From assembly GCA_965205015.1 (NCBI GenBank), contig OZ242029.1, positions 3,328,001 to 3,392,000 of the forward strand: DNA of 64,000 nt, given 5' to 3'. This document shows positions 1 through 64,000 of this stretch, piece by piece. The notes below the pieces were generated by a model, which was not told the origin of the DNA, did no database searches, and saw only the letters and a program-made list of their open reading frames with translations. The number at the start of each line of letters is the position of its first letter. Position 1 is the stretch's first letter. Source of the stretch: Candidatus Poribacteria bacterium. GTDB taxonomy: Bacteria; Poribacteria; WGA-4E; WGA-3G. The position numbers were made by a program, and so were the translations under genes.

Positions 1-297
1 TATTAAACTCCCGATTGGACTGAGGTTACTCTTTTTAAGGACCTTGATATCCTCTTTAGAGAGATCTTTTTTCGGGCGAAAAATGCAAAGCATCCTCTCA
101 TGCTCCATAGCGTTTTCAACAGCCGCAGTTGCCATCTTTCCGGTGAGTGCAACGTGATGTGGCGGAAAGGGTGGCACCGGCGGCATATATGGAAAAACGA
201 CGAGGTCATCTAAGGGGAGGAGTGGGAGTTCCTGTACCAGTTCTTCTTCAGTGGTATTTTCGTCTCTGTTTTCTTCTTCTCTCTCTTTGGTTTCCAT
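1..297 (-). CDS. lon: ATP-dependent Lon protease, N-terminal part (runs off the window start)
   Basis: Not in the ORF track. My translation from ATG at 297 (SD AAAGGAGAGA just upstream) gives METKEREEE...QELPLLPLDDLVVFPYM..., matching the LON N-domain start motif LP(L/V)LPLRD.V.FP. Confidence 0.75.
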   Translation of the reverse strand, partial: METKEREEENRDENTTEEELVQELPLLPLDDLVVFPYMPPVPPFPPHHVALTGKMATAAVENAMEHERMLCIFRPKKDLSKEDIKVLKKSNLSPIGSLI

Positions 298-352
298 GTT
301 TCTCTCCTTTTTAAAATAGATGTATCATTACGCATGAATTTATCGAACAGTG

Positions 353-369
353 TGCAATATCTGTGCCAA
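353..369 (-). promoter_or_regulatory. Sigma-54 (-24/-12) promoter upstream of lon
   Basis: Minus strand reads TTGGCACAGATATTGCA, matching YTGGCACGNNNNTTGCW with exact GG-N10-GC spacing, 55 nt upstream of the lon start. Confidence 0.7.
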
Positions 370-501
370 TAACAATTGCTTGAAATAACGGGAATTTCCA
401 CTAAATGTCTGCCAAACTGGCACAGTCTTAAAAAGGTTATGATGTCATCGGTCAATTTGACCTCTTGATAAGGAACGGATAGAGAGCACAATCGGAGAAC
501 A

Positions 502-2460
502 TCAGGGCCAAAATTGATATAGCGTAGTGTTTGCAAGAATGCTGCCGATGCTCCACAAACTTCCACTGATGTAATCTCCGAGGGCAAGTCCGAGGAAGAG
601 CGGCACCATACGTCTGTAAGCCTTGAGTCCTCCTTGATGCAATACAACTGCCTTTGCGACCCATGCAACGAAAAGACAGCTCCAGAGGTTGTACATGCCC
701 CAACTGTTTGCCATAGCATAGCCGAGTGGATGTAGGGGCCACCACAGGAAACGGGTTCGCAATAACATGAGTCCGAGAGCGACTCCTGCGCCGCCACCCA
801 TAAAGGCGAGAGCGGGGACATCCGTGCCCTGTGGATAATTCAACCAGTTTTCAAGTTGTCGATAAACGCCTCTGCCAAACCCTAATGCCCAGGGACCGTA
901 ATAACCGGTCTCTGCTCCATGTCTGTAGTAACTATCCAAGAGTAGCCAGAATATAACGATCGCACCGACGAGGGTCGCGATAACAATTGCCGCGGCGGTG
1001 TGCTGTGGACGGATTTGCCGTCGCTCTGAAATTTTCAATGCCTCTAATTCTTGCGGCATCGGGTGCGCTCGATAGGCTCGGTTGAAGAACATGTACAGCG
1101 AAAAAACCGTTTTTGTACGTGTCGTCAAACGCTGGGTGCCGAACGCTGTTACGATTAACCCGTGCGGGTCGACTCTGTGCAAGTCATGAACTAAGAATCC
1201 TAATTCTGCCCGAAGTCGGGCAATCATCGTCGCGAGCAAAAAATAAAGCCCGAAAAAGATCGGAATTACCCAAAGTGACATTCCTGCCTTATAGGAAAAC
1301 ATGGACAAAAACAGCATCCCGATCAAGATGCCGAGAAAAGCGATGTGATAAGGCATCGGTTCACGCTGCATCTCCACCTGAGATGTGCCTCGAAACCCAT
1401 CTACGACTCCGGTAAAAATCCGTTTGATATGCGTTCTGCCGACCCATCCAGCGGTCCCGAGAAGCACCATATATGCCCCGAAACTCTGGGCATCCGCATA
1501 AGGAAAACCCGGTAGATTCCGTATCCCAAGAATACTACCTGCCATTAACTCAAATTTGTATACCCAGTAGAACGCCCAGCACGAAAAAAGTAGATCCAGT
1601 GGAATGAGGAAACTAATCCCAATGGCAAAAGGATAAAACGAGAGACGCACACCCCCCATCGCATTCCAAGGGCGACCGGTGAAGTACTGATGGATGTTTT
1701 GCCGTTTAACGGGTAGATATGGAACTGCTGGATAAATCGAATTAAGTAAGTTTAGGATGCTAATGGCTACGGCAATACTGAAGCCCAACCACATCAGCTT
1801 GTTTTTGAAAAAACTTGTATTCGGCTCCGTCATCGCGAGCGGAAGTTGAATAATTGGATACGTCAGTCGTTCCCGCTCAGTCCATTGGATACGAAGCAGT
1901 GTGTTGATGCACAGCATAACGAACATCAACACGAGGATAAAAATTGTCCACCACACCACAGGAGCCGCCCAAGCGGTAAGATGTGCCTTTCGATAGAGGC
2001 TGGATTGCCCCTCATAATACCCCGATAAGACGCTGGTGTCTTGAACGGTTAGCCATGTCGGAAGTTCCTTCCAAAAAAGTTGCTGCCATTCATTCTCAGA
2101 CGTTGCGAACCGAAAAGGATGCCCGAGGATCGTAACAAGGATTTCCATCATATCGTGCGAGCAGAGCGAAGAAACAATGCACAACATGACGTAGATTGTA
2201 AGCAATTCCGCCGGGGTCAGCTTCAGTTTTGGAGATAATTTTCCCAATACTGCCCCGAACACCATCAGCCAAAAGATTATGAAAATGACATTGGACAGGG
2301 GATGAATTAACGTCGGATGTGTATAGCGGACAACTTCCAACTCGATAATCCAAAAAACGTTAAGAGGAATCAGAAGCATTGCGATGAGAAATGCTTTGGG
2401 TGTTAACCCACGTTCGCCTCTGAACAAGCTTCGCTCTACATCCCCTGTATTGTCTGTCAT
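502..2460 (-). CDS. Polytopic membrane protein, DUF6785/DUF6784-like (OPT-superfamily-like transporter)
   Basis: Many TM helices and motifs QW...ERL.YPI.QLP and RFLWWPLHPLGY. Start moved to MTDN (2460) because the ORF-track extension lies inside a repeat array. Confidence 0.7.
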   Translation of the reverse strand: MTDNTGDVERSLFRGERGLTPKAFLIAMLLIPLNVFWIIELEVVRYTHPTLIHPLSNVIFIIFWLMVFGAVLGKLSPKLKLTPAELLTIYVMLCIVSSLCSHDMMEILVTILGHPFRFATSENEWQQLFWKELPTWLTVQDTSVLSGYYEGQSSLYRKAHLTAWAAPVVWWTIFILVLMFVMLCINTLLRIQWTERERLTYPIIQLPLAMTEPNTSFFKNKLMWLGFSIAVAISILNLLNSIYPAVPYLPVKRQNIHQYFTGRPWNAMGGVRLSFYPFAIGISFLIPLDLLFSCWAFYWVYKFELMAGSILGIRNLPGFPYADAQSFGAYMVLLGTAGWVGRTHIKRIFTGVVDGFRGTSQVEMQREPMPYHIAFLGILIGMLFLSMFSYKAGMSLWVIPIFFGLYFLLATMIARLRAELGFLVHDLHRVDPHGLIVTAFGTQRLTTRTKTVFSLYMFFNRAYRAHPMPQELEALKISERRQIRPQHTAAAIVIATLVGAIVIFWLLLDSYYRHGAETGYYGPWALGFGRGVYRQLENWLNYPQGTDVPALAFMGGGAGVALGLMLLRTRFLWWPLHPLGYAMANSWGMYNLWSCLFVAWVAKAVVLHQGGLKAYRRMVPLFLGLALGDYISGSLWSIGSILANTTLYQFWP

Positions 2461-2481
2461 ATCTCTGACTCTTGCTTTTAC

Positions 2482-2697
2482 GGGCAACCACAAGGGATTG
2501 CCCCTACGGGCAACCATAAGGGATTGCTTCTATGGGCAACCATAAGGGATTGCTTCTATGGGCAACCATAAGCCCCTACGGGCAACCACAAGGGATTGCT
2601 TCTATGGGCAACCATAAGCCCCTACGGGCAACCACAAGGGATTGCCCCTACGGGCAACCATAAGCCCCTACGGGCAACCACAAGGGATTGCCCCTAC
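2482..2697 (-). repeat. Tandem array of 9 GTAG-type REP-like palindromes (six 26-nt and three 20-nt units)
   Basis: Plus-strand units are gggcaaccacaagggattgcccctac, gggcaaccayaagggattgcttctat and gggcaaccataagcccctac. The reverse strand reads GTAGGGGCAATCCCTTGTGGTTGCCC (GTAG plus hairpin). There are no unique spacers. Confidence 0.85.
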
Positions 2698-2700
2698 TAT

Positions 2701-3951
2701 CTATCGAATCCACCCGCGTTCGCCTTCTATGAACACCTCCGTTTTCAATTCTGCGCAACGTCGCTGATAATTCTGTAAGGTGTCTACTGCTGCCGTACCA
2801 GTTAGGATGCTCGGAAACTGATTGGCAACTTGTAGAGGCGAAGTTACCTCGCCCTTACTTTCCTTGGGTTTTCCTGGACGGACAGAGGTTTTCGGCGGAT
2901 CCGTCAAAATTGGGATCAACTCAATTGACTTCAAAGTTTTAGCGTCAAACGTTGCTTTCGGGATGACTATGTGCGAGTGCTGTTTATTGTAAGCATCATA
3001 GATAAAATCTGAGAGACTGTAAACAATCGGTTTGTCTTGGTATAACTCAATACCACCAAACGTATGGAGTTGTTGGCATACCACCATGTCGGCGCCTGCG
3101 TCGATGAGGGCATTGGCAAAAATCCGCTGACGGTCGATCGCCTCATTCATAGAGTGGCTTCTGCTTCCCCAGTGTAACCAGACGAGCACAAGTGCTGCTT
3201 TCGTCCGAATCTGTTCGACAGCATTTATCATTTCGCTGTAAACGGCATAGGCAATTGGGTCCTCCGTGTAACGTGCGAATTCGTTCACTCGGTAATACGC
3301 TAACAACGCGACCTGCGCAGTCTCAGTTTCACCTCGCCTGACGGGTACCCATGCAGGTAGTTTCGCGGTTTCCCTGCTTGTACCAGCACCGATCGGTTTG
3401 ACATTATACCATTCCAGTTCTGTAATCGTATCTGCCAACGCTTCAAAACCGAAGTCCATTATATGTGGGGTGGCTAAGGAGACAGCATCAAATCCAGCGT
3501 TCGCAATAGCGCTGCCGACTCCCGGTGCCGCCCGAAAAGGATGTTCAATCCCGTACCGCGGTTCACCTCTTTCCGATATGCTCGTGTTCAGGGAAGCGGT
3601 CGCGACATCCGCGGATTGAATTAAATCAGTCGTGCCCTGAAAAAACACACCAGCCCCTTTGCTCTCAATCAAGGGGGTCATCCGGCTACTAATCGTAATA
3701 TCGCCGACGACAAGAACTGAAATTTCCTTTGAGGAAACGGATTCATCCGCTGCGATTTGCCCGGTAATTCCACCGAAGATCGTCATAAGAGTCGCTATGA
3801 GCAGCGTAGCGATTGGCAGTCGGAAACCGTCAGCAATCAGTTTCCACGGGCGACGCGTTCCCTTCTCGCAAGATGGATTTGCATTGACAATGCCACTGAC
3901 GGTTAGTGACTGACGACTGAAGGGTATAGCGGTGTATCTAATTTTCGTCAT
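2701..3951 (-). CDS. CapA family (PGA_cap) metallophosphoesterase-like protein
   Basis: VGDI, SLATPHIMDFG (cf. SLANNH..D.G), LHWG, DAGAD.V and IVYSLSDF motifs, with an N-terminal hydrophobic segment. Confidence 0.8.
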   Translation of the reverse strand: MTKIRYTAIPFSRQSLTVSGIVNANPSCEKGTRRPWKLIADGFRLPIATLLIATLMTIFGGITGQIAADESVSSKEISVLVVGDITISSRMTPLIESKGAGVFFQGTTDLIQSADVATASLNTSISERGEPRYGIEHPFRAAPGVGSAIANAGFDAVSLATPHIMDFGFEALADTITELEWYNVKPIGAGTSRETAKLPAWVPVRRGETETAQVALLAYYRVNEFARYTEDPIAYAVYSEMINAVEQIRTKAALVLVWLHWGSRSHSMNEAIDRQRIFANALIDAGADMVVCQQLHTFGGIELYQDKPIVYSLSDFIYDAYNKQHSHIVIPKATFDAKTLKSIELIPILTDPPKTSVRPGKPKESKGEVTSPLQVANQFPSILTGTAAVDTLQNYQRRCAELKTEVFIEGERGWIR

Positions 3952-4609
3952 TTTCCAAGTTTCTATCTAAGGCTTCATCGAGATCCAGATTAATTCCGAA
4001 TTCATCCAGCAAGTCATCATTTTTCAATTTCATCCCAAGCATAATGAGGGTTTCGGCTAAAGTTAACCGATCGACTTTGGCTGTTTCAAGGGTTTCGGTT
4101 TCAGAAACCAACTCTGTGCGTAGAGATTCCTGGTTTCGGCGCGCTTGCTCTCGCAAGAGTTTCACTTCGTTGGTGAGCCGATCAATTTGTTTCTGGAACT
4201 CACTGGCGAAATCATTGATGAGGGTTGACAATTTCTGGAGGTCTGCCTCACTGCGTGCAGTAATCCCATCAAGCCTTGCATCAAGTTTCGCGTCGATAAG
4301 TCCCTCAATTTTTTCTAATGTTAACCCTAAATCTTCGCCCCCAAGTTTGTCGGACAGACTGCGAATATCAGTTTTGACCGCTGCGATTTCCTCGGAGACG
4401 TGTCCATGTACACCAGCGAGTTTGTCATCAACCAGCTGTCGTATGTCCTCTAATTCTTGGTTGAGAGTGCGCAAACGTTTGTTGTAACTCTTGATATACC
4501 TACCGATTATGCTGTCGCGGAGATGTGCCTCCAGCTGATCTCGCGCTGGAACTTCTTCAGTGTCCATACTGTCATGTTCCAAACCTTGGATATCTATCGG
4601 GTTTCGCAT
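3938..4609 (-). CDS. Hypothetical coiled-coil protein
   Basis: 223-aa heptad-rich acidic ORF with SD GGAGG upstream; overlaps the start of the CapA-family gene. Confidence 0.65.
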   Translation of the reverse strand: MRNPIDIQGLEHDSMDTEEVPARDQLEAHLRDSIIGRYIKSYNKRLRTLNQELEDIRQLVDDKLAGVHGHVSEEIAAVKTDIRSLSDKLGGEDLGLTLEKIEGLIDAKLDARLDGITARSEADLQKLSTLINDFASEFQKQIDRLTNEVKLLREQARRNQESLRTELVSETETLETAKVDRLTLAETLIMLGMKLKNDDLLDEFGINLDLDEALDRNLENDEN

Positions 4610-4722
4610 GTATAGTGTTCCTCCGTTTTTATGGCTATCGCCTATCGGTAGTCGATTGTCGGGTATACTTTGTGGGTACCCACTTGGGCAGGCACAAGAT
4701 AGGTCCCTGCTGCTGACAGTTC

Positions 4723-5775
4723 CTACGGATAGTTATAGACGTTATCGGATTGACTCGGTGTGTCGGCATCTTCAAAACCAATATCTGATTGTGCGGATGC
4801 CTCACGATTCGCATTAAATTCGCGTAAGATACAACTAACTATCTCTTCCGTATAGGCTTGGGCATCAACACGTTGTTGATTTGCTTCCCATGCCATCCGT
4901 GCTGCTGCTTCAAAATATTCTGCGTGTTTGTAAGCATCAAGGAGATCTTTACCGCGTGAAAATGTTCCATGCCCTACCCAATAAAGAATATGCCGCTCGG
5001 CGTTCCCGCCATTCTGGAAAAGGCGTAGACTCTCATAAGATAACTCTGGAATGCCGGGTGCCTTCTCTTCCACAAACCCGATACCGCTGGATTCATCGTA
5101 TATGATAGGCGTTTCCGGTTCGTATCCTCTGAGGAAGTTGTAAAACCGATCAGGGACCCCGTGTTCTGTACGAGAAATGAGATTCAAAAACTTCGGTTGC
5201 AAGTGCACAAGGGCATTAAATCCACACCCTTCTAACTGCTCAAAAATAAGGAGATAATGGAACATTTCACTTGTCGGTGCTGGTGGCGCGATACCCTCTC
5301 GATTCAGCTCTAAGACCGCTTGGTCGGGGGTGCCGAAGCGCATGCGGTAGTGTACGCCATCGGGTTCGACTTCAATGAGTGTTAAATTGAGGGCAGGATG
5401 TTCAATGCCAATCATATCCAAACGTGAGCCTGACTTTGTGAGCAGGACATGTCTTCCAGCTAGCCCTTTAACAACAATCTGTGGGGGCAGTTGGTAGCGC
5501 GGCGAAGCATTGTAAGAGATGAGACAGGCATCCTCGACCGTTTCAGTTAACACTGCGCCCATATTGCCAGCAGTCGCCCATAAATATTCGTGGGCGTGGG
5601 CGTGGGCGCCGACCCAGCCCATTTGCCCTATCAGCGTTCCACATTCGCTGTCCGGTGAAATCGGACGCAGGTCGGGATGGTATCCCCGCTCGCGCCAGCG
5701 TTCGTGACGATAACTTTGTGGTGGAGGGGCTGTTAGCGCGTTTGTCAGATACGGATTGGTTAATGTTGAATCCAT
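4723..5775 (-). CDS. Class II aldolase/adducin family protein (rhamnulose-1-phosphate aldolase-like)
   Basis: AGN motif, PTSEMFH, ALVHLQP and WVGHG motifs resembling RhaD. Confidence 0.65.
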   Translation of the reverse strand: MDSTLTNPYLTNALTAPPPQSYRHERWRERGYHPDLRPISPDSECGTLIGQMGWVGAHAHAHEYLWATAGNMGAVLTETVEDACLISYNASPRYQLPPQIVVKGLAGRHVLLTKSGSRLDMIGIEHPALNLTLIEVEPDGVHYRMRFGTPDQAVLELNREGIAPPAPTSEMFHYLLIFEQLEGCGFNALVHLQPKFLNLISRTEHGVPDRFYNFLRGYEPETPIIYDESSGIGFVEEKAPGIPELSYESLRLFQNGGNAERHILYWVGHGTFSRGKDLLDAYKHAEYFEAAARMAWEANQQRVDAQAYTEEIVSCILREFNANREASAQSDIGFEDADTPSQSDNVYNYP

Positions 5776-5989
5776 TTTTTAAATTATACCTTGCGGATTT
5801 TTTAATTTTTCCTTTTCACCAAAACGATTTACTTGTCCTTTAACTATACCATGTCTAAAACGAAATAGCAAATTTTTAGTGGACGAATTGATCCGCGTTA
5901 CGGTTGTTTTTTGACACCTTCGTTTTTATATGGTATAATACTAAAATTAAAATTGAAAGGAGTCGAGGGAGGCGTGCGGCGAGGTGTCT

Positions 5990-6106
5990 TTTCTTCATTA
6001 AAAACATAGCCTGCAACAATACGCAGAAACGCGCAGGTGGGTCTACGAAAGGGGACGTCATTGACACAACCACCCTCACTGAACCGCAAGGTAAAATTAA
6101 AAAATG
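5990..6106 (+). repeat. Interspersed ~110-nt element, family B (AGCCTGCAACAA...GCAGG...CCGCAAGGWAWAWTTWAAAA)
   Basis: Clear similarity to the copies at 44796-44895 and 49450-49556 (minus strand) and a partial copy at 5773-5796. Confidence 0.7.
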
Positions 6107-7492
6107 CGAAGGGAAACAGATAGTATGGGGACGCTTCACGTCCCAGGAGACCGATATTGGGGGGCACAAACACAACGTGCGCTCCAAAATTTTAAAATTG
6201 GTGAAGAACGTTTGCCGCGTGCCGCGATATGGGCACTCGGTACCATTAAACAGGCGGTTGCGCACGTCAACGCAGACCTCGGTTTGCTCGAAAATCGGCT
6301 TGCTGAAGCCATCAGCGGTGCAGCACAAGAAGTTATTGATGGGACATTAGACGATCACTTTCCACTCCGTATTTGGCAGACGGGTAGTGGCACCCAAACA
6401 AACATGAATGTCAATGAAGTCATCTCGAATCGGGCAATTGAGATGCTTGGCGGTGAGTTGGGAAGTAAAGACCCGATCCATCCGAACGACCACGTCAACA
6501 AATCCCAATCCACAAATGATGTCTTTCCAACTGCTATTCATTTGGCGATGGTCCGACAGATTCAAGAGCATCTCTTACCGCGCCTGAGTTCTCTGCAAAC
6601 GGCATTTGCAGAGAAGGTGTCTGCCTTTGCGGAGATTGTTAAGATCGGACGAACCCATCTGATGGATGCGACACCCCTCACGCTTGGGCAGGAATTTAGT
6701 GCTTACACGCAACAACTCGTTGCCGCAGAACAACGTATCAATGCTTCGCTGCCGCATCTTTCTGAACTTCCAATTGGTGGAACCGCTGTTGGGACGGGGC
6801 TAAATACACATCCGGACTATACGGCGCGGGTTGTGGCAAAGTTATCAGAAACAACAGGTTATGAACTCAGGCGCGCATCGAACGCATTTGAGGCACTCGC
6901 GTGTCGAGATGCCGTTGTGAGTGCAAGCGGTGCCTTGAAAACACTGGCGGTGGCTCTATTTAAGATTGCAAACGATATCCGGTGGCTCGCTTCGGGACCT
7001 CGGTGTGGACTCGGTGAATTGCAGTTACCTGAGATGGAACCCGGAAGCTCGATTATGCCGGGAAAAGTGAATCCAACGCAATGTGAAGCCGTCACGATGG
7101 TGTGCGCACAGGTGATGGGAAATGATACAACCTTGGCATTTGCCGGGGCAAATGGGGCATTGCAATTGAATGTGTTTATGCCTGTGATTGCCTATAACGC
7201 TTTACAATCTATACAACTCCTTGGCGATGCGTGTGCGTCATTCCGTGAGAATTGTGTCGAAAGTATCGTGCCAAATACTGAAACAATAGAGCGGCATCTC
7301 TCGGAATCATTGATGCTTGTGACTGCATTGACCCCGCATATTGGATATGATAAGGCGGCAAAGGTTGCGCAATATGCGCATGAACACGGAAGCACACTAC
7401 GCGAGGCGGCTATTGCCCTTGAGGTGCTGACAGGTGAGGCGTTTGATGAACTTGTTTTGCCGGGGGAAATGACGCGCCCGAATTTGCAATAA
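6104..7492 (+). CDS. fumC: Fumarate hydratase class II
   Basis: Signature [15 protein letters not shown], plus [12 protein letters not shown] and [12 protein letters not shown]. Confidence 0.97.
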
Positions 7493-7597
7493 ATGGTTAT
7501 CGGTTATCGGTTAAAGAGGTTTTTGACTTAACCAAACTGCCTCTTAACCGATAACCGAAAGAAAGTCTGCGTAGCAGATTGCCGTACTGACAACTAC
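7493..7597. repeat. Heptamer-armed palindromic intergenic element, family A; possible bidirectional terminator between fumC and rpoC
   Basis: (GGTTATC)n-GGTTAAAGAGG...CCTCTTAACC-GATAACC inverted arms. Confidence 0.7.
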
Positions 7598-10500
7598 TTA
7601 ATCATCATCACCAGCTTCGCCTATTTCTGGCTCAGTGGCGGATACCTCTAAGTTTTGGAAACTGGAGAATCCACTTCCAGCGGGTATAAGTCTACCGAGA
7701 ATAACGTTTTCCTTCAGCCCGAAGAGTCTATCGGTCTGTCCACTAACAGCTGCATCCGTTAGCACCTTCGTTGTTTGCTGGAAGGAGGCGGCTGAGATGA
7801 AGCTATCTGTACTTAAGGCTGCTTTACTGATGCTTTGAAGAATCGGTTCACCCGTTGCAGGCGTGCCGCCTGTTTCTTCAATCTCACTATTAACGCGTTC
7901 AAATTGCTTGCGTTGCACTTCATCGTTGGGATAGAAGTTTGTGTCGCCCGGCTCAGTGATGAGAATTTTGGTTAACATCTGTCGGACGATTGCCTCAACG
8001 TGTTTATCGTTGATAATTCCCTTGCCGTAAACTTTCTGGACTTCATCGACGAGATATGACCAGACCGCCTCTTCACCCTCAACCGATACACCTTCAATAG
8101 TCGTACGCCCGATACTCAAAATATCGTGTGGATTGAGATAACCATCGGTGAGGGGTTCACCGGCATTCACCCAATCGTCTTCAGCGACGCGTCGTTTCTC
8201 GTCAGGTATCTGGTAGAGACGACTCTGATAGCCTTCGTGCTCAATGCGGTAGGCAGGGATCCCTGATTTTGTGCCAGCGGATTGGACGTAGCCTTCAATT
8301 TCAGCGATTTCTGCGGCTTCATCGCGTTTTGGACGGCGCGCTTCAAACAATTCAGTGACACGTGGGATACCCACAACAATGTCAAGGTTCGCTGTTCTTT
8401 CATGGAGTTCTGCCAGCGTTTCTCCCTTCTGAATGCTATCACCCTCTGTTAGAGAGAAGGAGTAACCTGTAGGAATGACATGGGGCACCCGATTTCCATC
8501 CGATGTTTCGACTTCAATACGCATCCGCAACGACAATTCATCGACCTCGAATCCGGGGTACCGTTTCACTGCCTGATCGTACGCTTCTTCAGACAATTCG
8601 TCGCCAAGGGCGTACTTGAAATTGGGATGATGGACCTCGGTGATGGTATGGGTCACCTTCTGATTCGCTTTCTCAAGGGCACGGAATTTCTTTGAAGATA
8701 GAATCGTCCCAACCTCGAGCGGTTCATCAACATCCCGGCTATCTTCCGTGATCCGGTAAACTAACTCAGTATCGAACCCTTTGAATTTGCGGTTATACGT
8801 CTTATATTCTTCTTCACTCAGTTCAGTACCAACCTCCAAGTTCAATTCAGAGTGATGGACACTAACGACCTTGTAGAGTCCCTTGACTTTCTCCGGTAAC
8901 GAAGCATCCGTCTTACGGAGTGCCTTATACTCGATCTCGGTGAGACGTTGACCGACACTTAACGCTGTCGTCCCATCTTCGATGTTTGTCACTTCGTACT
9001 GACGGGTAACTTCAAAGCCTTTGTAATTTCGGCGGTTTGCGGATGATTCCTTTTGTGTCAAAAGACCGTCAACTTGTAGTGGACAGTCAGGATGATTAAC
9101 CGATGTGATACGGTACATGCGTTCTGCGGCAAAGCCACCCGCGGTGCTCTTACTTTCCGAAGTGGTGAACCCAGGGTAGCGTTCATCGGACTGCTTTTTC
9201 TCATTTTCAGTAAGCAGATCTCCCGGTTTGAGATCGCAGTCCGGATGAAGTGCCTGTGTTACACGGTGGCGTAGGGGCGGTGCATCAAAACCTGGAAACC
9301 GTTTGTGTAAACGGGGTAAAGCTGTCTCGCTCAATTCTTCGCCTTCTGTAAGGGGGCATTCGGGATGATACACAACCGTCACATAGTGCTGTTCAACATC
9401 CTGTTTTTCAACTTTAAATGCGCGTTCAAGGTGTTGATACTCTGTGCGGGCATCCTCGTACTCACGGGCCGTTAACGTCTGATCGACTGCAAAATCAGCA
9501 ACGTCTGTATGTACAACGTAAACGGGTTTTGCCTCAATCTCAAATGGATTCAGCAACGGAGCGATTGCCTCTGGGGCCACTTCGTCTCCTACCTTAAATC
9601 CGAAATCTTTGCTGGTCCCCTTATCTATCTCGGTTATACAGTACACACGATTAAAGCTTGCATCCCGTCCAGAGGGATTCGCAGTATCGGGGCCATCAGC
9701 GGATCCATTCGTCCGATCAGAAGAAGCAGTACCTGCAGCTGCTGTAAGGTTTTCAATAGCAATACGCTCGCCTGTTTCTGCATCCAAGTAATGCCATTCT
9801 CCACTGACGCCTTGCCGGACCTCTGCTCTCAATTGCTCTATCTCTGCTTCAGTAAGTTGGGTGTCAACACGCAATGGAAGCTTAGGGTGTTGCACTCGCG
9901 TTACTCGGTATTTTGGGGTCACAAATCGTTGGAAGCCATATTCCATCTGTGCCTTGACGTATTCTGCCTGAGACAGTCTGTCCCCTACCTTCAGATCACA
10001 GTCGCTATCCAAAACCTCTGTGACTTGATACAGCCATGTTTTCGTATCAAAGCCTTTATAGCGTTCCGTGTTTTCCATGTACTGCTTCTCACTGAGCAGT
10101 TCATCTTCACGCAATTGACAATGCGGATGATTAATTTTCTGGACCTTATATGCTAGACCATCGAGGTTGCCTCTGTTTTCGGTAGCGACCCAGAGTTCGC
10201 CCTCCTCTTCGACCGTCCGACCGGGTTGGAAGTCTCGGAAGTACACGGTGCCGCTGGCTTTAGACAAAATTCTGCGCTGACGCGCTTCTGAAACATCTTC
10301 AACGGCACCACCGGTGTGGAACGTCCGCATGGTGAGCTGCGTCCCCGGTTCACCGATAGACTGTGCTGCAATGATGCCGACAGCTTCACCAACGTTGACG
10401 AGGTCATTCGTCGTTAAATCGTTACCGTAACATTTTGCACAAATGCCATCGTCGGTTTGGCACGTGAGTACAGATCGCACTTTTACCACGCGTATGCCAA

Positions 10501-13297
10501 GTGTGTCAATCTGGTTCGCCATCTCCGCCGATATGATAGTACCGGACGGAACAAGCGTATCTCCGTTCTCTGGGTGGAGAATGTCTTCAGCGGCGGTGCG
10601 TCCGTTAATTTTGAAAGCAAGGTCGCCTCCCTCTGTCGCAAACTTTTGAATGCTATTGAGAGTGCCGCAGTCTTCAGCAGTGACACGAACATCTTGTGCC
10701 ACATCTACCAGTTTTCGAGTCAGGTAACCGGATGCGGCGGTTTTCATCGCCGTATCCACCAAACCTTTACGGGATCCGTAGGTAGAGTTAAAGTAGTCAA
10801 GGACCTCCAGACCGTCACGATACGAGGTGGTGATCGGCGGAATGAGAATTTCACCGCTCTGCTTCGCTTTCAATCCGATAACGGCACTGATTTGCATAAA
10901 TGGATTCTTCCGTGCGCGTGCGCCACTATCTGCCATGATATGTACCGGACTGAAGCCCTCTACTGTTTTGTTGCGCACCTCTGACCCATCGGGATCGATG
11001 TATGGGTGAATCTTTCGAGGATCGGCGCGCTCAACAAGAGATGTCTCTAAACGGGGCAAATCATCGAACATCTCATCCTCAACCTCTTTGAGCGCAGCCA
11101 ACCAGATGCGAATCTGCTCGTTTTCATGTTCTTCGCGCTCGGTCGCTGTGACGTTGCTAAGGAGTTCGTCAATATCTGCCTTTGCTTTGTTCACCAAGGC
11201 ATCACGATTGTCAGGGGTGATGTAATCCCGGATGCCGGGCGAAATACCGCTCAGCGTTGCATACTCGAATGCGAGTTTCTGGACTTTCTCAAGCACTTCA
11301 GTCGTGACACGTGTGCCGAGTTCGTTAAAACACCGATGGATCAGATCAGATAATTCCCTGCCGTCAGCTTCGGCATTGAAGAATGGAAGTTGCTGCTCGG
11401 AGTTTTCATCCTCCCACTCTAAACCCGATGGCAGTACCTCGTTAAAGATAACTCTGCCCACTGTTGTTAGAATGGGTTCAGGGGTTTTCTGGCCATCCCC
11501 GTTGGATGGGAAGAAGAGTTGGATGCTGTCGTGCAGCTTAAGTCGACCCGCTGCATGAGCGGTGAGGACCTCTTCTGGGTGGGTGTAGCGACGATGAGAC
11601 CACGACTTTTCACTGAGCTTCTTAAAAGTATCAGGATCCCTTGTTGTGTAGGCATCATGGAGAAGTACTGCATCCGCTGCGTGCCCTGGCAACACCTTTG
11701 TCAGGAAACTGGGTCCGAGTACCATGTCAAGCTCCGGAACAGCAACAGGATCACCGTGTGAGGGCTTGAGAATGTTATGACTGCTGAGCATGAGGAGTTT
11801 CGCTTCAGCTTGTGCTTCCACAGTAAGTGGGACGTGAACTGCCATCTGGTCCCCGTCAAAATCGGCGTTAAACGCTTTACAGACGAGTGGCGGAATTCTG
11901 ATGGACTTGCCCTCTACTAAGACAGGCAAAAATGCCTGAATGCCGAGTCTGTGCAAAGTTGGTGGACGGTTGAGTAAAACTGGATGATCCGCAATGACTT
12001 CCTCTACGACTTCCCAGACAGGAGAATCCGAATCAACGTGTTCAGCAATATGCTTCGCCCGCTTAATAGTCTGTGTATGGCCATACGCTTGAAGTCGCTC
12101 AATGATGAACGGCTTAAACAACTCCACAGCCATTCGTTTGGGGATCCCACACTGATGCAGCCCCAATTCGGGCCCAACGACGATGACGCTACGTCCAGAG
12201 TAGTCAACCCGCTTACCGAGCAGATTCTGACGGAACCTTCCGATTTTACCTTTGAGAACATCGGCAAGAGATTTCAGCGGACGGTTACCCGGACCGGTAA
12301 CACGCCTACCGTGCCGTCCGTTGTCGAAGAATGCGTCGACTGCCTCCTGTAACATCCGTTTCTCGTTACGGAGGATGACTTCTGGAGAGCGGAGTTGTAT
12401 CAATTTACGCAATCGGTTGTTCCGATTAATAACACGGCGATACAAATCGTTCAGGTCGCTGGTAGCAAAGCGTCCACCTTCAAGAGGGACGAGAGGGCGC
12501 AAATCTGGCGGGATGACAGGAATAACATCCAGAATCATCCACTCGGGCCGCTGTCCGATTTCTGCAAAGTCAGCCATCTGTTTCAGCTGCTTGGCAATCT
12601 TCAACTTTTTCTGCTGGCTCGTTGTTTGCTCTAATTCTTCGGTTAATTTCTCTCTTTCCGTTTCGAGGTCGATATTACTCAGAATCTCGCGAACGACTTC
12701 AGCGCCGGTGCCAGCCCGAAATCCGCCCCAGTACTTATTACTGTTTTCTATGTACTCGATCTCGTTTAATACCTGTCCACGTTCAAGCGGACACTCTGGA
12801 TCCGTCACTTCAACGACAATGAACCCCTCAAAATAGAGCACACGCTCAACATCACGTGAAGAGAGTTCACAAAAAGTGCCGATGCGAGAAGGAATTCCTT
12901 TGAAGTACCATATATGCGATACAGGGGCGGCAAGTTGGATATATCCGAGCCGATCTCTGCGAACCCGCTGTTGTGTGATTTCAACACCACAGCGGTCACA
13001 TATCATCCCTTTATGTTTAATCCGTTTATACTTGCCACAGTTACACTCCCAGTCCTTTTGGGGTCCGAAGATAGCCTCACAAAAGAGGCCCTCCGGTTCA
13101 GGACGGAAGGAACGGTAGTTAATAGTCTCCGCCTTCTTAACCTCGCCGCAACTACAGGTCCCTTTCTCGGGGCAGATAAAAGGTTCATCCGCTGCCTGGG
13201 CGGGATTCCGACGTTTGCAACTGGTTTTCTTCGACTCATCTTTTATCTGATCAGGCGAGGCTATTTTTATGGAGATGCTGTCAAATGCCGTGTTCAT
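7598..13297 (-). CDS. rpoC: DNA-directed RNA polymerase beta' subunit with a ~640-aa trigger-loop insertion
   Basis: NADFDGD catalytic motif, Zn ribbon CNC...CDRC, GKRVDYSGRSVI, TQLTMRTFH and GLKENVILG; 1899 aa. Confidence 0.98.
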   Translation of the reverse strand: MNTAFDSISIKIASPDQIKDESKKTSCKRRNPAQAADEPFICPEKGTCSCGEVKKAETINYRSFRPEPEGLFCEAIFGPQKDWECNCGKYKRIKHKGMICDRCGVEITQQRVRRDRLGYIQLAAPVSHIWYFKGIPSRIGTFCELSSRDVERVLYFEGFIVVEVTDPECPLERGQVLNEIEYIENSNKYWGGFRAGTGAEVVREILSNIDLETEREKLTEELEQTTSQQKKLKIAKQLKQMADFAEIGQRPEWMILDVIPVIPPDLRPLVPLEGGRFATSDLNDLYRRVINRNNRLRKLIQLRSPEVILRNEKRMLQEAVDAFFDNGRHGRRVTGPGNRPLKSLADVLKGKIGRFRQNLLGKRVDYSGRSVIVVGPELGLHQCGIPKRMAVELFKPFIIERLQAYGHTQTIKRAKHIAEHVDSDSPVWEVVEEVIADHPVLLNRPPTLHRLGIQAFLPVLVEGKSIRIPPLVCKAFNADFDGDQMAVHVPLTVEAQAEAKLLMLSSHNILKPSHGDPVAVPELDMVLGPSFLTKVLPGHAADAVLLHDAYTTRDPDTFKKLSEKSWSHRRYTHPEEVLTAHAAGRLKLHDSIQLFFPSNGDGQKTPEPILTTVGRVIFNEVLPSGLEWEDENSEQQLPFFNAEADGRELSDLIHRCFNELGTRVTTEVLEKVQKLAFEYATLSGISPGIRDYITPDNRDALVNKAKADIDELLSNVTATEREEHENEQIRIWLAALKEVEDEMFDDLPRLETSLVERADPRKIHPYIDPDGSEVRNKTVEGFSPVHIMADSGARARKNPFMQISAVIGLKAKQSGEILIPPITTSYRDGLEVLDYFNSTYGSRKGLVDTAMKTAASGYLTRKLVDVAQDVRVTAEDCGTLNSIQKFATEGGDLAFKINGRTAAEDILHPENGDTLVPSGTIISAEMANQIDTLGIRVVKVRSVLTCQTDDGICAKCYGNDLTTNDLVNVGEAVGIIAAQSIGEPGTQLTMRTFHTGGAVEDVSEARQRRILSKASGTVYFRDFQPGRTVEEEGELWVATENRGNLDGLAYKVQKINHPHCQLREDELLSEKQYMENTERYKGFDTKTWLYQVTEVLDSDCDLKVGDRLSQAEYVKAQMEYGFQRFVTPKYRVTRVQHPKLPLRVDTQLTEAEIEQLRAEVRQGVSGEWHYLDAETGERIAIENLTAAAGTASSDRTNGSADGPDTANPSGRDASFNRVYCITEIDKGTSKDFGFKVGDEVAPEAIAPLLNPFEIEAKPVYVVHTDVADFAVDQTLTAREYEDARTEYQHLERAFKVEKQDVEQHYVTVVYHPECPLTEGEELSETALPRLHKRFPGFDAPPLRHRVTQALHPDCDLKPGDLLTENEKKQSDERYPGFTTSESKSTAGGFAAERMYRITSVNHPDCPLQVDGLLTQKESSANRRNYKGFEVTRQYEVTNIEDGTTALSVGQRLTEIEYKALRKTDASLPEKVKGLYKVVSVHHSELNLEVGTELSEEEYKTYNRKFKGFDTELVYRITEDSRDVDEPLEVGTILSSKKFRALEKANQKVTHTITEVHHPNFKYALGDELSEEAYDQAVKRYPGFEVDELSLRMRIEVETSDGNRVPHVIPTGYSFSLTEGDSIQKGETLAELHERTANLDIVVGIPRVTELFEARRPKRDEAAEIAEIEGYVQSAGTKSGIPAYRIEHEGYQSRLYQIPDEKRRVAEDDWVNAGEPLTDGYLNPHDILSIGRTTIEGVSVEGEEAVWSYLVDEVQKVYGKGIINDKHVEAIVRQMLTKILITEPGDTNFYPNDEVQRKQFERVNSEIEETGGTPATGEPILQSISKAALSTDSFISAASFQQTTKVLTDAAVSGQTDRLFGLKENVILGRLIPAGSGFSSFQNLEVSATEPEIGEAGDDD

Positions 13298-13311
13298 CAG
13301 TTCTCCTTGTA

Positions 13312-13416
13312 GTGGTTATCAGTTATCAGTTATCAGTTATCAGTTAAAGAAGCGTGTTGTCTACCGAACACCTTTTTCTGACTGACGACTGAAAACTGAA
13401 AACCGACGACTGAAAA
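13312..13416. repeat. Heptamer-armed palindromic intergenic element, family A, between rpoB and rpoC
   Basis: (GTTATCA)4 GTTAAAGAAG...CTGACGA/CTGAAAA repeats. Confidence 0.75.
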
Positions 13417-16400
13417 CTATTCTTCATCCTTATCGAGGGATACATGAAGTCCAAGGGTTTGGAGTTCGCGGACCAAGACTTTGAACGATTCCGGTGTACC
13501 GGGCGGGTCAGGGTTTAACCCTTTCACAACCGACTCGTAAATCTCTCTCCTGCCGAGAACATCATCTGATTTGAGCGTGAGCATTTCTTGGAGTGTATGG
13601 GCTGCACCATAAGCCTCCAATGCCCAGACCTCCATCTCACCGAGTCGTTGGCCCCCGTGTTGCGCCTTGCCCCCTAACGGCTGCTGTGTAACAAGCGAAT
13701 AAGGTCCCGTTGAGCGGGCATGCATTTTATCAGCAACAAGGTGGTTCAGCTTGAGGAAATAGACGTAACCCACCGTTACTTCTTGGGCAAACGGTTCACC
13801 CGTCCTACCATCAAAGAGGATGCTCTTACCGGTTTGTTTACTGCGTTCGGGAAGCGTGGTCTTACCAAGTTCTTTAAAGATTTCTTCTTCTGTCGCGCCA
13901 TCAAATACAGGGGATTCCACTTGGATACCGAGTTCATGGCACGCCCATCCGAGGTGAATTTCCAAAATCTGACCGACATTCATTCGAGAGGGCACCCCTA
14001 ACGGGTTCAGGACCAATTCAACCGGTGTCCCATCTGGGAGATAGGGCATGTCCTCAGCGGGCAAAATTTTGGCAACGACACCTTTGTTGCCATAACGGCC
14101 CGCCATCTTATCACCGACGGAAATCGGACGCTTACTTGCGACATAAACTTTGACGCGTTTAATGACGCCTGGTTTCAGTTCGTCCCCCATCTCTAACTGT
14201 TGAAGTGCCCGTTCTTTTTCCTCAGTATAAGTGGTTATCCTGCCTTGTGCCATTTCTTCAACACGTTGAATATGCTCTCTGGCATCGACCTCGGTTACAT
14301 GAATATCTGAAAAAGTCAAGCTACATGATTTACGCGCTTGTTGGTAGTTATCATCAGAAACATATTCTCCAACAGACAATGTACACTCTGGGTCGAAAAC
14401 AGCCGTAATGTGCCAGACCTTGTCGGATTTCAAATCCTTGGTTGTCTGATTGAGTGATGCCAGTTCGTCCGGCGTCAATCGCTGTCCGGCTGTTATAGGA
14501 CGCGCAGGGAAATCTCTGGATACTCGCAAAAAATCGGTGTCGGAAAGTTCTTGACCTTCGGTCAAAGGGCACTCGGGATCGAAAACTTCCTTAATTTGCC
14601 AAAACAGATCGGCTTGTAAACCGGGGTATGCCTGACTGGCGTGTGTCCATTCTTCTTCGTTCAGTCTCTGGGTCTCAACGACAGGGCATCCAGTTGCTTC
14701 AATCTGTTCGTTAACCCCAGTCTCAAATTCGGAACGCCCACACGGTTGCAACACATCTACGAGTTCATAGAAATCATAGTTATCGGGTTCTGACTCACCC
14801 TCGGTTACCAATACACCAAATCGTGCGCCTGCTGCAGTAAGCATTTCCGTTAGGTGCTCGGAATTAGACCCGTTTTCCGTGTCCTCACCGGCACAAACAG
14901 CAATGGCAATCACACTGTTATCGTAACCCTGAAGTACAACATCGGCCTCTTCTGTAGGAAAGGTTTGTTCCCCTGATTCCTTAGGTTCCGTTTCTTGGAA
15001 GAATGGTGCTGTACTCCCCAAGGTCGGTTTGCACACTTCGCTAAAGTAGTCTTGCACGGTTGAAGCATTCGCGGTATGGACCACAATAGTCGGAATAGGT
15101 TCAGGTACATCCGTTACCCGATAACCTGCTTCAGCGGTAAAGGCTTCGGCGTTTGTATCTTCGGTTACCAGATGGTACGCATCTGCAGTGAAACCGGAAA
15201 GATAAACGTCCAGAACCTCAGCCGTCAGAATATCGCCAGCGTTAGCGAAGGGTTCAGTCTCACCTTTAGTACCCGTAACCGTGTAAAGCGGATCAGCGAG
15301 TTGGCATCCGATGAGCGTTTTGCGAATTTCTTCGATTTTTCGGCGACGGATAGAAGCGATCTGCTCACGCGAAGTCTCTTCAATCTCCTTGCGTTTCGAT
15401 TCATATCGCAAATTGTCAGCCATTGATAACCCTGAGTCGCCTTGTGTCCAACCTCCGCGACGGGAGGTCGTATCCGGCTTACGGGAGAATACTTTTACGT
15501 CAATGACGACCCCTTCAACGCCGGGACGTACATAAGTGGAGGCATCCCTGACTTCTTTGACTTTTTCACCAAAGATTGCCCGTAGGAGTTTCTCTTCTGG
15601 ACCATATTCGCTTTCACCTTTCGGTGTAATCTTTCCGACGAGGATGCTGCCTGCCCCTACAACGCTCCCAACGCGGATAATGCCCTCTTCGTCGAGTTGT
15701 GTGAGACGCTGCTCGCTAACGTTCGGGATATCACGGGTTATTTCCTCTGGACCTACTTTCGTTTCACGTGCTTCCACTTCAAATTCTTCAATGTGGATAG
15801 AGGTAAAGGTGTCCTCTTTAATGAGCGTTTCACTTATCAGGATAGAGTCTTCATAATTGTGGCCGCCCCACGGCATATAAGCACATAACACATTCCGTCC
15901 GAGAGCGAGTTCACCATCTTCTGTAGAGGTGCCATCCACAATAACCTGTCCGGCTTCAACTGTATCGCCTACCGCAACGATAGGACGCTGATGGATACAG
16001 GTGCCGCTATTACTGCGTTTGAAAGTCTGGAGTTTGTAAACATCGTAGCCCATTTCGCTGAACGTATTCTCACCTTTGTCGTGGTGAAGTGTTTCACCGG
16101 TATAGATGAGAATCTCATCGGCAGAAACACTCGTGACGGTGCCGGCTCGCTGAGCGGTAATGAGCGCACCCGAATACAGTGCCGCGTGTGCTTCCATGCC
16201 TGTTCCGACGAGCGGGGCTTCTGGACGAATAAGCGGTACAGCCTGACGTTGGTGATTCGCACCCATCAAAGCACGGTTTGCGTCCTCGTGTTCCAGGAAT
16301 GGAACGAGTGCTGCAGAAATTCCGACGATTTGCTGCGGGGAAACACCGATATAGTTTACTTTCTCCATCGGGAGTGACAGCACATCCTCGCCACTGCGTA

Positions 16401-18711
16401 CCGGTAGCGCCTGCTCAGATGCATCACCATTTCCGGTTTGTTCAGCATCCGGTGGGAGAGGCTTCGCGGCGATATACGCAGTATCCTCGCTATCTGCTGT
16501 GAGATATTCCACCGGGCCCAGCACTGGTCCCTCCTCACCCGCCTCAACCGTATGATAAGGCGTTTCTATAAAGCCGTAAGGGTTTATCCGTCCGTAACAC
16601 GCCAAAGAAACGATAAGCCCGATGGACGGTCCCTCAGGTGTCTCCAAGGGGCAGACACGTCCATAGTGCGTTGGATGTACGTCCCGAACAGCTGCCGTTG
16701 CCCTATCTCGGTGAAGTCCCCCTGGACCAATCGCTGAGATACGGCGTTTATGCGTCAGTTCATCCAACGGATTAATCTGTTGCATAAACTGGGACAGTTG
16801 GTTCGATCCAAAGAATTCTCGGAGTGCCATCATCAACGGTTTCGGATTTATGAGTGAAGACGGGACGACCTTTGCAATATCGTTGTTGGTACTCAAGCGT
16901 TCGCGCGTGGTTCTGCGAATCTGGAATAAACCCATTCGGAACTGGTTTTCGAGGAGTTCACCGATAACACGCACGCGACGATTACCGAGGTGGTCCAGAT
17001 CGTCTTTCGGTTTATGTCCATTATGGACATCAAGCAGGTAAGCTATAGTCGCAGCAATATCTTCGCGACGTTGCGTTCGGAGCGTTTCTTCGGGGAAATT
17101 TCCATAAGTCGGCACATAATCAATTTTCTGATCCGGTTTCCAGCCAGGCACATCATCCGGGCACAACCCGAAATATTGACAGGTTTCGTTGAATTTTCGA
17201 TTAAGTTTGTATCGTCCAACGACCCCTAAATCGTATCGGTGCGCGTCAAAGAGCAACCATGAAAGATGTTTACGAGCGTTCTCTGTACTCGCGGGATCTC
17301 CGGGTCTCAGCGTGCGGAAAATCTCAACGAGTGCGGCATCTTGTAACGCGCCCTTTTGATCGGAGGGGACTTCATAGTCGGCTTGTCGGTCGCGCTCCAA
17401 CGTATTACGCAAGGATTGGATATGCTGGCAATCTTCCGCATCTAGGACTGTAAGTGACTCAACGCCAGCCTCACTGAGACGTTCCAATTCCGTTTCGGTG
17501 AGCAGCGTATTCGCTGTGAGGAGCACTTCGTCAGCTTTTGGATTGGTAACGTCTTCAGCTTCTGGATCGATAACGTCTTCAGCGCAGACCCTATCAACCC
17601 ATTCCTGATTGTCTGGAGACGAAAGCTGTTCAGCTGTGAACGCTTTACGTCCGTAGCGGGCACGCGCCTCTTCGTATTCTGAATTCGTTAGGACTTGTCC
17701 CGGAATGAGTTCGCATCCACTATTGTGGGTATCAATCACACGCCGAAAAAGTTCAGTTTCGAAACCCTTCCATTTTCTACGCAGATTCGTACGCTTCTTA
17801 TATGTGAGTTCTTCTCCAATCTCCAGTGGGCAGTCCGCATCGGTTACCTCTGTAACCCGGTAACACCTCTCTACCTCAAGGTCAGGGTAGTCTTTATTGG
17901 CTTGTCGAAAGTCCGCGGCATCCAGCACATCACCGGGTTTGACTTGCTTTGCGGGTCCTTCTACATGGGTAACCTGCCATCCGGCAAGCACGAGACGTTC
18001 CGTCTTGGCGTAAAGTTTCAGGATATCGGCGTCCGACTCCCAACCCAATGCGCGGAGCAGTACGGTAGCAGGCAGTTTTCTGCGTTTGTCAATGCGTACA
18101 TAAATCTGATCTTTAGTGTCTATCTCAAATTCGACCCATGCCCCTCGATACGGAATAATTTGGGCAGTCGGGGTCCGCCGTCCAGTCGGTAATGCCTTTT
18201 CAAGAAAAATAACACCGGGTGAACGCTGTAGTTGACTTACAATGACACGTTCGCTACCATTGACAATGAAGCTGCCATTTTCGGTCATTAAAGGGACTTC
18301 GCCGAGGTATACATCGGATTCTCGGATATCCACAACGTGAGGTTCATCTGCGTCCGAGTCTGCCTGCCGCTGGACAAGCATAATACGGGCAGTAAGAGAT
18401 ACCTGATACGTTACACCGCGCGCGACACACTCTTGGAGCGTATATTTCGGTTCACCAAGGCTATAATTGACAAATTCGAGACTATTAACTTCCGAAAAAT
18501 CGCGAATACCGCTCTTTTCTCCTGTCTGAAATACTTCCTTAAACACCGCTTGGAGGCCAGCATCCGAACGTTCATTAAGTGGGACCTTTCGTTGTAAGAA
18601 GGCATCATAGGCGAGTTTCTGGGTCTCTATGAGGTTCGGGAGCGGGGTTTGAACCTGCGTTTTGGCAAAAGTTTTTCTCTTCTTATTTTTCGGGCTGAGT
18701 TTTTTGTTCAC
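13417..18711 (-). CDS. rpoB: DNA-directed RNA polymerase beta subunit with large insertions
   Basis: [41 protein letters not shown] and [12 protein letters not shown]. Probable GTG start at 18711 (SD GGGAGA), which lies downstream of the promoter. Confidence 0.98.
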
Positions 18712-18837
18712 TGAATGAAGTCTCCCTACTTTGCGGTGGTTACGCAGTTTACAAATAGACTTTTGAAAAAACCTGAAAAAACCTGCTTTCTTAACTACTT
18801 TTTCCAATCTTAATATGGTAATATAGCATAACAGAAT

Positions 18838-18866
18838 ATTGTACATTATTTTTCGCAAAATGTCAA
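18838..18866 (-). promoter_or_regulatory. Sigma-70-type promoter of rpoBC
   Basis: TTGACA-17 nt-TACAAT on the minus strand. Confidence 0.7.
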
Positions 18867-18962
18867 GAAAAAATAAAAAATCACATTTTTTCCCAATTTA
18901 ATGCAATAATGTGTGCTATTACCGTTAAGCGACCCCATAGATTTTCGACGCTGGAGGATAAC

Positions 18963-19514
18963 ATGGGAACAATCACGACACGACTGCCGGTTAAAGCGAT
19001 CATCGGTGTGCTCACAACGGACCCTGACCTCCTGCCAACAGTTTATACAGAACTGGTACATCGCCTTGGATCGATTGATTACACAAGTGAATTGATGCCT
19101 TTTACAAGTACAGCCTACTACGAGGCTGAGATGGGACCAAACATCCAACGACAATTTATCAGTTTTGAAAGACTTATCGATGCCGGTACGCTGGCAGAAA
19201 TGAAATTGTTCACAAATAGCGTTGAGCAAACTTTTGCTGTAAGAAAGTCCGAAACAGACGCACGGCGAGTCAATTTGGACGCGGGTTACATCTGTTTAGC
19301 AAAACTGGTGCTTGCGTCAACGAAAGATCATGCACATCGTATCTATCTCAGCGACGGTATCTACGCCGAAATCACACTCCGTTTCTATCGCAAAACGTTC
19401 CGACCCTGGGAGTGGAGTTATCCGGACTACCGATTACCAACATATATCGCTATTTTTAATCACATTCGCAGCATCTATAGAAATCAATTAATGACGTCGA
19501 CTACCTCCGACTGA
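18963..19514 (+). CDS. DUF4416 family protein
   Basis: YYEAEMG, RRVNLDAGY, VLASTKDHAHRIYL..GIYAE and WSYPDY motifs; SD GGAGG before ATG 18963. Confidence 0.8.
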   Translation: MGTITTRLPVKAIIGVLTTDPDLLPTVYTELVHRLGSIDYTSELMPFTSTAYYEAEMGPNIQRQFISFERLIDAGTLAEMKLFTNSVEQTFAVRKSETDARRVNLDAGYICLAKLVLASTKDHAHRIYLSDGIYAEITLRFYRKTFRPWEWSYPDYRLPTYIAIFNHIRSIYRNQLMTSTTSD

Positions 19515-19928
19515 AGCGTGTTGAGATACCGCGCGGAGATCGCCGTACATCTTTCGGACTTGTATCAACAGCCCCTGTTGCTCATACCAAGAAACATAAT
19601 CTCCTTCAGTTCCCTATGTCTCGATACAGGGGTGTGCAGAGTTCTGAAGTGCTTTGAGGTGTTCTGACCCGTTTAATAGTGTTTTCTCCTGTGTTTATGT
19701 AGGATACACAGGATATTTAGAATCGAAATCACGGTCTATCGTGTATCGTGCGTTTATTTCCTGTCAAGTAGGCGGCAGACACATTGCCGAGAGGCAATGC
19801 TTGACATGTCTGCCAACACGATATAATTATTATACCACAAAAACTGAACGAAAGTCAAATTAATTATTAAAAGAAAGGGCGGTTTCCTTCTCACCCTGAA
19901 GGGTGAGATTTCCAAATCGCGAATGTTG
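19496..19928 (+). mobile_element. Non-autonomous IS200/IS605-superfamily element of IscB/HEARO type (omega-RNA-like, no ORF)
   Basis: 5' end GTCGACTACCTCCGACTGAAG; internal CAGTTCCC, GTTTAATAG and ACATTGCCGAGAGG motifs; terminal hairpin TTTCCTTCTCACCC-TGAA-GGGTGAGATTTCC. Excision restores an ATGA gene overlap. Confidence 0.7.
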
Positions 19929-21110
19929 ATGAAGAAACTTCTTAAAAAGATGCCAGGTATTGAGAACCTGTGCGACACAAAATCGTTGATCTTTATTGTT
20001 CTCACGGGTGTATTTTTGGCATGTTCTCTATCCAGCGTAAATGCTGAATTGACAGACTTAGAGGCGCGTGCGCGTGCGCGCGACATCGGCATCCAAATAG
20101 GAACCCTTCCAACAGGCATACACAATGCCATCACTGATGTAGCGGGTGTGAAAGTCGGACACATTACGCTAAACGAAGGCGATTCAATTCGTACGGGTGT
20201 TACCGCTATCCTTCCAAGTGATGATATTTGGACAGCACGCCTCTTCGGTGCGGCGCATGTCATTCACGGTAATGGTGAAGCAACCGGCATTGCCCGCATC
20301 AATCAAGCTGGATGGATTGAATCTCCCATTTTGCTTACAAATACACTCAGTGTCGGGGCGGTTCATGACGGTGTTGTGCGTTACATTGTAAAACGGTATC
20401 CAGATAACAATATTGTGCTGCCAATTGTGGCGGAGTGCTACGATGGTGGTTTGAACGATATCAGCGGACTCCACGTCACAGCACAGCATGCGATTGAAGC
20501 GATTGAGAACGCCACCGATGGTCTCGTAACCGAAGGAAGCGTTGGTGCCGGCACGGGCATGCGATGCTATGGGTTTAAAGCCGGTATCGGTACCGCCTCC
20601 CGCGTCCTACCTGAAGAACGCGGTGGATGGACAGTCGGTGTCCTCGTTAATTCCAATGGCGGTCGTCGTTCGCAGCTGCGAGTTGGTGGTGTCCCGGTCG
20701 GCAAAGAAATTAGCGGATCCCCACCGAAACCGGGTAGAGATGGCTCGTTCATTATTGTGATCGCAACAGATGCCCCGTTGACGCATCGCCAATTGAAACA
20801 GTTAGCGGTTCGCGCGACACATGGACTTGCGCGTACAGGCACACCGAGTACGGACGGGAGTGGAGAATTCGTCATCGCATTTTCTACCGCGAACATTTTC
20901 CCAAGTGGTACCGAAACCGGCACTTTTGAAATCCAAATGCTCGTCAATCGGCGTTTGAGTTCACTCTTTCAAGCTGTCATCGAAGCCACAGAAGAGGCTA
21001 TCATCAATTCCATGACAATGGCGACGACAACCACGGGACGCAATGGCAGAACGATGTACGCGATTCCGTTGGTGGCGTTGCAAAAGGTGATGAAAGCCTA
21101 TGGACATTGA
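19929..21110 (+). CDS. DmpA/P1 family (S58) aminopeptidase, secreted
   Basis: NAITDVAGVKVGH, EGSVGAGTGM, K.GIGTASR and the DG|SFII autocleavage site; N-terminal signal-like segment. Confidence 0.9.
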   Translation: MKKLLKKMPGIENLCDTKSLIFIVLTGVFLACSLSSVNAELTDLEARARARDIGIQIGTLPTGIHNAITDVAGVKVGHITLNEGDSIRTGVTAILPSDDIWTARLFGAAHVIHGNGEATGIARINQAGWIESPILLTNTLSVGAVHDGVVRYIVKRYPDNNIVLPIVAECYDGGLNDISGLHVTAQHAIEAIENATDGLVTEGSVGAGTGMRCYGFKAGIGTASRVLPEERGGWTVGVLVNSNGGRRSQLRVGGVPVGKEISGSPPKPGRDGSFIIVIATDAPLTHRQLKQLAVRATHGLARTGTPSTDGSGEFVIAFSTANIFPSGTETGTFEIQMLVNRRLSSLFQAVIEATEEAIINSMTMATTTTGRNGRTMYAIPLVALQKVMKAYGH

Positions 21111-21115
21111 ATGTG

Positions 21116-23272
21116 CTAAGCTGAACTGACACGATTCAGGTCAGGGGCAAGAGACGCTGGCACGACTTCGTAGTGTGAAAATTCCAATGTAAATGCCCCA
21201 CGTCCCTGTGTCATTGAGCGAAGCCGCGTTGTGTACTGGAACGTTTCTGACAGTGGAATGAAAGCATTGATGATGTTTTGTGTCGCTTGCGATGGGCGTC
21301 CGGTCTCGGAGATATCTTGGGTTGTGCTCTCATTAATCTGTGCCCGCCGGGAATTCAGGTCCCCAATGACTTTGCCAACATGCTCATCGGCAACAGTGAT
21401 ATGCATCCGCATGATGGGTTCTAACAACAAAGGATTCGCCTTTCTGATCGCATTTTCAAACGCCAAGACGGCTGCCGCTTCAAATGCGACTTCCGAAGAA
21501 TCCGTCGGATGATAGGAACCCCCCGTGAGCGTAACTTTTACGTCCTGCATCGGGTATCCGATGCGGGGACCTGTTCCCATAGCCCCTTCCAATGCCTTCT
21601 CAATAAACGGGACGTACTGCCGCGGAATTTGCGTTTCGTCTGTGTTATCCTCGAACTGGAATCCTTCCCCGCGCGCTAACGGCTCAACCGTTAGCAGTAC
21701 ATCACCATATATCCCTTCTTCATCTGTTTTATGGATATGCGTCCCGCGAGCCTCTGCGAACGTACTGATGGTTTCACGATACGCTACCTGCAGTTTGCTG
21801 ACCCGAGCGTTGACGCCGAATTCGCGTATCATGCGGTCTGTGAGAATTTCTAAGTGGAGTTCACCCATACCAGAGATGATCCGTTGTCCCGTTTCTTTGT
21901 CGATCCCGACAGTGAAAGTTGGATCCTCGTCCATCAATTTTTCGAGCGTCTCCTCCAAGGCATCAGCATCGCTTGCACGCTCCGGTTCAATGGCGATTGA
22001 AATCACTGGATCCGGGAAGGTAATGGATTCTAACAGAATCGGTTCTTTCGGATCCGTCAGCGTATCTCCTGTCTTGGTATCCTTAAGTCCAACAAGTGCA
22101 ACAATATCACCGGCGGAAGCGGCGTCACAGACTGCCTCCTTATTGGCGTGCATCTGTAAGATACGGTTAATCCGTTCCCGTTTTTCGGAACGGACGTTGT
22201 AGACAGCCTCCCCGCGTTTGAGCACGCCTGAATAGATACGGCAGTATACGAGTTTGTCCACCGTTGGATGGTTTGCCACTTTAAATGCCAATGCTGAAAA
22301 TGGAGCGTTGTCATTTGGGACGCGTGTCACTATATCCTGCGCTTCGGATGCGTTTTTGGGGCGCGTGGAACGTTCCCGTCCAGAATCGGCATCTGGCACA
22401 GTCCCTTCAATAGGGGGGACGTCAATAGGGGACGGCAGAAAATCAATAACCGAATCCAATAGCGGTTGAACGCCTTGATTCTTTAGGGAACTTCCACAAA
22501 GCACGGGGAAGAGTTTCCCTTGCAACGTCGCTGCGCGGATACCGGTTCGTAACTCGGCGTGGGTTATCTCTTCACCTCCCAAGTATTTTTCAAGCAACGC
22601 CTCATCTTCGACAGCGACATTCTCGTAGAGAGTTTCCCGTGCTTGTGCGACTTCATCTTGAAATTCAGGTGGAATCTCTGCCTCTACGTACGTCTGCCCG
22701 AGATCGGTTGTATCCCAGTGCATCGCCTTCTGCGTCACGAGATCGATAACACCGGCGAAATCTGCTCCTTCACCCATCGGTAATTGGAGGGGGAGTGGAG
22801 TGGCGCCTAACTGTTCCCGCATCATTTCCAGAACGCGAGTGAAATTGGCACCAACCCTATCCATCTTATTAACGAAGACGATGCGCGGCACATCGTAGCG
22901 TTCGGCTTGACGCCAAACCGTTTCTGACTGCGGCTCGACCCCGCCGACAGCACAGAAAAGGGCAATCGCCCCATCCAAAACTCGCAGGGATCGTTCCACT
23001 TCTACTGTGAAATCGACGTGTCCGGGGGTATCAATGAGGTGAATTGCGTGTTCTCGCCAGAAACAGGTCGTCGCGGCGGCAGTAATTGTTACACCACGTT
23101 CTCGTTCCTGCACCATCCAATCCATCTCAGCAGTGCCGTCATCCACCGCGCCGATCTTATGCTTTTTACCGGTGTAAAAAAGAATCCGTTCAGTTGTGGT
23201 TGTTTTGCCCGCATCAATGTGCGCTGCAATGCCGATATTGCGTAGGTTTTCAATTGGATATTCGCGTGCCAT
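21116..23272 (-). CDS. fusA: Elongation factor G paralog (stand-alone, divergent domain IV)
   Basis: [34 protein letters not shown] and LLEPIM. Confidence 0.9.
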
Positions 23273-23293
23273 GTTTTCCTTACAAATTTGTGC

Positions 23294-24295
23294 TTATCTG
23301 TTATCGTTCCATTGAAGGATGACGCCGAGTAAACCTGGGTTCCATGCCATGAGGAGTTGATACGCTTTTGATGCCTCTTCTCCCGGGACGCGATGGCTAA
23401 TCAATGGAATAACGTTGAACCGTTTCTGAGCGATGAGCGATAACAACAAGCGGCTATCCGCTTCAAGGGTCCAGAAGTGGGGTGAGGTCTCTTGACGCGG
23501 GCGGATGGAATTGTGGGCACCATACAAAATGAGACCTTTTTTATGCACATCGCGATAGAAATTTACGCTCGGTGTTTCTCCACGGGTACTTGCCAACAAC
23601 ACGACGCGCGCGCCCCGTCCTGCGACATCTAAAGCGGTAGTGATTGCGTCTGGGTGTCCAGTTGCCTCAATAATAATTGCGGGTCCATTGCCTTGCGTCG
23701 CCTCCTCTAACTGTGCGGAGAAATCAGTATCTTCGGGATTGAAGGTGTAGTCTGCGCCTATTCTTTTAGAGATTTCGAGGCGACTGTCGGTGAGATCTGC
23801 AGCAATAAGCGGCAGGGCGCCGCTCAATTTTGAGAGTTGCATCGCCAGCAAGCCGATAAGTCCTTGTCCCAAGACCAAGGTCGCTTCTCCCAATTCAATC
23901 CGCGCTTTCCGAACACCTTGCAAGGCAATCGCGCCGAGATTAAAGAAGACGGCTTCTTCGGCTGGAACATCGGCGGATGCTATCTTTAGCAAGCGACGTG
24001 GCGAAGCCGCAAAGTGGCTGGTATGTCCTTGGGTTGAAGCGACTCGATCACCTACTTCCCAATCTGTGATTGCTTTTCCGACCTCTACGATTGTGCCAAT
24101 ATTGCTATAACCGGGACGGGTCGGATACCTTCCTTGAGCATTTGGAAGTCCCAATAGAAACGCGCGTTCCGTGCCGGGACTGATGAGTGTGCATTCCGTT
24201 TCAACAAGTACTTCATCATCGCCGACAGGTGGCAGCGTAAACGTCTCAATGTCAACTTTGGCGCGATCGGGCCATACAACCCGTTGTGCTTCCAT
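23294..24295 (-). CDS. Zinc-binding/MDR family alcohol dehydrogenase-like oxidoreductase
   Basis: ISPGTE, PGYS..G and GQGLIG Rossmann motif, plus IEATG. Confidence 0.85.
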   Translation of the reverse strand: MEAQRVVWPDRAKVDIETFTLPPVGDDEVLVETECTLISPGTERAFLLGLPNAQGRYPTRPGYSNIGTIVEVGKAITDWEVGDRVASTQGHTSHFAASPRRLLKIASADVPAEEAVFFNLGAIALQGVRKARIELGEATLVLGQGLIGLLAMQLSKLSGALPLIAADLTDSRLEISKRIGADYTFNPEDTDFSAQLEEATQGNGPAIIIEATGHPDAITTALDVAGRGARVVLLASTRGETPSVNFYRDVHKKGLILYGAHNSIRPRQETSPHFWTLEADSRLLLSLIAQKRFNVIPLISHRVPGEEASKAYQLLMAWNPGLLGVILQWNDNR

Positions 24296-24327
24296 CTCCT
24301 TAACCTGAACCTCTTAATATTAAGAAA

Positions 24328-24369
24328 GGATAGTTGTTTTCCTGGAGTATACCAGAAAGACAACTATCC
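24328..24369 (-). terminator. Probable terminator hairpin after degP
   Basis: GGATAGTTGT...ACAACTATCC inverted repeat, followed by TTTCTT on the minus strand. Confidence 0.5.
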
Positions 24370-24418
24370 GTCAAGCATTAATCCGTGAACACACAGTATA
24401 GTGGATCCACCGTATTAA

Positions 24419-26038
24419 TTATCTGTCCGATGTGGAAACTTTTATGGTAACATATCCGCCCCTCTGTCCATTCGGCGACTTAACATAGAGAAGCACCTGT
24501 TTTTTATTTTCGTTTGTGAGTTGTTCCGCAAGCCGGGAATACGACTCAAGGTCGTCAATGGATATCCACTCCATTTCTTGAATGAGGGATCCGATGACGA
24601 TACCTTTTTTTGCAGCGTCACTACCGCGTTCAACCTGTGTGACAATTACACCCTTTTCACCTGATGGATAGCCGTAACGTTCAGCAATCGCTGGCGTCAG
24701 ATTTTGTACGCGAATCCCCGCAAAGGATTCTGTCTCTACAGATGGAGACTCTTTCTCCTCAGACTCATTGAGTGCAGCACTCACTTCTTGGGTACGTTTA
24801 CCCAACTTAACAGTTAATTGCTTTTCTTTGCCGCCTTTCCGTAAGACGACGACATCAACAGATTTGCCTACCTTTGTCGCACCGACAACATGCCTGAGAT
24901 GACTCCAATCTCGGATTTCTTGGCCATCAAAAGAGACGATAACATCACCTCTTTGAATTCCTGCTTTTTGAGCAGGACTCTTCATTCCAACCGTTTCGAC
25001 GAGCACGCCCCGCGGAATTGCAAGGTTCAGTTTTTCTGCCAAGTCTCGATCGACGGCGCGCATTCTAATGCCGAGCCAGCCGCGTTCCACCTCGCCATGC
25101 TCAATCAGCTGAATCATGTTATTTCGTGCGGTGTTACTCGGAATGGCGAAACCGAGCCCGATGTTTCCCATGGAAAAATTACTCGCGATCATGGTGTTAA
25201 TACCGACTAATTCCCCGCGGATGTTAATCAGAGCTCCGCCACTGTTACCGCGATTAATCGGGGCATCTGTTTGAATGAAACTACTGAACGGGATATTGCC
25301 AACCTTATCTCTACCTTTCGCACTAACGATACCGCGTGTTACGGTCTGCGATAAATTAAACGGCGTTCCGATTGCAATAACCCACTCGCCGACCTCAAGT
25401 GCGTCCGAATCCCCAAATGCGAGTGCCGGAAGGTCTTTTGCTTCAATTTTAACCACTGCTAAATCGCTACCACCCCCATTACGAAGTGCTGGGTCGCTAC
25501 CGACTAATTTCGCTTCATACGCGTGCCCGGTTGCCAAGGTGACTGTAATTTCATCGGCACCATCAATGACATGATTATTGGTAAGGATATAGCCATCCTC
25601 ACTCACAATTACGCCAGACCCGATGCCTTGTGCAGGGGGCAGATTCGGGAGTGGTTGGCGCGGCTCTTGTTGCAGGCGCGGTGGGCGTTCTTCAAAAAAG
25701 AATCTGAACGGGGAATCATCACCGAAAAAGCGTCTAAACTCCTCAGGGGACATCTCTTCTCTTTGTGATGTGTCAATTCTAACTCGTTCTGTTTTTGTTG
25801 TAATTTGGACAACAGCAGGACGCGTCTGCGCCACTAAATCAATAAATGCTCGATTTGCCCGTTCCAAGTGCAGAAAATCTTCTGATGTTTGAAGTGTATC
25901 GTTCGTCTGCCCGACGGCCGTCTGTAGCGTGAATTCATTTGTGTCTCGGTCAATGATAACTCCTGCCGCGACAATAAGAACTGCTAAAACCAAAATTACC
26001 CGTACGGTGTTACGCAGTGTGTTGCTGAGTCTGAACAT
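24419..26038 (-). CDS. degP: Do/DegP (HtrA) serine endoprotease with two PDZ domains
   Basis: TNNHV, SDLAV and QTDAPINRGNSGG catalytic triad motifs; RGWLGI PDZ start; N-terminal anchor. Confidence 0.9.
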   Translation of the reverse strand: MFRLSNTLRNTVRVILVLAVLIVAAGVIIDRDTNEFTLQTAVGQTNDTLQTSEDFLHLERANRAFIDLVAQTRPAVVQITTKTERVRIDTSQREEMSPEEFRRFFGDDSPFRFFFEERPPRLQQEPRQPLPNLPPAQGIGSGVIVSEDGYILTNNHVIDGADEITVTLATGHAYEAKLVGSDPALRNGGGSDLAVVKIEAKDLPALAFGDSDALEVGEWVIAIGTPFNLSQTVTRGIVSAKGRDKVGNIPFSSFIQTDAPINRGNSGGALINIRGELVGINTMIASNFSMGNIGLGFAIPSNTARNNMIQLIEHGEVERGWLGIRMRAVDRDLAEKLNLAIPRGVLVETVGMKSPAQKAGIQRGDVIVSFDGQEIRDWSHLRHVVGATKVGKSVDVVVLRKGGKEKQLTVKLGKRTQEVSAALNESEEKESPSVETESFAGIRVQNLTPAIAERYGYPSGEKGVIVTQVERGSDAAKKGIVIGSLIQEMEWISIDDLESYSRLAEQLTNENKKQVLLYVKSPNGQRGGYVTIKVSTSDR

Positions 26039-26218
26039 GATATAAAACCTCCGATGTAATTAAGTGTTAGGTCCGATCCTGGAGGCGGCCGGAACCGTGT
26101 ATTTTTTATTTTTTCTGCTTACGTTCTAAAGACACACCTATTAGAAAATAAAGTTGCAAAAAAGTTTGGAAAAAATGTAGTGTGTTTACAAACCTACGGT
26201 GTGTCGATCGAATTCTAT

Positions 26219-26569
26219 TCATTCTCCCTGTGAAATCCGTTCTACGTGTTCGCGGACGATGTGTTCGGGTGATAGTCGAATAAATAGCCACGCACCCGGT
26301 ACAAGAATCACGAACGCCCCGATGAGCAAATCGTCAATCCGACCAAAGACAGGGATAAAATCGAAATCAAGCGGATTCACCAAGTAGGCGATAGCGAAAA
26401 TGACTGCCAATAGTTCGGCAAGGATAAGAATCGCCTTCCGATAGATAGGGACGCGTTCATCGACAAACAGCCGCCAGGTCAGTTTGACGAAATTTGGGAA
26501 ATGGAGGAGCAGGCGGAAAAATCGAAAGGGACCGGGTTTATTACCGCCGGAGAAAAAAGAGTTCATCAT
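26219..26569 (-). CDS. DUF1232 (YkvA) family membrane protein
   Basis: D.RVP...K and Y..NPLDFDFIPVFGRIDD motif; start codon uncertain. Confidence 0.8.
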   Translation of the reverse strand: MMNSFFSGGNKPGPFRFFRLLLHFPNFVKLTWRLFVDERVPIYRKAILILAELLAVIFAIAYLVNPLDFDFIPVFGRIDDLLIGAFVILVPGAWLFIRLSPEHIVREHVERISQGE

Positions 26570-26706
26570 ATTTAAAAGTTTACCAAAACCGTTTTTTATG
26601 TGCAAATCAATTTTTTAGAAGTTATCAGTTTCAGCATTAATTTGACTGTCAAGTTCCTTTTTGGTATACTACCAGAAATAGGATATGTTGGATACAAGGA
26701 GTACTT

Positions 26707-27492
26707 ATGGCACCACAAAGGGCACTATCGGCGAAGCAAATCGCCGCCCAGCTTTACACGGTTCGGGAATTTACCAAAACCGAAACTGATATCGCCGCAA
26801 CGATGCAAAAGGTTCGGCAACTCGGATATGAGGCGGTGCAATGTTCGGCGCTCGGTCCAATTGAACCCGCTGCATTGAAGAACATTGTTGACGGTGAAGG
26901 CCTCAGTATCATCGCAACACATACAAGTTACGAACGGATGCGCGACGAACCACAATCTGTTATTGATGAACATCAATTGTGGGGATGCAAACATGCCGCA
27001 ATTGGCGGACTTCCCGGTGAATACCGAACCGCAGAGGGGTATGGCAGGTTTGCGAGGGAGGCATCGGCAGTCGCGGCGCGCCTTGCTGAAGGCGGCTTGA
27101 CTTTCTCCTATCATAACCACAGTTTTGAATTGGAGCGCTATAACGGACGCACTGGGTTAGAGATTCTGTACGCGGAGAGCGATCCGAATTGCTTTAAAAG
27201 TGAACTGGATACTTATTGGATTCAGCACGGGGGTGGCGATCCAGCGGCATGGATTCGCCAGTTAAAAGGGCGCGCCGATATCATCCATCTCAAGGATATG
27301 GCGATGCAAGGTTCTACACAACGCTTCGCAGAAGTCGGTGAAGGTAATCTTAATTGGGAGGCGATTCTGAACGCTTGTATCTATGCGGAGGTTGAGTGGT
27401 ATATTATCGAACAGGACACCTGTTATGAACGGGATCCGTTTGAAAGTTTAGGCATCAGTCTCAGAAATCTCAAAGAGATGGGGTTTGCTTAA
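26707..27492 (+). CDS. Sugar phosphate isomerase/epimerase (xylose isomerase-like TIM barrel)
   Basis: QLYTVR, YHNHSFE, ELDTYW, HLKD, EVGEG and IIEQD. Confidence 0.88.
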   Translation: MAPQRALSAKQIAAQLYTVREFTKTETDIAATMQKVRQLGYEAVQCSALGPIEPAALKNIVDGEGLSIIATHTSYERMRDEPQSVIDEHQLWGCKHAAIGGLPGEYRTAEGYGRFAREASAVAARLAEGGLTFSYHNHSFELERYNGRTGLEILYAESDPNCFKSELDTYWIQHGGGDPAAWIRQLKGRADIIHLKDMAMQGSTQRFAEVGEGNLNWEAILNACIYAEVEWYIIEQDTCYERDPFESLGISLRNLKEMGFA

Positions 27493-27712
27493 ACGTATTG
27501 CGTTCTTATCTAATGGGGGGCAAGTCTCCGTGTTGATTCTAAAACGATCGTGATATACGGGGATCTTGCCTTATATTTTAAACGGAAAATCAAGAAAGGA
27601 TTGAGCGCAGACCATAACCCAGAGAGTTGAGTGGGAGACCTTTCAACTCTCAATACGGAATCAATTGACGTGTCGCGTACAGAGGCAAATATTGAGCAAC
27701 GCTCAATTTTTT

Positions 27713-27742
27713 TTGACATTATACAGTGATTTGTGATACAAT
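27713..27742 (+). promoter_or_regulatory. Sigma-70-type promoter for tRNA-Pro/hom
   Basis: TTGACA-18 nt-TACAAT with an extended -10 TG. Confidence 0.5.
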
Positions 27743-27797
27743 TAAGATTTGATACACTTAAGACTTGATGCGAGTATAAGGAAATTGATTCTCCGAA

Positions 27798-27871
27798 CGG
27801 GGCGTGGCGCAGCCCGGAAGCGCGCTTGAATGGGGTTCAAGAGGTCGCTGGTTCGAATCCAGTCGCCCCGA
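27798..27871 (+). tRNA. tRNA-Pro(GGG); CCA not encoded
   Basis: Acceptor CGGGGCG/CGCCCCG-A, anticodon arm CTTGA-ATGGGGT-TCAAG, T-arm GCTGG-TTCGAAT-CCAGT. Confidence 0.95.
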
Positions 27872-27946
27872 TCACTGAATATACAATATCGTCGTATAAA
27901 TAGTGTATCGCTCGATAAATAGCAAAGAAAGGAGGGAGTTGCAGTA

Positions 27947-29269
27947 GTGAACAAGTCGTGTATTAATGTTGGCATTTTAGGGTGGGGTACTGTCGGCACA
28001 GGCGTTTCCAAAATCCTGATGAATCAGAATTCCCTCATCGCCAAAAATAGTGGCACCGAATTATGCCTAAAAAAAATAGTAAAGCGGACCTTACCTGCGA
28101 TGCGGCAAGGTGTTGACCTTCCTATGGATTGTCTGACAACTGATCCCGCAGAAGTCGTTGATAATCCAGAAATCGATATTGTTGTTGAACTTATCGGTGG
28201 TGCCACAACAGCCCACTCGCTCATTAGGCGCGCAATCCAAAATGGCAAACACGTCGTTACAGCAAACAAAGCCCTTCTTGCAGAACACGGTGGTGAACTG
28301 TTCCAACTGGCTTCAGAACACCAAGTCAGTCTCAATTTCGAGGCAAGTACGGCAGGCGGTATTCCGATCATCAAAACCCTACAAGAGAGTTTCGCTGGCA
28401 ACCAGATTCACTCTCTTTATGGTATTGTGAATGGGACGTGTAACTACATTTTGACCGAAATGCACGAGCGTGCTGTGGACTTTTCAGATGTGCTCAAAGT
28501 TGCCCAGGACAAGGGGTACGCCGAAGCTGATCCAACGCTTGACGTTGAAGGAATTGATGCTGCACAAAAACTCATTCTCCTGATCGCCCTCGCCTATCGG
28601 AGTAATATCTCGTTATCGCAATTCCATGTTGAAGGTATTACAAGTATCACCCAGAAAGAGATTCAATACGCTCGCGAACTCGGTTACGTCATTAAGCTCT
28701 TGGCAATCGCGAAACTCACCGACGGAAATCGTGTGGAAGCACGTGTGCATCCGACACTCGTGCCGGAGCGGAGTTTGTTAGCGAATGTCAGTGGGGCATT
28801 TAACGCGGTTTGTGTGATCGGTGACGCCGTCGGTCCGACCCTTTTTTATGGACAGGGGGCTGGCGAGATGCCAACGGCAAGTGCTGTTGTTGCTGATATC
28901 ATTGATGCCGCGAAATCTGTGCAGCAAGGCATAAGCACGCCAATTTCACGAGCATGGCTTTCAGGCGCACCGGCGGAAGTGGGTGTATGTCCTATTGACG
29001 ATATTGAGACGCGGTATTACATCCGTTTTGTGGTTGCTGACCGACCCGGCGTTCTCGCAAAAATCGGGACGATTTTGGGGAACTGGCAGATTAGCATCGC
29101 CTCCGTCATCCAAAAGGATCCGCATGGTATGGAGACCGTGTCCCTGGTGATGTTGACGCACGAGGCACAAGAGAAAAACATGAAATCCGCGCTTGCAGAG
29201 ATTTATACACTCGAAGATGTAAAGGACGAGGCACAACTCATTCGAATCGAAGAAGAAGTCGATTTTTAA
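27947..29269 (+). CDS. hom: Homoserine dehydrogenase with C-terminal ACT domain
   Basis: GWGTVG, VVTANKAL, GIVNGTCNYIL, GYAEADPTLDVEGIDAA.K, GQGAG..PTASAV and DRPGVLA. Confidence 0.95.
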   Translation: MNKSCINVGILGWGTVGTGVSKILMNQNSLIAKNSGTELCLKKIVKRTLPAMRQGVDLPMDCLTTDPAEVVDNPEIDIVVELIGGATTAHSLIRRAIQNGKHVVTANKALLAEHGGELFQLASEHQVSLNFEASTAGGIPIIKTLQESFAGNQIHSLYGIVNGTCNYILTEMHERAVDFSDVLKVAQDKGYAEADPTLDVEGIDAAQKLILLIALAYRSNISLSQFHVEGITSITQKEIQYARELGYVIKLLAIAKLTDGNRVEARVHPTLVPERSLLANVSGAFNAVCVIGDAVGPTLFYGQGAGEMPTASAVVADIIDAAKSVQQGISTPISRAWLSGAPAEVGVCPIDDIETRYYIRFVVADRPGVLAKIGTILGNWQISIASVIQKDPHGMETVSLVMLTHEAQEKNMKSALAEIYTLEDVKDEAQLIRIEEEVDF

Positions 29270-29385
29270 ATAGTCATCAGCGGTCAGCCGTCAGTTAAAT
29301 AAAAAGGGGTCTGATAGTTCGAACACCTCTTGTTACTGACAACTGAAAGGATTTTGAAAAATCCGTGCTGACAGTCGAAAGTCCA
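29270..29385. repeat. Heptamer-armed intergenic element, family A
   Basis: GTCATCA-GCGGTCA-GCCGTCA-GTTAAA...TTACTGACAACTGA. Confidence 0.6.
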
Positions 29386-29405
29386 TAGTCAGGACCGAGG
29401 TCACA

Positions 29406-29987
29406 TTGAAAATGAAGGAAGGCGTCAAAGATACTTTAGTGTTCAACGTGAAAGACCTTCGACACGAGGACTTTAAGGAATACAAAGCACTTGTACCGTC
29501 CGAATCCCTCGATTTGACTTACGAGGAAGCAAAATTTATTCAGCCGTTGTCATGCAGCGTCGGGCTCTTTCGTCAAGGTGGCGACAATATTTATATAACC
29601 ACCGATGTCAATACGACTATTTTGGTGGAATGTCGACGCTGTATCAACCCGCTTGAGGTCGACATAGTGGCTACACTCGGTTTGCTATTTTCTATGGGGA
29701 ATGCATCGTCAGAACCGGATGAAGATGATCAAAGATACTATGACGGGGAAACTTTAGATATTTCAGAAGATGTCCGGCGGGCACTTGTGCTTGAAATACC
29801 GACATGGTCGCTCTGTTCCGAGGCGTGCAGAGGTTTATGTCCAGAATGCGGGACGGATCTCAACGTGACAGAATGCTCCTGTGAAATGACGGATGAGCCA
29901 TCGCTCCCCGCCTCTAACTCCCTGAGCGCGCAGCTTGCAAGTGCATTTTCCAAAGCCGGTTCTCGTAAAAATACTGACAACAGTTGA
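29406..29987 (+). CDS. YceD/DUF177 family protein
   Basis: ECRRC and LCSEACRGLCPECG.DLN...CSC; conserved position upstream of rpmF. Confidence 0.9.
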   Translation: MKMKEGVKDTLVFNVKDLRHEDFKEYKALVPSESLDLTYEEAKFIQPLSCSVGLFRQGGDNIYITTDVNTTILVECRRCINPLEVDIVATLGLLFSMGNASSEPDEDDQRYYDGETLDISEDVRRALVLEIPTWSLCSEACRGLCPECGTDLNVTECSCEMTDEPSLPASNSLSAQLASAFSKAGSRKNTDNS

Positions 29988-30059
29988 AATCAGAATAAAT
30001 ACTTTAAGGTGTACGCGTGATTCACCTATCGCGATTTTGTAACATAAAGGAGATAAGCC

Positions 30060-30245
30060 ATGGCGCATCCGAAACGGAGGACGTCAAAATCGAAGAAAAG
30101 AATGCGGCGGAGCCATAACGCGCTCCATGATAAAGCCATAAGTGTCTGTTCATACTGCGGAGAGACGATTATTTCTCACCGCGTCTGTTCCGAATGTGGG
30201 CATTACAATGGACGGCCCGTATTAAAATCTGCGGATGAGGCATAG
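30060..30245 (+). CDS. rpmF: 50S ribosomal protein L32 (Zn-binding type)
   Basis: MAHPKRRTSKSKKRMRRSH...CSYCG...HRVCSECG.Y. Confidence 0.96.
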   Translation: MAHPKRRTSKSKKRMRRSHNALHDKAISVCSYCGETIISHRVCSECGHYNGRPVLKSADEA

Positions 30246-30461
30246 ATCACGGTTCGTTAGAAACCAACGAGGATAGATTTTTTACACGTTTTGGTACGTC
30301 CATTTCAACATAAGAAACCTGCAACGGTGCCTTAGAACGCCAGCGCGGTGTTTTTGATTGGGGTTTTTGCAATGTAATACAAGGAACGGATTTATTCTAT
30401 TCCGAGACTAAATCCGGTATTTCTGCGGATTTCTCCAGGAAACGGTACTTACGAGAGAGAT

Positions 30462-31460
30462 ATGATGACGCAACTTCGATATGCAACCATTACAGGGACA
30501 GGCTCCTACCTCCCCGACCGGGTTGTCACCAATTTTGACCTTGAGCAAGTGGTCGATACAAGCGATGAATGGATTCGGCAACGGACGGGGATTGCTGAGA
30601 GACGCATCGCTGCAGACGATGAAGCAACCTCTGATCTTTGTATACATGCTGCGCGATGGGCTATCAAAAACGCGCATATTGATCCACTTGATATTGAGAT
30701 GATTCTCGTTGCTACTGTGACCCCCGATAGGTTTTTTCCTTCAACGGCGTGCTATGTTCAGAAAGGTATCGGTGCGAAGAACGCCGCCGCAATGGATATT
30801 TCCGCTGCCTGCGCTGGCTTCCTTTACGGATTGGATTTAGCTGACGGAATGATCAGATCTGGACGATATAACACGATTCTTGTCGTCGGTGGCGAAATTT
30901 TTAACAAAATTGTTGATTGGAACGACAGAAGTACATGTGTCCTTTTTGGAGATGGCGCAGGGGCTGCTGTGGTCCAAGCTACCGATGAACCGAAAGGGAT
31001 CCTCGCATCTTATATCGGATCGGATGGAGATTATGCCGACATTGACCTTCTCGGTATTCCCGCGGGCGGGTCGAGAATGCCGGTCACTCAAGAAGCCATC
31101 GACCAGAAGTTAGACAAACTTCAAATGAACGGGCGAGAAGTCTTCAAATTGGGGGTTCGCCTGATGCCGGAAGCCGCACAACGTGTGCTCCGACAGGCAA
31201 ACGTTAGTATTGAGGAAATTGATCTGTTAATCCCACATCAAGCGAACCTACGCATCATTGAGGCGGTTGGCGATAGACTTGAAATGCCACGGGAGAAGGT
31301 CTATATCAACGTTGATAAGTACGGCAATACCTCCGCAGCAACAATTATCATCGCGTTAGATGAGGCGATTCGTGAGGGAAGAGCGAAGCCGGGCGATCTT
31401 CTTCTGTTTGTGACTTTTGGCGCAGGTTTGACATGGGGGAGCACACTCCTACGATTATAG
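30462..31460 (+). CDS. fabH: 3-oxoacyl-ACP synthase III
   Basis: AACAGF, LFGDGAGA, PHQANLRII and YGNTSAA. Confidence 0.96.
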   Translation: MMTQLRYATITGTGSYLPDRVVTNFDLEQVVDTSDEWIRQRTGIAERRIAADDEATSDLCIHAARWAIKNAHIDPLDIEMILVATVTPDRFFPSTACYVQKGIGAKNAAAMDISAACAGFLYGLDLADGMIRSGRYNTILVVGGEIFNKIVDWNDRSTCVLFGDGAGAAVVQATDEPKGILASYIGSDGDYADIDLLGIPAGGSRMPVTQEAIDQKLDKLQMNGREVFKLGVRLMPEAAQRVLRQANVSIEEIDLLIPHQANLRIIEAVGDRLEMPREKVYINVDKYGNTSAATIIIALDEAIREGRAKPGDLLLFVTFGAGLTWGSTLLRL

Positions 31461-31462
31461 TA

Positions 31463-31550
31463 AATGGCTGTCGGAAACCGTCGGTTATCGGTGAAGAATT
31501 TTTCGTTTAACAAAACCCGCTTTGCTGACTGCCCCTTTGCTGATTGCTAT
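31463..31550. repeat. Degenerate family A intergenic element
   Basis: GGCTGTCGG...CGTCGGTTATCGGTGAAGA...GCTGACTGC...GCTGATTGCTAT. Confidence 0.5.
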
Positions 31551-31573
31551 TCTTCTGACCGTTGATGGTTAAT

Positions 31574-32506
31574 ATGTTGGCATTCATTTTTCCAGGACAA
31601 GGTTCACAACAGGTAGGCATGGGAGCAGCGCTGGCGCAGACTTACCCAGCGGCCGATGCTGTTTTTCAGGAGGCGGATGCAGTCCTCGGACAGGCGCTGA
31701 GACACCTCTGTTTCGAGGGACCGGAAGCAGACTTAAAGCAGACCGAAAATACACAACTGGCGATTTTAACCTGTAGTGTGGCAGCGTTGCAAGTCCTAAA
31801 GGAATGCGGGGTCGTGCCGAGTGCGGTCGCCGGACACAGTTTAGGAGAGTATTCCGCACTCGTGGCGGCAGGAGTGATCGGCTTTGAAGATGCCCTGCAT
31901 TTGGTACACGCACGAGCGAGTTTCATGGCGGAAGCTGGAAGGACACAACACGGCACAATGGCGGCCATCCTCGGGATGGCAACGGAACGGCTGCAAGAAC
32001 TATGTGACACGGCTGAAGGTATTGTGAACATCGCCAATTACAACTGTCCCGGACAATTGGTAATCTCTGGCGAAATCGAAGCTGTCAACCACGTTCTCGA
32101 ACTTGCTAAAGCCGAGATTGGTGCAAGACGGTGTCGTCCGTTGCCAGTCAGTGGGGCGTTTCATTCGCCACTCATGGCATCCGCGCAACAGAAATTCGCA
32201 GCGCCACTTGAATCGGTGACGATGCAACCACCGAACGTCGATATTGCGATGAATGTAACGGGTGAGTTCGCCACAGATGCAGATGATATCAGAAACCTCC
32301 TATTTCAACAGATAACGCGACCTGTCCAGTGGGAAAAAACATTGCAGACTCTTGAGAAAATCGGTATTACGCATTTTGTGGAGGTCGGACCGGGCAAAGT
32401 TTTGTCCGGTTTGGTGAAACGGACCTTGCCAGAAAGTAGTGCTGTGAACGTTGAAGATATTGAAACGCTATCTCATGTAAAAGATGAACACGGGAGTGGT
32501 GGGTAA
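31574..32506 (+). CDS. fabD: Malonyl CoA-ACP transacylase
   Basis: FPGQGSQ, GHSLGEY, SGAFHS and EVGPGKVL. Confidence 0.96.
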   Translation: MLAFIFPGQGSQQVGMGAALAQTYPAADAVFQEADAVLGQALRHLCFEGPEADLKQTENTQLAILTCSVAALQVLKECGVVPSAVAGHSLGEYSALVAAGVIGFEDALHLVHARASFMAEAGRTQHGTMAAILGMATERLQELCDTAEGIVNIANYNCPGQLVISGEIEAVNHVLELAKAEIGARRCRPLPVSGAFHSPLMASAQQKFAAPLESVTMQPPNVDIAMNVTGEFATDADDIRNLLFQQITRPVQWEKTLQTLEKIGITHFVEVGPGKVLSGLVKRTLPESSAVNVEDIETLSHVKDEHGSGG

Positions 32507-32510
32507 AAAA

Positions 32511-33287
32511 ATGCGTGAAACAACGGAACAAAGTGCCTTTAGAGCAGATGTGCTGAGTGGCAAAACCGCAATCGTTACAGGTGCGTCGCGGGGTATTGGG
32601 GCAGCGATTGCACATAGGCTCTGCGAAGCCGGGGCAAATGTCGTGCTCTGCTCTCGTTCCGCCGAAGCAGTCGGACAGATCGCTGATATACTGCAAGGAA
32701 CAGGCTATACTGTACTCTCAATGGCTGCTGACATTTCCCAAAAGGCGGATGTTGACGCCCTCATTGAAAAGACGATTGCACAGTTTTCGCACATTGATAT
32801 TCTCGTGAACAACGCAGGGATTACCCGTGATACGTTGCTCATGCGCCTCAAAGATCAGGACTGGGACACTGTTGTACAGACAAATCTGACGGGTACGATG
32901 TACTGTACCCGGGCGGTCCTTCGCCCTATGATCCGTCAGAAAAGTGGACGTATTATCAACATCTCGTCAGTTGTTGGATTATCGGGAAACGCGGGACAGG
33001 CAAATTATGCCGCTGCGAAGGCAGGCATTATCGGTTTGACGAAGGCTACCGCGAAAGAGGTTGGTGCGCGTGGTATCACGGTCAATGCTATCGCTCCTGG
33101 CTTTATCACGACAGATATGACAGCACGAATACCGGAACAGAATCAGCAGCAACTGCTTGAACTGATTCCACTACGGGAATTTGGGCGCCCAGATGATGTG
33201 GCAGATGCCGTCTGTTTTTTGGCATCGGATGCTGCACGTTATATCACCGGCCAAACACTTCAAGTTGACGGTGGTATGGTGATGTAA
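32511..33287 (+). CDS. fabG: 3-oxoacyl-ACP reductase
   Basis: TGASRGIG, NNAGITRD, NYAAAKAG and ITGQTLQVDGG; start may be 32484. Confidence 0.95.
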   Translation: MRETTEQSAFRADVLSGKTAIVTGASRGIGAAIAHRLCEAGANVVLCSRSAEAVGQIADILQGTGYTVLSMAADISQKADVDALIEKTIAQFSHIDILVNNAGITRDTLLMRLKDQDWDTVVQTNLTGTMYCTRAVLRPMIRQKSGRIINISSVVGLSGNAGQANYAAAKAGIIGLTKATAKEVGARGITVNAIAPGFITTDMTARIPEQNQQQLLELIPLREFGRPDDVADAVCFLASDAARYITGQTLQVDGGMVM

Positions 33288-33289
33288 TT

Positions 33290-33382
33290 CATCGGCTCTC
33301 GGTTCTCGGCTCTCGGTTCTCGGCTCTCGAAAATCAAGGGGTTTTCTTGCCGACAGCTGATGGCTGACTGCCGACAGCCATA
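33290..33382. repeat. Heptamer-armed intergenic element, family A
   Basis: (GGYTCTC)5 arm followed by GCCGACA-GCTGATG-GCTGACT-GCCGACA. Confidence 0.65.
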
Positions 33383-33408
33383 ATTTAGAGGAGATCAGAC
33401 AAACACTT

Positions 33409-33642
33409 ATGGCAACAAACCAAGAACGCCTCATCGAAATTATCGCAAAACAACTCGGTGTTGAAGAAGATAATGTCACTCCAGATGCCTCCTTTATGGA
33501 GGACCTGGGTGCTGATTCACTTGATACTGTTGAACTGGTCATGGCACTTGAAGAGGAATTCGACATCGAAATCCCAGACAGTGATGCGGAGAAAATCCAG
33601 ACTGTTCAAGATGCCCTGAGTTACCTGGACGAACACGTTTAG
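33409..33642 (+). CDS. acpP: Acyl carrier protein
   Basis: [20 protein letters not shown]. Confidence 0.98.
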
Positions 33643-33651
33643 GTTAAGGTA

Positions 33652-33763
33652 TATCGTCTATCAGTTGTCGGTCTTCAGTCTTCGGTCGTCAGTTAAAGAA
33701 GGGTTTGATTGCATCAGAACCTTACTTTTAACGGATAACGGATAACTGATAACTGACAACTAT
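33652..33763. repeat. Heptamer-armed intergenic element, family A
   Basis: ...GTCGTCAGTTAAAGAAG...CTTTTAAC-GGATAAC-GGATAAC-TGATAAC-TGACAAC. Confidence 0.75.
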
Positions 33764-33785
33764 TCTACAAAAAAGGATCGGTCTC

Positions 33786-35024
33786 GTGGAGCGTGTAGTT
33801 ATTACAGGAATCGGCGTTGTCAATGCAATTGGCAATACGAAAGAAGAATATTGGGATGCGCTTGCTATCGGTAAAAACGGAATCGGACCTTTAACCTATT
33901 TTGATGCCTCTGAGCATCGCACCCAAATCGCCGGAGAGGTTAAGAGCTTCCAAGCGGAACAGTATATGGACCGCCGAGCCGCGTCCAGATTACCGCTGTT
34001 CATTCAGTACGCGCTTGCCGCCTCAATTATGGCACACGAGGATGCGGGTTTGGAACTCGACACCGTTGACCCTTACCGGGCAGGGGTCCAAATGGGTTCA
34101 GGGATTGGCGGCATCGGTGTCCTTGAAGATAACGCGAAACTCCTCGCTGAGAAGGGCGCGAAGCGCGTGAGTCCATTCCTTGTCCCCTATATGATTATTA
34201 ACATGGCGGCAGGACAGGTCTCCATCCATTTTAACCTCAAGGGTCCTAATTCTACGTCCGTCACTGCGTGTGCAAGTGCGAACCATTCTATCGGTGATTC
34301 GTTTCGTATCATTCAACGCGGTGAAGCGGACGTGATGTTTACTGGTGGAACGGAATCGGCGATTACCCCCTTAGCTTTTGCTGGGTTCTGTTCAATGCGC
34401 GCTATGTCTGCTCGAAATCATGAGCCTGAACGCGCCTCGCGCCCGTTTACGAAGGACCGGGATGGCTTTGTGATGGGTGATGGTGCTGGGGTCCTAATTC
34501 TCGAATCGTTATCACACGCCAGCGCGCGCGGGGCCTATATCTACGCGGAAATGGTCGGCTACGGAATGACCTCGGACGCACACGATATGGTAAGCCCACC
34601 TGAGAACGGTGAGGGGGCGGCAAAAGCGATGGAATTTGCAATCCAAGATGCAAAATTGCCGCTGGATGCCGTCGATTATATCAACGCGCACGGCACCTCG
34701 ACACCGATCGGCGATATTGCTGAGACGAACGCCATTAAAACTCTTTTCGGTGAACGTGCCTACAAAATTCCTGTCAGTTCTACCAAATCCATGATTGGTC
34801 ATTTGCTCGGTGCAGCGGGTGCCGTAGAACTCATCGCCTGTTTGGGTGGGATGGGAAAAGGCTTCCTGCCACCGACTATCAACTACGATATGCCGGACGA
34901 AGCCTGCGACTTGGACTATGTTCCAAACGAAAGTCGCGATGCAACGATTGATGTCGCACTCTCTAACGCGTTCGGTTTCGGTGGACACAACACCTCTATC
35001 GCCATCCGCAAATTCTCGGATTAG
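33786..35024 (+). CDS. fabF: 3-oxoacyl-ACP synthase II
   Basis: [28 protein letters not shown] and NAFGFGGHN. Confidence 0.96.
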
Positions 35025-35112
35025 ACAGATGAGCGAAAGTGCAAAATACATGAGGAACTCTTAGTGAGTGTTTAATCAGTTTGCGGCATTCACGCATCGC
35101 CCGGGTTCAGCC

Positions 35113-35634
35113 ATGTTGTTATCAACCCCAAACTCCTTGCACGTAGCCTATATTGGTTTTGGAAGCAACATCGGTGACCGTCTGGCACATATCCAAAATG
35201 CCATCCATACGCTATCAAAAACGGAGGGAATCACCTTAAAAAAGGTTTCCTCCATCTATACGACTGATCCGATCGGTTATGAATCCCAAGCACAGTTTCT
35301 GAACGGTGTCGCCGCTATCCAAACCTCCCTTTCTCCCCGCTCCTTGCTACATACCTTAAAAGACATTGAGACCACTATTGGCAGAAAACACCGTATCCGC
35401 TGGGGTCCGAGAGAGATTGACTTGGACATATTAATCTACGGAGATGTGTGTGTTCAAACAGAGAAACTCGTCATTCCGCATCCGGAGATGCATCTCCGCG
35501 GTTTCGTATTGGTCCCGTTAGCGGAGATCGCGCCGGATCTTGTGCATCCAGTCTTTCAGGAAACTATTCAAACCCTTCTCAATCGCCTTGAAGATAGCAA
35601 ATCCGTTCTAAAAGAAGAATATTGTATTTTATAG
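35113..35634 (+). CDS. folK: 2-amino-4-hydroxy-6-hydroxymethyldihydropteridine diphosphokinase
   Basis: [21 protein letters not shown] and IPHP...RGFVL.PL; start uncertain. Confidence 0.93.
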
Positions 35635-35881
35635 TTCCGTAGCGGCAGAACTACGTTCCCTTTCAGAAGAATTCCTACGAACCAAAGACTTGCTTTAAAT
35701 TTCCGCATAAATATAGTTTTCACTTTCTGAACAGATTTTGATCCCGATGTCAACGCACCTGAAAAACTTGCAATTTTCTCTTAAGTATAGTATAATTTCT
35801 AAATGCGTGAGTCCGAAACACGTAGACATAATACACCAGTAATTACAAGTGCTAAAGGAGTTTAAGGAAAGTTTTACAAAG

Positions 35882-37066
35882 ATGAACATTCACGAATACC
35901 AAGCCAGACAACTCTTAGAATCCTATGGTGTCAATACGCTACCGGGTAAGGTCGCCGAGACGCCAGAGGAAGCCGAAGCCATCGCACAGGAGCTCAATTG
36001 CCCAAAATACGTTATTAAGGCACAAATACATGCTGGGGGTCGCGGGAAAGGCGGCGGCGTCAAACTTGCAGATTCACCCGCCGAAGTTAAACAGCGTGCA
36101 GATGCCATTCTCGGGATGCAGCTCGTGACACCCCAGACCGGTCCTGAAGGGAAACTCGTCCGTAAGGTGCTAATCGCTGAAGCTGCGGAAATAGAGAAAG
36201 AATTCTACCTCGCCATTTTACTTGATCGAGAAACATCCCGACTCACCTTAATCGGAAGCGAAGAGGGGGGTGTTAACATTGAGGAAGTTGCGGCAGAAAC
36301 CCCTGAAAAAATTATTCGGACGGAGGTGCATCCAGCCTTCGGGTTAACTGAGTTCCAAGCGCGGGAGTTTGCATACAAACTCATCACCGATGTAGACTAC
36401 CGTTCGGTTATCCCAAGCGCCACCCAATTGATTTTGTCGCTTTACAGTGCGTTTATTGCATGCGACTGTTCGTTGGTAGAGATTAATCCCTTGGCTATTG
36501 TAAAAACGGATGACGCATTAGACATTGTCGCACTCGATTCCAAGGTAAACCTTGATGACAATTCACTCTGGCGACATTCCGATATAGCGGAGATGCGCGA
36601 TCCACACGAAGAAGATCCGAGTGAATTAGAAGCAAGCGAATCGGGTTTAAGTTACATCCGTCTCGATGGTGATATCGGTTGCATGGTGAACGGGGCAGGC
36701 CTCGCTATGGCAACCATGGACATTATCAAACAGAACGGTGGCGAACCGGCAAACTTTCTTGATGTCGGTGGTGGCGCATCTGTAGAGGCAGTTGCCCACG
36801 CTTTCCGTCTCATCCTTGCAGACGAAAATGTGAAGGCTGTCCTCGTGAACATCTTTGGCGGCATCATGAAATGCGATACAATCGCAAACGGTATCGTTGA
36901 AGCCGCGAAGCAGGTTGAACTCAATGTTCCCCTTGTGGTTCGGTTAGAAGGGACGAACGTGGAACTTGGAAAACAGATCATTGCTGAATCGGATTTGAAC
37001 GTTCAACAATCAGCAGGTCTCTCTGAAGCGGCGCAGCTGGCAGTGGAGGCGGCGAACGCTGCATAA
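35882..37066 (+). CDS. sucC: Succinyl-CoA synthetase beta subunit
   Basis: MNIHEYQA, KAQIHAGGRGKGGGV, NGAGLAMATMD and NIFGGI. Confidence 0.96.
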   Translation: MNIHEYQARQLLESYGVNTLPGKVAETPEEAEAIAQELNCPKYVIKAQIHAGGRGKGGGVKLADSPAEVKQRADAILGMQLVTPQTGPEGKLVRKVLIAEAAEIEKEFYLAILLDRETSRLTLIGSEEGGVNIEEVAAETPEKIIRTEVHPAFGLTEFQAREFAYKLITDVDYRSVIPSATQLILSLYSAFIACDCSLVEINPLAIVKTDDALDIVALDSKVNLDDNSLWRHSDIAEMRDPHEEDPSELEASESGLSYIRLDGDIGCMVNGAGLAMATMDIIKQNGGEPANFLDVGGGASVEAVAHAFRLILADENVKAVLVNIFGGIMKCDTIANGIVEAAKQVELNVPLVVRLEGTNVELGKQIIAESDLNVQQSAGLSEAAQLAVEAANAA

Positions 37067-37114
37067 TGATACGGCATTTGGCGACATAACCGTCCGAAAT
37101 CCGTAAATTAAAAA

Positions 37115-38314
37115 ATGGAAAAACTTGAATTAAAGGACATAGACGTTGGTGGGAAACGCGTTCTCGTACGGGTGGACTTCAATGTTCCAATGAAAGATGG
37201 GAAGATTACAGATGAAACCCGTATCACCGCCGCTTTGCCGACACTTTTGGCACTCATCAACGCCGATGCCAAAATTATCCTTGTAACGCATTTGGGCAGG
37301 CCCGAGGTGGGGTCGGCAGCTGACTGGGAAACACTCTCGACTGAACCGATCGCTGTCGCTCTCAGCCGCAAACTCGGTACACGGGTTACACATGTCAACG
37401 ATTGCGTTGGTGAGTCGGTGCAAACTGCCGTTGCGTCAATGCGTAACGGAGAAGTTCTGCTCCTTGAAAATGTTCGGTTCTATGCCGAGGAAACTGCGAA
37501 CGACACGGCATTCGCTGCGCAACTTGCCTCACTCGCGGACGTCTATGTGAACGATGCATTCGGTACAGCACATCGTGCCCATGCCTCAACCGAGGGAGTG
37601 ACGCACCATCTGAGTCCGTGTGCCGTTGGGCTTTTGATGGCACGTGAAATCTATTATCTCAGCACCACCCTTGAAGATCCTGCACGTCCATACATTGCTA
37701 TCCTCGGTGGTGCGAAAATTTCCGACAAAATCACACTGATCGAGAACCTCCTCGGAAAGGTTGATAAACTTCTTATCGGTGGCGGTATGGCATATACATT
37801 TCTGTCGGCGTTGGGCTTCACTGTTGGGAACTCAATTGTCGAGACTGAAAAACTTGACGTTGCAAAATCGTTAGTCGAAAGGGAAGACTTCTCGGATTCT
37901 GTCCTGCTCCCCATCGATCATGTCGTGGGTAAAGCCTTTGACCCTGAAACCGAATCGCAGATTGTGGCCGAAAGTGATATCCCGGGCGGATGGCAAGGAT
38001 TGGATATTGGTCCCGAAACTGTCTCGGCTTTTGGTGGACAGATTGCGACAGCAAAAACCGTCGTGTGGAACGGGCCCTTAGGGGTCTATGAATTTGAGAA
38101 GTTCGCACAAGGCACGATTTCGGTCGCAAAGCGGATTGCCAATTCAGAATCGGTGAGTATTATTGGGGGTGGCGACTGTGTCGCCGCGATACAACAAGCC
38201 GGGGTCGCAGATCGAATGACGCATATCTCAACGGGAGGTGGTGCCTCCTTGGAGTTTTTAGAAGGGAAACTGCTACCCGGGATCGTGGCTTTAACGGATT
38301 CAGAAGGCAGTTAG
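37115..38314 (+). CDS. pgk: Phosphoglycerate kinase
   Basis: RVDFNVP, DAFGTAHRAHAS and HISTGGGASLEFLEG. Confidence 0.97.
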   Translation: MEKLELKDIDVGGKRVLVRVDFNVPMKDGKITDETRITAALPTLLALINADAKIILVTHLGRPEVGSAADWETLSTEPIAVALSRKLGTRVTHVNDCVGESVQTAVASMRNGEVLLLENVRFYAEETANDTAFAAQLASLADVYVNDAFGTAHRAHASTEGVTHHLSPCAVGLLMAREIYYLSTTLEDPARPYIAILGGAKISDKITLIENLLGKVDKLLIGGGMAYTFLSALGFTVGNSIVETEKLDVAKSLVEREDFSDSVLLPIDHVVGKAFDPETESQIVAESDIPGGWQGLDIGPETVSAFGGQIATAKTVVWNGPLGVYEFEKFAQGTISVAKRIANSESVSIIGGGDCVAAIQQAGVADRMTHISTGGGASLEFLEGKLLPGIVALTDSEGS

Positions 38315-38319
38315 AATGA

Positions 38320-39852
<1,533 letters not shown>

Positions 39853-39995
39853 AATAGTTATCAGTTGTCAGTGCGGGTTGCTACGCAGCCCTTTCAGATG
39901 TCAGTTAAGAGCCGGTATGATTCAGTCAAAAACCGCTTTAACCGACAACTGAAAGCTGATGACCGACGACTCTTAAAACCGAAGACTGAAAACTA
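39853..39995. repeat. Heptamer-armed intergenic element, family A
   Basis: GTTATCA-GTTGTCA...GTCAGTTAAGAG...CTTTAAC-CGACAAC-TGAAAGC-TGATGAC. Confidence 0.7.
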
Positions 39996-40002
39996 AAAAA
40001 AT

Positions 40003-40884
40003 ATGAGCATACTCGTTAATAAAAATACAAAAGTCCTCGTTCAAGGCATCACAGGTCGTTCTGGACGCTTTCACACAGAGCAGTGTGCAGCTTACGGCAC
40101 CCAGATTGTTGCAGGCGCGGTCCCCGGTAGAGGTGGATCTGATGTGAGTGGTATCCCTGTGTATGACACTGTGGCAGAGGGGGTCGCAGCGACAGGCGCG
40201 GATACCTCGTTGATTTTCGTTCCGGCACATTTCAACGCGGCGGATTCTGTCATGGAAGCAGCGGAAGCAGGCGTTGAACTGATCGTCTGCATCTCTGAGC
40301 ACATTCCTGTTCTCGACATGGTCAAAGCGAAGGCGTATCTTCAAGGGAAGTCAACCCGATTAATCGGACCGAACTGTCCCGGAGTCATCACACCCGGTGA
40401 ATGCAAAATCGGCGTTATGCCTGAGTTTGCCTATACACCCGGCACCGTTGGGATCGTTTCCCGAAGCGGCACCTTGACTTACGAAGCCGCATATCAACTG
40501 AAGCGACTCGGCATTGGGCAGTCCACCTGTGTCGGCATCGGTGGCGATCCGGTGATTGGAACAAACTTCGTTGAGGTCCTCAAGCTTTTTGAAGCGGACG
40601 ACGACACACATGCCGTCGTCTTAATAGGTGAAATCGGGGGAACGGCTGAGGAAAAAGCAGCACAGTTTGTGAAGGACGAAATGACGAAGCCTGTTGTCGG
40701 TTTTATTGCTGGGCAGACCGCACCCCCCGGAAAGCGAATGGGACACGCCGGGGCAATCATCTCCGGGGGGCAAGGCACTGCTCCCGATAAAATTCAGGCA
40801 CTTAAGGATGCTGGGGTCACTGTTGCCGATAGTCTTACCATTATTGGGGAAACTGTTTCAGAGGTGTTGGCTGAGTCCGTCTAA
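40003..40884 (+). CDS. sucD: Succinyl-CoA synthetase alpha subunit
   Basis: [21 protein letters not shown] and RMGHAGAII. Confidence 0.96.
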
Positions 40885-40890
40885 AATTTA

Positions 40891-40952
40891 GGTTTGTAGT
40901 GGCGCAATTCATTGCGCCTTGATAGAAGCGATGCATCGCTTCACTACGAACC
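40891..40952. repeat. Inverted pair of GTAG-type REP-like palindromes
   Basis: GGTTTGTAGTG-GCGCAAT-TC-ATTGCGC...GCGATGCATCGC-TT-CACTACGAACC. Confidence 0.5.
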
Positions 40953-41020
40953 ATTCTTCTCACTATTTGAAGGTGGACACTCCTGTCGTGGAGCAGTGAC
41001 CAAAGTTAACGGGTAAAGAA

Positions 41021-41851
41021 ATGAAAAAAGACATCGCTTACCTACAGACCAAAAAACAGGAACGGCAACCGATTACTGTGCTAACCTGTTACGACTATCC
41101 TACCGCTTGTCTGCAAGACGAAGCAGGTATTGATATCGTCTTCGTTGGCGATAGCGTTGGAACCAACGTTCTCGGGTATAAAAACGAGACAGAGGTGACG
41201 ATGGGAGATATGCGTCACCATCTCAAAGCGGTGCGCCGCGGTGTGACAGATGCCTATCTCCTCGTTGATATGCCCTATGCCGCAGATCGCGACGTGTCGC
41301 AAGCCATCACCAATGCGAAGTGCTTTATATCCGATGGAGCAGATGGTGTTAAATTGGAAGGTGGCCCAGAAAAGGTACCCATTGTTACCGCACTCACTGA
41401 GCACGGTATAGACACCTGTGCACACATCGGTCACAATCCGCAAATCCATGGGACCAAGGCATCAACCCACGGAAAAACCTTTGCCAAAGCGAAAAGCCTT
41501 ATTGAAGCCGCAGAAGCACTCGCAGCTGCTGGCGCGAAACTCATCGTCCTTGAGAAAATTACTGAAGAGGTCAGTCAGATTATAACGAATAGACTCAGTA
41601 TTCCGACCATCGGTATTGGTGCAGGTCGATTCTGTGACGGGCAAGTGCTCGTTGTTAACGATATATTGGGCATAGGTCCCCCCCTCAAACACGCCAAACG
41701 CTATCAAGATTATAGTCACCTGACTTTTGAGGCGATCTGCCAATACAAGAGAGAGGTAGCGAATGGCGCATTTCCTACAGACGCGAACACCTCACACATC
41801 CCACCTGATAAACTTGAGCGACTGCAGAAGTGGCTAAAATCAACGCCCTAA
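41021..41851 (+). CDS. panB: 3-methyl-2-oxobutanoate hydroxymethyltransferase
   Basis: LTCYD, VGDSVG, DMP, VKLEGG and TIGIGAG..CDGQVLV. Confidence 0.93.
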   Translation: MKKDIAYLQTKKQERQPITVLTCYDYPTACLQDEAGIDIVFVGDSVGTNVLGYKNETEVTMGDMRHHLKAVRRGVTDAYLLVDMPYAADRDVSQAITNAKCFISDGADGVKLEGGPEKVPIVTALTEHGIDTCAHIGHNPQIHGTKASTHGKTFAKAKSLIEAAEALAAAGAKLIVLEKITEEVSQIITNRLSIPTIGIGAGRFCDGQVLVVNDILGIGPPLKHAKRYQDYSHLTFEAICQYKREVANGAFPTDANTSHIPPDKLERLQKWLKSTP

Positions 41852-41902
41852 ATCGCTTGAGGGCAGAATCCACCCGTCCACAGGACTGCTGCTTTCATCG
41901 AA

Positions 41903-42670
41903 TTATGCTTCCAGAGGCACTACGTCGGCATAGACGTAGGTGGGTGAAGTGTTCCTGTTTGCGTGAATCTTGTCATTGCTGTCTTTCTGAGAAACAATGT
42001 CTCTCTGGACAACTTTACCCGGTTTCGCGGCAACAGGCGAACTAAACATCGGTCCATCAACAACACATGTATGGAACTCACCGTTTTCACCGAGCGGATC
42101 CACCCCATCGGGTAAATCGGCAAGGAGTTCGGCATCGAACCAACGTCCTGCGAAATCGGCAGGAACCTTGGTCGGATTGAGGGCAGTGATAATGGCACGC
42201 ATGCCGGAAGTGATCATTTTTTCAGCGAGTTGTGTTGTGTTTTCTCCCCATACCGGAAAAATCGGTGTGAAACCGGTTCCGCGTAATTTGTCTTCTCGGT
42301 ATTCACGGATGTCTTCTAAGAACAGATCCCCGAAAGCGAAATGCGATGTTCCCTGATGTTCGGGTAACGCTTCCACTTCAGCGAGAAATTTTCGCATCGC
42401 CTCTTCATAGATCGCATTGGAACAGGGATAGGGGATCGGTATTTCATACAATGGCACTCCAAGTTTCTCCGCTTGCTGTTTGAGCACCCACGCCGGCGTA
42501 GAGTGGATGGAGACGCGATCAAATGTCTTTGTGACAGTCGTAAAAATACCCCGCACCTCGTAGCGTTCCGGCTCCTGACGGAGTGTATGAAGTGCCCATG
42601 CAGAATCTTTGCCCGAGGACCAAGAGACAAAGACTGGGACAGGAGTCGTGTCGTTCGTCTGTTTTGTCAT
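41903..42670 (-). CDS. PP-loop ATP pyrophosphatase, diphthine-ammonia ligase (MJ0570)-like
   Basis: SWSSGKDS, FGDLFLED...YRE and DPLGENGEFHT.V.DGP. Confidence 0.85.
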   Translation of the reverse strand: MTKQTNDTTPVPVFVSWSSGKDSAWALHTLRQEPERYEVRGIFTTVTKTFDRVSIHSTPAWVLKQQAEKLGVPLYEIPIPYPCSNAIYEEAMRKFLAEVEALPEHQGTSHFAFGDLFLEDIREYREDKLRGTGFTPIFPVWGENTTQLAEKMITSGMRAIITALNPTKVPADFAGRWFDAELLADLPDGVDPLGENGEFHTCVVDGPMFSSPVAAKPGKVVQRDIVSQKDSNDKIHANRNTSPTYVYADVVPLEA

Positions 42671-42700
42671 ATTTAAACCTTTCTATTTTTAAGCCCGCGT

Positions 42701-43264
42701 CTACAATGCCAAAAAATTGGAGAGTAAACTCTTTCCAGCAGTCGTCAAAATCGACTCTGGATGGAACTGCACGCCCCAAATAGGTAGCGTTTTATGCCGA
42801 AGCCCCATGATTTCATCCTGATCTGTCCAAGCGGTGATCTCAAGGCAATCTGGTAATGTATCCCTTTTTACGATCAGTGAATGGTATCGCGTGGCTTCAA
42901 ATGGATTGTCCAATCCCTCGAAAAGTTCGACCGCATTATGTTCAATCATTGAGGTTTTCCCGTGCATCAACCGGTCTGCTCTAACGACGTCACCACCGAA
43001 TACGTCTCCGATGCACTGGTGACCAAGACAGACCCCCAAAATCGGAACTTTGCCAGCGAAGTGTTTTATTGCATCGTTAGATATACCGGCTTCTTTCGGC
43101 GTGCAAGGACCCGGTGAGATGACAATCCGTTCAGGTTTGAGGGTATCTAAGGCGTCTAATCCTATTTTTCGACTCCGATGCACCTCCAATTCAGCACCGA
43201 GTTCACCGAGATACTGCACTAAATTATAGGTGAAGGAGTCGTAGTTATCAATCATTAAGACCAT
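42701..43264 (-). CDS. trpG: Anthranilate/aminodeoxychorismate synthase glutamine amidotransferase subunit
   Basis: [30 protein letters not shown] and VQFHPES. Confidence 0.92.
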
Positions 43265-43295
43265 CTTTTCGTCTCCTTTTTGTTAGAGGCAGCCA

Positions 43296-44798
43296 TCACA
43301 ATAGAAAACCCTGTTCTGCTAAAGCAATGGCACTGAGCATAGCTCGCGCTTTACTCAAGGTTTCGTAATACTCCGTTTCAGGCACAGAATCCGCGACAAT
43401 GCCAGCACCCGCTTGCACATAAGCCGTGCTATCTTTGATAACCGCCGTTCGGATCGTAATCGCTGTGTCTGTGCTGCCAGAGAAACTGAAGTACCCGACC
43501 GCGCCTCCGTAAGTCCCGCGGCGTGTCGATTCGAGTTCATCAATGATTTCCATTGCCCGGACCTTCGGGGCACCTGAAAGGGTGCCTGCGGGGAGGCAGG
43601 CTCGGATCACATCGAAAGCCGTGACATGCTCACGGAGTTTCCCGATCACGTGTGAAACGATGTGCATCACGTGTGAGAAGCGTTCAACTATCATGAGATC
43701 GGTCACTTCAACCGTCCGATACTCGCAGACGCGCCCGAAGTCGTTGCGTCCTAAATCAACGAGCATGACGTGCTCTGCGCGTTCTTTCGGATCTGCGAGG
43801 AGTGACCGTTCCATCTCAAGGTCCTCCTCCGTCGTTTTGCCACGCGGGCGAGTTCCGGCAAGTGGGCGATGCTGAGCGAGTCCATCCTCTACCCGTACCA
43901 TCATCTCCGGGGAGGCACCTACAATATCAAAACTCTCCAGTTTCAGATAATACATGTAAGGCGATGGGTTGACGATCCGCAATGCACGATACACCTCGAA
44001 TGAATCTGCAGATACTGGACAACTCAACCGCTGCGAAATTACCGCTTGGATGATGTCGCCTGCGGCGATGTATTCTTTCGCACGCCGAACCGCGGTTTCG
44101 TAGCCTGACTTTGTGAAATTCGATTGCGGATCGGATAGGATTTCATCATACCCGTCTTGAGACTCGCTACGCGCGCTGCCGACATGCGCTTCGGAAGTCG
44201 CTGTGAGTTTCTCGACCAATGCCTCAATTTTCGCAAGAGCCTCCGCATAAGCCGCGTCCACGTCTCCATCAATATGCGCGTTCGCCACAACCTTGATCTG
44301 ATGGTTCACATGATCGAATATCAAGAGCGTTTCGGCAATCATGAAGAAACAGTCGGGCAGCTGCAGATCATCTTCGGTATTATCTGGCAGTTCCTCGACG
44401 AACCGCACCATATCGTAACTCATATAACCCACCGCGCCCCCGTGAAATTTGGGTAGTTCTGCATTGTGAACAGGTCGGTAATCCTGCATCAATTCCTCGA
44501 GCGCACGCAACGGATCTTCATATTCCTGAACGACGGTTTCGCCTTTTTCCAAGTACTCAATGGTAACCTGATGCCCTTTACTCTGGAAAAGCACTGAGGG
44601 TTGGCTCCCCAAAAAAGAGTAACGCGCAAGATTTTCACCCCCCTCAACGCTTTCAAGCAAGAACACATAATTATCTGGCATCAACTTGTAAAAAGCAGAC
44701 ACCGGTGTCTCCATATCCGCCAAAATCGATCGGTATACCGGTATCGTGTTTCCTGATTTCGCTGCCTCGCGAAAATCTTCCAACGTAGGATAATACAT
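43296..44798 (-). CDS. trpE: Anthranilate synthase component I
   Basis: LLES Trp-feedback motif, NPSPYM, EHVMLVDLGRND and PAGTLSGAPK.RAM. Confidence 0.95.
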   Translation of the reverse strand: MYYPTLEDFREAAKSGNTIPVYRSILADMETPVSAFYKLMPDNYVFLLESVEGGENLARYSFLGSQPSVLFQSKGHQVTIEYLEKGETVVQEYEDPLRALEELMQDYRPVHNAELPKFHGGAVGYMSYDMVRFVEELPDNTEDDLQLPDCFFMIAETLLIFDHVNHQIKVVANAHIDGDVDAAYAEALAKIEALVEKLTATSEAHVGSARSESQDGYDEILSDPQSNFTKSGYETAVRRAKEYIAAGDIIQAVISQRLSCPVSADSFEVYRALRIVNPSPYMYYLKLESFDIVGASPEMMVRVEDGLAQHRPLAGTRPRGKTTEEDLEMERSLLADPKERAEHVMLVDLGRNDFGRVCEYRTVEVTDLMIVERFSHVMHIVSHVIGKLREHVTAFDVIRACLPAGTLSGAPKVRAMEIIDELESTRRGTYGGAVGYFSFSGSTDTAITIRTAVIKDSTAYVQAGAGIVADSVPETEYYETLSKARAMLSAIALAEQGFLL

Positions 44799-44895
44799 AT
44801 TTTAAATTTTCCTTGCGGTTCGGTCAGGTGCGTCTGGAATTCACGTTCTTATCCGTATGTCCGCCTGCGTATTGTTGCAGGCTCGGTTTTTTAAA
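44796..44895 (-). repeat. Family B element ending at the trpE start codon
   Basis: GAGCCTGCAACAATACGCAGGC...GAACCGCAAGGAAAATTTAAAATATG. Confidence 0.7.
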
Positions 44896-44914
44896 CTGAC
44901 GAACCTATTAGGGT

Positions 44915-45295
44915 CTAATAGACCGCATCTTCATCGAAAACCTTTTCGCCTACGATCTGCGTTGATTCTCCGTCGGGGGAAACTTCTCGAAAGAAGCAGG
45001 AACGATAACCGACATGGCACGCCGCTACTTTCTGCTCAACCTTTATGAGCAGGGCATCACCATCACAATCTATTGCAATAGATTTAACCGTCTGCGTATG
45101 CCCTGAAGTCTCCCCCTTTATCCACAACTTTTGGCGGGAACGGCTCCAGAAGCAGACGCGCCCTGTATTCAGCGTTTCCTTTATCGCTTCTGCGTTCATG
45201 TAACCTAACATCAGGATTTCGTTATTTGTGTCATCTTGAATGATTGCTGCGACTAAACCATCGCGGTCGTACTTAATTTCCGATAGAATTCTCAT
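44915..45295 (-). CDS. hisI: Phosphoribosyl-AMP cyclohydrolase
   Basis: [22 protein letters not shown] and [10 protein letters not shown]. Confidence 0.95.
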
Positions 45296-45337
45296 CTGGG
45301 TTCTCCTTTACAAATTTTGTCAATCTGCGAACTTTGC

Positions 45338-45378
45338 AAAAAAAATACCTTATGCCGCCGGGATCGGTGTGCATAAGG
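45338..45378 (-). terminator. Attenuator (intrinsic terminator) in the hisI-trpE-trpG leader
   Basis: CCTTATGC-15 nt-GCATAAGG followed by TATTTTTTTT on the minus strand, ~40 nt before hisI. Confidence 0.7.
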
Positions 45379-45429
45379 CTTCAACAGGACTTAAAAATAA
45401 AAAGTGACGATTTTCAATTTCTATTTCGA

Positions 45430-45531
45430 TTATCTGTTCGAGCGCACACTCCCCCGCAAGCCATTGGACCGCCACCAATGCCAATGGTTAGATATGCGAT
45501 GCAAGCTGGAGTGTGAACCTAAAAATGCCAT
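45430..45531 (-). CDS. His/Trp-rich attenuator leader peptide (33 aa, MAFLGSHSSLHRISNHWHWWRSNGLRGSVRSNR)
   Basis: Translated by hand. SD-like AAGGA/AAGG upstream; 4 His and 3 Trp codons; lies between a promoter and a terminator. Confidence 0.75.
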   Translation of the reverse strand: MAFLGSHSSLHRISNHWHWWRSNGLRGSVRSNR

Positions 45532-45596
45532 CCTTTTTCCTTCTCAACAAGGGTTGATGATTACCAAATCTTTGGATGTATCCACATCTACTATTA

Positions 45597-45625
45597 ATAA
45601 TAACATATCTGTTTTGTATTGTCAA
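45597..45625 (-). promoter_or_regulatory. Sigma-70-type promoter of the leader-hisI-trpE-trpG operon
   Basis: TTGACA-17 nt-TATTAT on the minus strand. Confidence 0.65.
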
Positions 45626-45645
45626 ATATTTTTTCAAAAAAATAT

Positions 45646-45674
45646 TTGCAGAAAATGGCACAACGTGATATACT
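45646..45674 (+). promoter_or_regulatory. Sigma-70-type promoter of the riboswitch operon
   Basis: TTGCAG-17 nt-TATACT with an extended -10 TG. Confidence 0.55.
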
Positions 45675-45702
45675 ATATACATTACAATTAAATAAACGAA
45701 CG

Positions 45703-45860
45703 ATTCAGGTGCCGAATTACGGAGAATAGGGAAGCGCGGTGAGAATCCGCCACGGCCCCGCCACTGTGAACGATCGCAAGTATCCGCTGAAAAAACCACT
45801 GTCAAATCACTGATGGGAAGGTCCAGCGGAAGGATCGGAAGTCAGGAGACCTGCCTGAAT
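45703..45860 (+). ncRNA. Cobalamin riboswitch
   Basis: ATTCAGGTG...AATAGGGAA.CGCGGTGAGAATCCGC...GCCCCCGCCACTGTG...CCACTG...TGGGAAGG...AAGTCAGGAGACCTGCCTGAAT (B12 box and closing stem). Confidence 0.93.
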
Positions 45861-46000
45861 TGTGTTTCACGCATCTGCTTTCGCGGGAAAGCGGTGGAAC
45901 GGAACACAGTATCCTGTCAAACGAAAAAGAAATTCTCACATAAGAGATGGAATTCTCTCACACAGTTACAGGATATGCCTTACACAGAGTGTCGCTTCCG

Positions 46001-46037
46001 CCCCTGTCTTTCCGATGAAAGCAGGGGTTTTTTGTTT
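46001..46037 (+). terminator. Riboswitch-associated intrinsic terminator
   Basis: CCCCTGTCTTTC-CGAT-GAAAGCAGGGG followed by TTTTTTGTTT, just before the SD GGAGG. Confidence 0.7.
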
Positions 46038-46054
46038 CATTACGGAGGTTTTTA

Positions 46055-47410
46055 ATGAACAAAGTTGTAGCGGCGCGGCTCGCAAGCGCGTCTCAAAAAG
46101 TCGCTCGTCGGCACTTCTCGTGTTATTCACTCCTACTTATCGGTGCGATCCTTTTCACACTCCTCGTGCGTCCCACCTTTGGACAAACAGAGGCCCCAAA
46201 CGCGGCAGTTGTCATAAATGCCTTAACGCATCCCGATCTGGGCATCACCGCCTCGCTCTCACTCATCAATCTGACGGAGCCTAATGAGAGACGGGCTGTT
46301 GACAATGAAATACTCCGCATCGGCTTTGATCCGATATTACGGCGGCGCGCAATTGGTCTCTCTATTTACGGGCATCTCGCCTATGTCACGAGTTTCAACT
46401 TGCCCATCACTGGCGAAACAAGTTCCGGCGACAACATCTATATTATTAACTTGGAAGATCGAGAGTTTGTTGGCGAAATTCCAATCCAAGCGGGCACAAC
46501 GCCGCAGCAAATCGCCTTGGTCAGTGATCAGAAGCTATATGTCACCTGTGCCGCAACGCATGAGGTACACGTCGTTGACATTCCGAATCGCAATGTAATA
46601 AAGGTCCTCACCGGTTCCTTCAACAAACCGACCGGTATCACACGCCTCAATGGCAAAGCCTACGTCGCGAACCCCGCATGGGAGTGGGATCCGGTTGCAC
46701 GGAAAACGACCTATTATGATAGCAGTGTCACAGTGATTGATACGCAGACAGACATCATATTAAAATCCATTCCGGTGCCGACAAATGCAGGGGCGATCAT
46801 CAACGACAACGAATCCACCGTTATTGTCAAGACAACGGGTAATTACAACGATGTCCTGGGGCATCTCGTTCTGATTGACGCAACTACCGATGAGATTATC
46901 GAAACGGTTAAGCTCGGTTTCACGCCTGGTGCCTCTGCCCTTAATTCAGAAAAACAGTTGTTTATCCAAGGCAGTTGGCAAAACCCCGGCTTACTCATCT
47001 ACGATATTGCAGCACAAAACTGGATCCGTGACGAAGATGACACGATCACCAACTTCAGTAACAATGCAGATACACCTATCAGTGGTGGACTGACTTTTGC
47101 ACCCGATGGAAATCTCTATATCATCCAACCCGACTGGTCGGGCGGTGGACAGGATTTCGTTCGCGTCATGGACGTTGCCGATGCCTCTCTCCTGCGATCC
47201 TATCACGTTGGACCCGCTGGCTCTATTTTGGGGTTCGCAACGATTACACCGCGACGTGAAGACATCAACAATGATGGGTTCATCAACATAAAAGATATGA
47301 TAATCGCAGGACGTTTTCTCGGCGACGAAGGTCCCGGGATACGTGCCGATGTCAATGGAGACGAAGTGGTGAATATTCTTGACTTGGTGCTGATCGATCA
47401 GGGACGCTAA
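46055..47410 (+). CDS. Secreted YncE/YVTN-type beta-propeller with C-terminal dockerin-like repeat; candidate corrinoid-binding protein
   Basis: Signal-like N-terminus, KLYVT/KAYVAN and VTVIDTQTD repeats, C-terminal DINNDGFINIKD...ADVNGDEVVNILDLV; first gene after the B12 riboswitch. Confidence 0.75.
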   Translation: MNKVVAARLASASQKVARRHFSCYSLLLIGAILFTLLVRPTFGQTEAPNAAVVINALTHPDLGITASLSLINLTEPNERRAVDNEILRIGFDPILRRRAIGLSIYGHLAYVTSFNLPITGETSSGDNIYIINLEDREFVGEIPIQAGTTPQQIALVSDQKLYVTCAATHEVHVVDIPNRNVIKVLTGSFNKPTGITRLNGKAYVANPAWEWDPVARKTTYYDSSVTVIDTQTDIILKSIPVPTNAGAIINDNESTVIVKTTGNYNDVLGHLVLIDATTDEIIETVKLGFTPGASALNSEKQLFIQGSWQNPGLLIYDIAAQNWIRDEDDTITNFSNNADTPISGGLTFAPDGNLYIIQPDWSGGGQDFVRVMDVADASLLRSYHVGPAGSILGFATITPRREDINNDGFINIKDMIIAGRFLGDEGPGIRADVNGDEVVNILDLVLIDQGR

Positions 47411-47436
47411 CCTATCATTCGTAGGCGAGGTTTCTA

Positions 47437-49452
47437 ATGGTCATCGCGCATCGGTTATCGGTTATCAGAAGAATAATCGTCAGCCATCAGCAATCAACTA
47501 AAAGCCGACTGCTGATGGCTGATGGCTATAAAGTAGCGCAGGTCTTGTGGGGCTTGCCGCTACTCCTTTCTTTGCTCTGTTGCGCTTCAGCTCCCAAAGC
47601 GGAACCTATCTCATGGGAGGTAACGTTTTTTTCCTTGGGGGCAAAGGTGCAATTTGGAACAACAGCACCGATACGAAACATAAAAGCCTTTAATCCTGAC
47701 GATGTGAGGGTCGCGCAACTCAACTTTCCTGTGCCACCTCGGCAGACGGAATCCCTTTATTTTCAGTGGAGCGAAGGAGAAACCTATCGGTTTGAGGCGA
47801 CCTTATCCACGGGGAACAGTATCGCTCAAAGCGTGACGGCACCGCGAACATACACACAGGGAAATTTAGAGATTGCTCTACCCTATGGTGCCGCGATTGA
47901 GACGGATTTAAGTAAGCCATCAGAAATTGATCAGAAGGCACTTGTTTTGCATGAAAGTGAAATGACAGCCACGGTCCTCGTCACAAACGGGAACGTCCCA
48001 ACGACCTTTGATCTCGAACTTTGTCTACCATCAACCGTCACAGCCGTTCGCTTTCCAGAAGATTGGAAGACAAAAAAAATGGAGTCGAAAACGTGCCTCT
48101 CCGTCACCAGTAGACTTGGTGTTGCATCGGAGGTGTGGTACCGTGAGTTAGTGTTGAAAACATCTGCGGCAAACCCATTGGATAGACAAGAGATTTCAGG
48201 CACTGTCCGTTTCACAACGGATGCAGGACAGATATGGGAACAACAAGCGACCGTGCAACTGCGGATCGCAACTGTTTCTGAGATTGCCGAACACCTCTCC
48301 ATCGAATCCATTGAGATGCCTACAGACGCAACGGGGACGGTCGATCCGAAGCAGCGAGAAAATACCATCTACTATCCACGCCCCTTATTCAGTTGGCTCC
48401 AAACATCACAGACCAATGCGTTCGAGCCGGTAACTTATCAGACAGTCCGACTCCGCAACGGCGGTGAAGAAACAATCCACGTGGTTGTGTCTTCAACGAA
48501 CACGGATACGAAAAGTGGCGAAACTATCCCCTTTCTTGCACCTCCAGAGACAACGAACGGTGGGGTGAATCAGAGCGTAGCGTTTGCGAGTCTGCCGGGT
48601 GGCACGGTTACAGAAATTCCGCTGCCTCTCTATTTCCATCCAGTGTATTTAAGTCAGGGTAAAATGGAGCAGGCGATCCCTGGGGCGTATAAACGTGACG
48701 TTACGGTAAAGGTTTGGGGAAGCGATGCGACAATTCTTCGCCAACAACGTCCACTTCACCTAATCGTTCCAAACCAGCAAGCGTTGCTCGTGAGTCTATT
48801 GGCAATCATCAGCAGTTGCATCGGTTTTGCAATTGTCTTGCGGTTCCATGAGCGACTTTTCGCGGGTTTCACAACAAAGCATCTCATTGTGATTGCCCTG
48901 TTCAGCACAACGGTTTTTGTGGCGGTGATGGTTCCGTCAACCCTGTTCCTTAATTTAGTCCGTGCCATCTTAGGTCCGTTCTCTGTACTGCTAATTGGCT
49001 TAATCAACGAGACGCTCTACTACGCCTTATTGACAGCATTGCTGATTTACATCACTGGAGACCCCAGAAACGCTGAGACGACAAATCATGTCCGCGTGAA
49101 AGGGAGTGGTGTAATCCTGCTTGTCTCTGCGGTACGTCTGCTTCTTGGAGGCGTAACGTTCGGGCTTTTCACACCGATGGCAATCGTCTATACCGGCACA
49201 AGTGTCCTCTTATTGGAAACGGGATTCTTACTTGTGCGGGATCGCCATCTACTGGCGTGGGCAGTCGTATTAGGCATCTGCGACGCCCTCTCTGGTTATG
49301 TCGATTTGCAGCTTTCTATACTCTTCTATCGGCTTTTCTACGCTGATTGGTATATTGTTCTCCGAATTTTAATAGAGGGGTTCGTCTATACATTTATCGG
49401 TGTCCTTCTCGGGGCGCGGTTGGGGAGAGGTTTATGGCGTGTAGCAGAATAG
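47437..49452 (+). CDS. Large extracytoplasmic domain fused to a C-terminal multi-TM ECF S-component-like domain
   Basis: Signal/lipobox-like LLCC, beta-rich region, then ~7 TM helices starting near FTTKHLIVIALF. The 5' end overlaps a family A repeat, so the true start may be 47515. Confidence 0.6.
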   Translation: MVIAHRLSVIRRIIVSHQQSTKSRLLMADGYKVAQVLWGLPLLLSLLCCASAPKAEPISWEVTFFSLGAKVQFGTTAPIRNIKAFNPDDVRVAQLNFPVPPRQTESLYFQWSEGETYRFEATLSTGNSIAQSVTAPRTYTQGNLEIALPYGAAIETDLSKPSEIDQKALVLHESEMTATVLVTNGNVPTTFDLELCLPSTVTAVRFPEDWKTKKMESKTCLSVTSRLGVASEVWYRELVLKTSAANPLDRQEISGTVRFTTDAGQIWEQQATVQLRIATVSEIAEHLSIESIEMPTDATGTVDPKQRENTIYYPRPLFSWLQTSQTNAFEPVTYQTVRLRNGGEETIHVVVSSTNTDTKSGETIPFLAPPETTNGGVNQSVAFASLPGGTVTEIPLPLYFHPVYLSQGKMEQAIPGAYKRDVTVKVWGSDATILRQQRPLHLIVPNQQALLVSLLAIISSCIGFAIVLRFHERLFAGFTTKHLIVIALFSTTVFVAVMVPSTLFLNLVRAILGPFSVLLIGLINETLYYALLTALLIYITGDPRNAETTNHVRVKGSGVILLVSAVRLLLGGVTFGLFTPMAIVYTGTSVLLLETGFLLVRDRHLLAWAVVLGICDALSGYVDLQLSILFYRLFYADWYIVLRILIEGFVYTFIGVLLGARLGRGLWRVAE

Positions 49453-49556
49453 TTTTTTAATTATACCTTGCGGATAAGTAGTGTGGTCTGGAACTTGAAG
49501 ATTTTGGTTTCGAGTCGCCTGCGCCGTTGTTGCAGGCTACGTTTTTGGTGAAGAAG
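49450..49556 (-). repeat. Family B element
   Basis: GTAGCCTGCAACAACGGCGCAGGC...ATCCGCAAGGTATAATTAAAAAACTA. Confidence 0.7.
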
Positions 49557-49666
49557 TCAGGAATCGAAATTCCCTTCTACGCGTCTAAGAATTGATAGCC
49601 ATAAATTTGTGATTTGACGACACAGAAAACTTGGAAACTCACAATACAAACACAAGGAATGTCATA

Positions 49667-51358
49667 ATGAAGCGAATTCAATTTTTGAGTCTACTTTGGT
49701 TGGTTATTACCTTACCGCTTAACGTCGCAACAGCGGATATGAGCGTCACTTGGGTCCGGACAGGCGTAATATTTGAAACGGAACACAGAAACGACGTTGA
49801 AGACGAAATCGGCATCGCATGGGAGACGAGCGGCACAACGCACGACATCGTCGAAAGACCGACAATCCAAAGGCTTGATGCAAACCGTGTTTTGTTCCCA
49901 TTGGTATGGCAACCGAACCAGACTTACCAATTTCACTTGAATGATAGCGAAACAACGGCAACGTCACCACTGAAACCTGAATCGTATCTCGTCCGCACGG
50001 TTGAATTAGATGAACTTTTATCGCTGATGGAAAACCTTCGGCAGCCTGCGAAACCCACGGCACTCGCCTTAGGACACGGAGATACCCCTCCATTAGCAAT
50101 TGCAACCGATAGCGGACACCTCGCAATACTCGAACCTTTGACCGGTGAAATTCTCTGGAAAACTCGTGTCTCGGAAGGCTATGTGAGGCAGATAGCGTTC
50201 AGTCCCGATAATACGCAACTCTACATTGGTGAACAGGCGGCAGATGGATTTGTCTACTGCTACGATCTAACGACCGATAAACCGACGCTTCGCTGGAAAT
50301 ACCGCACTGCTGATGACATCGAAACCTCCATGCCAAGTAATCCTGACAGCGTCTACGCGTGGGTAAGCTACCCCGGTCAATCGTGTATGCAAGCGTTGGC
50401 GAATGGAGACCTTTTGGTGGCGAGCGTGCACTCGTGGACAGAGAATAACACGCCGCTTAAGAAATCTCAACTCTACAGATTCAGTGGGGAAACGGGAGAT
50501 ACTATCTGGAAATGGCCCCGTGAAGGCGCGGTGCCAAAAATAATACGCTGGTTTGACGTAAGTGCTGACGGAAAAACACTCGCACTCCTAACGGATAGTG
50601 GGCATAACCTACAAGGAAGTGCAACAGATGAAGACGATGCTGGTAACGGAAAGCTCACTGTTCTCAATGCAGAAGATGGAATGGAAAAGTGGCACATGGA
50701 TATTCAACCGCTACGCGAGTATTTCTCACAAGTCACATTCTGGCGCGGGGTCAGCATGTCTCCCGATGGTAGGTTCATTAATGTAGCAACGGACGATGGT
50801 CGTGCCTTTATCTTTGACGTGGATACGTCGGAGCCGATCTGGCAGGAAAACCTTGCGACGCCACTGGAGGTCAGTGGCATCCCTATTATCGCAACGACTG
50901 GCACAATCGGTGCGACGGATGCCGCTGCACTCTTTGTTACAGGGGATACTTATATCCCATATCATCTCCGGAAGGGGGCACAGAAGCCATCGGTGGGACA
51001 TCCCAACGGGATGACACTGTTTGCCTATTCGTGGCGTGGCGAGAAAATCTGGCAGTGGAAACTTGAGAATATGCCACAAGGCTTACGCATTGACGCTCAG
51101 GATCGTTATGCCGTGCTATCGGTTTCCAAACGAGCCCAGGATCCGAATGAAAGCCTCCATGGGATGTCAGTGTTTGATCTGACAGCGGAGGGCAGCGGCT
51201 TGGCGAAATACCTATACACCTACCGCACAGAGGGGCAATTGCCTTACGACACACTCGCGATCAGTGAAGAGGGTGCTTTGATCGTTGTCGTTGAGGTCCC
51301 GATCGCAATGTCAGACGAAACCGTTCGTGGAAAGAGTCGGGTACATGTGCTGTATTGA
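49667..51358 (+). CDS. Secreted PQQ/WD40-like beta-propeller protein
   Basis: Signal peptide MKRIQFLSLLW..., repeated TGE.LWK/G..IWKW/SPDG motifs; SD AAGGA. Confidence 0.75.
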   Translation: MKRIQFLSLLWLVITLPLNVATADMSVTWVRTGVIFETEHRNDVEDEIGIAWETSGTTHDIVERPTIQRLDANRVLFPLVWQPNQTYQFHLNDSETTATSPLKPESYLVRTVELDELLSLMENLRQPAKPTALALGHGDTPPLAIATDSGHLAILEPLTGEILWKTRVSEGYVRQIAFSPDNTQLYIGEQAADGFVYCYDLTTDKPTLRWKYRTADDIETSMPSNPDSVYAWVSYPGQSCMQALANGDLLVASVHSWTENNTPLKKSQLYRFSGETGDTIWKWPREGAVPKIIRWFDVSADGKTLALLTDSGHNLQGSATDEDDAGNGKLTVLNAEDGMEKWHMDIQPLREYFSQVTFWRGVSMSPDGRFINVATDDGRAFIFDVDTSEPIWQENLATPLEVSGIPIIATTGTIGATDAAALFVTGDTYIPYHLRKGAQKPSVGHPNGMTLFAYSWRGEKIWQWKLENMPQGLRIDAQDRYAVLSVSKRAQDPNESLHGMSVFDLTAEGSGLAKYLYTYRTEGQLPYDTLAISEEGALIVVVEVPIAMSDETVRGKSRVHVLY

Positions 51359-51563
51359 TCTGTCCCAAGAATGACCTCGGTAATCTGTTGTGCTATAAAC
51401 GCCGCATCTGCCGTTAATTGCAGTATAGCAATTGCTATACGTAATTCCCGTTTTGCCCAGAGATGAAGCAGCACCAAAAAGTGTAGGGGAACAACACCCC
51501 TGTTGTTCCCCTGATCGCAACTTCAAAACAATATACGAAAATCCTGAAAACGACTACGCCTGT

Positions 51564-51761
51564 TTACTGTGACACCGCATTCTGAGCGACCGCGTTTTGC
51601 GTTGATACAATCACACCTTGCAGTGCCTGAAAATAACTCATTTCAGCCATCTTGATTGCGTGCGTATCTCCGCTTGCGCGTGCCCGTCTGAGTGCTTCCC
51701 AACTCAATGCCAGCATCCGGTTCGTTTGCTCTAAAATTCGCCAATCCGTATTCGAAATCAT
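51564..51761 (-). CDS. Small helical hypothetical protein (65 aa)
   Basis: SD GGGGGA before ATG, 20 nt downstream of the RHH gene on the same strand. Confidence 0.55.
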   Translation of the reverse strand: MISNTDWRILEQTNRMLALSWEALRRARASGDTHAIKMAEMSYFQALQGVIVSTQNAVAQNAVSQ

Positions 51762-51781
51762 GGAATCCCCCGAAATGTGTT

Positions 51782-52021
51782 TTACGCTATCGGCGGTTTG
51801 TTGTTCCGCTCAAACAGCGCGTTCAACGCCTCACTCAGCAGGTCTTGAATACTCGTGTCCTTCTCAATCGCGAGCATTTTCAACTGCCGATGCACATCCT
51901 TGTCGAAATGCCCAGAAATCATCTTTTTGCCCTGACGGGATGGCGGCACCAGTGGATTCGGTTTCGGTGTCGTCTCAACGGCACCCCCACCCTCGCCTGA
52001 CGGAATTGTTGCTGTTTTCAT
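51782..52021 (-). CDS. Ribbon-helix-helix DNA-binding protein (ParG/CopG-like)
   Basis: KMISGHFDKDVHRQLKMLAIEKDTSIQDLLSEALNALF; SD GGAGG before ATG 52021. Confidence 0.75.
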   Translation of the reverse strand: MKTATIPSGEGGGAVETTPKPNPLVPPSRQGKKMISGHFDKDVHRQLKMLAIEKDTSIQDLLSEALNALFERNNKPPIA

Positions 52022-52075
52022 AGATGTATGCCTCCATACATGTCCACATGCGAACATGTATACATGTATGAAAGT
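52020..52075. promoter_or_regulatory. Phased 8-bp repeats (nnACATGY), putative RHH operator
   Basis: atagatgt-atgcctcc-atacatgt-ccacatgc-gaacatgt-atacatgt-atgaaagt. Confidence 0.55.
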
Positions 52076-52275
52076 ATATTACGTTAGTTTTAAAAATCAG
52101 TTTCAGGTGCGTGAAAATTTTTCTCGATTTTCGGCTTCCATACCTGGATGGGAGATTGGAACGCGCTGGTTTTTTCTTGATAAAGACCGGCGTAACTATT
52201 AAAATAGCAACGTGTATCACAACATTTTCGCTAATTTTGAGACGAGTGATGAGAAATAGCAAAGGGGTGAACAAA

Positions 52276-53109
52276 ATGAGAAGATACTTCTGGGTGCTCA
52301 CGGTTTCTGCATTTTGTGTTTTGACTTTCGATGCGACCGCTCAAGTGACGAAGGGTTTACACTTCTATATGCCGTTTAATGAAGGCAAAGGCGATATTGC
52401 CAAGGATGTCGGTCCGAAAGGATTTGAAGCAGAGCTTCACGACAGCGCGAAATTCGTTGCCAAGGGTAAGGTGGGAAGTGCAATTGAATTTTCGGAGGGT
52501 CCGGCACTGATAATTGATCCAGGTGGTCAGAGCGAACTTTACGTGGAACACCTGACCGTTGCGGTTTGGATACATCCTTTTGAAATATCAAAGATTGGTC
52601 TGGGTGACGGACACGTCTATGGGAATATCTTTTACGACAAATCGGGCACAAGCGACGACAACGTTGAATTTGGACTCGGTAGCGGGGAAGGATTGTATTG
52701 GTATATCAATTCAGGACAGAAGAAGATGGGTCCCTTTAACGGTGCAGATGTTGACACAACACTTTCGCTCCCTAACTTGGGTTTAAAGCCTAAAAACTGG
52801 TATCATGTCGTTGGGACCTTTGACGGAGAGAAAATTCAGATTTACCTTGATGGGGAACTGGCGGGTGAGAAAGATGTGCCAAATAATGGTCCTGTAATGG
52901 TTTGGAATGATAACAACATTGAAATCGGGGGCAGACCTGATACAAACGGCGGTGCGAATCTCTACAAGGGCATGCTTGACGAATTGGCGGTATACGATCG
53001 CGCGTTAACGCCGGAAGAGGTTGTAACGGTCATGAATGCCAAAGATATTCTAACCGTGGACATTGCAGGCAAATTGACAACGACATGGGGTGCGCTCAAA
53101 ATAAAGTAG
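52276..53109 (+). CDS. Secreted LamG-like jellyroll domain protein with C-terminal KLTTTWGxLK motif
   Basis: Signal peptide, WYHVVGTFDG..I.IYLDG, G.LDELAVYDRALT and VDIAGKLTTTWGALK. Confidence 0.85.
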   Translation: MRRYFWVLTVSAFCVLTFDATAQVTKGLHFYMPFNEGKGDIAKDVGPKGFEAELHDSAKFVAKGKVGSAIEFSEGPALIIDPGGQSELYVEHLTVAVWIHPFEISKIGLGDGHVYGNIFYDKSGTSDDNVEFGLGSGEGLYWYINSGQKKMGPFNGADVDTTLSLPNLGLKPKNWYHVVGTFDGEKIQIYLDGELAGEKDVPNNGPVMVWNDNNIEIGGRPDTNGGANLYKGMLDELAVYDRALTPEEVVTVMNAKDILTVDIAGKLTTTWGALKIK

Positions 53110-53122
53110 GCGGGTTTGCCGA

Positions 53123-53554
53123 TTAGGGAATATCGTATTCGAGAATGGGACCTCCTTCCCATTCTCGCCACTCCGTATCGTTTTCGTAGAAATCCGCCAT
53201 CTCCTTCGCTTGTTCGCTTAAAATACGGTCTCTTTCCTCTTTTGGTAATTGCGGAAATCTACGACGTTCACTAAGTGATCCATCAGAAAGTGGATCCACG
53301 GTGTCGTTCAGGAGCTCATCGATTCCTATATTACAAGATGATTCACCGAGCAATTGGGAAGGCTTAACCCCAAGGGCAGAAGCAATCTGATTAAGAACTA
53401 TCGCTGTCGGTTGCAATTCTCCACGTTCATACTTTGACAGCATTTGACTGTTAACTAATCCATCAATTGCAGACGCTAAGTCCCCGAGCGACATACCACG
53501 GATAACTCTAAATCTTTTCAGTTGTTCTCCGAACATGATTACAATATCCTTCAT
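53123..53554 (-). CDS. XRE-family HTH protein with acidic antitoxin-like C-terminus
   Basis: FGEQLKRFR..RGMSL.DLA...LSKYERGELQP....IASALGV. Confidence 0.8.
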   Translation of the reverse strand: MKDIVIMFGEQLKRFRVIRGMSLGDLASAIDGLVNSQMLSKYERGELQPTAIVLNQIASALGVKPSQLLGESSCNIGIDELLNDTVDPLSDGSLSERRRFPQLPKEERDRILSEQAKEMADFYENDTEWREWEGGPILEYDIP

Positions 53555-53556
53555 TT

Positions 53557-54153
53557 TTAGAACGGGATGTCATCAGATTCATCAGGTGTTACAAGCCCTA
53601 GGTCGGTTAGAAACAAGAGGACGCTTTCGATATCATCTTCACTCACGTTCCAACCATACTCTTCGGCCACCTGTTTAACCTTTCCTACTTTACTTTCCCC
53701 TTCCCAACTCACAATGTAATGCACTTTCGCCGCAATGGAAAGTTTGTTAAAGTCCTGGGATATTCCGGGTTTATTGATTGCTTGGAGTGCTTTATACCAT
53801 TTTCGGTACTCAGGCTTTTGCTGAGCGGTTTTCCATATCTTTTCGGCATCATCAGTCAGAGAATAGGTATGCCTCCGAATTTCGCCGAAAGTGTTCCGCT
53901 CAACCGAAGTATTAATAAAAGATTCCGTGACTTCCTTGATGACACCATAGTTTACCAAACCATCTAAATGCTCCGCAACGAAGCTACTATAAGGTCCGTA
54001 ATAGTGTGCGGAGAACCCGAAATTTTCTTTGCACAGTACGCTTAGAAAATAAATTTTCTTTTGAAGGAGAGTTCTCCCTTGTAACTCCTCCCCAGGTTCA
54101 CCTTTGATAACAAGTAGAAGGATGTCAACAATGTGCATGTTATCTCCTTTCAT
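53557..54153 (-). CDS. YwgA-like winged-helix protein ending in DDIPF
   Basis: GRTLLQKKIYFL...F.AHYYGPYS...L..L...G.IKE; ATGA overlap with the HD gene (alternative start 54138). Confidence 0.7.
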   Translation of the reverse strand: MKGDNMHIVDILLLVIKGEPGEELQGRTLLQKKIYFLSVLCKENFGFSAHYYGPYSSFVAEHLDGLVNYGVIKEVTESFINTSVERNTFGEIRRHTYSLTDDAEKIWKTAQQKPEYRKWYKALQAINKPGISQDFNKLSIAAKVHYIVSWEGESKVGKVKQVAEEYGWNVSEDDIESVLLFLTDLGLVTPDESDDIPF

Positions 54154-55532
54154 GAAGAACGCAAAATGTTTTGGATTTCACTTTCCTCTTTGTCTGAAAT
54201 TGTTTGGTGGGGGGCATAAACCTGAATAGCCTCCAAAGCGGAAGTATCGGCGGAATGCCTTACGAAAAACAGTTCACCCGCGTAGGCAGGTAAAGACATG
54301 AGTAAATCTTGATTTTCATCAAAAATCATAATCGCTTCCAAATTTGGAGTCTCGGTCTGACTGACGTAGTTCAGATTCCGGATCGGGGGTTTATTGACAA
54401 TGACATAATCAGCATCAACACGTATATGTGCTGCAATATTTTTTTCACATTGGCGTTTTCGGTCCGGATCCGCTATCATTGCTCGGAGATTCGTACGAAC
54501 CATTTCGTCTTTTTCATCTTTGAATCGGATCTCGGCAATCATTTTGAAGAGTTCTCGATTATAAAGCCGATTGAAAATTACGGACGCTTTCTTTTGATTA
54601 CAATTCCGCAAAAGGTCAACTATTTTTTCATCATGATAGTCGAGGTAGTTTTGGATGAAATCCTTTTTCTTTTTTTCATAATTTTCATCCGAAATTCTAC
54701 CTTTTTTCGGATATTTATAAAGTTTGGTCATTCGCCTATTGCGTCCGTTAATGGCAAGAGTAATCCCTCGAACAATCATCTCATTGGAAATGAGGCTGAC
54801 TCGATGCCAATAGACTTGTTGTGTCATGTGATATCGCGCAAGCATTAATTGTTCAAGGGCATAAATCCCTTTGTTACTAATGGCAAGTGGTGTTTCTTTA
54901 CGGTCTGCAATACAGCAGGATTCAATCAATTTTTCCAGATCATACATCCCATATTTGACCCCGGCGAAATACGAATCGCGTAGGAGGTAGTCCATTTTAT
55001 CCGCGTCTAATTCACCTGAAACGATGTCGCGTTGCCAATCTCGTGTTGGTTTACCCTCGATCATCTCAACTACGAAATTACATTCATCCTCGTTTAGAAT
55101 GTTGCTGATTTCTGGATTGTTTTGAATAATATCAACGGTGATTTTCTCGTGTATTTTTTCAAGAGTTTGTCCTGTATCAGCATCTGCTGGTGCATACCTT
55201 TTCAAAAGGTATTCAGAAACATGACTAAAAGGGCCGTGTCCGACATCATGAAGCAATGCCGCAAGCCGAACCCGGTCTATATCTTCCTCGGTTACTCTTG
55301 TCGGATTTAACTCCCGAAGTCTCTGGCAAATTCGTCCAGCAATGTGCATTACACCAATTGAATGATCGAAGCGGGTATGCATGGCACCCGGATACACCAA
55401 AAACGTCATCGCCAATTGCCGGATCCGACGAAGCCGTTGAAATACCTTTGTGTCGATCAAATCTCTTTCTTTTTTAGAAAGTTTGATAAACCCGTGAATG
55501 GGGTCTCTCATTTCGTGAGGTCGTTCTGTCAT
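54150..55532 (-). CDS. HD-domain phosphohydrolase, SAMHD1/YwfO (COG1078) dNTP triphosphohydrolase-like
   Basis: RDPIHG, FQRLRRIRQL, VYPGAMHTRFDHSIG, ALLHDVGHGPFSH, DADKMDYLLRDS and VYWH. Confidence 0.88.
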   Translation of the reverse strand: MTERPHEMRDPIHGFIKLSKKERDLIDTKVFQRLRRIRQLAMTFLVYPGAMHTRFDHSIGVMHIAGRICQRLRELNPTRVTEEDIDRVRLAALLHDVGHGPFSHVSEYLLKRYAPADADTGQTLEKIHEKITVDIIQNNPEISNILNEDECNFVVEMIEGKPTRDWQRDIVSGELDADKMDYLLRDSYFAGVKYGMYDLEKLIESCCIADRKETPLAISNKGIYALEQLMLARYHMTQQVYWHRVSLISNEMIVRGITLAINGRNRRMTKLYKYPKKGRISDENYEKKKKDFIQNYLDYHDEKIVDLLRNCNQKKASVIFNRLYNRELFKMIAEIRFKDEKDEMVRTNLRAMIADPDRKRQCEKNIAAHIRVDADYVIVNKPPIRNLNYVSQTETPNLEAIMIFDENQDLLMSLPAYAGELFFVRHSADTSALEAIQVYAPHQTISDKEESEIQNILRSS

Positions 55533-55539
55533 TGTTATA

Positions 55540-55568
55540 ATTATACCATTGTCTGTTGAGTAATGCAA
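55540..55568 (-). promoter_or_regulatory. Promoter of the HD-YwgA-XRE unit (likely leaderless transcript)
   Basis: TTGCAT-17 nt-TATAAT with an extended TG, ending 7 nt before ATG 55532; no SD. Confidence 0.5.
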
Positions 55569-55675
55569 ATTAATTTTCGGTAAAATCTATTCAAAGGCTT
55601 AGAGTCCTTAAGCCTATGTAATACATATAATAAAGCATAGCCCTTCAGTCGTCAAGGGAAAAATGCTAACTCACC

Positions 55676-58483
55676 TTACACATCCATCCCCGCATCCCGA
55701 TAGGTCTGCTCAATTAATGCAATTTCTTCTGTGGATAACCCATACAGCCGATACACCAGCGCATCAATCTCCTTTTCAAGAACAGGCACTCTATCATTCT
55801 CAGGATCAGCCAAAATCTGCTCTACCAAACTGGAGAGTTCTACTTTTAGTTCTGGAGTCCTGTCGGCTACTGGTACTTTCTCCATATATTGCACAAAGAA
55901 ACGTAAGCCGCCACCTGTCCATGGATCGTTGAGGCTTTGAAATTTATGACGGGCATACCAATCAAAAATCCGACTGTTCAAAATTGCAAGTAGCGATAAA
56001 TCGTCGGTTGGTAAAATATAGGCTGTCTGTAAGCAAAAAGCCTTTGTGGTGTCATAACAAGCACGCATAGACGAACCAATATCTGGATATATAATCTTGG
56101 GATTTTCAAAAAGCGTATAGCCGGTGGATGTTTGCGGTTCCCAATAAAACTTTCCACGAGCTTTGCGGCGAGTAAGTTCTTCACGATAACGCGCGAAATG
56201 ACGATGGACTGCTGGATAGGTTGCGGCGAAAAATTCTTCTGCCTGCGATTCGTTTTTTGCGTTCGCCCAGGGCCACTCTCTGTCATTAGTATTTGCTATT
56301 GCTATTAAATACAAATCTTCCCAGTTTGCTTGCCATCTGCGAATATCCCGCCCTCGTAACAAGGGTTTTATAAATTCATGAATCCTCGCATCCTCGATTA
56401 TCAAGCGTCGCCGCGCGACAGAATCTATAATGAAGGCATCATTGTACCCCGTTTTAACCCCAAAATGGAGTTGGGAACGACCAAGGGGTGTTCCAACCTT
56501 TTGCAACTTTCCTAACAATCCAAGTGTCTCTGAGCGCGCGACTGTCCACCCTTCTGAAGATAACTGTGCAGTCCGTATAGGAAACGCTTGATGTTGGAAT
56601 GCTTCACGAATGTTAAAATCGCCTGATGTCTTTCTGAATGTTACAGCACTAACAGTGTGGTTTAAAGTAGGCAAACATTTTTCAATAAGAACAATGCAAG
56701 TATCTACAGCTGCATCAAAAACGGAAACACTTCCAAAATCCAATAGTATCTGAAGCGACATATCTGTTGTTAAGAGTTGTCGGAGTTCTTTACCGTATCC
56801 ACTTCTCAGAAATTTGTTGGTGCAGATATAGGTTAAGATTCCACTATCGCGAAGGAACTCAGTGGCGCGTTTATAGAAATAGACGCTGATGTCCGCTGTA
56901 CTGGTAAAGAAGTCGCCGAATTGAGATTGCAACGCAAGTTTAAGATAGCGAATCTTTTCTTGTCGAATGTAGGGCGGATTGCCAATAGCGATGTCAAATC
57001 CTCCTCTTACACCGAACATCCACACTGGATCAAAAAACTCGGCAGCTGCATTTTGATCATACGGATCCCAAGCGGCGATTTTCTCTGCTTCTTCAAGAAC
57101 ACTGCTTTCTGCTCCTAACCTCCACTGCCTTGCCATTGCTGCCAACGCTTGTGCCAATTCAGCACGACACACTTTCTCCTCCTCAATCAGTTTGAGTTTT
57201 TGTTGACGAGTATTTGTCCTGAAATAGCGTTCGCGGATCCGAGTAATTGACTCACGGTGGACTTCAATATCTTCGGTTTCAAGGAGCAGCTGTGTCTCGT
57301 TTTTGTTTAACCCTATAAGCGTGTTCGCGGCAACAAACTTGACCTCCAAATTCGGGAGTGGACGGATACCGTGGTTGTCATCAGGATTCCCGTTTGACAC
57401 CTGCTCAACGATAAGTGAAATAAAGAAGCGGAGTTTCGCAATCGTAATCGCAATCGGTTGGATGTCTACACCGTAAATGCACTTCTGAATGAGATAGAGT
57501 TTCCTACCATAGTCATTATATCGATTCGCTTCGGAGAAAACATCCTCAATTGCTTCGACAGCACCCCCTCGACTTTCGGAATCAACAATCTTTTCTACCT
57601 GCTGAAGTTGTCGTTGTTTCCAGCGTTCATTCTGAGGGTCCAGTTTTTGGAGAATCAGCACCAGTTTATTGAGAATCCCCATCGGAAACGCGCCGGACCC
57701 GACAGCAGGATCAATAATTTTGAGTTCGTTGATCGCCTGAATCATGAGGGCAATTTCAGTTTCATGAATGAGGTGGTCCTCTGGTTCATCTACTTTGCCT
57801 TGCTGGTCGTAGGCGAGGAGATCTTCACGGAGCCGCGTTTCCAACCATTCTCGTTCATCATCATAAGGGTCAACCTTTTGGAGGAAATAAGCAATAAGTG
57901 CTTCATCTACCATATAATCGACAATCTGACGCGGGGTGTAGTAGGAACCAGTGGTTTTGCGCGCCGTAGATTGCGTTTCAGGATTATACGCACCGAGTAA
58001 ATTTTCAAACACTTGTCCGAGCAGTTCCGGGTCCAGCGCGACCTCTTGTTCAACAGGTGTGTTCTCTTCAACAGTGAACTTATAGCGGTTAAAAAGCGGA
58101 AAGATACCATTTTCTATGTCGAAAAAGAGTTTAGTCGGAACGTAAAGTTGCCGGCGATCATTTTCGTTATCAGTGAAACAATCAATACGCTCCCCACCAG
58201 CACCAGTTGCCTCAAACGTATCAAGGCAGTCGAACAAACCGCCATTCACAAACGGCACTTGCTTGAGATGTTCCAAGAATGCATCGGGATTTTGGAGGAG
58301 ATCTGCGTAACGGTATTTGCTTGCATCGCGATGGGTCCGATTCTGGCGTGTGCTAAAACGGCGTTCGCTTATTGGCGTATTGAGGGTTGCAAAAAAAAGG
58401 TTTTGTAGAATAGCTTGATAATAATCAGACGTTTCTGGATCAAAGCGGGCGAGATGCGTCTGGGCACCGCTTTGCCTCGTCAA
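55676..58483 (-). CDS. Type IIG (Eco57I/TaqI-like) N6-adenine methyltransferase-specificity protein, C-terminal part of a frameshifted gene
   Basis: GSYYTP, IIDPAVGSGAF, IGNPPY and TaqI_C-like TRD. Confidence 0.85.
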   Translation of the reverse strand: MTRQSGAQTHLARFDPETSDYYQAILQNLFFATLNTPISERRFSTRQNRTHRDASKYRYADLLQNPDAFLEHLKQVPFVNGGLFDCLDTFEATGAGGERIDCFTDNENDRRQLYVPTKLFFDIENGIFPLFNRYKFTVEENTPVEQEVALDPELLGQVFENLLGAYNPETQSTARKTTGSYYTPRQIVDYMVDEALIAYFLQKVDPYDDEREWLETRLREDLLAYDQQGKVDEPEDHLIHETEIALMIQAINELKIIDPAVGSGAFPMGILNKLVLILQKLDPQNERWKQRQLQQVEKIVDSESRGGAVEAIEDVFSEANRYNDYGRKLYLIQKCIYGVDIQPIAITIAKLRFFISLIVEQVSNGNPDDNHGIRPLPNLEVKFVAANTLIGLNKNETQLLLETEDIEVHRESITRIRERYFRTNTRQQKLKLIEEEKVCRAELAQALAAMARQWRLGAESSVLEEAEKIAAWDPYDQNAAAEFFDPVWMFGVRGGFDIAIGNPPYIRQEKIRYLKLALQSQFGDFFTSTADISVYFYKRATEFLRDSGILTYICTNKFLRSGYGKELRQLLTTDMSLQILLDFGSVSVFDAAVDTCIVLIEKCLPTLNHTVSAVTFRKTSGDFNIREAFQHQAFPIRTAQLSSEGWTVARSETLGLLGKLQKVGTPLGRSQLHFGVKTGYNDAFIIDSVARRRLIIEDARIHEFIKPLLRGRDIRRWQANWEDLYLIAIANTNDREWPWANAKNESQAEEFFAATYPAVHRHFARYREELTRRKARGKFYWEPQTSTGYTLFENPKIIYPDIGSSMRACYDTTKAFCLQTAYILPTDDLSLLAILNSRIFDWYARHKFQSLNDPWTGGGLRFFVQYMEKVPVADRTPELKVELSSLVEQILADPENDRVPVLEKEIDALVYRLYGLSTEEIALIEQTYRDAGMDV

Positions 58484-58517
58484 GGAATGCTGATCGGTTC
58501 CGTTACGGCAAAATTGC

Positions 58518-59393
58518 TTAATGTATGTGGGGGGGGGGTGATTCGCTTGATGATGTTTCGAAGAGATCGGTTGGGACCAAACCTTTTTCCTTCAGGAACC
58601 AAATAAAAAGCAGACGGGTTATCATTCGGATGATCTGTATATCATTTGCGGCATCCGGGAATCTGCACGCCGCGTTTGCCCACTGATACCATTTCTCAAG
58701 ATCTCGGTAGAAAATTTTATTGAGTGCTTCCGTATTGAGGGTTTTTTCCCACGCCTTGTGGAGCGTCCCAAAGTTACGCACGCCTTCATTTTCAACAAGT
58801 CTTTGGAGATCAAGTTCCGATACGATGTCAATATGGGCGCGTTTCGGTTGATTTAGATCAATGTCTTTGATAAGCGTTACCTTCTCCAACACCCGCTTTG
58901 ACGGGTCCCGCTTGTGCTGGCGACGGTTGATAACTGAAAGCGTCAGAACATCACCATACCGGAATATCACCATAATGGGTTGTGGGATCTGCCTATTGAT
59001 AAAACGGGTGATGTCAGCGAGTTGCGTGCGCGTGTAAGCCTCTTCGGAGAGCCGAACTGCGACAAACATATAGGAAGTCATCAGGGCGTCGTCTATGGTA
59101 GTACTCTCAAAGAGCGACTGTTGAGTTGTTTGGTTAATCTCCCTATTTGTCACCTGAAAGAGGATATGAAAATCTTGCCACTCCTCAATACGAAGTTTTT
59201 GAGAAGGGTTAGCGGTTTCTAATGCGGATGCAATAAGACGGTCAAACCTATCCTGGTCTATGTTGTCGTTTCCGACCCGCTGACTGTAGTAACCAAGGGT
59301 GTTTAGGAGCGCGATCGCTGCTTCTCTGAGTGATTGTGTATCAAAATCTTTCAGGTGAGTTTCAATGTTGCGTCTAATTGTCTTTAAATTCAT
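58518..59393 (-). CDS. N-terminal part of the same type IIG gene, terminated just after a C10 tract
   Basis: Ends ...IRMITRLLFIWFLKEKGLVP...SPPPHIH*. Removing one C joins it in frame to 55676-58483. Confidence 0.8.
   Translation of the reverse strand: MNLKTIRRNIETHLKDFDTQSLREAAIALLNTLGYYSQRVGNDNIDQDRFDRLIASALETANPSQKLRIEEWQDFHILFQVTNREINQTTQQSLFESTTIDDALMTSYMFVAVRLSEEAYTRTQLADITRFINRQIPQPIMVIFRYGDVLTLSVINRRQHKRDPSKRVLEKVTLIKDIDLNQPKRAHIDIVSELDLQRLVENEGVRNFGTLHKAWEKTLNTEALNKIFYRDLEKWYQWANAACRFPDAANDIQIIRMITRLLFIWFLKEKGLVPTDLFETSSSESPPPHIH
58529..58538. repeat. G10/C10 homopolymer at the frameshift
   Basis: atgtatgt-gggggggggg-tgattc; no other G/C run of this length noticed in the window. Confidence 0.9.
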
Positions 59394-59465
59394 CTATATC
59401 CTCTCGTAACGTCCACTGTTAGTTTGCGTGCGCGGCTACTTGCACAAACTGACAGTTTATGCTCC

Positions 59466-62400
59466 TTATTCTTGGGCAATCACAAGCCACGCAATGAGTT
59501 CAAACTCGGTTTTTTCTGTAATCTGACTATCAACAGACGGCAGAAGTGCCTCAGCACTCGCGTCAAGTTGATCGTTAACCTTCCGATTGTACTCCTGGCG
59601 AATTGAATTGAGCGCGGCATCAAGTAGCATCTCATAGATCGTCATATCATTACCATTGTTGGTCTCCTCATTAAACCAGTGGCAAAGATCTTGATTTGGG
59701 TTTATCTTTCCAACACAAAGCTGGCTGAGGCGTTCTAAGATCCGTTTTGGATTGGTAAATCCAATAGAAACTTCCTCTTCATCGCTGATATGGATGAGGT
59801 AGTATGGATGAATGGGATTGAGTTTATCGCCTTCACTATCGTCTTCCGTTTCGTCAATCTGCCTTAAACAGAAGATAACCCCCGGTTTGATATTCACAGG
59901 AATTCCGTCGTGTGTGAGCGGTGCAGTGACGGCATATAAGCCAAGAGAGGCATCTCTGAGTTTCGCTTCATTTTGACGCAGATAATTGAGCAGCTGCGCG
60001 CGGAAATCGTCAAGTGTGAATTGGTTGAGATTCAACTGCTCCTCAATATCATCAAAATCAAGGATTTCGGTTTGCATGCGGCGGAGTTGCTCGTCACGGT
60101 GCGTCCAGACCTGTTCCAAACTATCATCTCTGTTTTCCAACGAGAGTAGGTCATCATCGCCTGTCGCAGTGAGATTAACAAGTGCCATTCGTGCCTCAAC
60201 GCGAGGTTTGAGATTGATGTATTCGTCGAGTTCAGGCGTGGGCCAGAAGTTAATGAGATGAATCTTCTCGTTCTTACTGCCAATGCGGTCAATTCGTCCG
60301 AAACGTTGAATAATACGGACAGGGTTCCAGTGGATGTCGTAATTGATGAGATAATCGCAATCCTGTAGGTTTTGTCCCTCGGAAATACAATCGGTGGCAA
60401 TGAGAAGGTCAATTTCCGAAAGTTCTTCTCCGTCAGTTTCACTCTCTTCCCTCTCTTTGGAGATCGGCGAGAAATTGGTGAGAATTTCGTCAAAGTCATT
60501 TCTTACAAATTCGCTTCTGCTTACACCACCAGTAACAACAGCACTTTCAATATTAAGCGTCTTGGTTCCCCATTCGTGCAGATTATCGTAAAGATAGTTG
60601 GCGGTATCTGCAAATGCAGTAAAGACGAGGACTTTACGATTCTCTTTCCCACATCGATTTTTTGTGGGGTTCTGCACCTTTGTAGTAATCAGCTGCTTGA
60701 GTTGCTCCAATTTGGCATCGCGCTCTGGTGTAATGTTGTTCGCGGTTCCGTAAATTTTATCCAATTGTATTCTATCGTTTCGAAGATCAGCAAGCCAAGC
60801 GTCGAGATCAAGATGTTTATAGAGATAAATCTGATTTTCCCCGGCTTGTATACCGGCCTGTAGGTCCTCGTCCTCAGCGTGTGCTTCTTCAGTCCCCTCA
60901 GCAAACGGATCGAAACCGTCTTTTTTAACGACATCTGTAGTCAAATTCATGAAATCATCAATATCAGCCTCAAGTTCTTTAATGTCTGTAAGAGTACGAT
61001 CCAGGGTTGTTGCAAAGGAGTAGACGCTGCTCTCAAGTCGTTTGAGAAAGTTCACCTTCATCATACCGATAAGATTGAATTCGCGCTGCTGGAGAAGTCT
61101 CTCGCCATAATGGTGACGGCACTCTTTTCGGATATATCTCGACGGATTGAAGATTGCGAGTTGATAACCGTCAATTTGGTGGCTAATCGCTTGGTAGGTC
61201 GGAAATTTTCCTTGCAGATCAATTTCAGGAAAAATAGATTTCGGAGGTTCGCGATCTGGAAACTGACCAACCTCTTCAATCGCATTGTCATAGAAGTTTA
61301 TGACATGGGTTCGGGAACGGGCGATCGTGAGTCGATCCAACAGAGCAAAAAAATCAGCGTTCAGGCTTTCCGCAAGATTTTCCTGTTTTTGAGACTTTTC
61401 AGCCATCTGCTCAGTTTCTGCTGTCCATGTATCAAAACGACTTTGTGCAGCGTTGAGCGTCCCTCTAATGCTTGGAATACCAGTCTGTCTAAAAGCGTCG
61501 TCCTCATCTTCAGTGATTAAACAGATCTGATTCGCAAGGTCAGTAAGTCGATTGTTGACGGGTGTGGCGGAAAGCATAAGCACCTGCGTTTTGCCGCCAC
61601 TCTGGATGACATCTTCCATCAATTTCTCATAGCGGACCCCACGATTTCGGAAGTTGTGGGATTCATCAATAACAACGAGATCATATCCGTCCCATTCGTG
61701 CTGTGCCAAATCAATACCGTTGGCATCCCCATATTCTCGATTCAGATCTGTGTGTGCCAGCACATTGTAACGAAACTTATCGGCTTTCAGTGGATTACGT
61801 CTTCTGCGAAAGTGTATTGGATAAAGCGTCCAGTTCTTTTCTAATTTTTTCGGACACAGGACCAAGACATTTGCATTTCGTAACTCAAAGTATTTGATAA
61901 TCGCGAGTGCCTCGTAGGTTTTGCCCAATCCGACGCTATCAGCGATAATACACCCGTTATATGCCTTGAGCTTCTGGAGGCACGCTTGCACACCGTGCTT
62001 CTGGAAAGCGTAGAGCGTCTGCCAGATTTCTGTCTGCAAGAATGAAGGATTCGCTTCGGCAAACTGCATATCGCTTGCGTCTGTCAAAAAGTCTTCAAAG
62101 AGATGGTAGAGGGTTTTGTAGTAGATGAATTCGGGATCTTTGTCCTGATATGCATTCTCAAGATTCCGTAATACCTCAGCAGTGACATCCACCACTTGAT
62201 CTGACTCCCAGAGATTATCAAACCATGTTTTCAGATCAGCACAGTCGCTTTTGCTGTCGACTTCAAGGTTCAATTCAATGTTGCTTGCTTTTCCACTTAA
62301 TCCCAAACCGCGCACAGTAAAATTTGAGCTCCCGATAATTGCATCTTCGCTATTACCGTTCTCAATATAATACATCTTGCCGTGCAGAAAATTGGATTTA

Positions 62401-62741
62401 CGGACCGATTTAATTTTCACTTTCTCCTCGATCCACTCAGCACATGCCTTGGCAGTCTCACTTTGGGAAAGTTCATTACGCAATCCTAACCCTTCCTCAG
62501 TGAGACGAAATGCTTTGCTTTCCGTTTTTGAGGGATCCATTCCGTTGACAGCATCAGGTTGACCGAAAAGGAAACGGAGGTTATCAATGCCAGTCAGTGA
62601 ATCTCTGAGTGCATTGAAGGCATTAATTGTGAAATAGGCGGAGACGAAGGACAGGGATGCACCGTCTTGGATTTTATCCTTCAGAAAATTGGCGACGGTG
62701 CCGTACATATTGTTGTCTCGGATGCGGGAGGTTTTTGACAT
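59466..62741 (-). CDS. PLD-nuclease / SNF2-family helicase fusion
   Basis: HGKMY...GSSNFT (PLD), DSVGLGKT, DESHNFR, LSATPVNN, SEGQNLQD and QRFGRIDRIG. Confidence 0.9.
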   Translation of the reverse strand: MSKTSRIRDNNMYGTVANFLKDKIQDGASLSFVSAYFTINAFNALRDSLTGIDNLRFLFGQPDAVNGMDPSKTESKAFRLTEEGLGLRNELSQSETAKACAEWIEEKVKIKSVRKSNFLHGKMYYIENGNSEDAIIGSSNFTVRGLGLSGKASNIELNLEVDSKSDCADLKTWFDNLWESDQVVDVTAEVLRNLENAYQDKDPEFIYYKTLYHLFEDFLTDASDMQFAEANPSFLQTEIWQTLYAFQKHGVQACLQKLKAYNGCIIADSVGLGKTYEALAIIKYFELRNANVLVLCPKKLEKNWTLYPIHFRRRRNPLKADKFRYNVLAHTDLNREYGDANGIDLAQHEWDGYDLVVIDESHNFRNRGVRYEKLMEDVIQSGGKTQVLMLSATPVNNRLTDLANQICLITEDEDDAFRQTGIPSIRGTLNAAQSRFDTWTAETEQMAEKSQKQENLAESLNADFFALLDRLTIARSRTHVINFYDNAIEEVGQFPDREPPKSIFPEIDLQGKFPTYQAISHQIDGYQLAIFNPSRYIRKECRHHYGERLLQQREFNLIGMMKVNFLKRLESSVYSFATTLDRTLTDIKELEADIDDFMNLTTDVVKKDGFDPFAEGTEEAHAEDEDLQAGIQAGENQIYLYKHLDLDAWLADLRNDRIQLDKIYGTANNITPERDAKLEQLKQLITTKVQNPTKNRCGKENRKVLVFTAFADTANYLYDNLHEWGTKTLNIESAVVTGGVSRSEFVRNDFDEILTNFSPISKEREESETDGEELSEIDLLIATDCISEGQNLQDCDYLINYDIHWNPVRIIQRFGRIDRIGSKNEKIHLINFWPTPELDEYINLKPRVEARMALVNLTATGDDDLLSLENRDDSLEQVWTHRDEQLRRMQTEILDFDDIEEQLNLNQFTLDDFRAQLLNYLRQNEAKLRDASLGLYAVTAPLTHDGIPVNIKPGVIFCLRQIDETEDDSEGDKLNPIHPYYLIHISDEEEVSIGFTNPKRILERLSQLCVGKINPNQDLCHWFNEETNNGNDMTIYEMLLDAALNSIRQEYNRKVNDQLDASAEALLPSVDSQITEKTEFELIAWLVIAQE

Positions 62742-62823
62742 GGCGTGTTCTTTCGTAAACGAAACATTGAATACTCACGACAAGGCGCGAGGTCAGGCAG
62801 TGTTTCGCGTAATATCGACTCGT

Positions 62824-63015
62824 CTATGCTGTGTTAGTTTCAGGGTGGGTGGAATTTGGTTTCTGTTTCTCCTTAAGACGAAGGAACTTTACACCTTGCT
62901 TCTTAAGTTCTTCTTGCCTACGCATTACATCAACACAGTACCTATGAATGTCGCCGTTGAATCGCGCATTAACTTGTCGCTTTGCTTCATGAACTTCTTC
63001 CAGAATTTCGTTCAT
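62824..63015 (-). CDS. Small antitoxin-like hypothetical protein (63 aa)
   Basis: SD GGAG upstream; EILEEVHEAK......FNGDI pattern resembling small genes found downstream of PIN toxins. Confidence 0.5.
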   Translation of the reverse strand: MNEILEEVHEAKRQVNARFNGDIHRYCVDVMRRQEELKKQGVKFLRLKEKQKPNSTHPETNTA

Positions 63016-63217
63016 GTTTCAATCTCCAATAATCGCAGCGACGTTAGAATCCTGATCAGTTTCATGTTTCAACTGAGCACGTGAATCGTACCGGACAGCA
63101 GCTTCTAAAAAATGGTTATGATCTCATAATACCAAATTCGTTGAAAATTCGCAAGCATAAAAATCCGAAATCTGCTATACTAATTACAAACCAACATTCA
63201 AAAATACAGGTGAAAAA

Positions 63218-64000
63218 ATGACAAAATGGACAGCCTGCTTGGCAACACTTCTCTGTTTGGGGGTTGCTATCCATGGCAGTGGGGCAGAAGAATTAACATT
63301 AGACGATATTTTTCCAACTGACCGAATTATAGATGTCCAAATCACCGTTCCAAAACGGGATTGGGACACGATCCGGTATCAGTCACGGGATTTTATGACA
63401 GCACTCGGGGCGTCTCGGCAATTTAAGCCGATGGAGAGTCCGTATACCTATGTTGAGGCAAGCGTCAGTATTGATGGTGTTGTCTTTCCAAAGGTAGGAT
63501 TGCGTAAAAAAGGGTTCATCGGTTCACTAAGCCACACCCGTCCGTCTCTCAAAATCAAGCTCAATCACATCGATAAAGAGGGCGGGATTGAAGGACTCAC
63601 GAACCTAACACTCAATAACAACAAACAGGACACAGGTTTGGTGAGCCAATTTTTGGGGTATGCATTGTTTAATACAATCGGATCGCCGGCGTCGCGATGC
63701 GCCTATGCGAAAGTAACGGTGAACGGCGAAAACCTTGGCATTTATGCACACGTAGAGACTATGCGTAAACCCTTATTGAAACGCGCTTTCGGAAATAGCG
63801 AGGGTCCCCTCTATGAAGGGACAGTCGTGGACTTTTACAAGGGATGGGAAAACAGTTTTGAACATAAACGGGGGGATGACACACGTGGCAGAGCACATAT
63901 CAACGCTTTGATCGATCTGCTGGCGGATCCGAAAGCCACAGAGGCAGATATTGGTGAGTTAGTAGACTTGGATGCGTTCTATAGATTCTGGGCAATTGAA
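63218..64000 (+). CDS. CotH kinase family secreted protein (runs off the window end)
   Basis: Not in the ORF track. My translation gives MTKWTACLATLLCLG...VGLRKKGFIGS...RPSLKIKLN...LTLNNNKQD...VTVNGENLGIYAHVE. Confidence 0.8.
   Translation, partial: MTKWTACLATLLCLGVAIHGSGAEELTLDDIFPTDRIIDVQITVPKRDWDTIRYQSRDFMTALGASRQFKPMESPYTYVEASVSIDGVVFPKVGLRKKGFIGSLSHTRPSLKIKLNHIDKEGGIEGLTNLTLNNNKQDTGLVSQFLGYALFNTIGSPASRCAYAKVTVNGENLGIYAHVETMRKPLLKRAFGNSEGPLYEGTVVDFYKGWENSFEHKRGDDTRGRAHINALIDLLADPKATEADIGELVDLDAFYRFWAIE

Follow-up and report, generated by a model that had tools for sequence, protein, structure and literature searches.

Twelve tandem modules related to the clamp element beta'-bD2 in the trigger-loop insertion of a Candidatus Poribacteria RNA polymerase

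Results and Discussion

Anatomy of the trigger-loop insertion

Every cellular RNA polymerase has a moving catalytic element, the trigger loop. In the window (the whole stretch of 64,000 nucleotides analyzed here) from Candidatus Poribacteria, which we take to be a sponge symbiont, the rpoC gene encodes a beta' subunit with a 641-residue insertion at this loop. We consider it probable (about 0.7) that this is a genuine, conserved and lineage-specific insertion at the SI3 site, in which an SBHM domain bears 12 sLC modules derived from the clamp element beta'-bD2, with the origin and mechanism proposed below. Citations marked "in part" refer to passages of the paper concerned.

The gene and its insert are organized as follows:

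7598-13297, minus strand: rpoC, RNA polymerase beta', 1899 aa (open reading frame; Pfam Rpb1 domains 1-5; PDB beta' chains at E = 0)
8384-10306, minus strand: trigger-loop insert at the SI3 / beta'i6 site, residues 998-1638, 641 aa
10151-10306, minus strand: N-terminal half of the split SBHM/HABAS, residues 998-1049 (structural alignment to SI3)
9791-10150, minus strand: sLC-type repeats 1-3, residues 1050-1169 (HMM 51.7-59.7 bits; repeat alignment)
9644-9790, minus strand: small extra beta unit followed by a disordered linker, residues 1170-1218 (low pLDDT, low identity)
8525-9643, minus strand: sLC-type repeats 4-12, residues 1219-1591 (HMM 35.6-62.2 bits; repeat alignment)
8384-8524, minus strand: C-terminal half of the split SBHM/HABAS, residues 1592-1638 (structural alignment to SI3)

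An earlier note, made from the sequence alone, had described an insert of about 640 aa between the motifs TFHTGG and DIVVGIPRV, against about 190 aa for E. coli SI3, with 12 repeats enclosed by the two halves of one SBHM. Its account of this anatomy was borne out. The borders lie at residues 992 (TFHTGG) and 1639 (DIVVGIPRV) and give exact coordinates for the insert, which aligns with the position of E. coli SI3, and the latter is 188 aa long (PMC6970531, in part). An HMM made from the repeats recovered all 12 of them with scores of 35.6-62.2 bits. They start at beta' residues 1050, 1090, 1130, 1219, 1260, 1304, 1344, 1395, 1434, 1475, 1514 and 1550 and are 36-51 aa long, typically about 40 aa. 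Array and linker together make up the non-SBHM part of the insert (533 of 641 residues), and the net charge of the whole insert is -34.

Neighbouring repeats of the window array are diverged, with 5-37% identity between repeats, and no tandem repeat was found in the array at the DNA level, indicating that the array is old and diverged and not an assembly artefact. Pfam revealed no domain within the insert of the window.

The repeats are related to the clamp element beta'-bD2

Two elements of the core enzyme are relevant to the identity of the repeats:

12701-12835, minus strand: core beta'-bD2 (N-terminal sLC), likely parent of the repeats, residues 155-199 (hhalign; HMM 16.3 bits)
7820-7984, minus strand: core beta'-bD7 region (C-terminal sLC), residues 1772-1826 (positional equivalent of E. 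coli 1258-1312)

The sLC, or "small left claw", domain (CATH 3.30.60.280) has bD2 and bD7 as homologous members, bD7 spanning 1255-1298 in Xanthobacter, and sLC domains have also been noted as rare, lineage-specific insertions within bD2, bD4, bD5 and bD7 of beta' (Alvarez-Carreno et al. 2024, PMC11515920, in part). The 12-repeat profile was compared with a bD2 profile built from 7 taxa including E. coli, and hhalign gave a probability of 97.8% (E 8.6e-13, 34 columns, 32% identity). By this sequence homology the repeats are paralogues of beta'-bD2 and of the sLC type; the building block is already named and is thus not wholly unknown. Comparison with a bD7 profile was not significant (hhalign 4.9%, P 0.008).

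The repeat HMM matched the core copy of the window at residues 159-193 (12719-12823) with 16.3 bits, and this copy is among the only non-array matches in the window, of which 1179 six-frame ORFs were searched. The core copy scored 28.4-28.8 bits (E about 8e-6 to 9e-6) in two complete lineage genomes; when these were searched in six frames, all 15 matches per genome at E <= 0.01 fell in rpoC or rpoB. The E. coli counterpart of the motif was found at beta' 140-182, and the HMM run against E. coli beta and beta' gave a sole match at beta' 158-172 (2.9 bits). A search of PDB sequences with the repeat profile returned nothing significant, the best beta' match being 7l7b_D 140-162, at the bD2 position (E 0.62). 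Among 1.84 billion representative proteins only 32 reached E <= 0.001 with the repeat HMM; 13 of these are Pfam-annotated, and the 5 RNA polymerase subunits among the 13 carry module copies. Copies are also present in two proteins that are not RNA polymerase subunits (P0139 and P0145).

These results uphold the earlier proposal that the motif occurs in the N-terminal core of beta' (12719-12823) and in E. coli. The similarity to this segment, on whose significance the proposal hung, is real and beyond chance, and the HMM search that it had called for gave matches confined to rpoC and rpoB in the two complete lineage genomes. The further suggestion that a core element distinct from the usual insert modules was amplified onto the trigger loop is supported by the profile comparisons (97.8% to bD2 against 30.8% to BBM2/BEAN), although the direction of descent, from core to array, is one that we infer.

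A split SBHM forms the base of the insert

The whole insert was modelled with AlphaFold2 (mean pLDDT 80.5, pTM 0.46). Repeats 1-3 were the most confident part of this fold (pLDDT about 90), while a separate model of three repeats had a pLDDT of 73 and the linker fell to 31-33 over insert residues 190-215. In the model every repeat has a strand, a loop or turn and a second, short strand, followed by a helix of 10 residues.

Structural alignment of the insert model gave the E. coli SI3 crystal structures 4iqz_A (Z 11.8, rmsd 2.5 A, 84 residues, 24% identity) and 2auk_A (Z 11.0), a tobacco PEP chain (Z 9.8) and the Synechococcus SI3-tail 8h02_A (Z 9.4). These alignments use only the two flanks of the model (model range 9..641; VIA-align), in agreement with the earlier description of one SBHM wrapped around the repeats, and the C-terminal half aligns with the last SBHM of the inserts of about 200 aa found in array-less relatives. 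A reading of the Thermus beta' insert (2AUJ) as BBM2 repeats was dropped; 2auj_D aligned with the SBHM portion of the insert model (Z 5.3).

The trigger-loop inserts described so far are all made of SBHM repeats (bioRxiv 10.1101/2021.01.27.428476; PMC10895346; both in part), and the array could on this precedent be another SI3 with many SBHM units, as in cyanobacteria. This reading of the repeats was already disfavoured and is very improbable. The SBHM is confined to the flanks, residues 998-1049 and 1592-1638, which alone align to SBHM structures, and the insert as a whole is not composed of SBHM (HABAS) repeats. An SBHM is a beta-sandwich/barrel hybrid of about 80-90 aa that has a GD-box-like strand. 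The 40-aa unit with its 10-residue helix is half this size, Pfam places no domain in the insert, and sequence homology points to bD2. No SBHM entry was among the matches listed for the three-repeat model, where absence from a list is not exclusion.

With the three-repeat model the top structural matches were E. coli beta' 1261-1310 (Z 4.3-4.7), Thermus 1376-1425 and M. tuberculosis 1163-1211. Matches at the bD7 position recurred in many beta' chains (Z 4.3-5.2, rmsd 1.6-2.9 A, 41-47 residues), with Z values that are weak for a 40-residue unit and lie under the threshold of trust for the method. Foldseek searches with the whole insert and with the three-repeat model gave no match at E <= 0.001; for the latter, beta' chains were 47 of the 50 among the matches listed, all weaker than E 0.001, and some of these alignments covered 40 columns with 28-30% identity and rmsd 1.4-2.3 A, the aligned element not being specified.

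Module copies in rpoB and the relation to BBM2/BEAN units

Copies of the module were also found in the beta subunit:

13417-18858, minus strand: rpoB, beta subunit, open frame of 1813 aa with uncertain true start (Pfam Rpb2 domains)
17605-17985, minus strand: three sLC-type modules at the beta-i4 (SI1) site, residues about 292-418 (HMM 34.0, 9.0 and 3.1 bits)
17431-17595, minus strand: canonical BBM2/BEAN-like unit of beta-i4, residues 422-476 (alignment)
14299-14607, minus strand: two sLC-type modules in the beta-i9 (SI2) hook, residues about 1418-1520 (HMM 14.0 and 13.3 bits)

Alignment with E. coli and relatives showed that the beta-i4 modules are an insertion after E. coli beta residue 228, and that the beta-i9 modules lie within a stretch of about 330 aa without E. 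coli counterpart, between E. coli residues 960 and 998. The canonical beta-i4 unit corresponds in the alignments to E. coli beta 294-340 and to the one unit that array-less relatives have. The earlier note had counted a single further copy of the motif, in core beta'; that copy stands as bD2, but those at two insertion sites of rpoB had been overlooked.

The position of the beta-i4 modules raises the question of whether the repeats are ordinary BBM2/BEAN units, of the kind catalogued in beta SI1 and beta'-bD5, at a new site. The site beta-i4 holds 1-6 tandem BBM2 (Opalka 2010, PMC2939025, in part), and in the MAFFT alignment the third beta module falls where E. coli has BBM2a (residues 249-290). 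When compared with nine canonical units from E. coli, the window and five relatives, using profiles of half-units and not of full domains, the repeats aligned in the expected register (second strand, 'xxLT', helix) with P 5.2e-4. However, the hhalign probability of this comparison was only 30.8% over 22 columns, against 97.8% to bD2, and bD2 itself reached 0.7% with the canonical units. A similar value (0.7%) was obtained for the repeats against the single E. coli beta-i4 sequence. The repeat HMM scored the canonical unit of the window at -0.9 bits and found nothing in E. coli beta. Membership in BEAN has been set at a full-domain HHalign probability > 70%, a level above the 30.8% given by the half-unit profiles, and a BEAN domain consists of two antiparallel brackets, each with a helix and two strands, in a unit of about 90 aa, against the 40-aa repeat (PMC11515920, in part). 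The TGD/E motif of RNA polymerase beta BEAN domains (PMC11515920, in part) is present in the canonical units and missing from the 12-repeat consensus. Three structure searches with the three-repeat model had no beta chain or beta-i4 structure among the matches listed, absence from a list again not being exclusion. A BBM2/BEAN identity of the repeats is therefore quite unlikely on these comparisons, and derivation from bD2 is the reading that we retain.

Distribution and conservation in Poribacteria

An array, taken as at least 7 HMM matches, was found in 53 of 81 sampled Poribacteria genomes; exactly one match was present in 20 and none in 8. In the 4 single-match genomes inspected out of the 20, the match was bD2 (20-31 bits) and the only one genome-wide, pointing to the clamp element of the lineage itself as the likely source of the array. 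These four array-less relatives have a beta' of 1428-1445 aa and a trigger-loop insert of 201-212 aa with the two-SBHM arrangement of E. coli.

Copy number across the lineage, which the earlier note had proposed to examine, varied from 10 to 17 detected repeats in inserts of 622-1053 aa; recognisable borders were present in 118 of the 120 homologues among the matches listed. The homologous inserts are 62-85% identical to that of the window. Mean pairwise identity, calculated from 946 pairs of 44 homologues, was highest in the core (87%), followed by the SBHM flanks (81%) and the array (68%), and fell to 28% in the disordered linker. In relatives, nuclease domains of the PD-(D/E)xK type (MTES_1575/DUF559, 79-92 bits) are located inside repeat 2.

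Such variation could mean that the array is a tolerated and largely functionless expansion, produced by slippage or duplication in a permissive surface loop that also serves as a safe harbour for selfish nucleases. The variable copy number and insert length and the nested nucleases are consistent with a permissive site, and deletion of the cyanobacterial Si3 barely alters catalysis (PMC10895346, in part), so that a strong role in catalysis does not necessarily follow from the large size of a trigger-loop insert. On the other hand, conservation of the array far exceeds that of the disordered linker next to it (68% against 28%), and the repeats of the array, although mutually diverged (5-37%), are kept orthologously across genomes (62-85%). 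The array offers no DNA-level repeat to drive slippage, it is kept in 53 of the 81 sampled genomes, and the module is fixed at two further sites in beta. Taken with this conservation, a functionless expansion seems unlikely to us, and a conserved sLC array remains the favoured reading.

Proposed origin and mechanism

In the scheme that we propose, the bD2 of the lineage would have been duplicated within the phylum into the SBHM of SI3 and then amplified, one of the two ancestral SBHMs probably being lost in the process, and copies of this module would also have been inserted into beta, at beta-i4 and beta-i9. A single SBHM/HABAS domain connects to both arms of the trigger loop, with the tandem array of 12 modules borne on a hairpin loop of that domain.

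Si3 rotates with every folding cycle of the trigger loop, and TraR bound at the secondary channel contacts both Si3 and beta lobe-Si1 (PMC6970531, in part). The Poribacteria array is physically tied to the trigger loop and would therefore have to move at each folding and unfolding of the loop. By analogy with the E. coli and cyanobacterial Si3, it would most likely form an elongated, acidic and fairly rigid arm following the secondary-channel rim and the beta lobe. Such an arm could tune trigger-loop folding, with effects on pausing and open-complex stability, and could cover the docking site of secondary-channel factors that are apparently missing from the phylum.

The search for these factors gave the following results. 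The Gre N-terminal domain was detected in none of 81 Poribacteria genomes, and dksA in one of 81, under the cut-off, the positive controls being detected. The Gre C-terminal domain gave weak matches in 3 of the 81 genomes, all within open frames of 1346-1455 aa. The cyanobacterial Si3 shields the Gre/DksA site, and cyanobacteria are without these factors (PMC10895346, in part). Since Gre and DksA likewise went undetected in the array-less Poribacteria relatives, the absence of these factors is not tied to the array and cannot specifically explain it. It is possible, though doubtful, that the array and the copies at the beta lobe and flap base form a new moving superstructure around the secondary channel, which would provide gating or proofreading control without Gre/DksA and would be convergent with the cyanobacterial Si3.

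Significance

The cyanobacterial Si3 has been described as the largest known insert of lineage-specific type (PMC10895346, in part). Poribacteria are a second lineage with a trigger-loop insert of equal or greater size, made from a different block, the sLC clamp module. The clamp-module array is a building block not previously reported at the trigger-loop site: among the papers listed, our literature search found no description of an sLC array on a trigger loop or of the Poribacteria RNA polymerase. The polymerase would thus reuse small modules of its own core as material for insertions, and would do so simultaneously in its two large subunits. The insert offers a natural test of the load tolerated by the trigger loop, and an independent case for the proposed trade-off between giant Si3 and loss of Gre/DksA. 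The nested nucleases of relatives show that a surface site of this essential enzyme is also used by mobile elements.

Comparison with known systems

The repeats share with the sLC domains bD2 and bD7 a size of about 40-45 aa, and their profile homology to bD2 is significant. They differ from the sLC inserts described in PMC11515920 (in part) in occurring as 12 tandem copies and not one, and in being nested in an SBHM at the beta'-uD5 site, where that source gives only HABAS/SBHM; in addition, beta carries sLC-type copies where it gives BEAN domains. Table S4 of the same paper has 16 proteins of unique architecture (DST, Firmicutes, Mycoplasmatota) and none from Poribacteria, a name that does not occur in its main text or in one supplementary spreadsheet. 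With BBM2 (Iyer et al. 2004) or BEAN (CATH 3.90.105.10) the repeats have in common that both are small strand-helix units inserting repeatedly into beta and beta'. Profile similarity to these units is weak and the beta-i4 copies adjoin a canonical unit, but the repeats differ in unit size, in the missing TGD/E motif and in the low hhalign probability noted above.

The insertion point is that of E. coli SI3 / beta'i6, and the base SBHM superimposes on it (Z 11.8, 24% identity); the Poribacteria insert has one SBHM, whereas E. coli SI3 has two in its 188 aa. The closest parallel in scale is the cyanobacterial Si3 (PMC10895346, in part). Both inserts are giant and of similar size, those of Poribacteria relatives reaching 1053 aa against 641 aa in the window. 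In both, the first SBHM is split and the remainder is nested inside, and both lineages are without detectable Gre/DksA. The Poribacteria insert is built of sLC modules and not of SBHMs, however, and its rpoC is unsplit. A two-SBHM insert is retained in array-less members of the phylum, and the Poribacteria insert therefore originated independently of the cyanobacterial Si3.

The trigger-loop insert of the window

The rpoC and rpoB products of the window each carry a complete complement of Pfam RNAP domains, and solved beta' chains match rpoC at E = 0. Each product is about 500 aa longer than its E. coli counterpart (1407 and 1342 aa, respectively). The trigger-loop borders TFHTGG and DIVVGIPRV were located at beta' residues 992 and 1639, and residues 998-1638 were therefore assigned to the insert at the SI3 (beta'i6) site.

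Features of the window:
7598-13297, minus strand: rpoC, 1899 aa
8384-10306, minus strand: trigger-loop insert of rpoC, residues 998-1638, 641 aa, between TFHTGG and DIVVGIPRV
13417-18858, minus strand: rpoB, open frame of 1813 aa, upstream neighbour of rpoC in reading order

The rpoB frame opens with TTG (window 18700-18858), and E. coli lacks an equivalent of about 50 of its first residues (8-53); translation probably starts downstream of this TTG.

Twelve repeats start at beta' residues 1050, 1090, 1130, 1219, 1260, 1304, 1344, 1395, 1434, 1475, 1514 and 1550, with the consensus xxYxVTxVxHPxxxLxVGxxLSExEYxxxxxxYxGF. Identity to the first repeat is 5-37% across the array, and no DNA-level tandem repeat was found in it. 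An HMM built from the 12 repeats found all of them again (35.6-62.2 bits). AlphaFold2 modelling of the insert with 44 homologues gave a mean pLDDT of 80.5 but a pTM of only 0.46; in this model the units are well predicted, the overall shape of the array is not. In each predicted unit a strand carries on from the preceding unit; a loop of some 11 residues leads to a second strand, of two residues, and a helix of 10 residues follows. Insert residues 190-215 are predicted to be disordered.

The whole-insert model was compared with 48,161 chains using VIA-align. The best match was E. coli SI3 (4iqz_A, Z 11.8, rmsd 2.5 Å, 84 residues, 24% identity), and further matches were E. coli SI3 2auk_A (Z 11.0), a tobacco PEP chain (Z 9.8) and the Synechococcus SI3-tail 8h02_A (Z 9.4). 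The model range aligned with SI3 structures (9..641) corresponds to the two flanks of the insert. These results agree with the earlier note, which had described an insert of about 640 aa at this place in the window, made of 12 tandem repeats enclosed by two halves of one SBHM-like unit.

Relationship of the repeats to core elements of beta'

The repeat HMM also matched an N-terminal core copy in the window beta' (16.3 bits) and, unexpectedly, rpoB (34.0, 14.0, 13.3 and 9.0 bits); no match outside rpoC and rpoB was found among the 1179 six-frame ORFs of the window. Six-frame searches of two complete genomes of the lineage gave 15 matches per genome at E <= 0.01, all in rpoC or rpoB, the rpoC share being the 12 array copies plus the core copy. 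Among 1.84 billion representative proteins only 32 matched at E <= 0.001. Pfam annotation of 13 of these 32 gave five RNAP subunits or fragments, two TPR proteins (P0139 and P0145), two compositional matches and four proteins without a family; of the compositional matches, P0140 contains no module copy and P0153 only an 8.4-bit stretch.

In a profile-profile comparison the repeats matched the core element of seven taxa, including E. coli, with a probability of 97.8% (E 8.6e-13, 34 columns, 32% identity). Alvarez-Carreno et al. 2024 (PMC11515920) call this element beta'-bD2 (Xanthobacter 142-181) and describe it as homologous to beta'-bD7 (1255-1298); they place both in CATH 3.30.60.280 and name them sLC, "small left claw". 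For a model of three repeats (pLDDT 73.4), the best structural matches in many beta' chains fell where bD7 lies (E. coli 1261-1310, Thermus 1376-1425, M. tuberculosis 1163-1211), with an rmsd of 1.6-2.9 Å over 41-47 residues and Z of 4.3-5.2, below the tool's own trust level. This placement was reached independently of PMC11515920. Since the sequence leads to bD2, the structure to bD7, and the literature treats both as one fold, the repeats of the Poribacteria array are taken to be sLC modules.

The RNAP insert types catalogued in PMC11515920 are BEAN (CATH 3.90.105.10) and HABAS (SBHM). That paper assigns the lineage-specific inserts of beta to BEAN and most of those of beta' to HABAS, and at the trigger-loop site it reports HABAS alone. 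BEAN occupies residues 240-338 of E. coli beta (PMC11515920) and is the same as the two BBM2 units described in Opalka 2010 (PMC2939025). A canonical BBM2/BEAN profile was built from nine units, those of E. coli, the window and five relatives; the repeats matched it at 30.8% (P 5.2e-4), with a plausible register, and bD2 at 0.7%. A distant kinship of sLC with one BEAN "bracket" is possible. With this score, and without the TGD/E motif that RNAP BEAN domains carry, the repeats were not assigned to BEAN by the criteria of PMC11515920. That they are canonical BBM2/BEAN units placed at a new site is quite improbable, and that they are SBHM units, the type reported at this site, we regard as hardly credible. 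The likeness to the core beta' segment at 12719-12823, and the view that an element other than SBHM or BBM is involved, both put forward earlier, were borne out by the bD2 match.

Copies of the module outside the array

Alignment with E. coli placed the rpoB matches at two known insertion sites of beta.

Features of beta:
residues about 292-418: three sLC-type modules, after E. coli residue 228 (beta-i4/SI1)
residues 422-476: canonical unit of beta-i4, downstream of the three modules
residues about 1418-1520: two sLC-type modules in the beta-i9/SI2 hook, between E. coli 960 and 998

The two beta-i9 modules are hosted by about 330 aa inside the hook; preceding them in the hook, residues about 1183-1417 make up another segment of roughly 230 aa. 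P0133, a 253-aa beta' C-terminal fragment from another source, carries three module copies directly before the conserved PATGEPILQSISKA stretch; the insertion point is within beta'-bD7, a third beta' site for the module in some relative. Given the copies at beta-i4, beta-i9 and the bD7 site, the sLC module is used generally in this clade as an insertion unit.

Two non-RNAP proteins, P0139 (837 aa) and P0145 (938 aa), contain 2-3 module copies each (16.8-25.5 bits), in the order two HSDR_N-like nuclease-fold regions, modules, membrane segment, coiled coil and TPR repeats; no protein of this type was matched in the two complete lineage genomes searched. The trigger-loop inserts of two other Poribacteria genomes (L006:10001-12499 and L010:10001-12643) contain a PD-(D/E)xK-type nuclease domain in frame inside repeat 2 (Pfam MTES_1575, 92 and 79 bits, cut-off 38.2; also DUF559), accompanied by a partial extra module, and P0124 has one likewise at residues 1328-1421. 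The corresponding site of the window, between residues 1097 and 1098 (about 10005-10007), is clean and empty. Two genomes (G036:C1:5272288-5272944 and G050:C1:4763223-4763882) each hold a second, distant match to beta, at 35% identity to its C-terminal 230 residues; the open frames concerned, 1065 and 1024 aa long, lie outside the rpoBC operon.

In PMC11515920 sLC inserts are listed for bD2, bD4, bD5 and bD7 alone, and its Table S4, main text and one supplementary spreadsheet do not include Poribacteria. Neither the sLC module as a type nor the trigger loop as an insertion site is new; for their combination here, with 12 sLC copies arrayed within an SBHM at that site and further sLC copies in beta, no published description was found in the literature searched.

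Distribution, origin and conservation

Candidatus Poribacteria is the source of all ten genome loci and of every named database match. Both borders were recognisable in 118 of the 120 homologues listed, with inserts of 622-1053 aa and 10-17 detected repeats. In the phylum sample (81 genomes; G001, G003-G082) at least seven repeat-HMM matches were present in 53 genomes, exactly one in 20 and none in 8. In the four single-match genomes inspected the match was bD2 (20.3-31.1 bits versus 16.3 for that of the window), beta' had 1428-1445 aa and the trigger-loop insert 201-212 aa, as in E. coli. Beta-i4 of these four relatives holds one canonical unit and that of L038 (locus of the no-match genome G004) two, and no sLC copy was found there in any of the five. 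The sole repeat-HMM match in rpoB of those five (13.9 bits) lies in an extra N-terminal stretch of L035, the rpoB region of the array-less G064. An HNH-like Cys/His motif region is present in the first 150 or so residues of the L035 open frame; L035-L037 have in common an insert of about 70-80 aa, of a different kind, after the canonical beta-i4 unit, and L035 carries a near copy of it upstream as well.

The repeats and bD2 of these array-less relatives have the DP(D/E)C-L-E signature in common. The lineage's own bD2 is the probable source of the array, which would have arisen inside the phylum with the loss of an ancestral SBHM and a spread of copies into beta.

Mean pairwise identity (946 pairs, 44 homologues) was highest in the core (87%), followed by the SBHM flanks (81%), the array (68%) and the disordered linker (28%). 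By these values the array is under constraint, and they speak against a functionless expansion tolerated in a permissive loop, an unlikely reading that is supported by the variable copy number and by the nuclease domains found inside repeat 2 in relatives.

Comparison with Si3 of E. coli and cyanobacteria

E. coli Si3 rotates with each trigger-loop folding cycle, and TraR, bound at the secondary channel, contacts Si3 and beta lobe-Si1 (PMC6970531). The modelled strands are continuous between consecutive units, which suggests that the array forms a stiff arm, and it might work in a manner like that of E. coli and cyanobacterial Si3.

The Gre N-terminal domain was found in none of the 81 phylum genomes, the Gre C-terminal domain weakly in three, every one in open frames of 1346-1455 aa, and dksA in one, below the cut-off; the respective controls were positive in 9, 9 and 4 of 14 known genomes. 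Secondary-channel factors thus seem to be missing from the phylum, a situation also reported for cyanobacteria. Since array-less members also lack Gre/DksA, this absence is at most permissive for growth of the insert.

Cyanobacterial Si3, with eight SBHMs, has been called the largest known lineage-specific insert; it exceeds the enzyme body in length, swings about 50 Å and shields the Gre/DksA site in organisms without Gre/DksA (PMC10895346). In size the Poribacteria insert is comparable, and it is acidic (net charge -34); the coincidence of a giant insert with missing Gre/DksA is a striking parallel between the two groups.

Follow-up and report, generated by a model that had tools for sequence, protein, structure and literature searches.

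Introduction

TnpB, from which Cas12 descends, is a compact tool for genome editing, and research on it has concentrated on its omega RNA, which is located at the 3' end of the element. Transposition of the IS200/IS605 elements employs folded single-stranded ends, and the tnpB-sense strand has the sequence of their 'top' DNA strand. In IS200, a stem-loop in the 5' UTR hides the ribosome site. Among regulatory RNAs, aptamers of the purine-riboswitch type combine a three-way junction, loop-loop contacts, and a switching P1 helix. The 5' UTR of Salmonella IS200 tnpA was reported, in the available part of the study, to be processed into regulatory RNAs (PMC5435999).

We analysed a 64,000-nt stretch of DNA from Candidatus Poribacteria bacterium (hereafter, the window), in which an insert lies between a DUF4416 gene and the peptidase gene dmpA. 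The insert and its sister copies resemble the IS1341-type and ISDra2-like TnpB elements: the TnpB proteins of the sister copies have OrfB_IS605 and Zn-ribbon (TNB) domains, full copies have similar subterminal hairpins at both ends, a conserved 5-nt motif precedes the left end, and the target is not duplicated. In contrast to these elements, the window copy lacks both the right end and the omega region and has a dead tnpB, and the family has a ~90-nt pseudoknotted leader between the promoter and the start codon. The leader shares with the 5' UTR of Salmonella IS200 tnpA, as far as the available description of the latter goes, a location in the 5' UTR of a transposon of the same superfamily and, putatively, activity at the RNA level, a likeness of description; the gene is a different one, however, and the present leader folds as a three-way junction that includes a kissing helix and has one P1 strand in duplicate. 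With its closing P1 and two hairpins joined by tertiary pairing, the predicted fold recalls the purine-type riboswitches, and its P1 strand likewise appears to have two candidate partners near the start codon. Unlike the riboswitches in Rfam, to which it has no homology, the leader is found on a transposon nuclease gene in tens of copies per genome. With the HEARO (IscB omega) RNAs it shares membership of the IS200/IS605 superfamily, a structured, non-coding nature, and a position upstream of a nuclease gene, but it has no covariance-model match and its partner gene is tnpB. Because this RNA has its promoter within the element, its 5' end consists of element sequence, and no guide can be drawn from the flank.

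No description of a ~90-nt tnpB leader was found in Rfam 15 or in the literature searched, which also contained nothing linking Poribacteria and TnpB. A candidate motif called 'Poribacteria-1' was reportedly listed by Weinberg and colleagues in 2017; should the two folds be identical, the family already has an entry as a candidate with its function unassigned. This name had no match in the literature searched, and the main text mentions neither Poribacteria nor orfB (Weinberg et al., 2017). Likewise, no tnpB leader appears in the available part of PMC10691335 or in the term-searched text of 2026 preprints.

Results and Discussion

The insert between DUF4416 and dmpA

Of 80 Poribacteria loci compared, 66 represent the empty site, in which the DUF4416 and dmpA genes share 4 to 35 nt; among the relatives, only three (L001-L003) have the insert in common with the window organism. 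A first-pass annotation of the sequence had placed an insertion at this gene junction, and the empty sites agree with it on the event, whereas its span is 19491-19928 rather than 19496-19928. The insert displaces ~4 nt, which read GAAA or GAGG where the site is empty. Alignment with the empty sites bears out an insertion of the IS200/IS605 superfamily that has a subterminal hairpin and did not duplicate its target, as had been proposed. The postulated ATGA overlap at the empty site was found as a 4-nt overlap in 22 loci, all of them more distant, whereas the nearest empty sites have a 17-nt overlap with the DUF4416 stop inside dmpA. The proposed rewriting of the DUF4416 C-terminus and separation of the two genes were both confirmed. 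Homology of DUF4416 with its relatives stops at 19490, the Pfam domain ends at residue 172 of 183, and the new tail, MTSTTSD followed by a stop at 19512-19514, is transposon-derived sequence. The dmpA start matches the MKKLL or MQKLL starts of relatives, and the gene, overlapping in most of them, now lies 414 nt 3' of the DUF4416 stop.

Table 1. Features of the insert and of the adjoining genes (window coordinates)
Feature	Position	Strand	Evidence
Rewritten DUF4416 tail	19482..19514	+	alignment with empty-site relatives
Decayed 5' tnpB, ~82 codons	19491..19732	-	blastx, blastn colinearity with full-length copies
Structured 5' leader RNA	19733..19823	-	model R1, 123.6 bits, E 1.5e-28
Sigma-70-like promoter	19829..19858	-	promoter scan, 11 of 12 with extended TG
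Outer left end (LE)	19859..19928	-	aligns with left ends of full-length copies
TTCAT target (TAM-like) motif	19929..19933	-	directly 5' of left end
Peptidase S58 (DmpA-like) gene dmpA	19929..21110	+	Pfam PF03576, E 3.5e-113

Read on the minus strand, the region comprises TTCAT, the left-end hairpin, a sigma-70-like promoter, the ~90-nt pseudoknotted leader, and ~82 decayed tnpB codons, in this order (Table 1). We therefore identify 19491-19928, with good confidence, as the immobile 5' stub of a tnpB-only (IS1341-like) transposon of the IS200/IS605 family on the minus strand. No second copy was found in the window with the leader model R1, which has its sole match there in the leader, or with blastn, and an identical stub was seen only at the orthologous site.

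The plus-strand reading of TTCAT is ATGAA, the dmpA start codon plus two bases; the 3' ATGA that had been taken for a TAM is thus part of a motif on the opposite strand. TTCAT is already present in empty sites in which dmpA starts with ATGAAG (e.g., L019 and L027). In the nearest complete genome (G001), it adjoins the left end in seven loci (L125, L129, L131, L137, L141, L142, and L145), and ATCAT takes its place at L128. Locus L145 is the G001 ortholog of the window locus. By paralog comparison, full copies are flanked by TCACC or TTCAT before the left end. In their left ends, a covarying hairpin, with TTTAG or TTCA as its loop, precedes a GGAAAA..CCGCCC block, and their right ends carry a hairpin similar to the left one and a GTTGAC terminus. 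The left-end hairpin of the window copy (19889-19908) starts 20 nt inward of the terminus and shows covariation with its counterparts in the sister copies, whereas the right-end hairpin and terminus are absent from 19491-19928. The outer part of the left end is 79% identical to L001-L003, close to the neutral level.

The remnant of tnpB matches TnpB residues 6-82 from 19718 to 19491 (blastx, 49% identity over 77 residues, E 3.6e-14). It has two in-frame stops and is cut off after residue 82 at the DUF4416 junction; as read from the alignment, the start ATG is changed to GTG (19732-19730) and a 1-nt deletion lies within codons 2-5. The remnant is 78% identical to L002 and is missing from L001 and L003. 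The earlier statement that the segment has no credible ORF holds insofar as neither the 49- and 69-aa plus-strand ORFs nor the 169-aa minus-strand ORF has a Pfam match, but it overlooked this decayed tnpB N-terminus on the minus strand. The stems listed in the same annotation are all in the sequence: CCCCTGT (19572-19578) with ACAGGGG (19626-19632); TCCTGTGT (19687-19694) with ACACAGGA (19706-19713); GGCAGACA (19774-19781), CATTGCC, GAGA, GGCAATG, and TGTCTGCC (19807-19814); and the terminal hairpin of TCTCACCC (19889-19896), TGAA, and GGGTGAGA (19901-19908).

In the history that these comparisons suggest, a full element entered 3' of the TTCAT containing the dmpA start codon before the lineages of the window organism and L001-L003 separated, parting the two overlapping genes. 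Subsequent deletions removed most of tnpB and the entire right end, including the omega RNA scaffold and guide, and in L001 and L003 the tnpB remnant as well. The survivors are the ~90-nt leader RNA, the promoter belonging to the element, and the hairpin of the left end.

Promoter and leader RNA

The promoter consists of a -35 box TTGACT (19858-19853), an 18-nt spacer, and a TG-extended -10 box TATAAT (19834-19829), with transcription predicted to start at ~19822 on the minus strand. Both boxes are conserved across the leader-family alignment, and in intact elements the leader is placed between the promoter and the tnpB start codon. The predicted fold is a three-way junction formed by a closing P1, a long hairpin with a 7-nt bulge, and a short hairpin, whose loop would pair with the bulge. 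In P1, the partner of 19823-19817 is either 19750-19744 or its tandem copy at 19743-19737. The long hairpin pairs 19814-19807 with 19781-19774 and 19799-19793 with 19788-19782, the short hairpin pairs 19772-19770 with 19762-19760, and the 7-bp kissing helix forms between the bulge (19806-19800) and the hairpin loop (19768-19762).

The whole 433-nt segment folds better than shuffled sequences (z -3.5 on the plus strand and -2.5 on the minus strand), as does the minimum-free-energy fold of the 94-nt core at 19730-19823 (z -4.26 on the minus strand and -4.14 on the plus strand). In an alignment of 28 copies, 96.5% of the cells were paired and 18 of the 32 pairs changed on both sides. Compensatory changes were seen in 6 of the 7 pairs of the kissing helix. 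None of 500 shuffles reached the observed percentage of pairing, either count of both-sides changes, or the covariation score, whereas the number of further pair types was reached by 120 of 500. Sliding the partners by 1-3 columns reduced the pairing to only 30-42%. The leader thus has the conserved, covarying fold between a promoter and a start codon that characterises a cis-regulatory, riboswitch-like leader. On the tnpB-sense strand, 36 G:U pairs were counted against 8 A:C pairs. Together with the conserved promoter and the tnpB remnant, this excess points to the minus strand, rather than the plus strand assumed earlier, as the functional one.

The leader family and its linkage to tnpB

The R1 model, built from the leader, had 126 matches in five genomes, and matches occurred in 76 of 150 genomes of the phylum, with 11-51 in each of the related genomes. 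The leader thus belongs to a large multi-copy family that is apparently undescribed. Among 29 dispersed loci examined, an ORF of 365-443 aa begins right after the motif in 22; by Pfam, the sister ORFs have OrfB_IS605 and a Cas12f1-like TNB domain. An intact tnpB follows 21 of the 23 leaders in G001, and conversely the leader is present at 21 of its 24 tnpB genes with a TNB domain. The sister copies are linked to tnpB and not, as anticipated earlier, to iscB or isrB. The 21 leader-bearing TnpB proteins of G001 form 10 clusters that are 23-57% identical to one another. In full copies, tnpB runs into the right-end hairpin, the expected place of the omega RNA.

Several further associations of the leader were considered. 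Pairing between the leader and the omega region was not favoured, the duplexes with the last 290 nt of 21 full elements being energetically no better than shuffles (z -2.7 to +1.0), and extra copies of the element-specific 7-mer were not consistently present elsewhere in the elements. A pattern scan of IMG/VR for viral spread gave seven stretches, none of which passed the leader model. Genes for Y1 TnpA are present in all five related genomes, with 4-6 matches each. A tnpA-leader-tnpB operon was rejected, the sole leader adjoining tnpA (L150) being that of a tnpB element inside a truncated tnpA.

Proposed function of the leader

We propose that the leader would gate translation of tnpB. Two identical 7-mers in tandem are candidate alternative partners for the 5' strand of P1, and the second of them ends 4 nt 5' of the AUG; one register of P1 would free the start region and the other would bury it. 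A Shine-Dalgarno sequence, a ligand, or a protein partner for the proposed switch was not identified, and the tandem 7-mer could serve some other purpose. The architecture suggests that the leader is probably a translational switch on tnpB that has been reused at the window locus. Its occurrence at 21 of 24 tnpB genes in G001 and in 76 of 150 genomes would then represent an extra layer of control over TnpB expression, for which we found no description.

A more specific version of this model is put forward tentatively, as a possibility well short of even chances. Under it, the leader, with its three-way junction, 7-bp bulge-loop kissing helix, and duplicated P1 strand, would be a new riboswitch-like class in which a ligand or protein switches translation of tnpB in most TnpB elements of the phylum, on nucleases that are 23-57% identical, and orphan leaders would be domesticated by the host. 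Possible roles for orphans in this version are an antisense to DUF4416, a decoy for a factor that licenses TnpB, and an extra transcript start upstream of rpoB.

Conservation and possible expression of the orphan leader

Conservation at the window locus was measured in four related genomes, those of the window organism and L001-L003. The orphan leader is 94-99% identical across the four species, compared to 75-84% at near-neutral sites, and the promoter is 89-95% identical to its orthologs. Leader and promoter together match the three orthologs at 123, 120, and 121 of 127 positions (Fisher p 7e-9 to 6e-7 against a neutral pool that is 75-77% identical), whereas the flanks on either side of the conserved block have diverged to 78-79%. 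Judging from these comparisons, promoter and leader have probably been retained here by selection after the loss of tnpB, although part of the conservation could reflect an overlapping plus-strand dmpA promoter or gene conversion. Contigs from two RNA libraries cover the leader; these data are strandless, and RNA libraries can contain DNA. The RNA-library contigs end at 19822 and 19812, near the predicted start, whereas a DNA contig continues past this point. In runs X18 and X20, positions 19862-19935 have no RNA-contig cover.

The best surviving alternative, although an unlikely one, is that the block was kept for plus-strand signals of dmpA, namely, a TTGACA/TATAAT-like promoter and a 5' UTR, with the RNA fold not being the reason. 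A promoter-like site is indeed present at 19801-19830 on the plus strand, and dmpA has lost its overlap with DUF4416. However, its TTGACA corresponds to one side of the kissing helix and varies within the family, 15 nt separate it from TATAAT, and promoter-like sites are no more numerous in the region than in shuffles. Furthermore, the constrained block of 128 nt is far longer than a promoter and coincides with the leader and the minus-strand promoter.

It is less probable that the fold works not as RNA but as single-stranded DNA, serving in transposition as an extension of the left end that TnpA or host factors would recognise. The folded single-stranded ends of the superfamily and the position of the fold within ~200 nt of the left terminus are consistent with such a role. 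Because the sense strand of the RNA has the top-strand sequence, the G:U excess is also compatible with a DNA fold, and wobble statistics do not separate the two. In contrast, the location of the fold downstream of a conserved promoter and adjoining a start codon, the simple hairpin that is all the right end carries, and the RNA-library contigs over the leader argue for RNA. Moreover, the orphan is unable to transpose and is nevertheless 94-99% conserved.

Quite improbable, too, is a neutral relic with apparent conservation due to mutational coldness or to gene conversion by active copies, for which the 11-51 R1 matches per related genome are potential donors. One helix variant is common to the four orthologs, whereas family members of the same genome differ at covarying positions, and the block is bounded on both sides by diverged flanks.

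We thus favour selective retention of the promoter and leader. As they are kept in the absence of tnpB, they would act for the host or against the transposon. The orphan could supply transcription signals, act in trans or as a decoy RNA, or give rise to a transcript antisense to DUF4416. If the selective retention at an orthologous site in four species is true, it would represent a clear instance of the reuse of a transposon regulatory RNA.

Relation to guide RNAs

Two further readings assign a guide RNA to the insert. In the first, a very unlikely one, the insert is a minus-strand, non-autonomous TnpB OMEGA element (PATE-like) with both ends, whose omega RNA would take its guide from the sequence adjoining 19491 on the left. 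In its favour, the left end is intact together with its hairpin and the TAM-like TTCAT, and the five related genomes all have Y1 TnpA genes. However, because unbroken TnpB homology reaches 19491 (residue 82) and is followed by DUF4416, no space is left for a right-end hairpin and GTTGAC, and the element is single-copy in the window, with the same stub only at the orthologous site. Correspondingly, the TnpB omega RNA (reRNA) scaffold, expected to cover both the tnpB 3' end and the right end with its guide in the 3' flank, is absent, the homology to TnpB residues 6-82 passing directly into DUF4416.

The second, the original proposal of a stand-alone plus-strand IscB/HEARO-type omega RNA that takes a 5'-flank guide and targets the empty ATGA allele in trans, is scarcely credible: the segment is structured, was inserted without target duplication, and adjoins ATGA, but it has no Rfam HEARO match even at E<=10 (19300-20100) and eight full-length sister loci have no Rfam match at E<=0.1, tnpB follows 21 of 23 copies in G001 with iscB linkage at no locus examined, covariation and wobble pairs point to the minus strand, and a tnpB pseudogene makes up the 5' half of the segment. 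The guide proposed from the plus-strand 5' flank would have no scaffold, since the retained part is the left end with its 5' leader and the omega-bearing 3' end is missing. The annotation as a stand-alone IscB guide RNA was accordingly corrected to a TnpB stub. At gathering scores, Rfam matched only a cobalamin riboswitch and tRNA in the whole window; at E<=10, the matches over 19300-20100 were four snoRNA/sRNA models with 11-17 bits, compared to gathering scores of 45-88, and were taken as noise.

Insertion at the DUF4416-dmpA junction

The best 80 loci for the flanking DUF4416 protein all come from Poribacteria assemblies (80/80), as does the source, Candidatus Poribacteria. At these loci, the gap from the DUF4416 stop to the dmpA start was -17 nt in 36, -4 nt (ATGA-type) in 22, -35 nt in four, and -23 to -14 nt in three. 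The two genes overlap in 66 of the 80, counting L022, a related locus whose gap of -1476 nt is an artefact of an ORF walk that read through the stop. The window's inserted sequence (Table) is common only to L001, L002, and L003 among the 80 loci, the closest relatives in the DUF4416 search (91-93% protein identity). The entire insert is present in L002 at 78% identity to the window, and L001 and L003 have no counterpart of 19491-19725. Compared with the nearest empty sites (CAATTA GAAA ATG, DUF4416 stop 17 nt inside dmpA), approximately 4 nt were replaced and a target duplication is absent. The insertion gave DUF4416 new C-terminal residues, beyond its Pfam domain, and uncoupled the gene from dmpA. 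These observations bear out the insertion, the altered DUF4416 end, and the lost coupling described in the first-pass annotation; empty sites are also found in relatives, but the junction is not the one that it predicted, the nearest overlap being 17 nt rather than the ATGA type.

Seven other relatives (L036, L038, L065, L072, L074, L050, and L080) have 80-268 nt between DUF4416 and dmpA (junction at ~6530-6820), and none of these inserts matches the window's insert or R1, the covariance model of the leader RNA family described below. The junction seems to be prone to independent insertions. An RNA-library contig from sequencing run X18 leads from DUF4416 directly to a dmpA-like start (loose end at window position 19489); carrying both genes, it appears to derive from a relative with an empty site.

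Identity of the insert

Each of five related genomes contains 4-13 matches to the stretch 19698-19860. At 22 of 29 dispersed loci (L094 was left out of this count by a coordinate filter), a 365- to 443-aa ORF begins immediately next to the motif, in the orientation corresponding to the window's minus strand; these ORFs contain OrfB_IS605 and Cas12f1-like TNB domains and are therefore TnpB. The window itself encodes TnpB residues 6-82 with 49% identity and two in-frame stops (blastx, E 3.6e-14); the former tnpB ATG is now GTG, and one base was lost in codons 2-5 (leader alignment A2). The segment, previously considered to have no credible ORF, is therefore the front part of a minus-strand tnpB element, with the order TTCAT flank, left end with subterminal hairpin, promoter, leader, ~82 dead tnpB codons, and DUF4416.

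The ends of full elements were defined by comparing near-identical paralogs. The left end follows a TCACC or TTCAT flank, tnpB extends into the right-end hairpin, and this hairpin, resembling that of the left end, closes the element together with the GTTGAC after it. The right end (hairpin and GTTGAC) is absent from the window. The omega RNA and guide of TnpB are located at the right end of the element, so the stub has neither. In the window and at seven loci of G001, the nearest complete related genome, TTCAT lies immediately 5' of the left end (ATCAT in one further locus). TTCAT also pre-exists in empty sites where dmpA begins ATGAAG, which makes it a target (TAM-like) motif, incidentally containing the dmpA start codon. 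A TnpB element entered this TTCAT site in an ancestor shared by four species and was later reduced to a stub. No second copy of the insert was found within the 64 kb by blastn. Each of the five related genomes searched contains Y1 TnpA genes (4-6 matches), which makes mobilization of full copies in trans by Y1 TnpA plausible. In L150 (766-1290), a tnpB element with left-end hairpin, promoter, and leader lies inside a Y1 tnpA gene truncated by the insertion at approximately residue 104, one transposon nested in another.

The proposal that the segment is a stand-alone IscB/HEARO guide RNA is refuted. The stems it named are present (19572-19578/19626-19632, 19687-19694/19706-19713, nested 19774-19814, and 19889-19908). 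At gathering scores, the window yields only the cobalamin riboswitch and tRNA; at E<=10, the region 19300-20100 gives four noise-level matches, none of them HEARO; and the sister copies, expected to be linked to iscB, carry TnpB ORFs. The segment derives from an IS200/IS605 tnpB-only element and works like one, and is neither an IscB/HEARO RNA, a TnpB omega RNA, nor a two-ended miniature element. As a dead transposon stub it is ordinary; the conserved RNA that it carries is not.

Features of the window and tnpB-less leader copies in related loci
Feature	Coordinates	Strand	Remarks
Very long ORF	7598-13297	-	1899 aa
Very long ORF	13417-18858	-	1813 aa
DUF4416 gene	18963-19514	+	Pfam
Insert	19491-19928		
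tnpB remnant	19718 to 19491	-	
Leader	19733-19822	-	
Peptidase S58 (DmpA-like) gene	start 19929	+	Pfam
Cobalamin riboswitch	45690-45872	+	113.6 bits; upstream of ORFs starting at 46055
tnpB-less leader	L022:5797-5913	-	
tnpB-less leader	L028:5756-5872	-	
tnpB-less leader	L033:5639-5756	-	
tnpB-less leader	L033:4291-4407	-	

A structured leader upstream of tnpB genes

R1 matches the window once (123.6 bits), five related genomes 23, 14, 51, 11, and 27 times, and 76 of the 150 genomes sampled from the phylum at least once (up to 24 candidates scored per genome). In G001, an intact TnpB ORF follows 21 of 23 matches, the exceptions being L143 and the G001 ortholog of the present locus. The leader is found on 21 of 24 TNB-domain genes in G001, and these 21 TnpBs form 10 clusters, with 23-57% identity between clusters. 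The three TnpB-type genes without a leader match are at G001:C1:4348308, 4275455, and 5502919. The L143 match, without tnpB, has a triple short repeat at the position expected for the tandem 7-mers described below.

The 433-nt segment folds better than its shuffles (z -3.5 on the plus and -2.5 on the minus strand). An alignment of 28 distinct leader copies in tnpB sense (A2; L097 and L105 removed as duplicates) revealed a closing helix (P1), a long two-part hairpin, and a short hairpin, with a 7-bp pairing between the long-hairpin bulge and the short-hairpin loop. Paired cells amount to 96.5% (83% in shuffles), both sides change in 18 of 32 pairs (141 cells), and the covariation score is 0.474 versus 0.198 in shuffles. 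For four of five measures, none of 500 shuffles attained the observed value; for further pair types, 120 of 500 did. Sliding the partners by 1-3 columns reduced pairing to 30-42%. The kissing helix shows compensatory changes in six of seven pairs, and the plus-strand TTGACA is merely one variant of a strand of this helix. Wobble pairs (G:U 36 versus A:C 8) favour the tnpB-sense strand. A predicted TG-extended sigma-70-like promoter, kept across the family, lies just upstream on the same strand.

The extreme 5' 7-mer of the leader has its complement twice in tandem, ending 4 nt upstream of the AUG, and covaries with both copies; both registers pair about equally well. In the minimum free energy structure of the window's leader (z -4.26), the first tandem copy is the P1 partner, and the remaining helices form as in the alignment. 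The leader may gate tnpB translation in intact elements through a choice between the two P1 registers, and the three-way junction with the kissing helix would form its sensing part; we regard this translational-switch reading as tentative, at somewhat below even chances. The "Poribacteria-1" candidate motif of a 2017 supplement could be the same fold. Eight full-length loci gave no Rfam match at E<=0.1. In the literature searched, including excerpts of PMC10691335 and PMC5737381, no description of a comparable tnpB 5' leader was found.

Conservation and possible expression of the orphan leader

The window's leader is 98.9, 94.4, and 97.8% identical to those of L002, L001, and L003, and the promoter is 89-95% identical to theirs, compared with 78% for the tnpB remnant, 79% for the outer left end, and 75-84% for third codon positions of the two flanking genes. 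Leader and promoter together are more conserved than pooled neutral sites in each of the three orthologs (Fisher p = 7e-9, 6e-7, and 8e-8), and the conservation ends at the former tnpB start codon. Selection is probably acting on the orphan leader. Promoter and leader may have been retained because the RNA, or transcription toward DUF4416/rpoB, is useful.

Two RNA libraries each yielded a contig over the leader. One spans 19566-19822; the other, of the L001-type allele, joins 19022-19490 to 19726-19812 and continues into adapter-like letters, and a DNA contig passes through this stop region. The contigs carry no strand information and suggest only weakly that a transcript ends close to the predicted start.

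Three further species carry tnpB-less leader copies just upstream of DUF4416 (Table), aimed toward rpoB and away from DUF4416; the copies in L022 and L028 hardly differ from each other, despite dissimilar flanks. The region upstream of DUF4416 is a second site with a persistent orphan leader, on the rpoB-sense strand. Judged from its sequence, the 1813-aa product looks like an RNA polymerase beta subunit carrying large insertions.

Follow-up and report, generated by a model that had tools for sequence, protein, structure and literature searches.

A putative leader-peptide attenuator with interleaved tryptophan and histidine codons ahead of hisI-trpE-trpG in Candidatus Poribacteria

The hisI-trpE-trpG locus and its leader region

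The window (the whole stretch of 64,000 nucleotides that was analysed) carries hisI, trpE and trpG in this order on its minus strand. The first structural gene, hisI (44915..45295), encodes a phosphoribosyl-AMP cyclohydrolase of 126 aa (PF01502, E 3.9e-37); it is followed by trpE (43296..44798), for the 500-aa component I of anthranilate synthase (PF00425 and PF04715), and by trpG (42701..43264), for the 187-aa glutamine amidotransferase component II (PF00117). These domain matches bear out the gene order given in an earlier interpretation made from the letters alone (hereafter the sequence-only reading). That reading had also placed a TTGACA-17-TATTAT promoter upstream, and a sigma-70-type promoter of this description is present at 45597..45625 (minus strand), with TTGACA at 45625..45620, a 17-nt spacer and TATTAT at 45602..45597. 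It agrees with the consensus at 11 of 12 positions, and a TG stands ahead of the -10 element. A TTGACA-17/18-TATnAT-like site is likewise found 25-80 nt 5' of the leader ATG in most of the related leaders described below (n = 84). Between the terminator and hisI, inspection of the window by eye found a TTGACA at about 45322 with no -10 element at the proper distance, and a separate promoter in this interval is unlikely.

Downstream of the promoter lies an ORF of 33 codons and a TAA stop (45430..45531, minus strand), whose translation, read from 45531 to 45430, is MAFLGSHSSLHRISNHWHWWRSNGLRGSVRSNR. It has His at codons 7, 11, 16 and 18 and Trp at codons 17, 19 and 20, exactly as had been claimed. 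The densest part is the run His16-Trp17-His18-Trp19-Trp20 (CAT TGG CAT TGG TGG, 45472..45486, minus strand), which we refer to as the control codons. Among all six frames of the 64-kb window, HWHWW is the sole five-residue run of W and H with at least three W; any such run appeared in just 1 of 200 block shuffles (mean 0.005).

The ORF is followed by an intrinsic terminator (45338..45379, minus strand), with a stem-loop at 45379..45347 and a T-run at 45345..45338. Its hairpin, GCCTTATGC-15 nt-GCATAAGGT, has a predicted energy of -17.7 kcal/mol. The proposed terminator is thus confirmed in its stem-loop and T-run, and its helix covaries among relatives, as set out below. Sequence from this region is also found in RNA libraries, where 10 runs hold 5-9% of the sampled words, in the form of assembled contigs that are blind to starts, ends, strand and level. 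The four contigs compared come from relatives 90-99% alike; one of them (X5, 301 nt) spans 45334..45589 and another (X7) spans 45430..45585. The leader ORF and the RNA element around it are unannotated regulatory features of this genome.

Conservation of the leader among Poribacteria

HisI was matched in 170 of 175 Poribacteria genomes, mostly once per genome. A total of 97 loci were examined (the window, L001 and L082-L176), from which L151-L156 were set aside, since their HisI homologues are distant (about 40% identity) and lack a neighbouring trpE; this leaves 91 hisI loci, namely the window, L001, L082-L150 and L157-L176. In 89 of these 91, trpE lies 3' of hisI on the same strand, and the sequences of the other two (L106 and L111) end too soon to tell. 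The closest TrpE to that of the window (80% identity) is found in a Candidatus Poribacteria metagenome-assembled genome (L001), where hisI-trpE is preceded by a 31-codon ORF, MKYIRSHSSLHRNSNHWHWWCSNSIKEECAR, and by a GGAGTGTGCGC box and a terminator that are the same as in the window.

The sequence-only reading had proposed to look for conserved His and Trp codons upstream of hisI-trpE in related genomes. A homologous leader ORF with its control-codon cluster, together with a terminator, is present at 84 of the 91 hisI loci. As for the leaderless ones, the flank extends for just 110 nt at L126 and 59 nt at L143, an inverted-repeat insertion interrupts L133, and L162 and L170 have G+C-rich repeat arrays; at L141 and L142, nothing recognisable as a leader was seen 5' of hisI. 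Shine-Dalgarno sequences are weak in many of the related leaders. Elsewhere in these genomes, hisG and the remaining his genes are located apart from hisI-trpE-trpG. In complete relatives, a separate promoter precedes trpD-trpC, which lacks a Trp-rich leader, and no leader was found directly upstream of hisG, which has HisS/HisZ-like ORFs on both sides.

Between clades the leader peptides diverge almost completely (MAFLGSHSSLHRISNHWHWWRSN..., MQTLNRQPQFQIVSHHWHWWH..., MKFSNLLLHSNTATHNWHWWHS..., MPARIHTHGILWRHWHWRSE..., MNRLAPWAHRLGRWWWHWRGH...), and what persists is the Trp/His cluster. Close clades have SNHWHWW(R/Q/H/C); middle clades have SHHWHWW(H/W/R), THNWHWWH and SHRWHWWH; distant clades have WRHWHWR, GHWHWGW, WWWHWRGH, HRHWRR, QHFWR and FHHWC-stop. 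The nearly fixed core is Trp17-His18-Trp19-Trp20, encoded by a TGG CAT TGG TGG that is nearly invariant among clades whose peptides are otherwise unrelated. This narrows the set of His and Trp codons listed by the sequence-only reading, which had noted all four His codons of the ORF. Neither His7 nor His11 is a control codon: both are missing outside the close clades, and the codon of His7 belongs to RNA stem 1 (CACACUCC). His16 is variable, and many relatives have Tyr, Asp, Asn or Ala in its place.

That W-H-W-W is the sole conserved part of the peptide would also be expected if the nascent chain itself stalled the ribosome through contacts with the exit tunnel, perhaps in response to free Trp as in TnaC. 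We consider such an arrest sensor highly improbable. The remaining peptide is unconserved, both in length and in the residues next to the stop codon, and distant members reorder the motif itself (WRHWHW, WWWHW, HRHW, HHW). Moreover, what follows the ORF is an intrinsic terminator paired with an antiterminator, not a Rho-dependent site, and induction of a biosynthetic operon by free Trp would make no sense.

Alternative RNA structures and the proposed mechanism

Folding of the leader had been proposed together with two alternative sets of helices, one over the control codons and one reaching into the terminator. Both sets were recovered from the window leader, and the predicted terminator, region 1:region 2 and antiterminator forms were all obtained. 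Folded in full, the leader has a minimum-energy structure (z -2.68) that holds CACACTCC/GGAGTGTG, CCATTGG/CCAATGG and the terminator; in it, CACACUCC:GGAGUGUG forms the stem-1 helix, and CCAUUGG:CCAAUGG is the inner helix. Here region 1 (CACACTCC, 45508..45515, minus strand) is predicted to pair with region 2, or box 2 (GCGGGGGAGTGTGCGCT, 45441..45457, minus strand), when no ribosome is stalled. Region 2, which lies within the final third of the leader ORF, is at the same time the 5' strand of the antiterminator. Its alternative partner is region 3 (AGC..GCACAC..TCCC..GCG, 45356..45380, minus strand), made up of the 5' arm and loop of the terminator, and the resulting helix encloses an A+U-rich spacer hairpin (45383..45438, minus strand) whose sequence differs between clades.

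When the 5' part of the leader and the 3' arm of the terminator are omitted, GGGAGTGTGC/GCACAC-CGA-TCCC becomes the minimum-energy fold. In the window, RNA that begins 13 nt beyond the final Trp codon and extends to the terminator loop folds into this antiterminator at -34.7 kcal/mol, engaging the terminator 5' arm at its bottom (AGC) and top (GC) as well as the loop; upon addition of the terminator 3' arm, the terminator form is obtained at -35.4 kcal/mol. Given that the two forms are nearly isoenergetic, the switch would be decided kinetically.

The sequence-only reading had further proposed a search for covarying stems in relatives, and the terminator and antiterminator helices both covary. 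When the 84 leaders are aligned over the interval between Trp cluster and T-run, 90% of cells in the terminator helix are paired and 7 of 11 pairs are changed on both sides; none of 500 shuffles reaches this score, and slid controls drop to 24-50% paired. The antiterminator core, GTGTGC(G/C) with (T/G)GCA(C/T)AC, is paired in 96.4% of cells; both partners vary in 3 of its 7 pairs, one of which occurs as G-C, G-U and A-U, and its covariation score is likewise reached by 0 of 500 shuffles. Alignment column 198 covaries both with its terminator partner and with its antiterminator partner, as expected from alternative pairing.

The same exchange of partners is predicted locus by locus. When each leader is folded as if a ribosome were stalled, without the terminator 3' arm, 83 of the 84 loci reach 6 or more long-range pairs with the loop or the 5' arm of the terminator (mean 14.8, vs 7.9 with a shuffled partner), and the 5' strand falls mostly between -26 and +3 relative to the stop codon. 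How box 2 would be silenced in the absence of stalling differs by clade: in clade A its partner is a CACAC.CC 5' of the control codons (27 sequences given, of about 52), and in clade B it is the control codons themselves (20 sequences given, of about 25). The region 1:region 2 pairing is kept in all 27 clade-A sequences given, with no compensatory changes; as such changes are absent from the silencing pairings of both clades, these two pairings remain predictions.

The GTGTGC core of box 2 is kept in all clades regardless of the frame in which it is read, which is GSV in two clades and EECAR or GVCAR in another. In most loci it lies 19-25 nt from the last Trp codon and 0-11 nt from the stop codon, in a distance table of which a few rows are regex mis-hits (e.g. 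L118, L120, L121 and L132). Exceptions are L090, L159, L131, L139 and L140, where the stop codon is 13-19 nt ahead of the core.

This conservation of box 2, the terminator and TGGCATTGGTGG at the nucleotide level is what one would see if the ORF were untranslated and the RNA were a switch that binds a protein or a ligand (TRAP-like, T-box-like or a riboswitch). TRAP in Bacillus and the T-box do resemble the present element in regulating trp genes by a choice between terminator and antiterminator. We nevertheless hold an untranslated switch to be very improbable here, since the ORF stays open in 84 loci despite indels and near-complete turnover of the sequence, and since the distance from stop codon to box 2 is fixed. 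Unlike those systems, the Poribacteria have a conserved translatable ORF with no T-box match and no TRAP gene: mtrB (PF02081) is found in 0 of the 5 closest genomes, with a positive B. subtilis control. In an Rfam cmscan of 44800..46100 at E up to 10, no family fell on the leader apart from two chance-level matches; Trp_leader (RF00513), His_leader (RF00514) and the T-box were not matched on it.

Between the promoter and the first gene, the locus thus combines an ORF with clustered cognate codons, a terminator, a conserved antiterminator and a spacing that places the stop codon against box 2, which are the marks of a leader-peptide attenuator. Comparative support for this is strong, and we take the element to be a real ribosome-mediated attenuator. 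As to its operation, we favour with moderate confidence a classical transcription attenuator of hisI-trpE-trpG that would be relieved by a shortage of either Trp or His, where translation, stalling and the response to amino acids are deduced from sequence. Transcription would start at the TTGACA/TATTAT promoter, and a ribosome would translate the 33-codon leader. With charged tRNA-Trp and tRNA-His plentiful, the ribosome would reach the stop codon and cover region 2 (GGGAGUGUGCGCU, 9-25 nt before the stop), and upon its release region 2 would pair with region 1. Whether region 2 is covered or paired with region 1, the terminator hairpin would form and transcription would end at the U-run before hisI. 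A ribosome stalled at Trp17-His18-Trp19-Trp20 would instead leave region 2 free, about 18 nt downstream of the A site, to pair with the terminator 5' arm and loop once these are made; the terminator could then not nucleate, and transcription would read through into hisI-trpE-trpG.

Histidine codons, hisI linkage and known attenuators

The leader very probably senses tRNA-Trp. Its codons also put it with the multivalent leaders of the thrL/ilvL type, as it interleaves Trp with His codons ahead of an operon that combines hisI with trpEG. With a His codon between Trp codons and inside the stall window, a shortage of His-tRNA should relieve termination as well.

The His codons track the presence of hisI. 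From tallies counted by hand in the leader peptides, a His within 2 codons of the Trp cluster is found in 81 of 84 hisI-linked leaders (the exceptions being L129, L136 and L144) vs 2 of 16 trpE leaders without hisI, the latter consisting of 4 from Poribacteria and 12 from other phyla (Fisher p = 1.7e-12, a value that ignores relatedness). A His between two Trp codons is present in 74 of 84 hisI-linked leaders vs 1 of 16 hisI-less ones.

Five Poribacteria genomes have trpE without hisI upstream. Four of them retain the attenuator, with the clusters NWCWWWR, KRWWYTSW, RRWCHISW and SRWRHID, so that 2 of the 4 still hold one His; in the fifth, a trpS-like ORF abuts trpE. Given that these hisI-less leaders share box 2 and the terminator with the hisI-linked ones, they are homologous to them. 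A quick, midpoint-rooted TrpE tree (83 rows, supports 91-99), from which rows with fewer than 260 N-terminal residues were left out (L157-L176, L087, L106, L108 and L111), places the hisI-less genomes at two distinct positions nested among hisI-linked lineages. The pattern suggests that hisI left the operon twice, rather than that its absence is the primitive state, and that the Trp-His-Trp pattern was lost alongside. The association between hisI and the His codons rests on about two independent losses of hisI.

The main alternative is an attenuator that responds to Trp only, in which the His codons would be passengers without a function in the control of His: RNA pairing might maintain them, or they might descend from a duplicated CATTGG unit or be there by chance. 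We regard this as a real but rather unlikely possibility. By hand count, about 72 of 74 leaders use CAT for the central His, and CAT makes up 62-64% of His codons in the neighbouring genes; this excess means that part of the conservation may be at the nucleotide level, although plain inheritance could also produce it. In clade A, the control codons take part in predicted helices (CCATTGG/CCAATGG and TTGG/CCAA), and the third base of the central His codon is paired in the predicted structure, while in clade B UGGCA and GGUG are predicted to pair with box 2. One His alone is nearly invariant, and the His held by two hisI-less leaders also fits a passenger. However, clades whose control codons pair with different partners retain the His codon all the same, and extra flanking His codons arise independently (SHHWHWWH, THNWHWWH, WRHWHWR and HRHWRR). 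Trp-run leaders of other phyla point the same way. A screen of 79 trpE loci from other phyla for small ORFs with a Trp run no more than 350 nt upstream, in which flanks shorter than 150 nt were skipped, gave 12 loci with such an ORF, and none of these 12 has a His within 2 codons of the cluster. Furthermore, any codon within the stall window should give some sensitivity. In the E. coli trp operon, for instance, Arg starvation partly relieves attenuation through the Arg codon that follows the two Trp codons.

Taken with the covarying helices, the tracking of hisI by the His codons supports the sequence-only reading in its proposal of a single leader for shortage of His-tRNA and/or Trp-tRNA, and we conclude that the leader probably senses His-tRNA in addition to Trp-tRNA. 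That reading had explained the combination by two pathways that both consume PRPP. Nothing in the analysis supports this rationale, and it is not needed; the enzymes encoded by hisI, trpE and trpG do not themselves use PRPP. A simpler rationale would be that hisI sits behind a Trp attenuator. A His-responsive leader would let the cell go on expressing its only hisI when His runs short in the presence of ample Trp. As the sole nearly fixed His is His18, weak sensitivity to His is expected compared with the run of seven His codons in hisL.

A more far-reaching reading is that the leader acts as a two-input OR gate for two unrelated amino acids, with a codon content that co-evolves with the content of the operon: lineages that keep hisI in the operon keep the His codons, and the two in which hisI went elsewhere lost Trp-His-Trp. 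We give this even chances. If true, the phylum would hold a natural record of how an attenuator is reprogrammed by a few codons as genes join or leave an operon. In any event, the 84-leader series and its natural 'deletion' controls, from whose operons hisI is gone, provide a test of how attenuator specificity evolves. The attenuator is conserved throughout a candidate phylum that is uncultured and largely associated with sponges, and it would tie hisI expression to the tryptophan supply in these bacteria. Its specificity is unusual in having Trp and His codons in one stall window ahead of an operon where a single his gene is joined to trpEG, and the leader offers compact parts for a sensor of two amino acids.

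The mechanism itself is known from trpL and hisL and the multivalent logic from thrL and ilvL; what is new is a version of the textbook attenuator that most likely serves two pathways. As in trpL of E. coli and Salmonella (RF00513), a short ORF with clustered Trp codons stands before trpE, regions 1-4 form 1:2, 2:3 and 3:4 pairings with an intrinsic terminator, and the stop codon is so placed that a ribosome ending translation there would mask region 2. Unlike trpL, the Poribacteria leader has no match to RF00513, interleaves its three Trp codons with His, has hisI as first structural gene, and forms an antiterminator that spans a 56-nt spacer hairpin to engage the terminator 5' arm at its bottom, top and loop. 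With enterobacterial hisL (RF00514) it would share the control of a his gene by attenuation through the His codons of a leader peptide. The run of seven His codons in hisL controls the whole his operon, whereas the Poribacteria leader has 1-4 His codons mixed with Trp, would control hisI alone among the his genes and has no match to RF00514.

Multivalent leaders are familiar from Enterobacteria, where thrL (Thr, Ile) and ilvL/ivbL (Ile, Leu, Val) respond to shortage of any of their amino acids by relieving termination. The present leader resembles them in carrying codons for several amino acids in one peptide. It differs in that theirs belong to one branched pathway, while here two pathways are joined by gene order only, and in that its codons change with the set of genes that the operon holds.

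According to a published survey, leader peptides were at that time documented mostly in Proteobacteria and Actinobacteria, and also in a few Firmicutes (PMC2965389). Trp-codon leaders before trp genes, like the one described here, are on record outside Proteobacteria, namely in Actinobacteria (PMC1262725, PMC2965389). A convincing-looking leader can still fail its test: in the ilvB leader of Streptomyces coelicolor, mutation of the predicted regulatory codons had no effect (PMC1262725). Neither a Trp/His leader nor any Poribacteria attenuator was found in a literature search whose coverage left subscription journals outside.

The gene order itself recurs beyond the Poribacteria. Among the 79 trpE loci from other phyla, hisI lies directly 5' of trpE in 10, from Verrucomicrobiota, Planctomycetota, Actinomycetota and Acidobacteriota. 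No Trp/His leader was found upstream of hisI in these 10 loci, where hisI is preceded by hisF or by a membrane-protein gene.

The hisI-trpE arrangement in other phyla

hisI lies directly 5′ of trpE not only in the Poribacteria but also in genomes of Verrucomicrobiota, Planctomycetota, Actinomycetota and Acidobacteriota, at 10 of the 79 trpE loci from other phyla that we looked at (L004, L031, L035, L042, L045, L047, L048, L050, L053 and L060). In these 10 loci hisI usually comes after hisF or after a gene for a small membrane protein, and no Trp/His leader was found at any of them.

Variation around the attenuator in related Poribacteria

Two hisI loci of related Poribacteria, L139 (genome G061) and L140 (G060), carry a minimal leader of 12 codons ending in FHHWC-stop or FHYWC-stop, with ATA at the ATG position in L139. 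Box 2, the conserved 5′ antiterminator strand that in the window falls within the last third of the leader ORF, is located 16 nt beyond the leader stop codon in both. Elsewhere, an extra 100-300 nt is present between the attenuator terminator and hisI (L082, L086, L089, L102, L157, L160, L161, L115, L118 and L120), and a 38-nt insert just 3′ of the leader stop codon is common to L102 and one contig assembled from the RNA libraries. G+C-rich repeat arrays are found at the expected leader site in L162 and L170, and an inverted-repeat element sits in the leader's place in L133. In three complete relatives (L179-L181; G143, G171 and G155), hisG is distant from hisI and has HisS/HisZ-like ORFs on either side.

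The trpE start and a possible further gene of the operon

A minus-strand stretch directly 5′ of the trpE start codon, and including it (44796..44838), is matched by many high-depth RNA contigs from four RNA libraries, with a summed depth of up to about 16,000. Only 35-40 nt are common to these contigs, at least 90% alike, and the sequence on either side is unrelated. The 30-nt core of the stretch occurs once in the window. The contigs may share a 5′ leader sequence or a motif for ribosome binding; alternatively, the matches could be due to chance. Downstream of trpG, a 255-aa protein with a Diphthami_syn_2 (PF01902) ATP-binding domain is encoded at 41903..42670 (minus strand); given that its gene is on the same strand as trpG and separated from it by a gap of 30 nt, it may belong to the operon.

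The divergent cobalamin riboswitch

Transcription of a full-length cobalamin riboswitch (RF00174; 45690..45872, plus strand; 113.6 bits, E = 2.2e-29) is divergent from the leader promoter. Downstream on the plus strand are two ORFs. The product of the first (46055..47410) is 451 aa long and has a dockerin domain, plus a DUF5074 match that falls below threshold; the second (47437..49452) encodes a multi-pass membrane protein of 671 aa without a match to any Pfam family. Together, the two proteins could form a B12-regulated capture or uptake pair.
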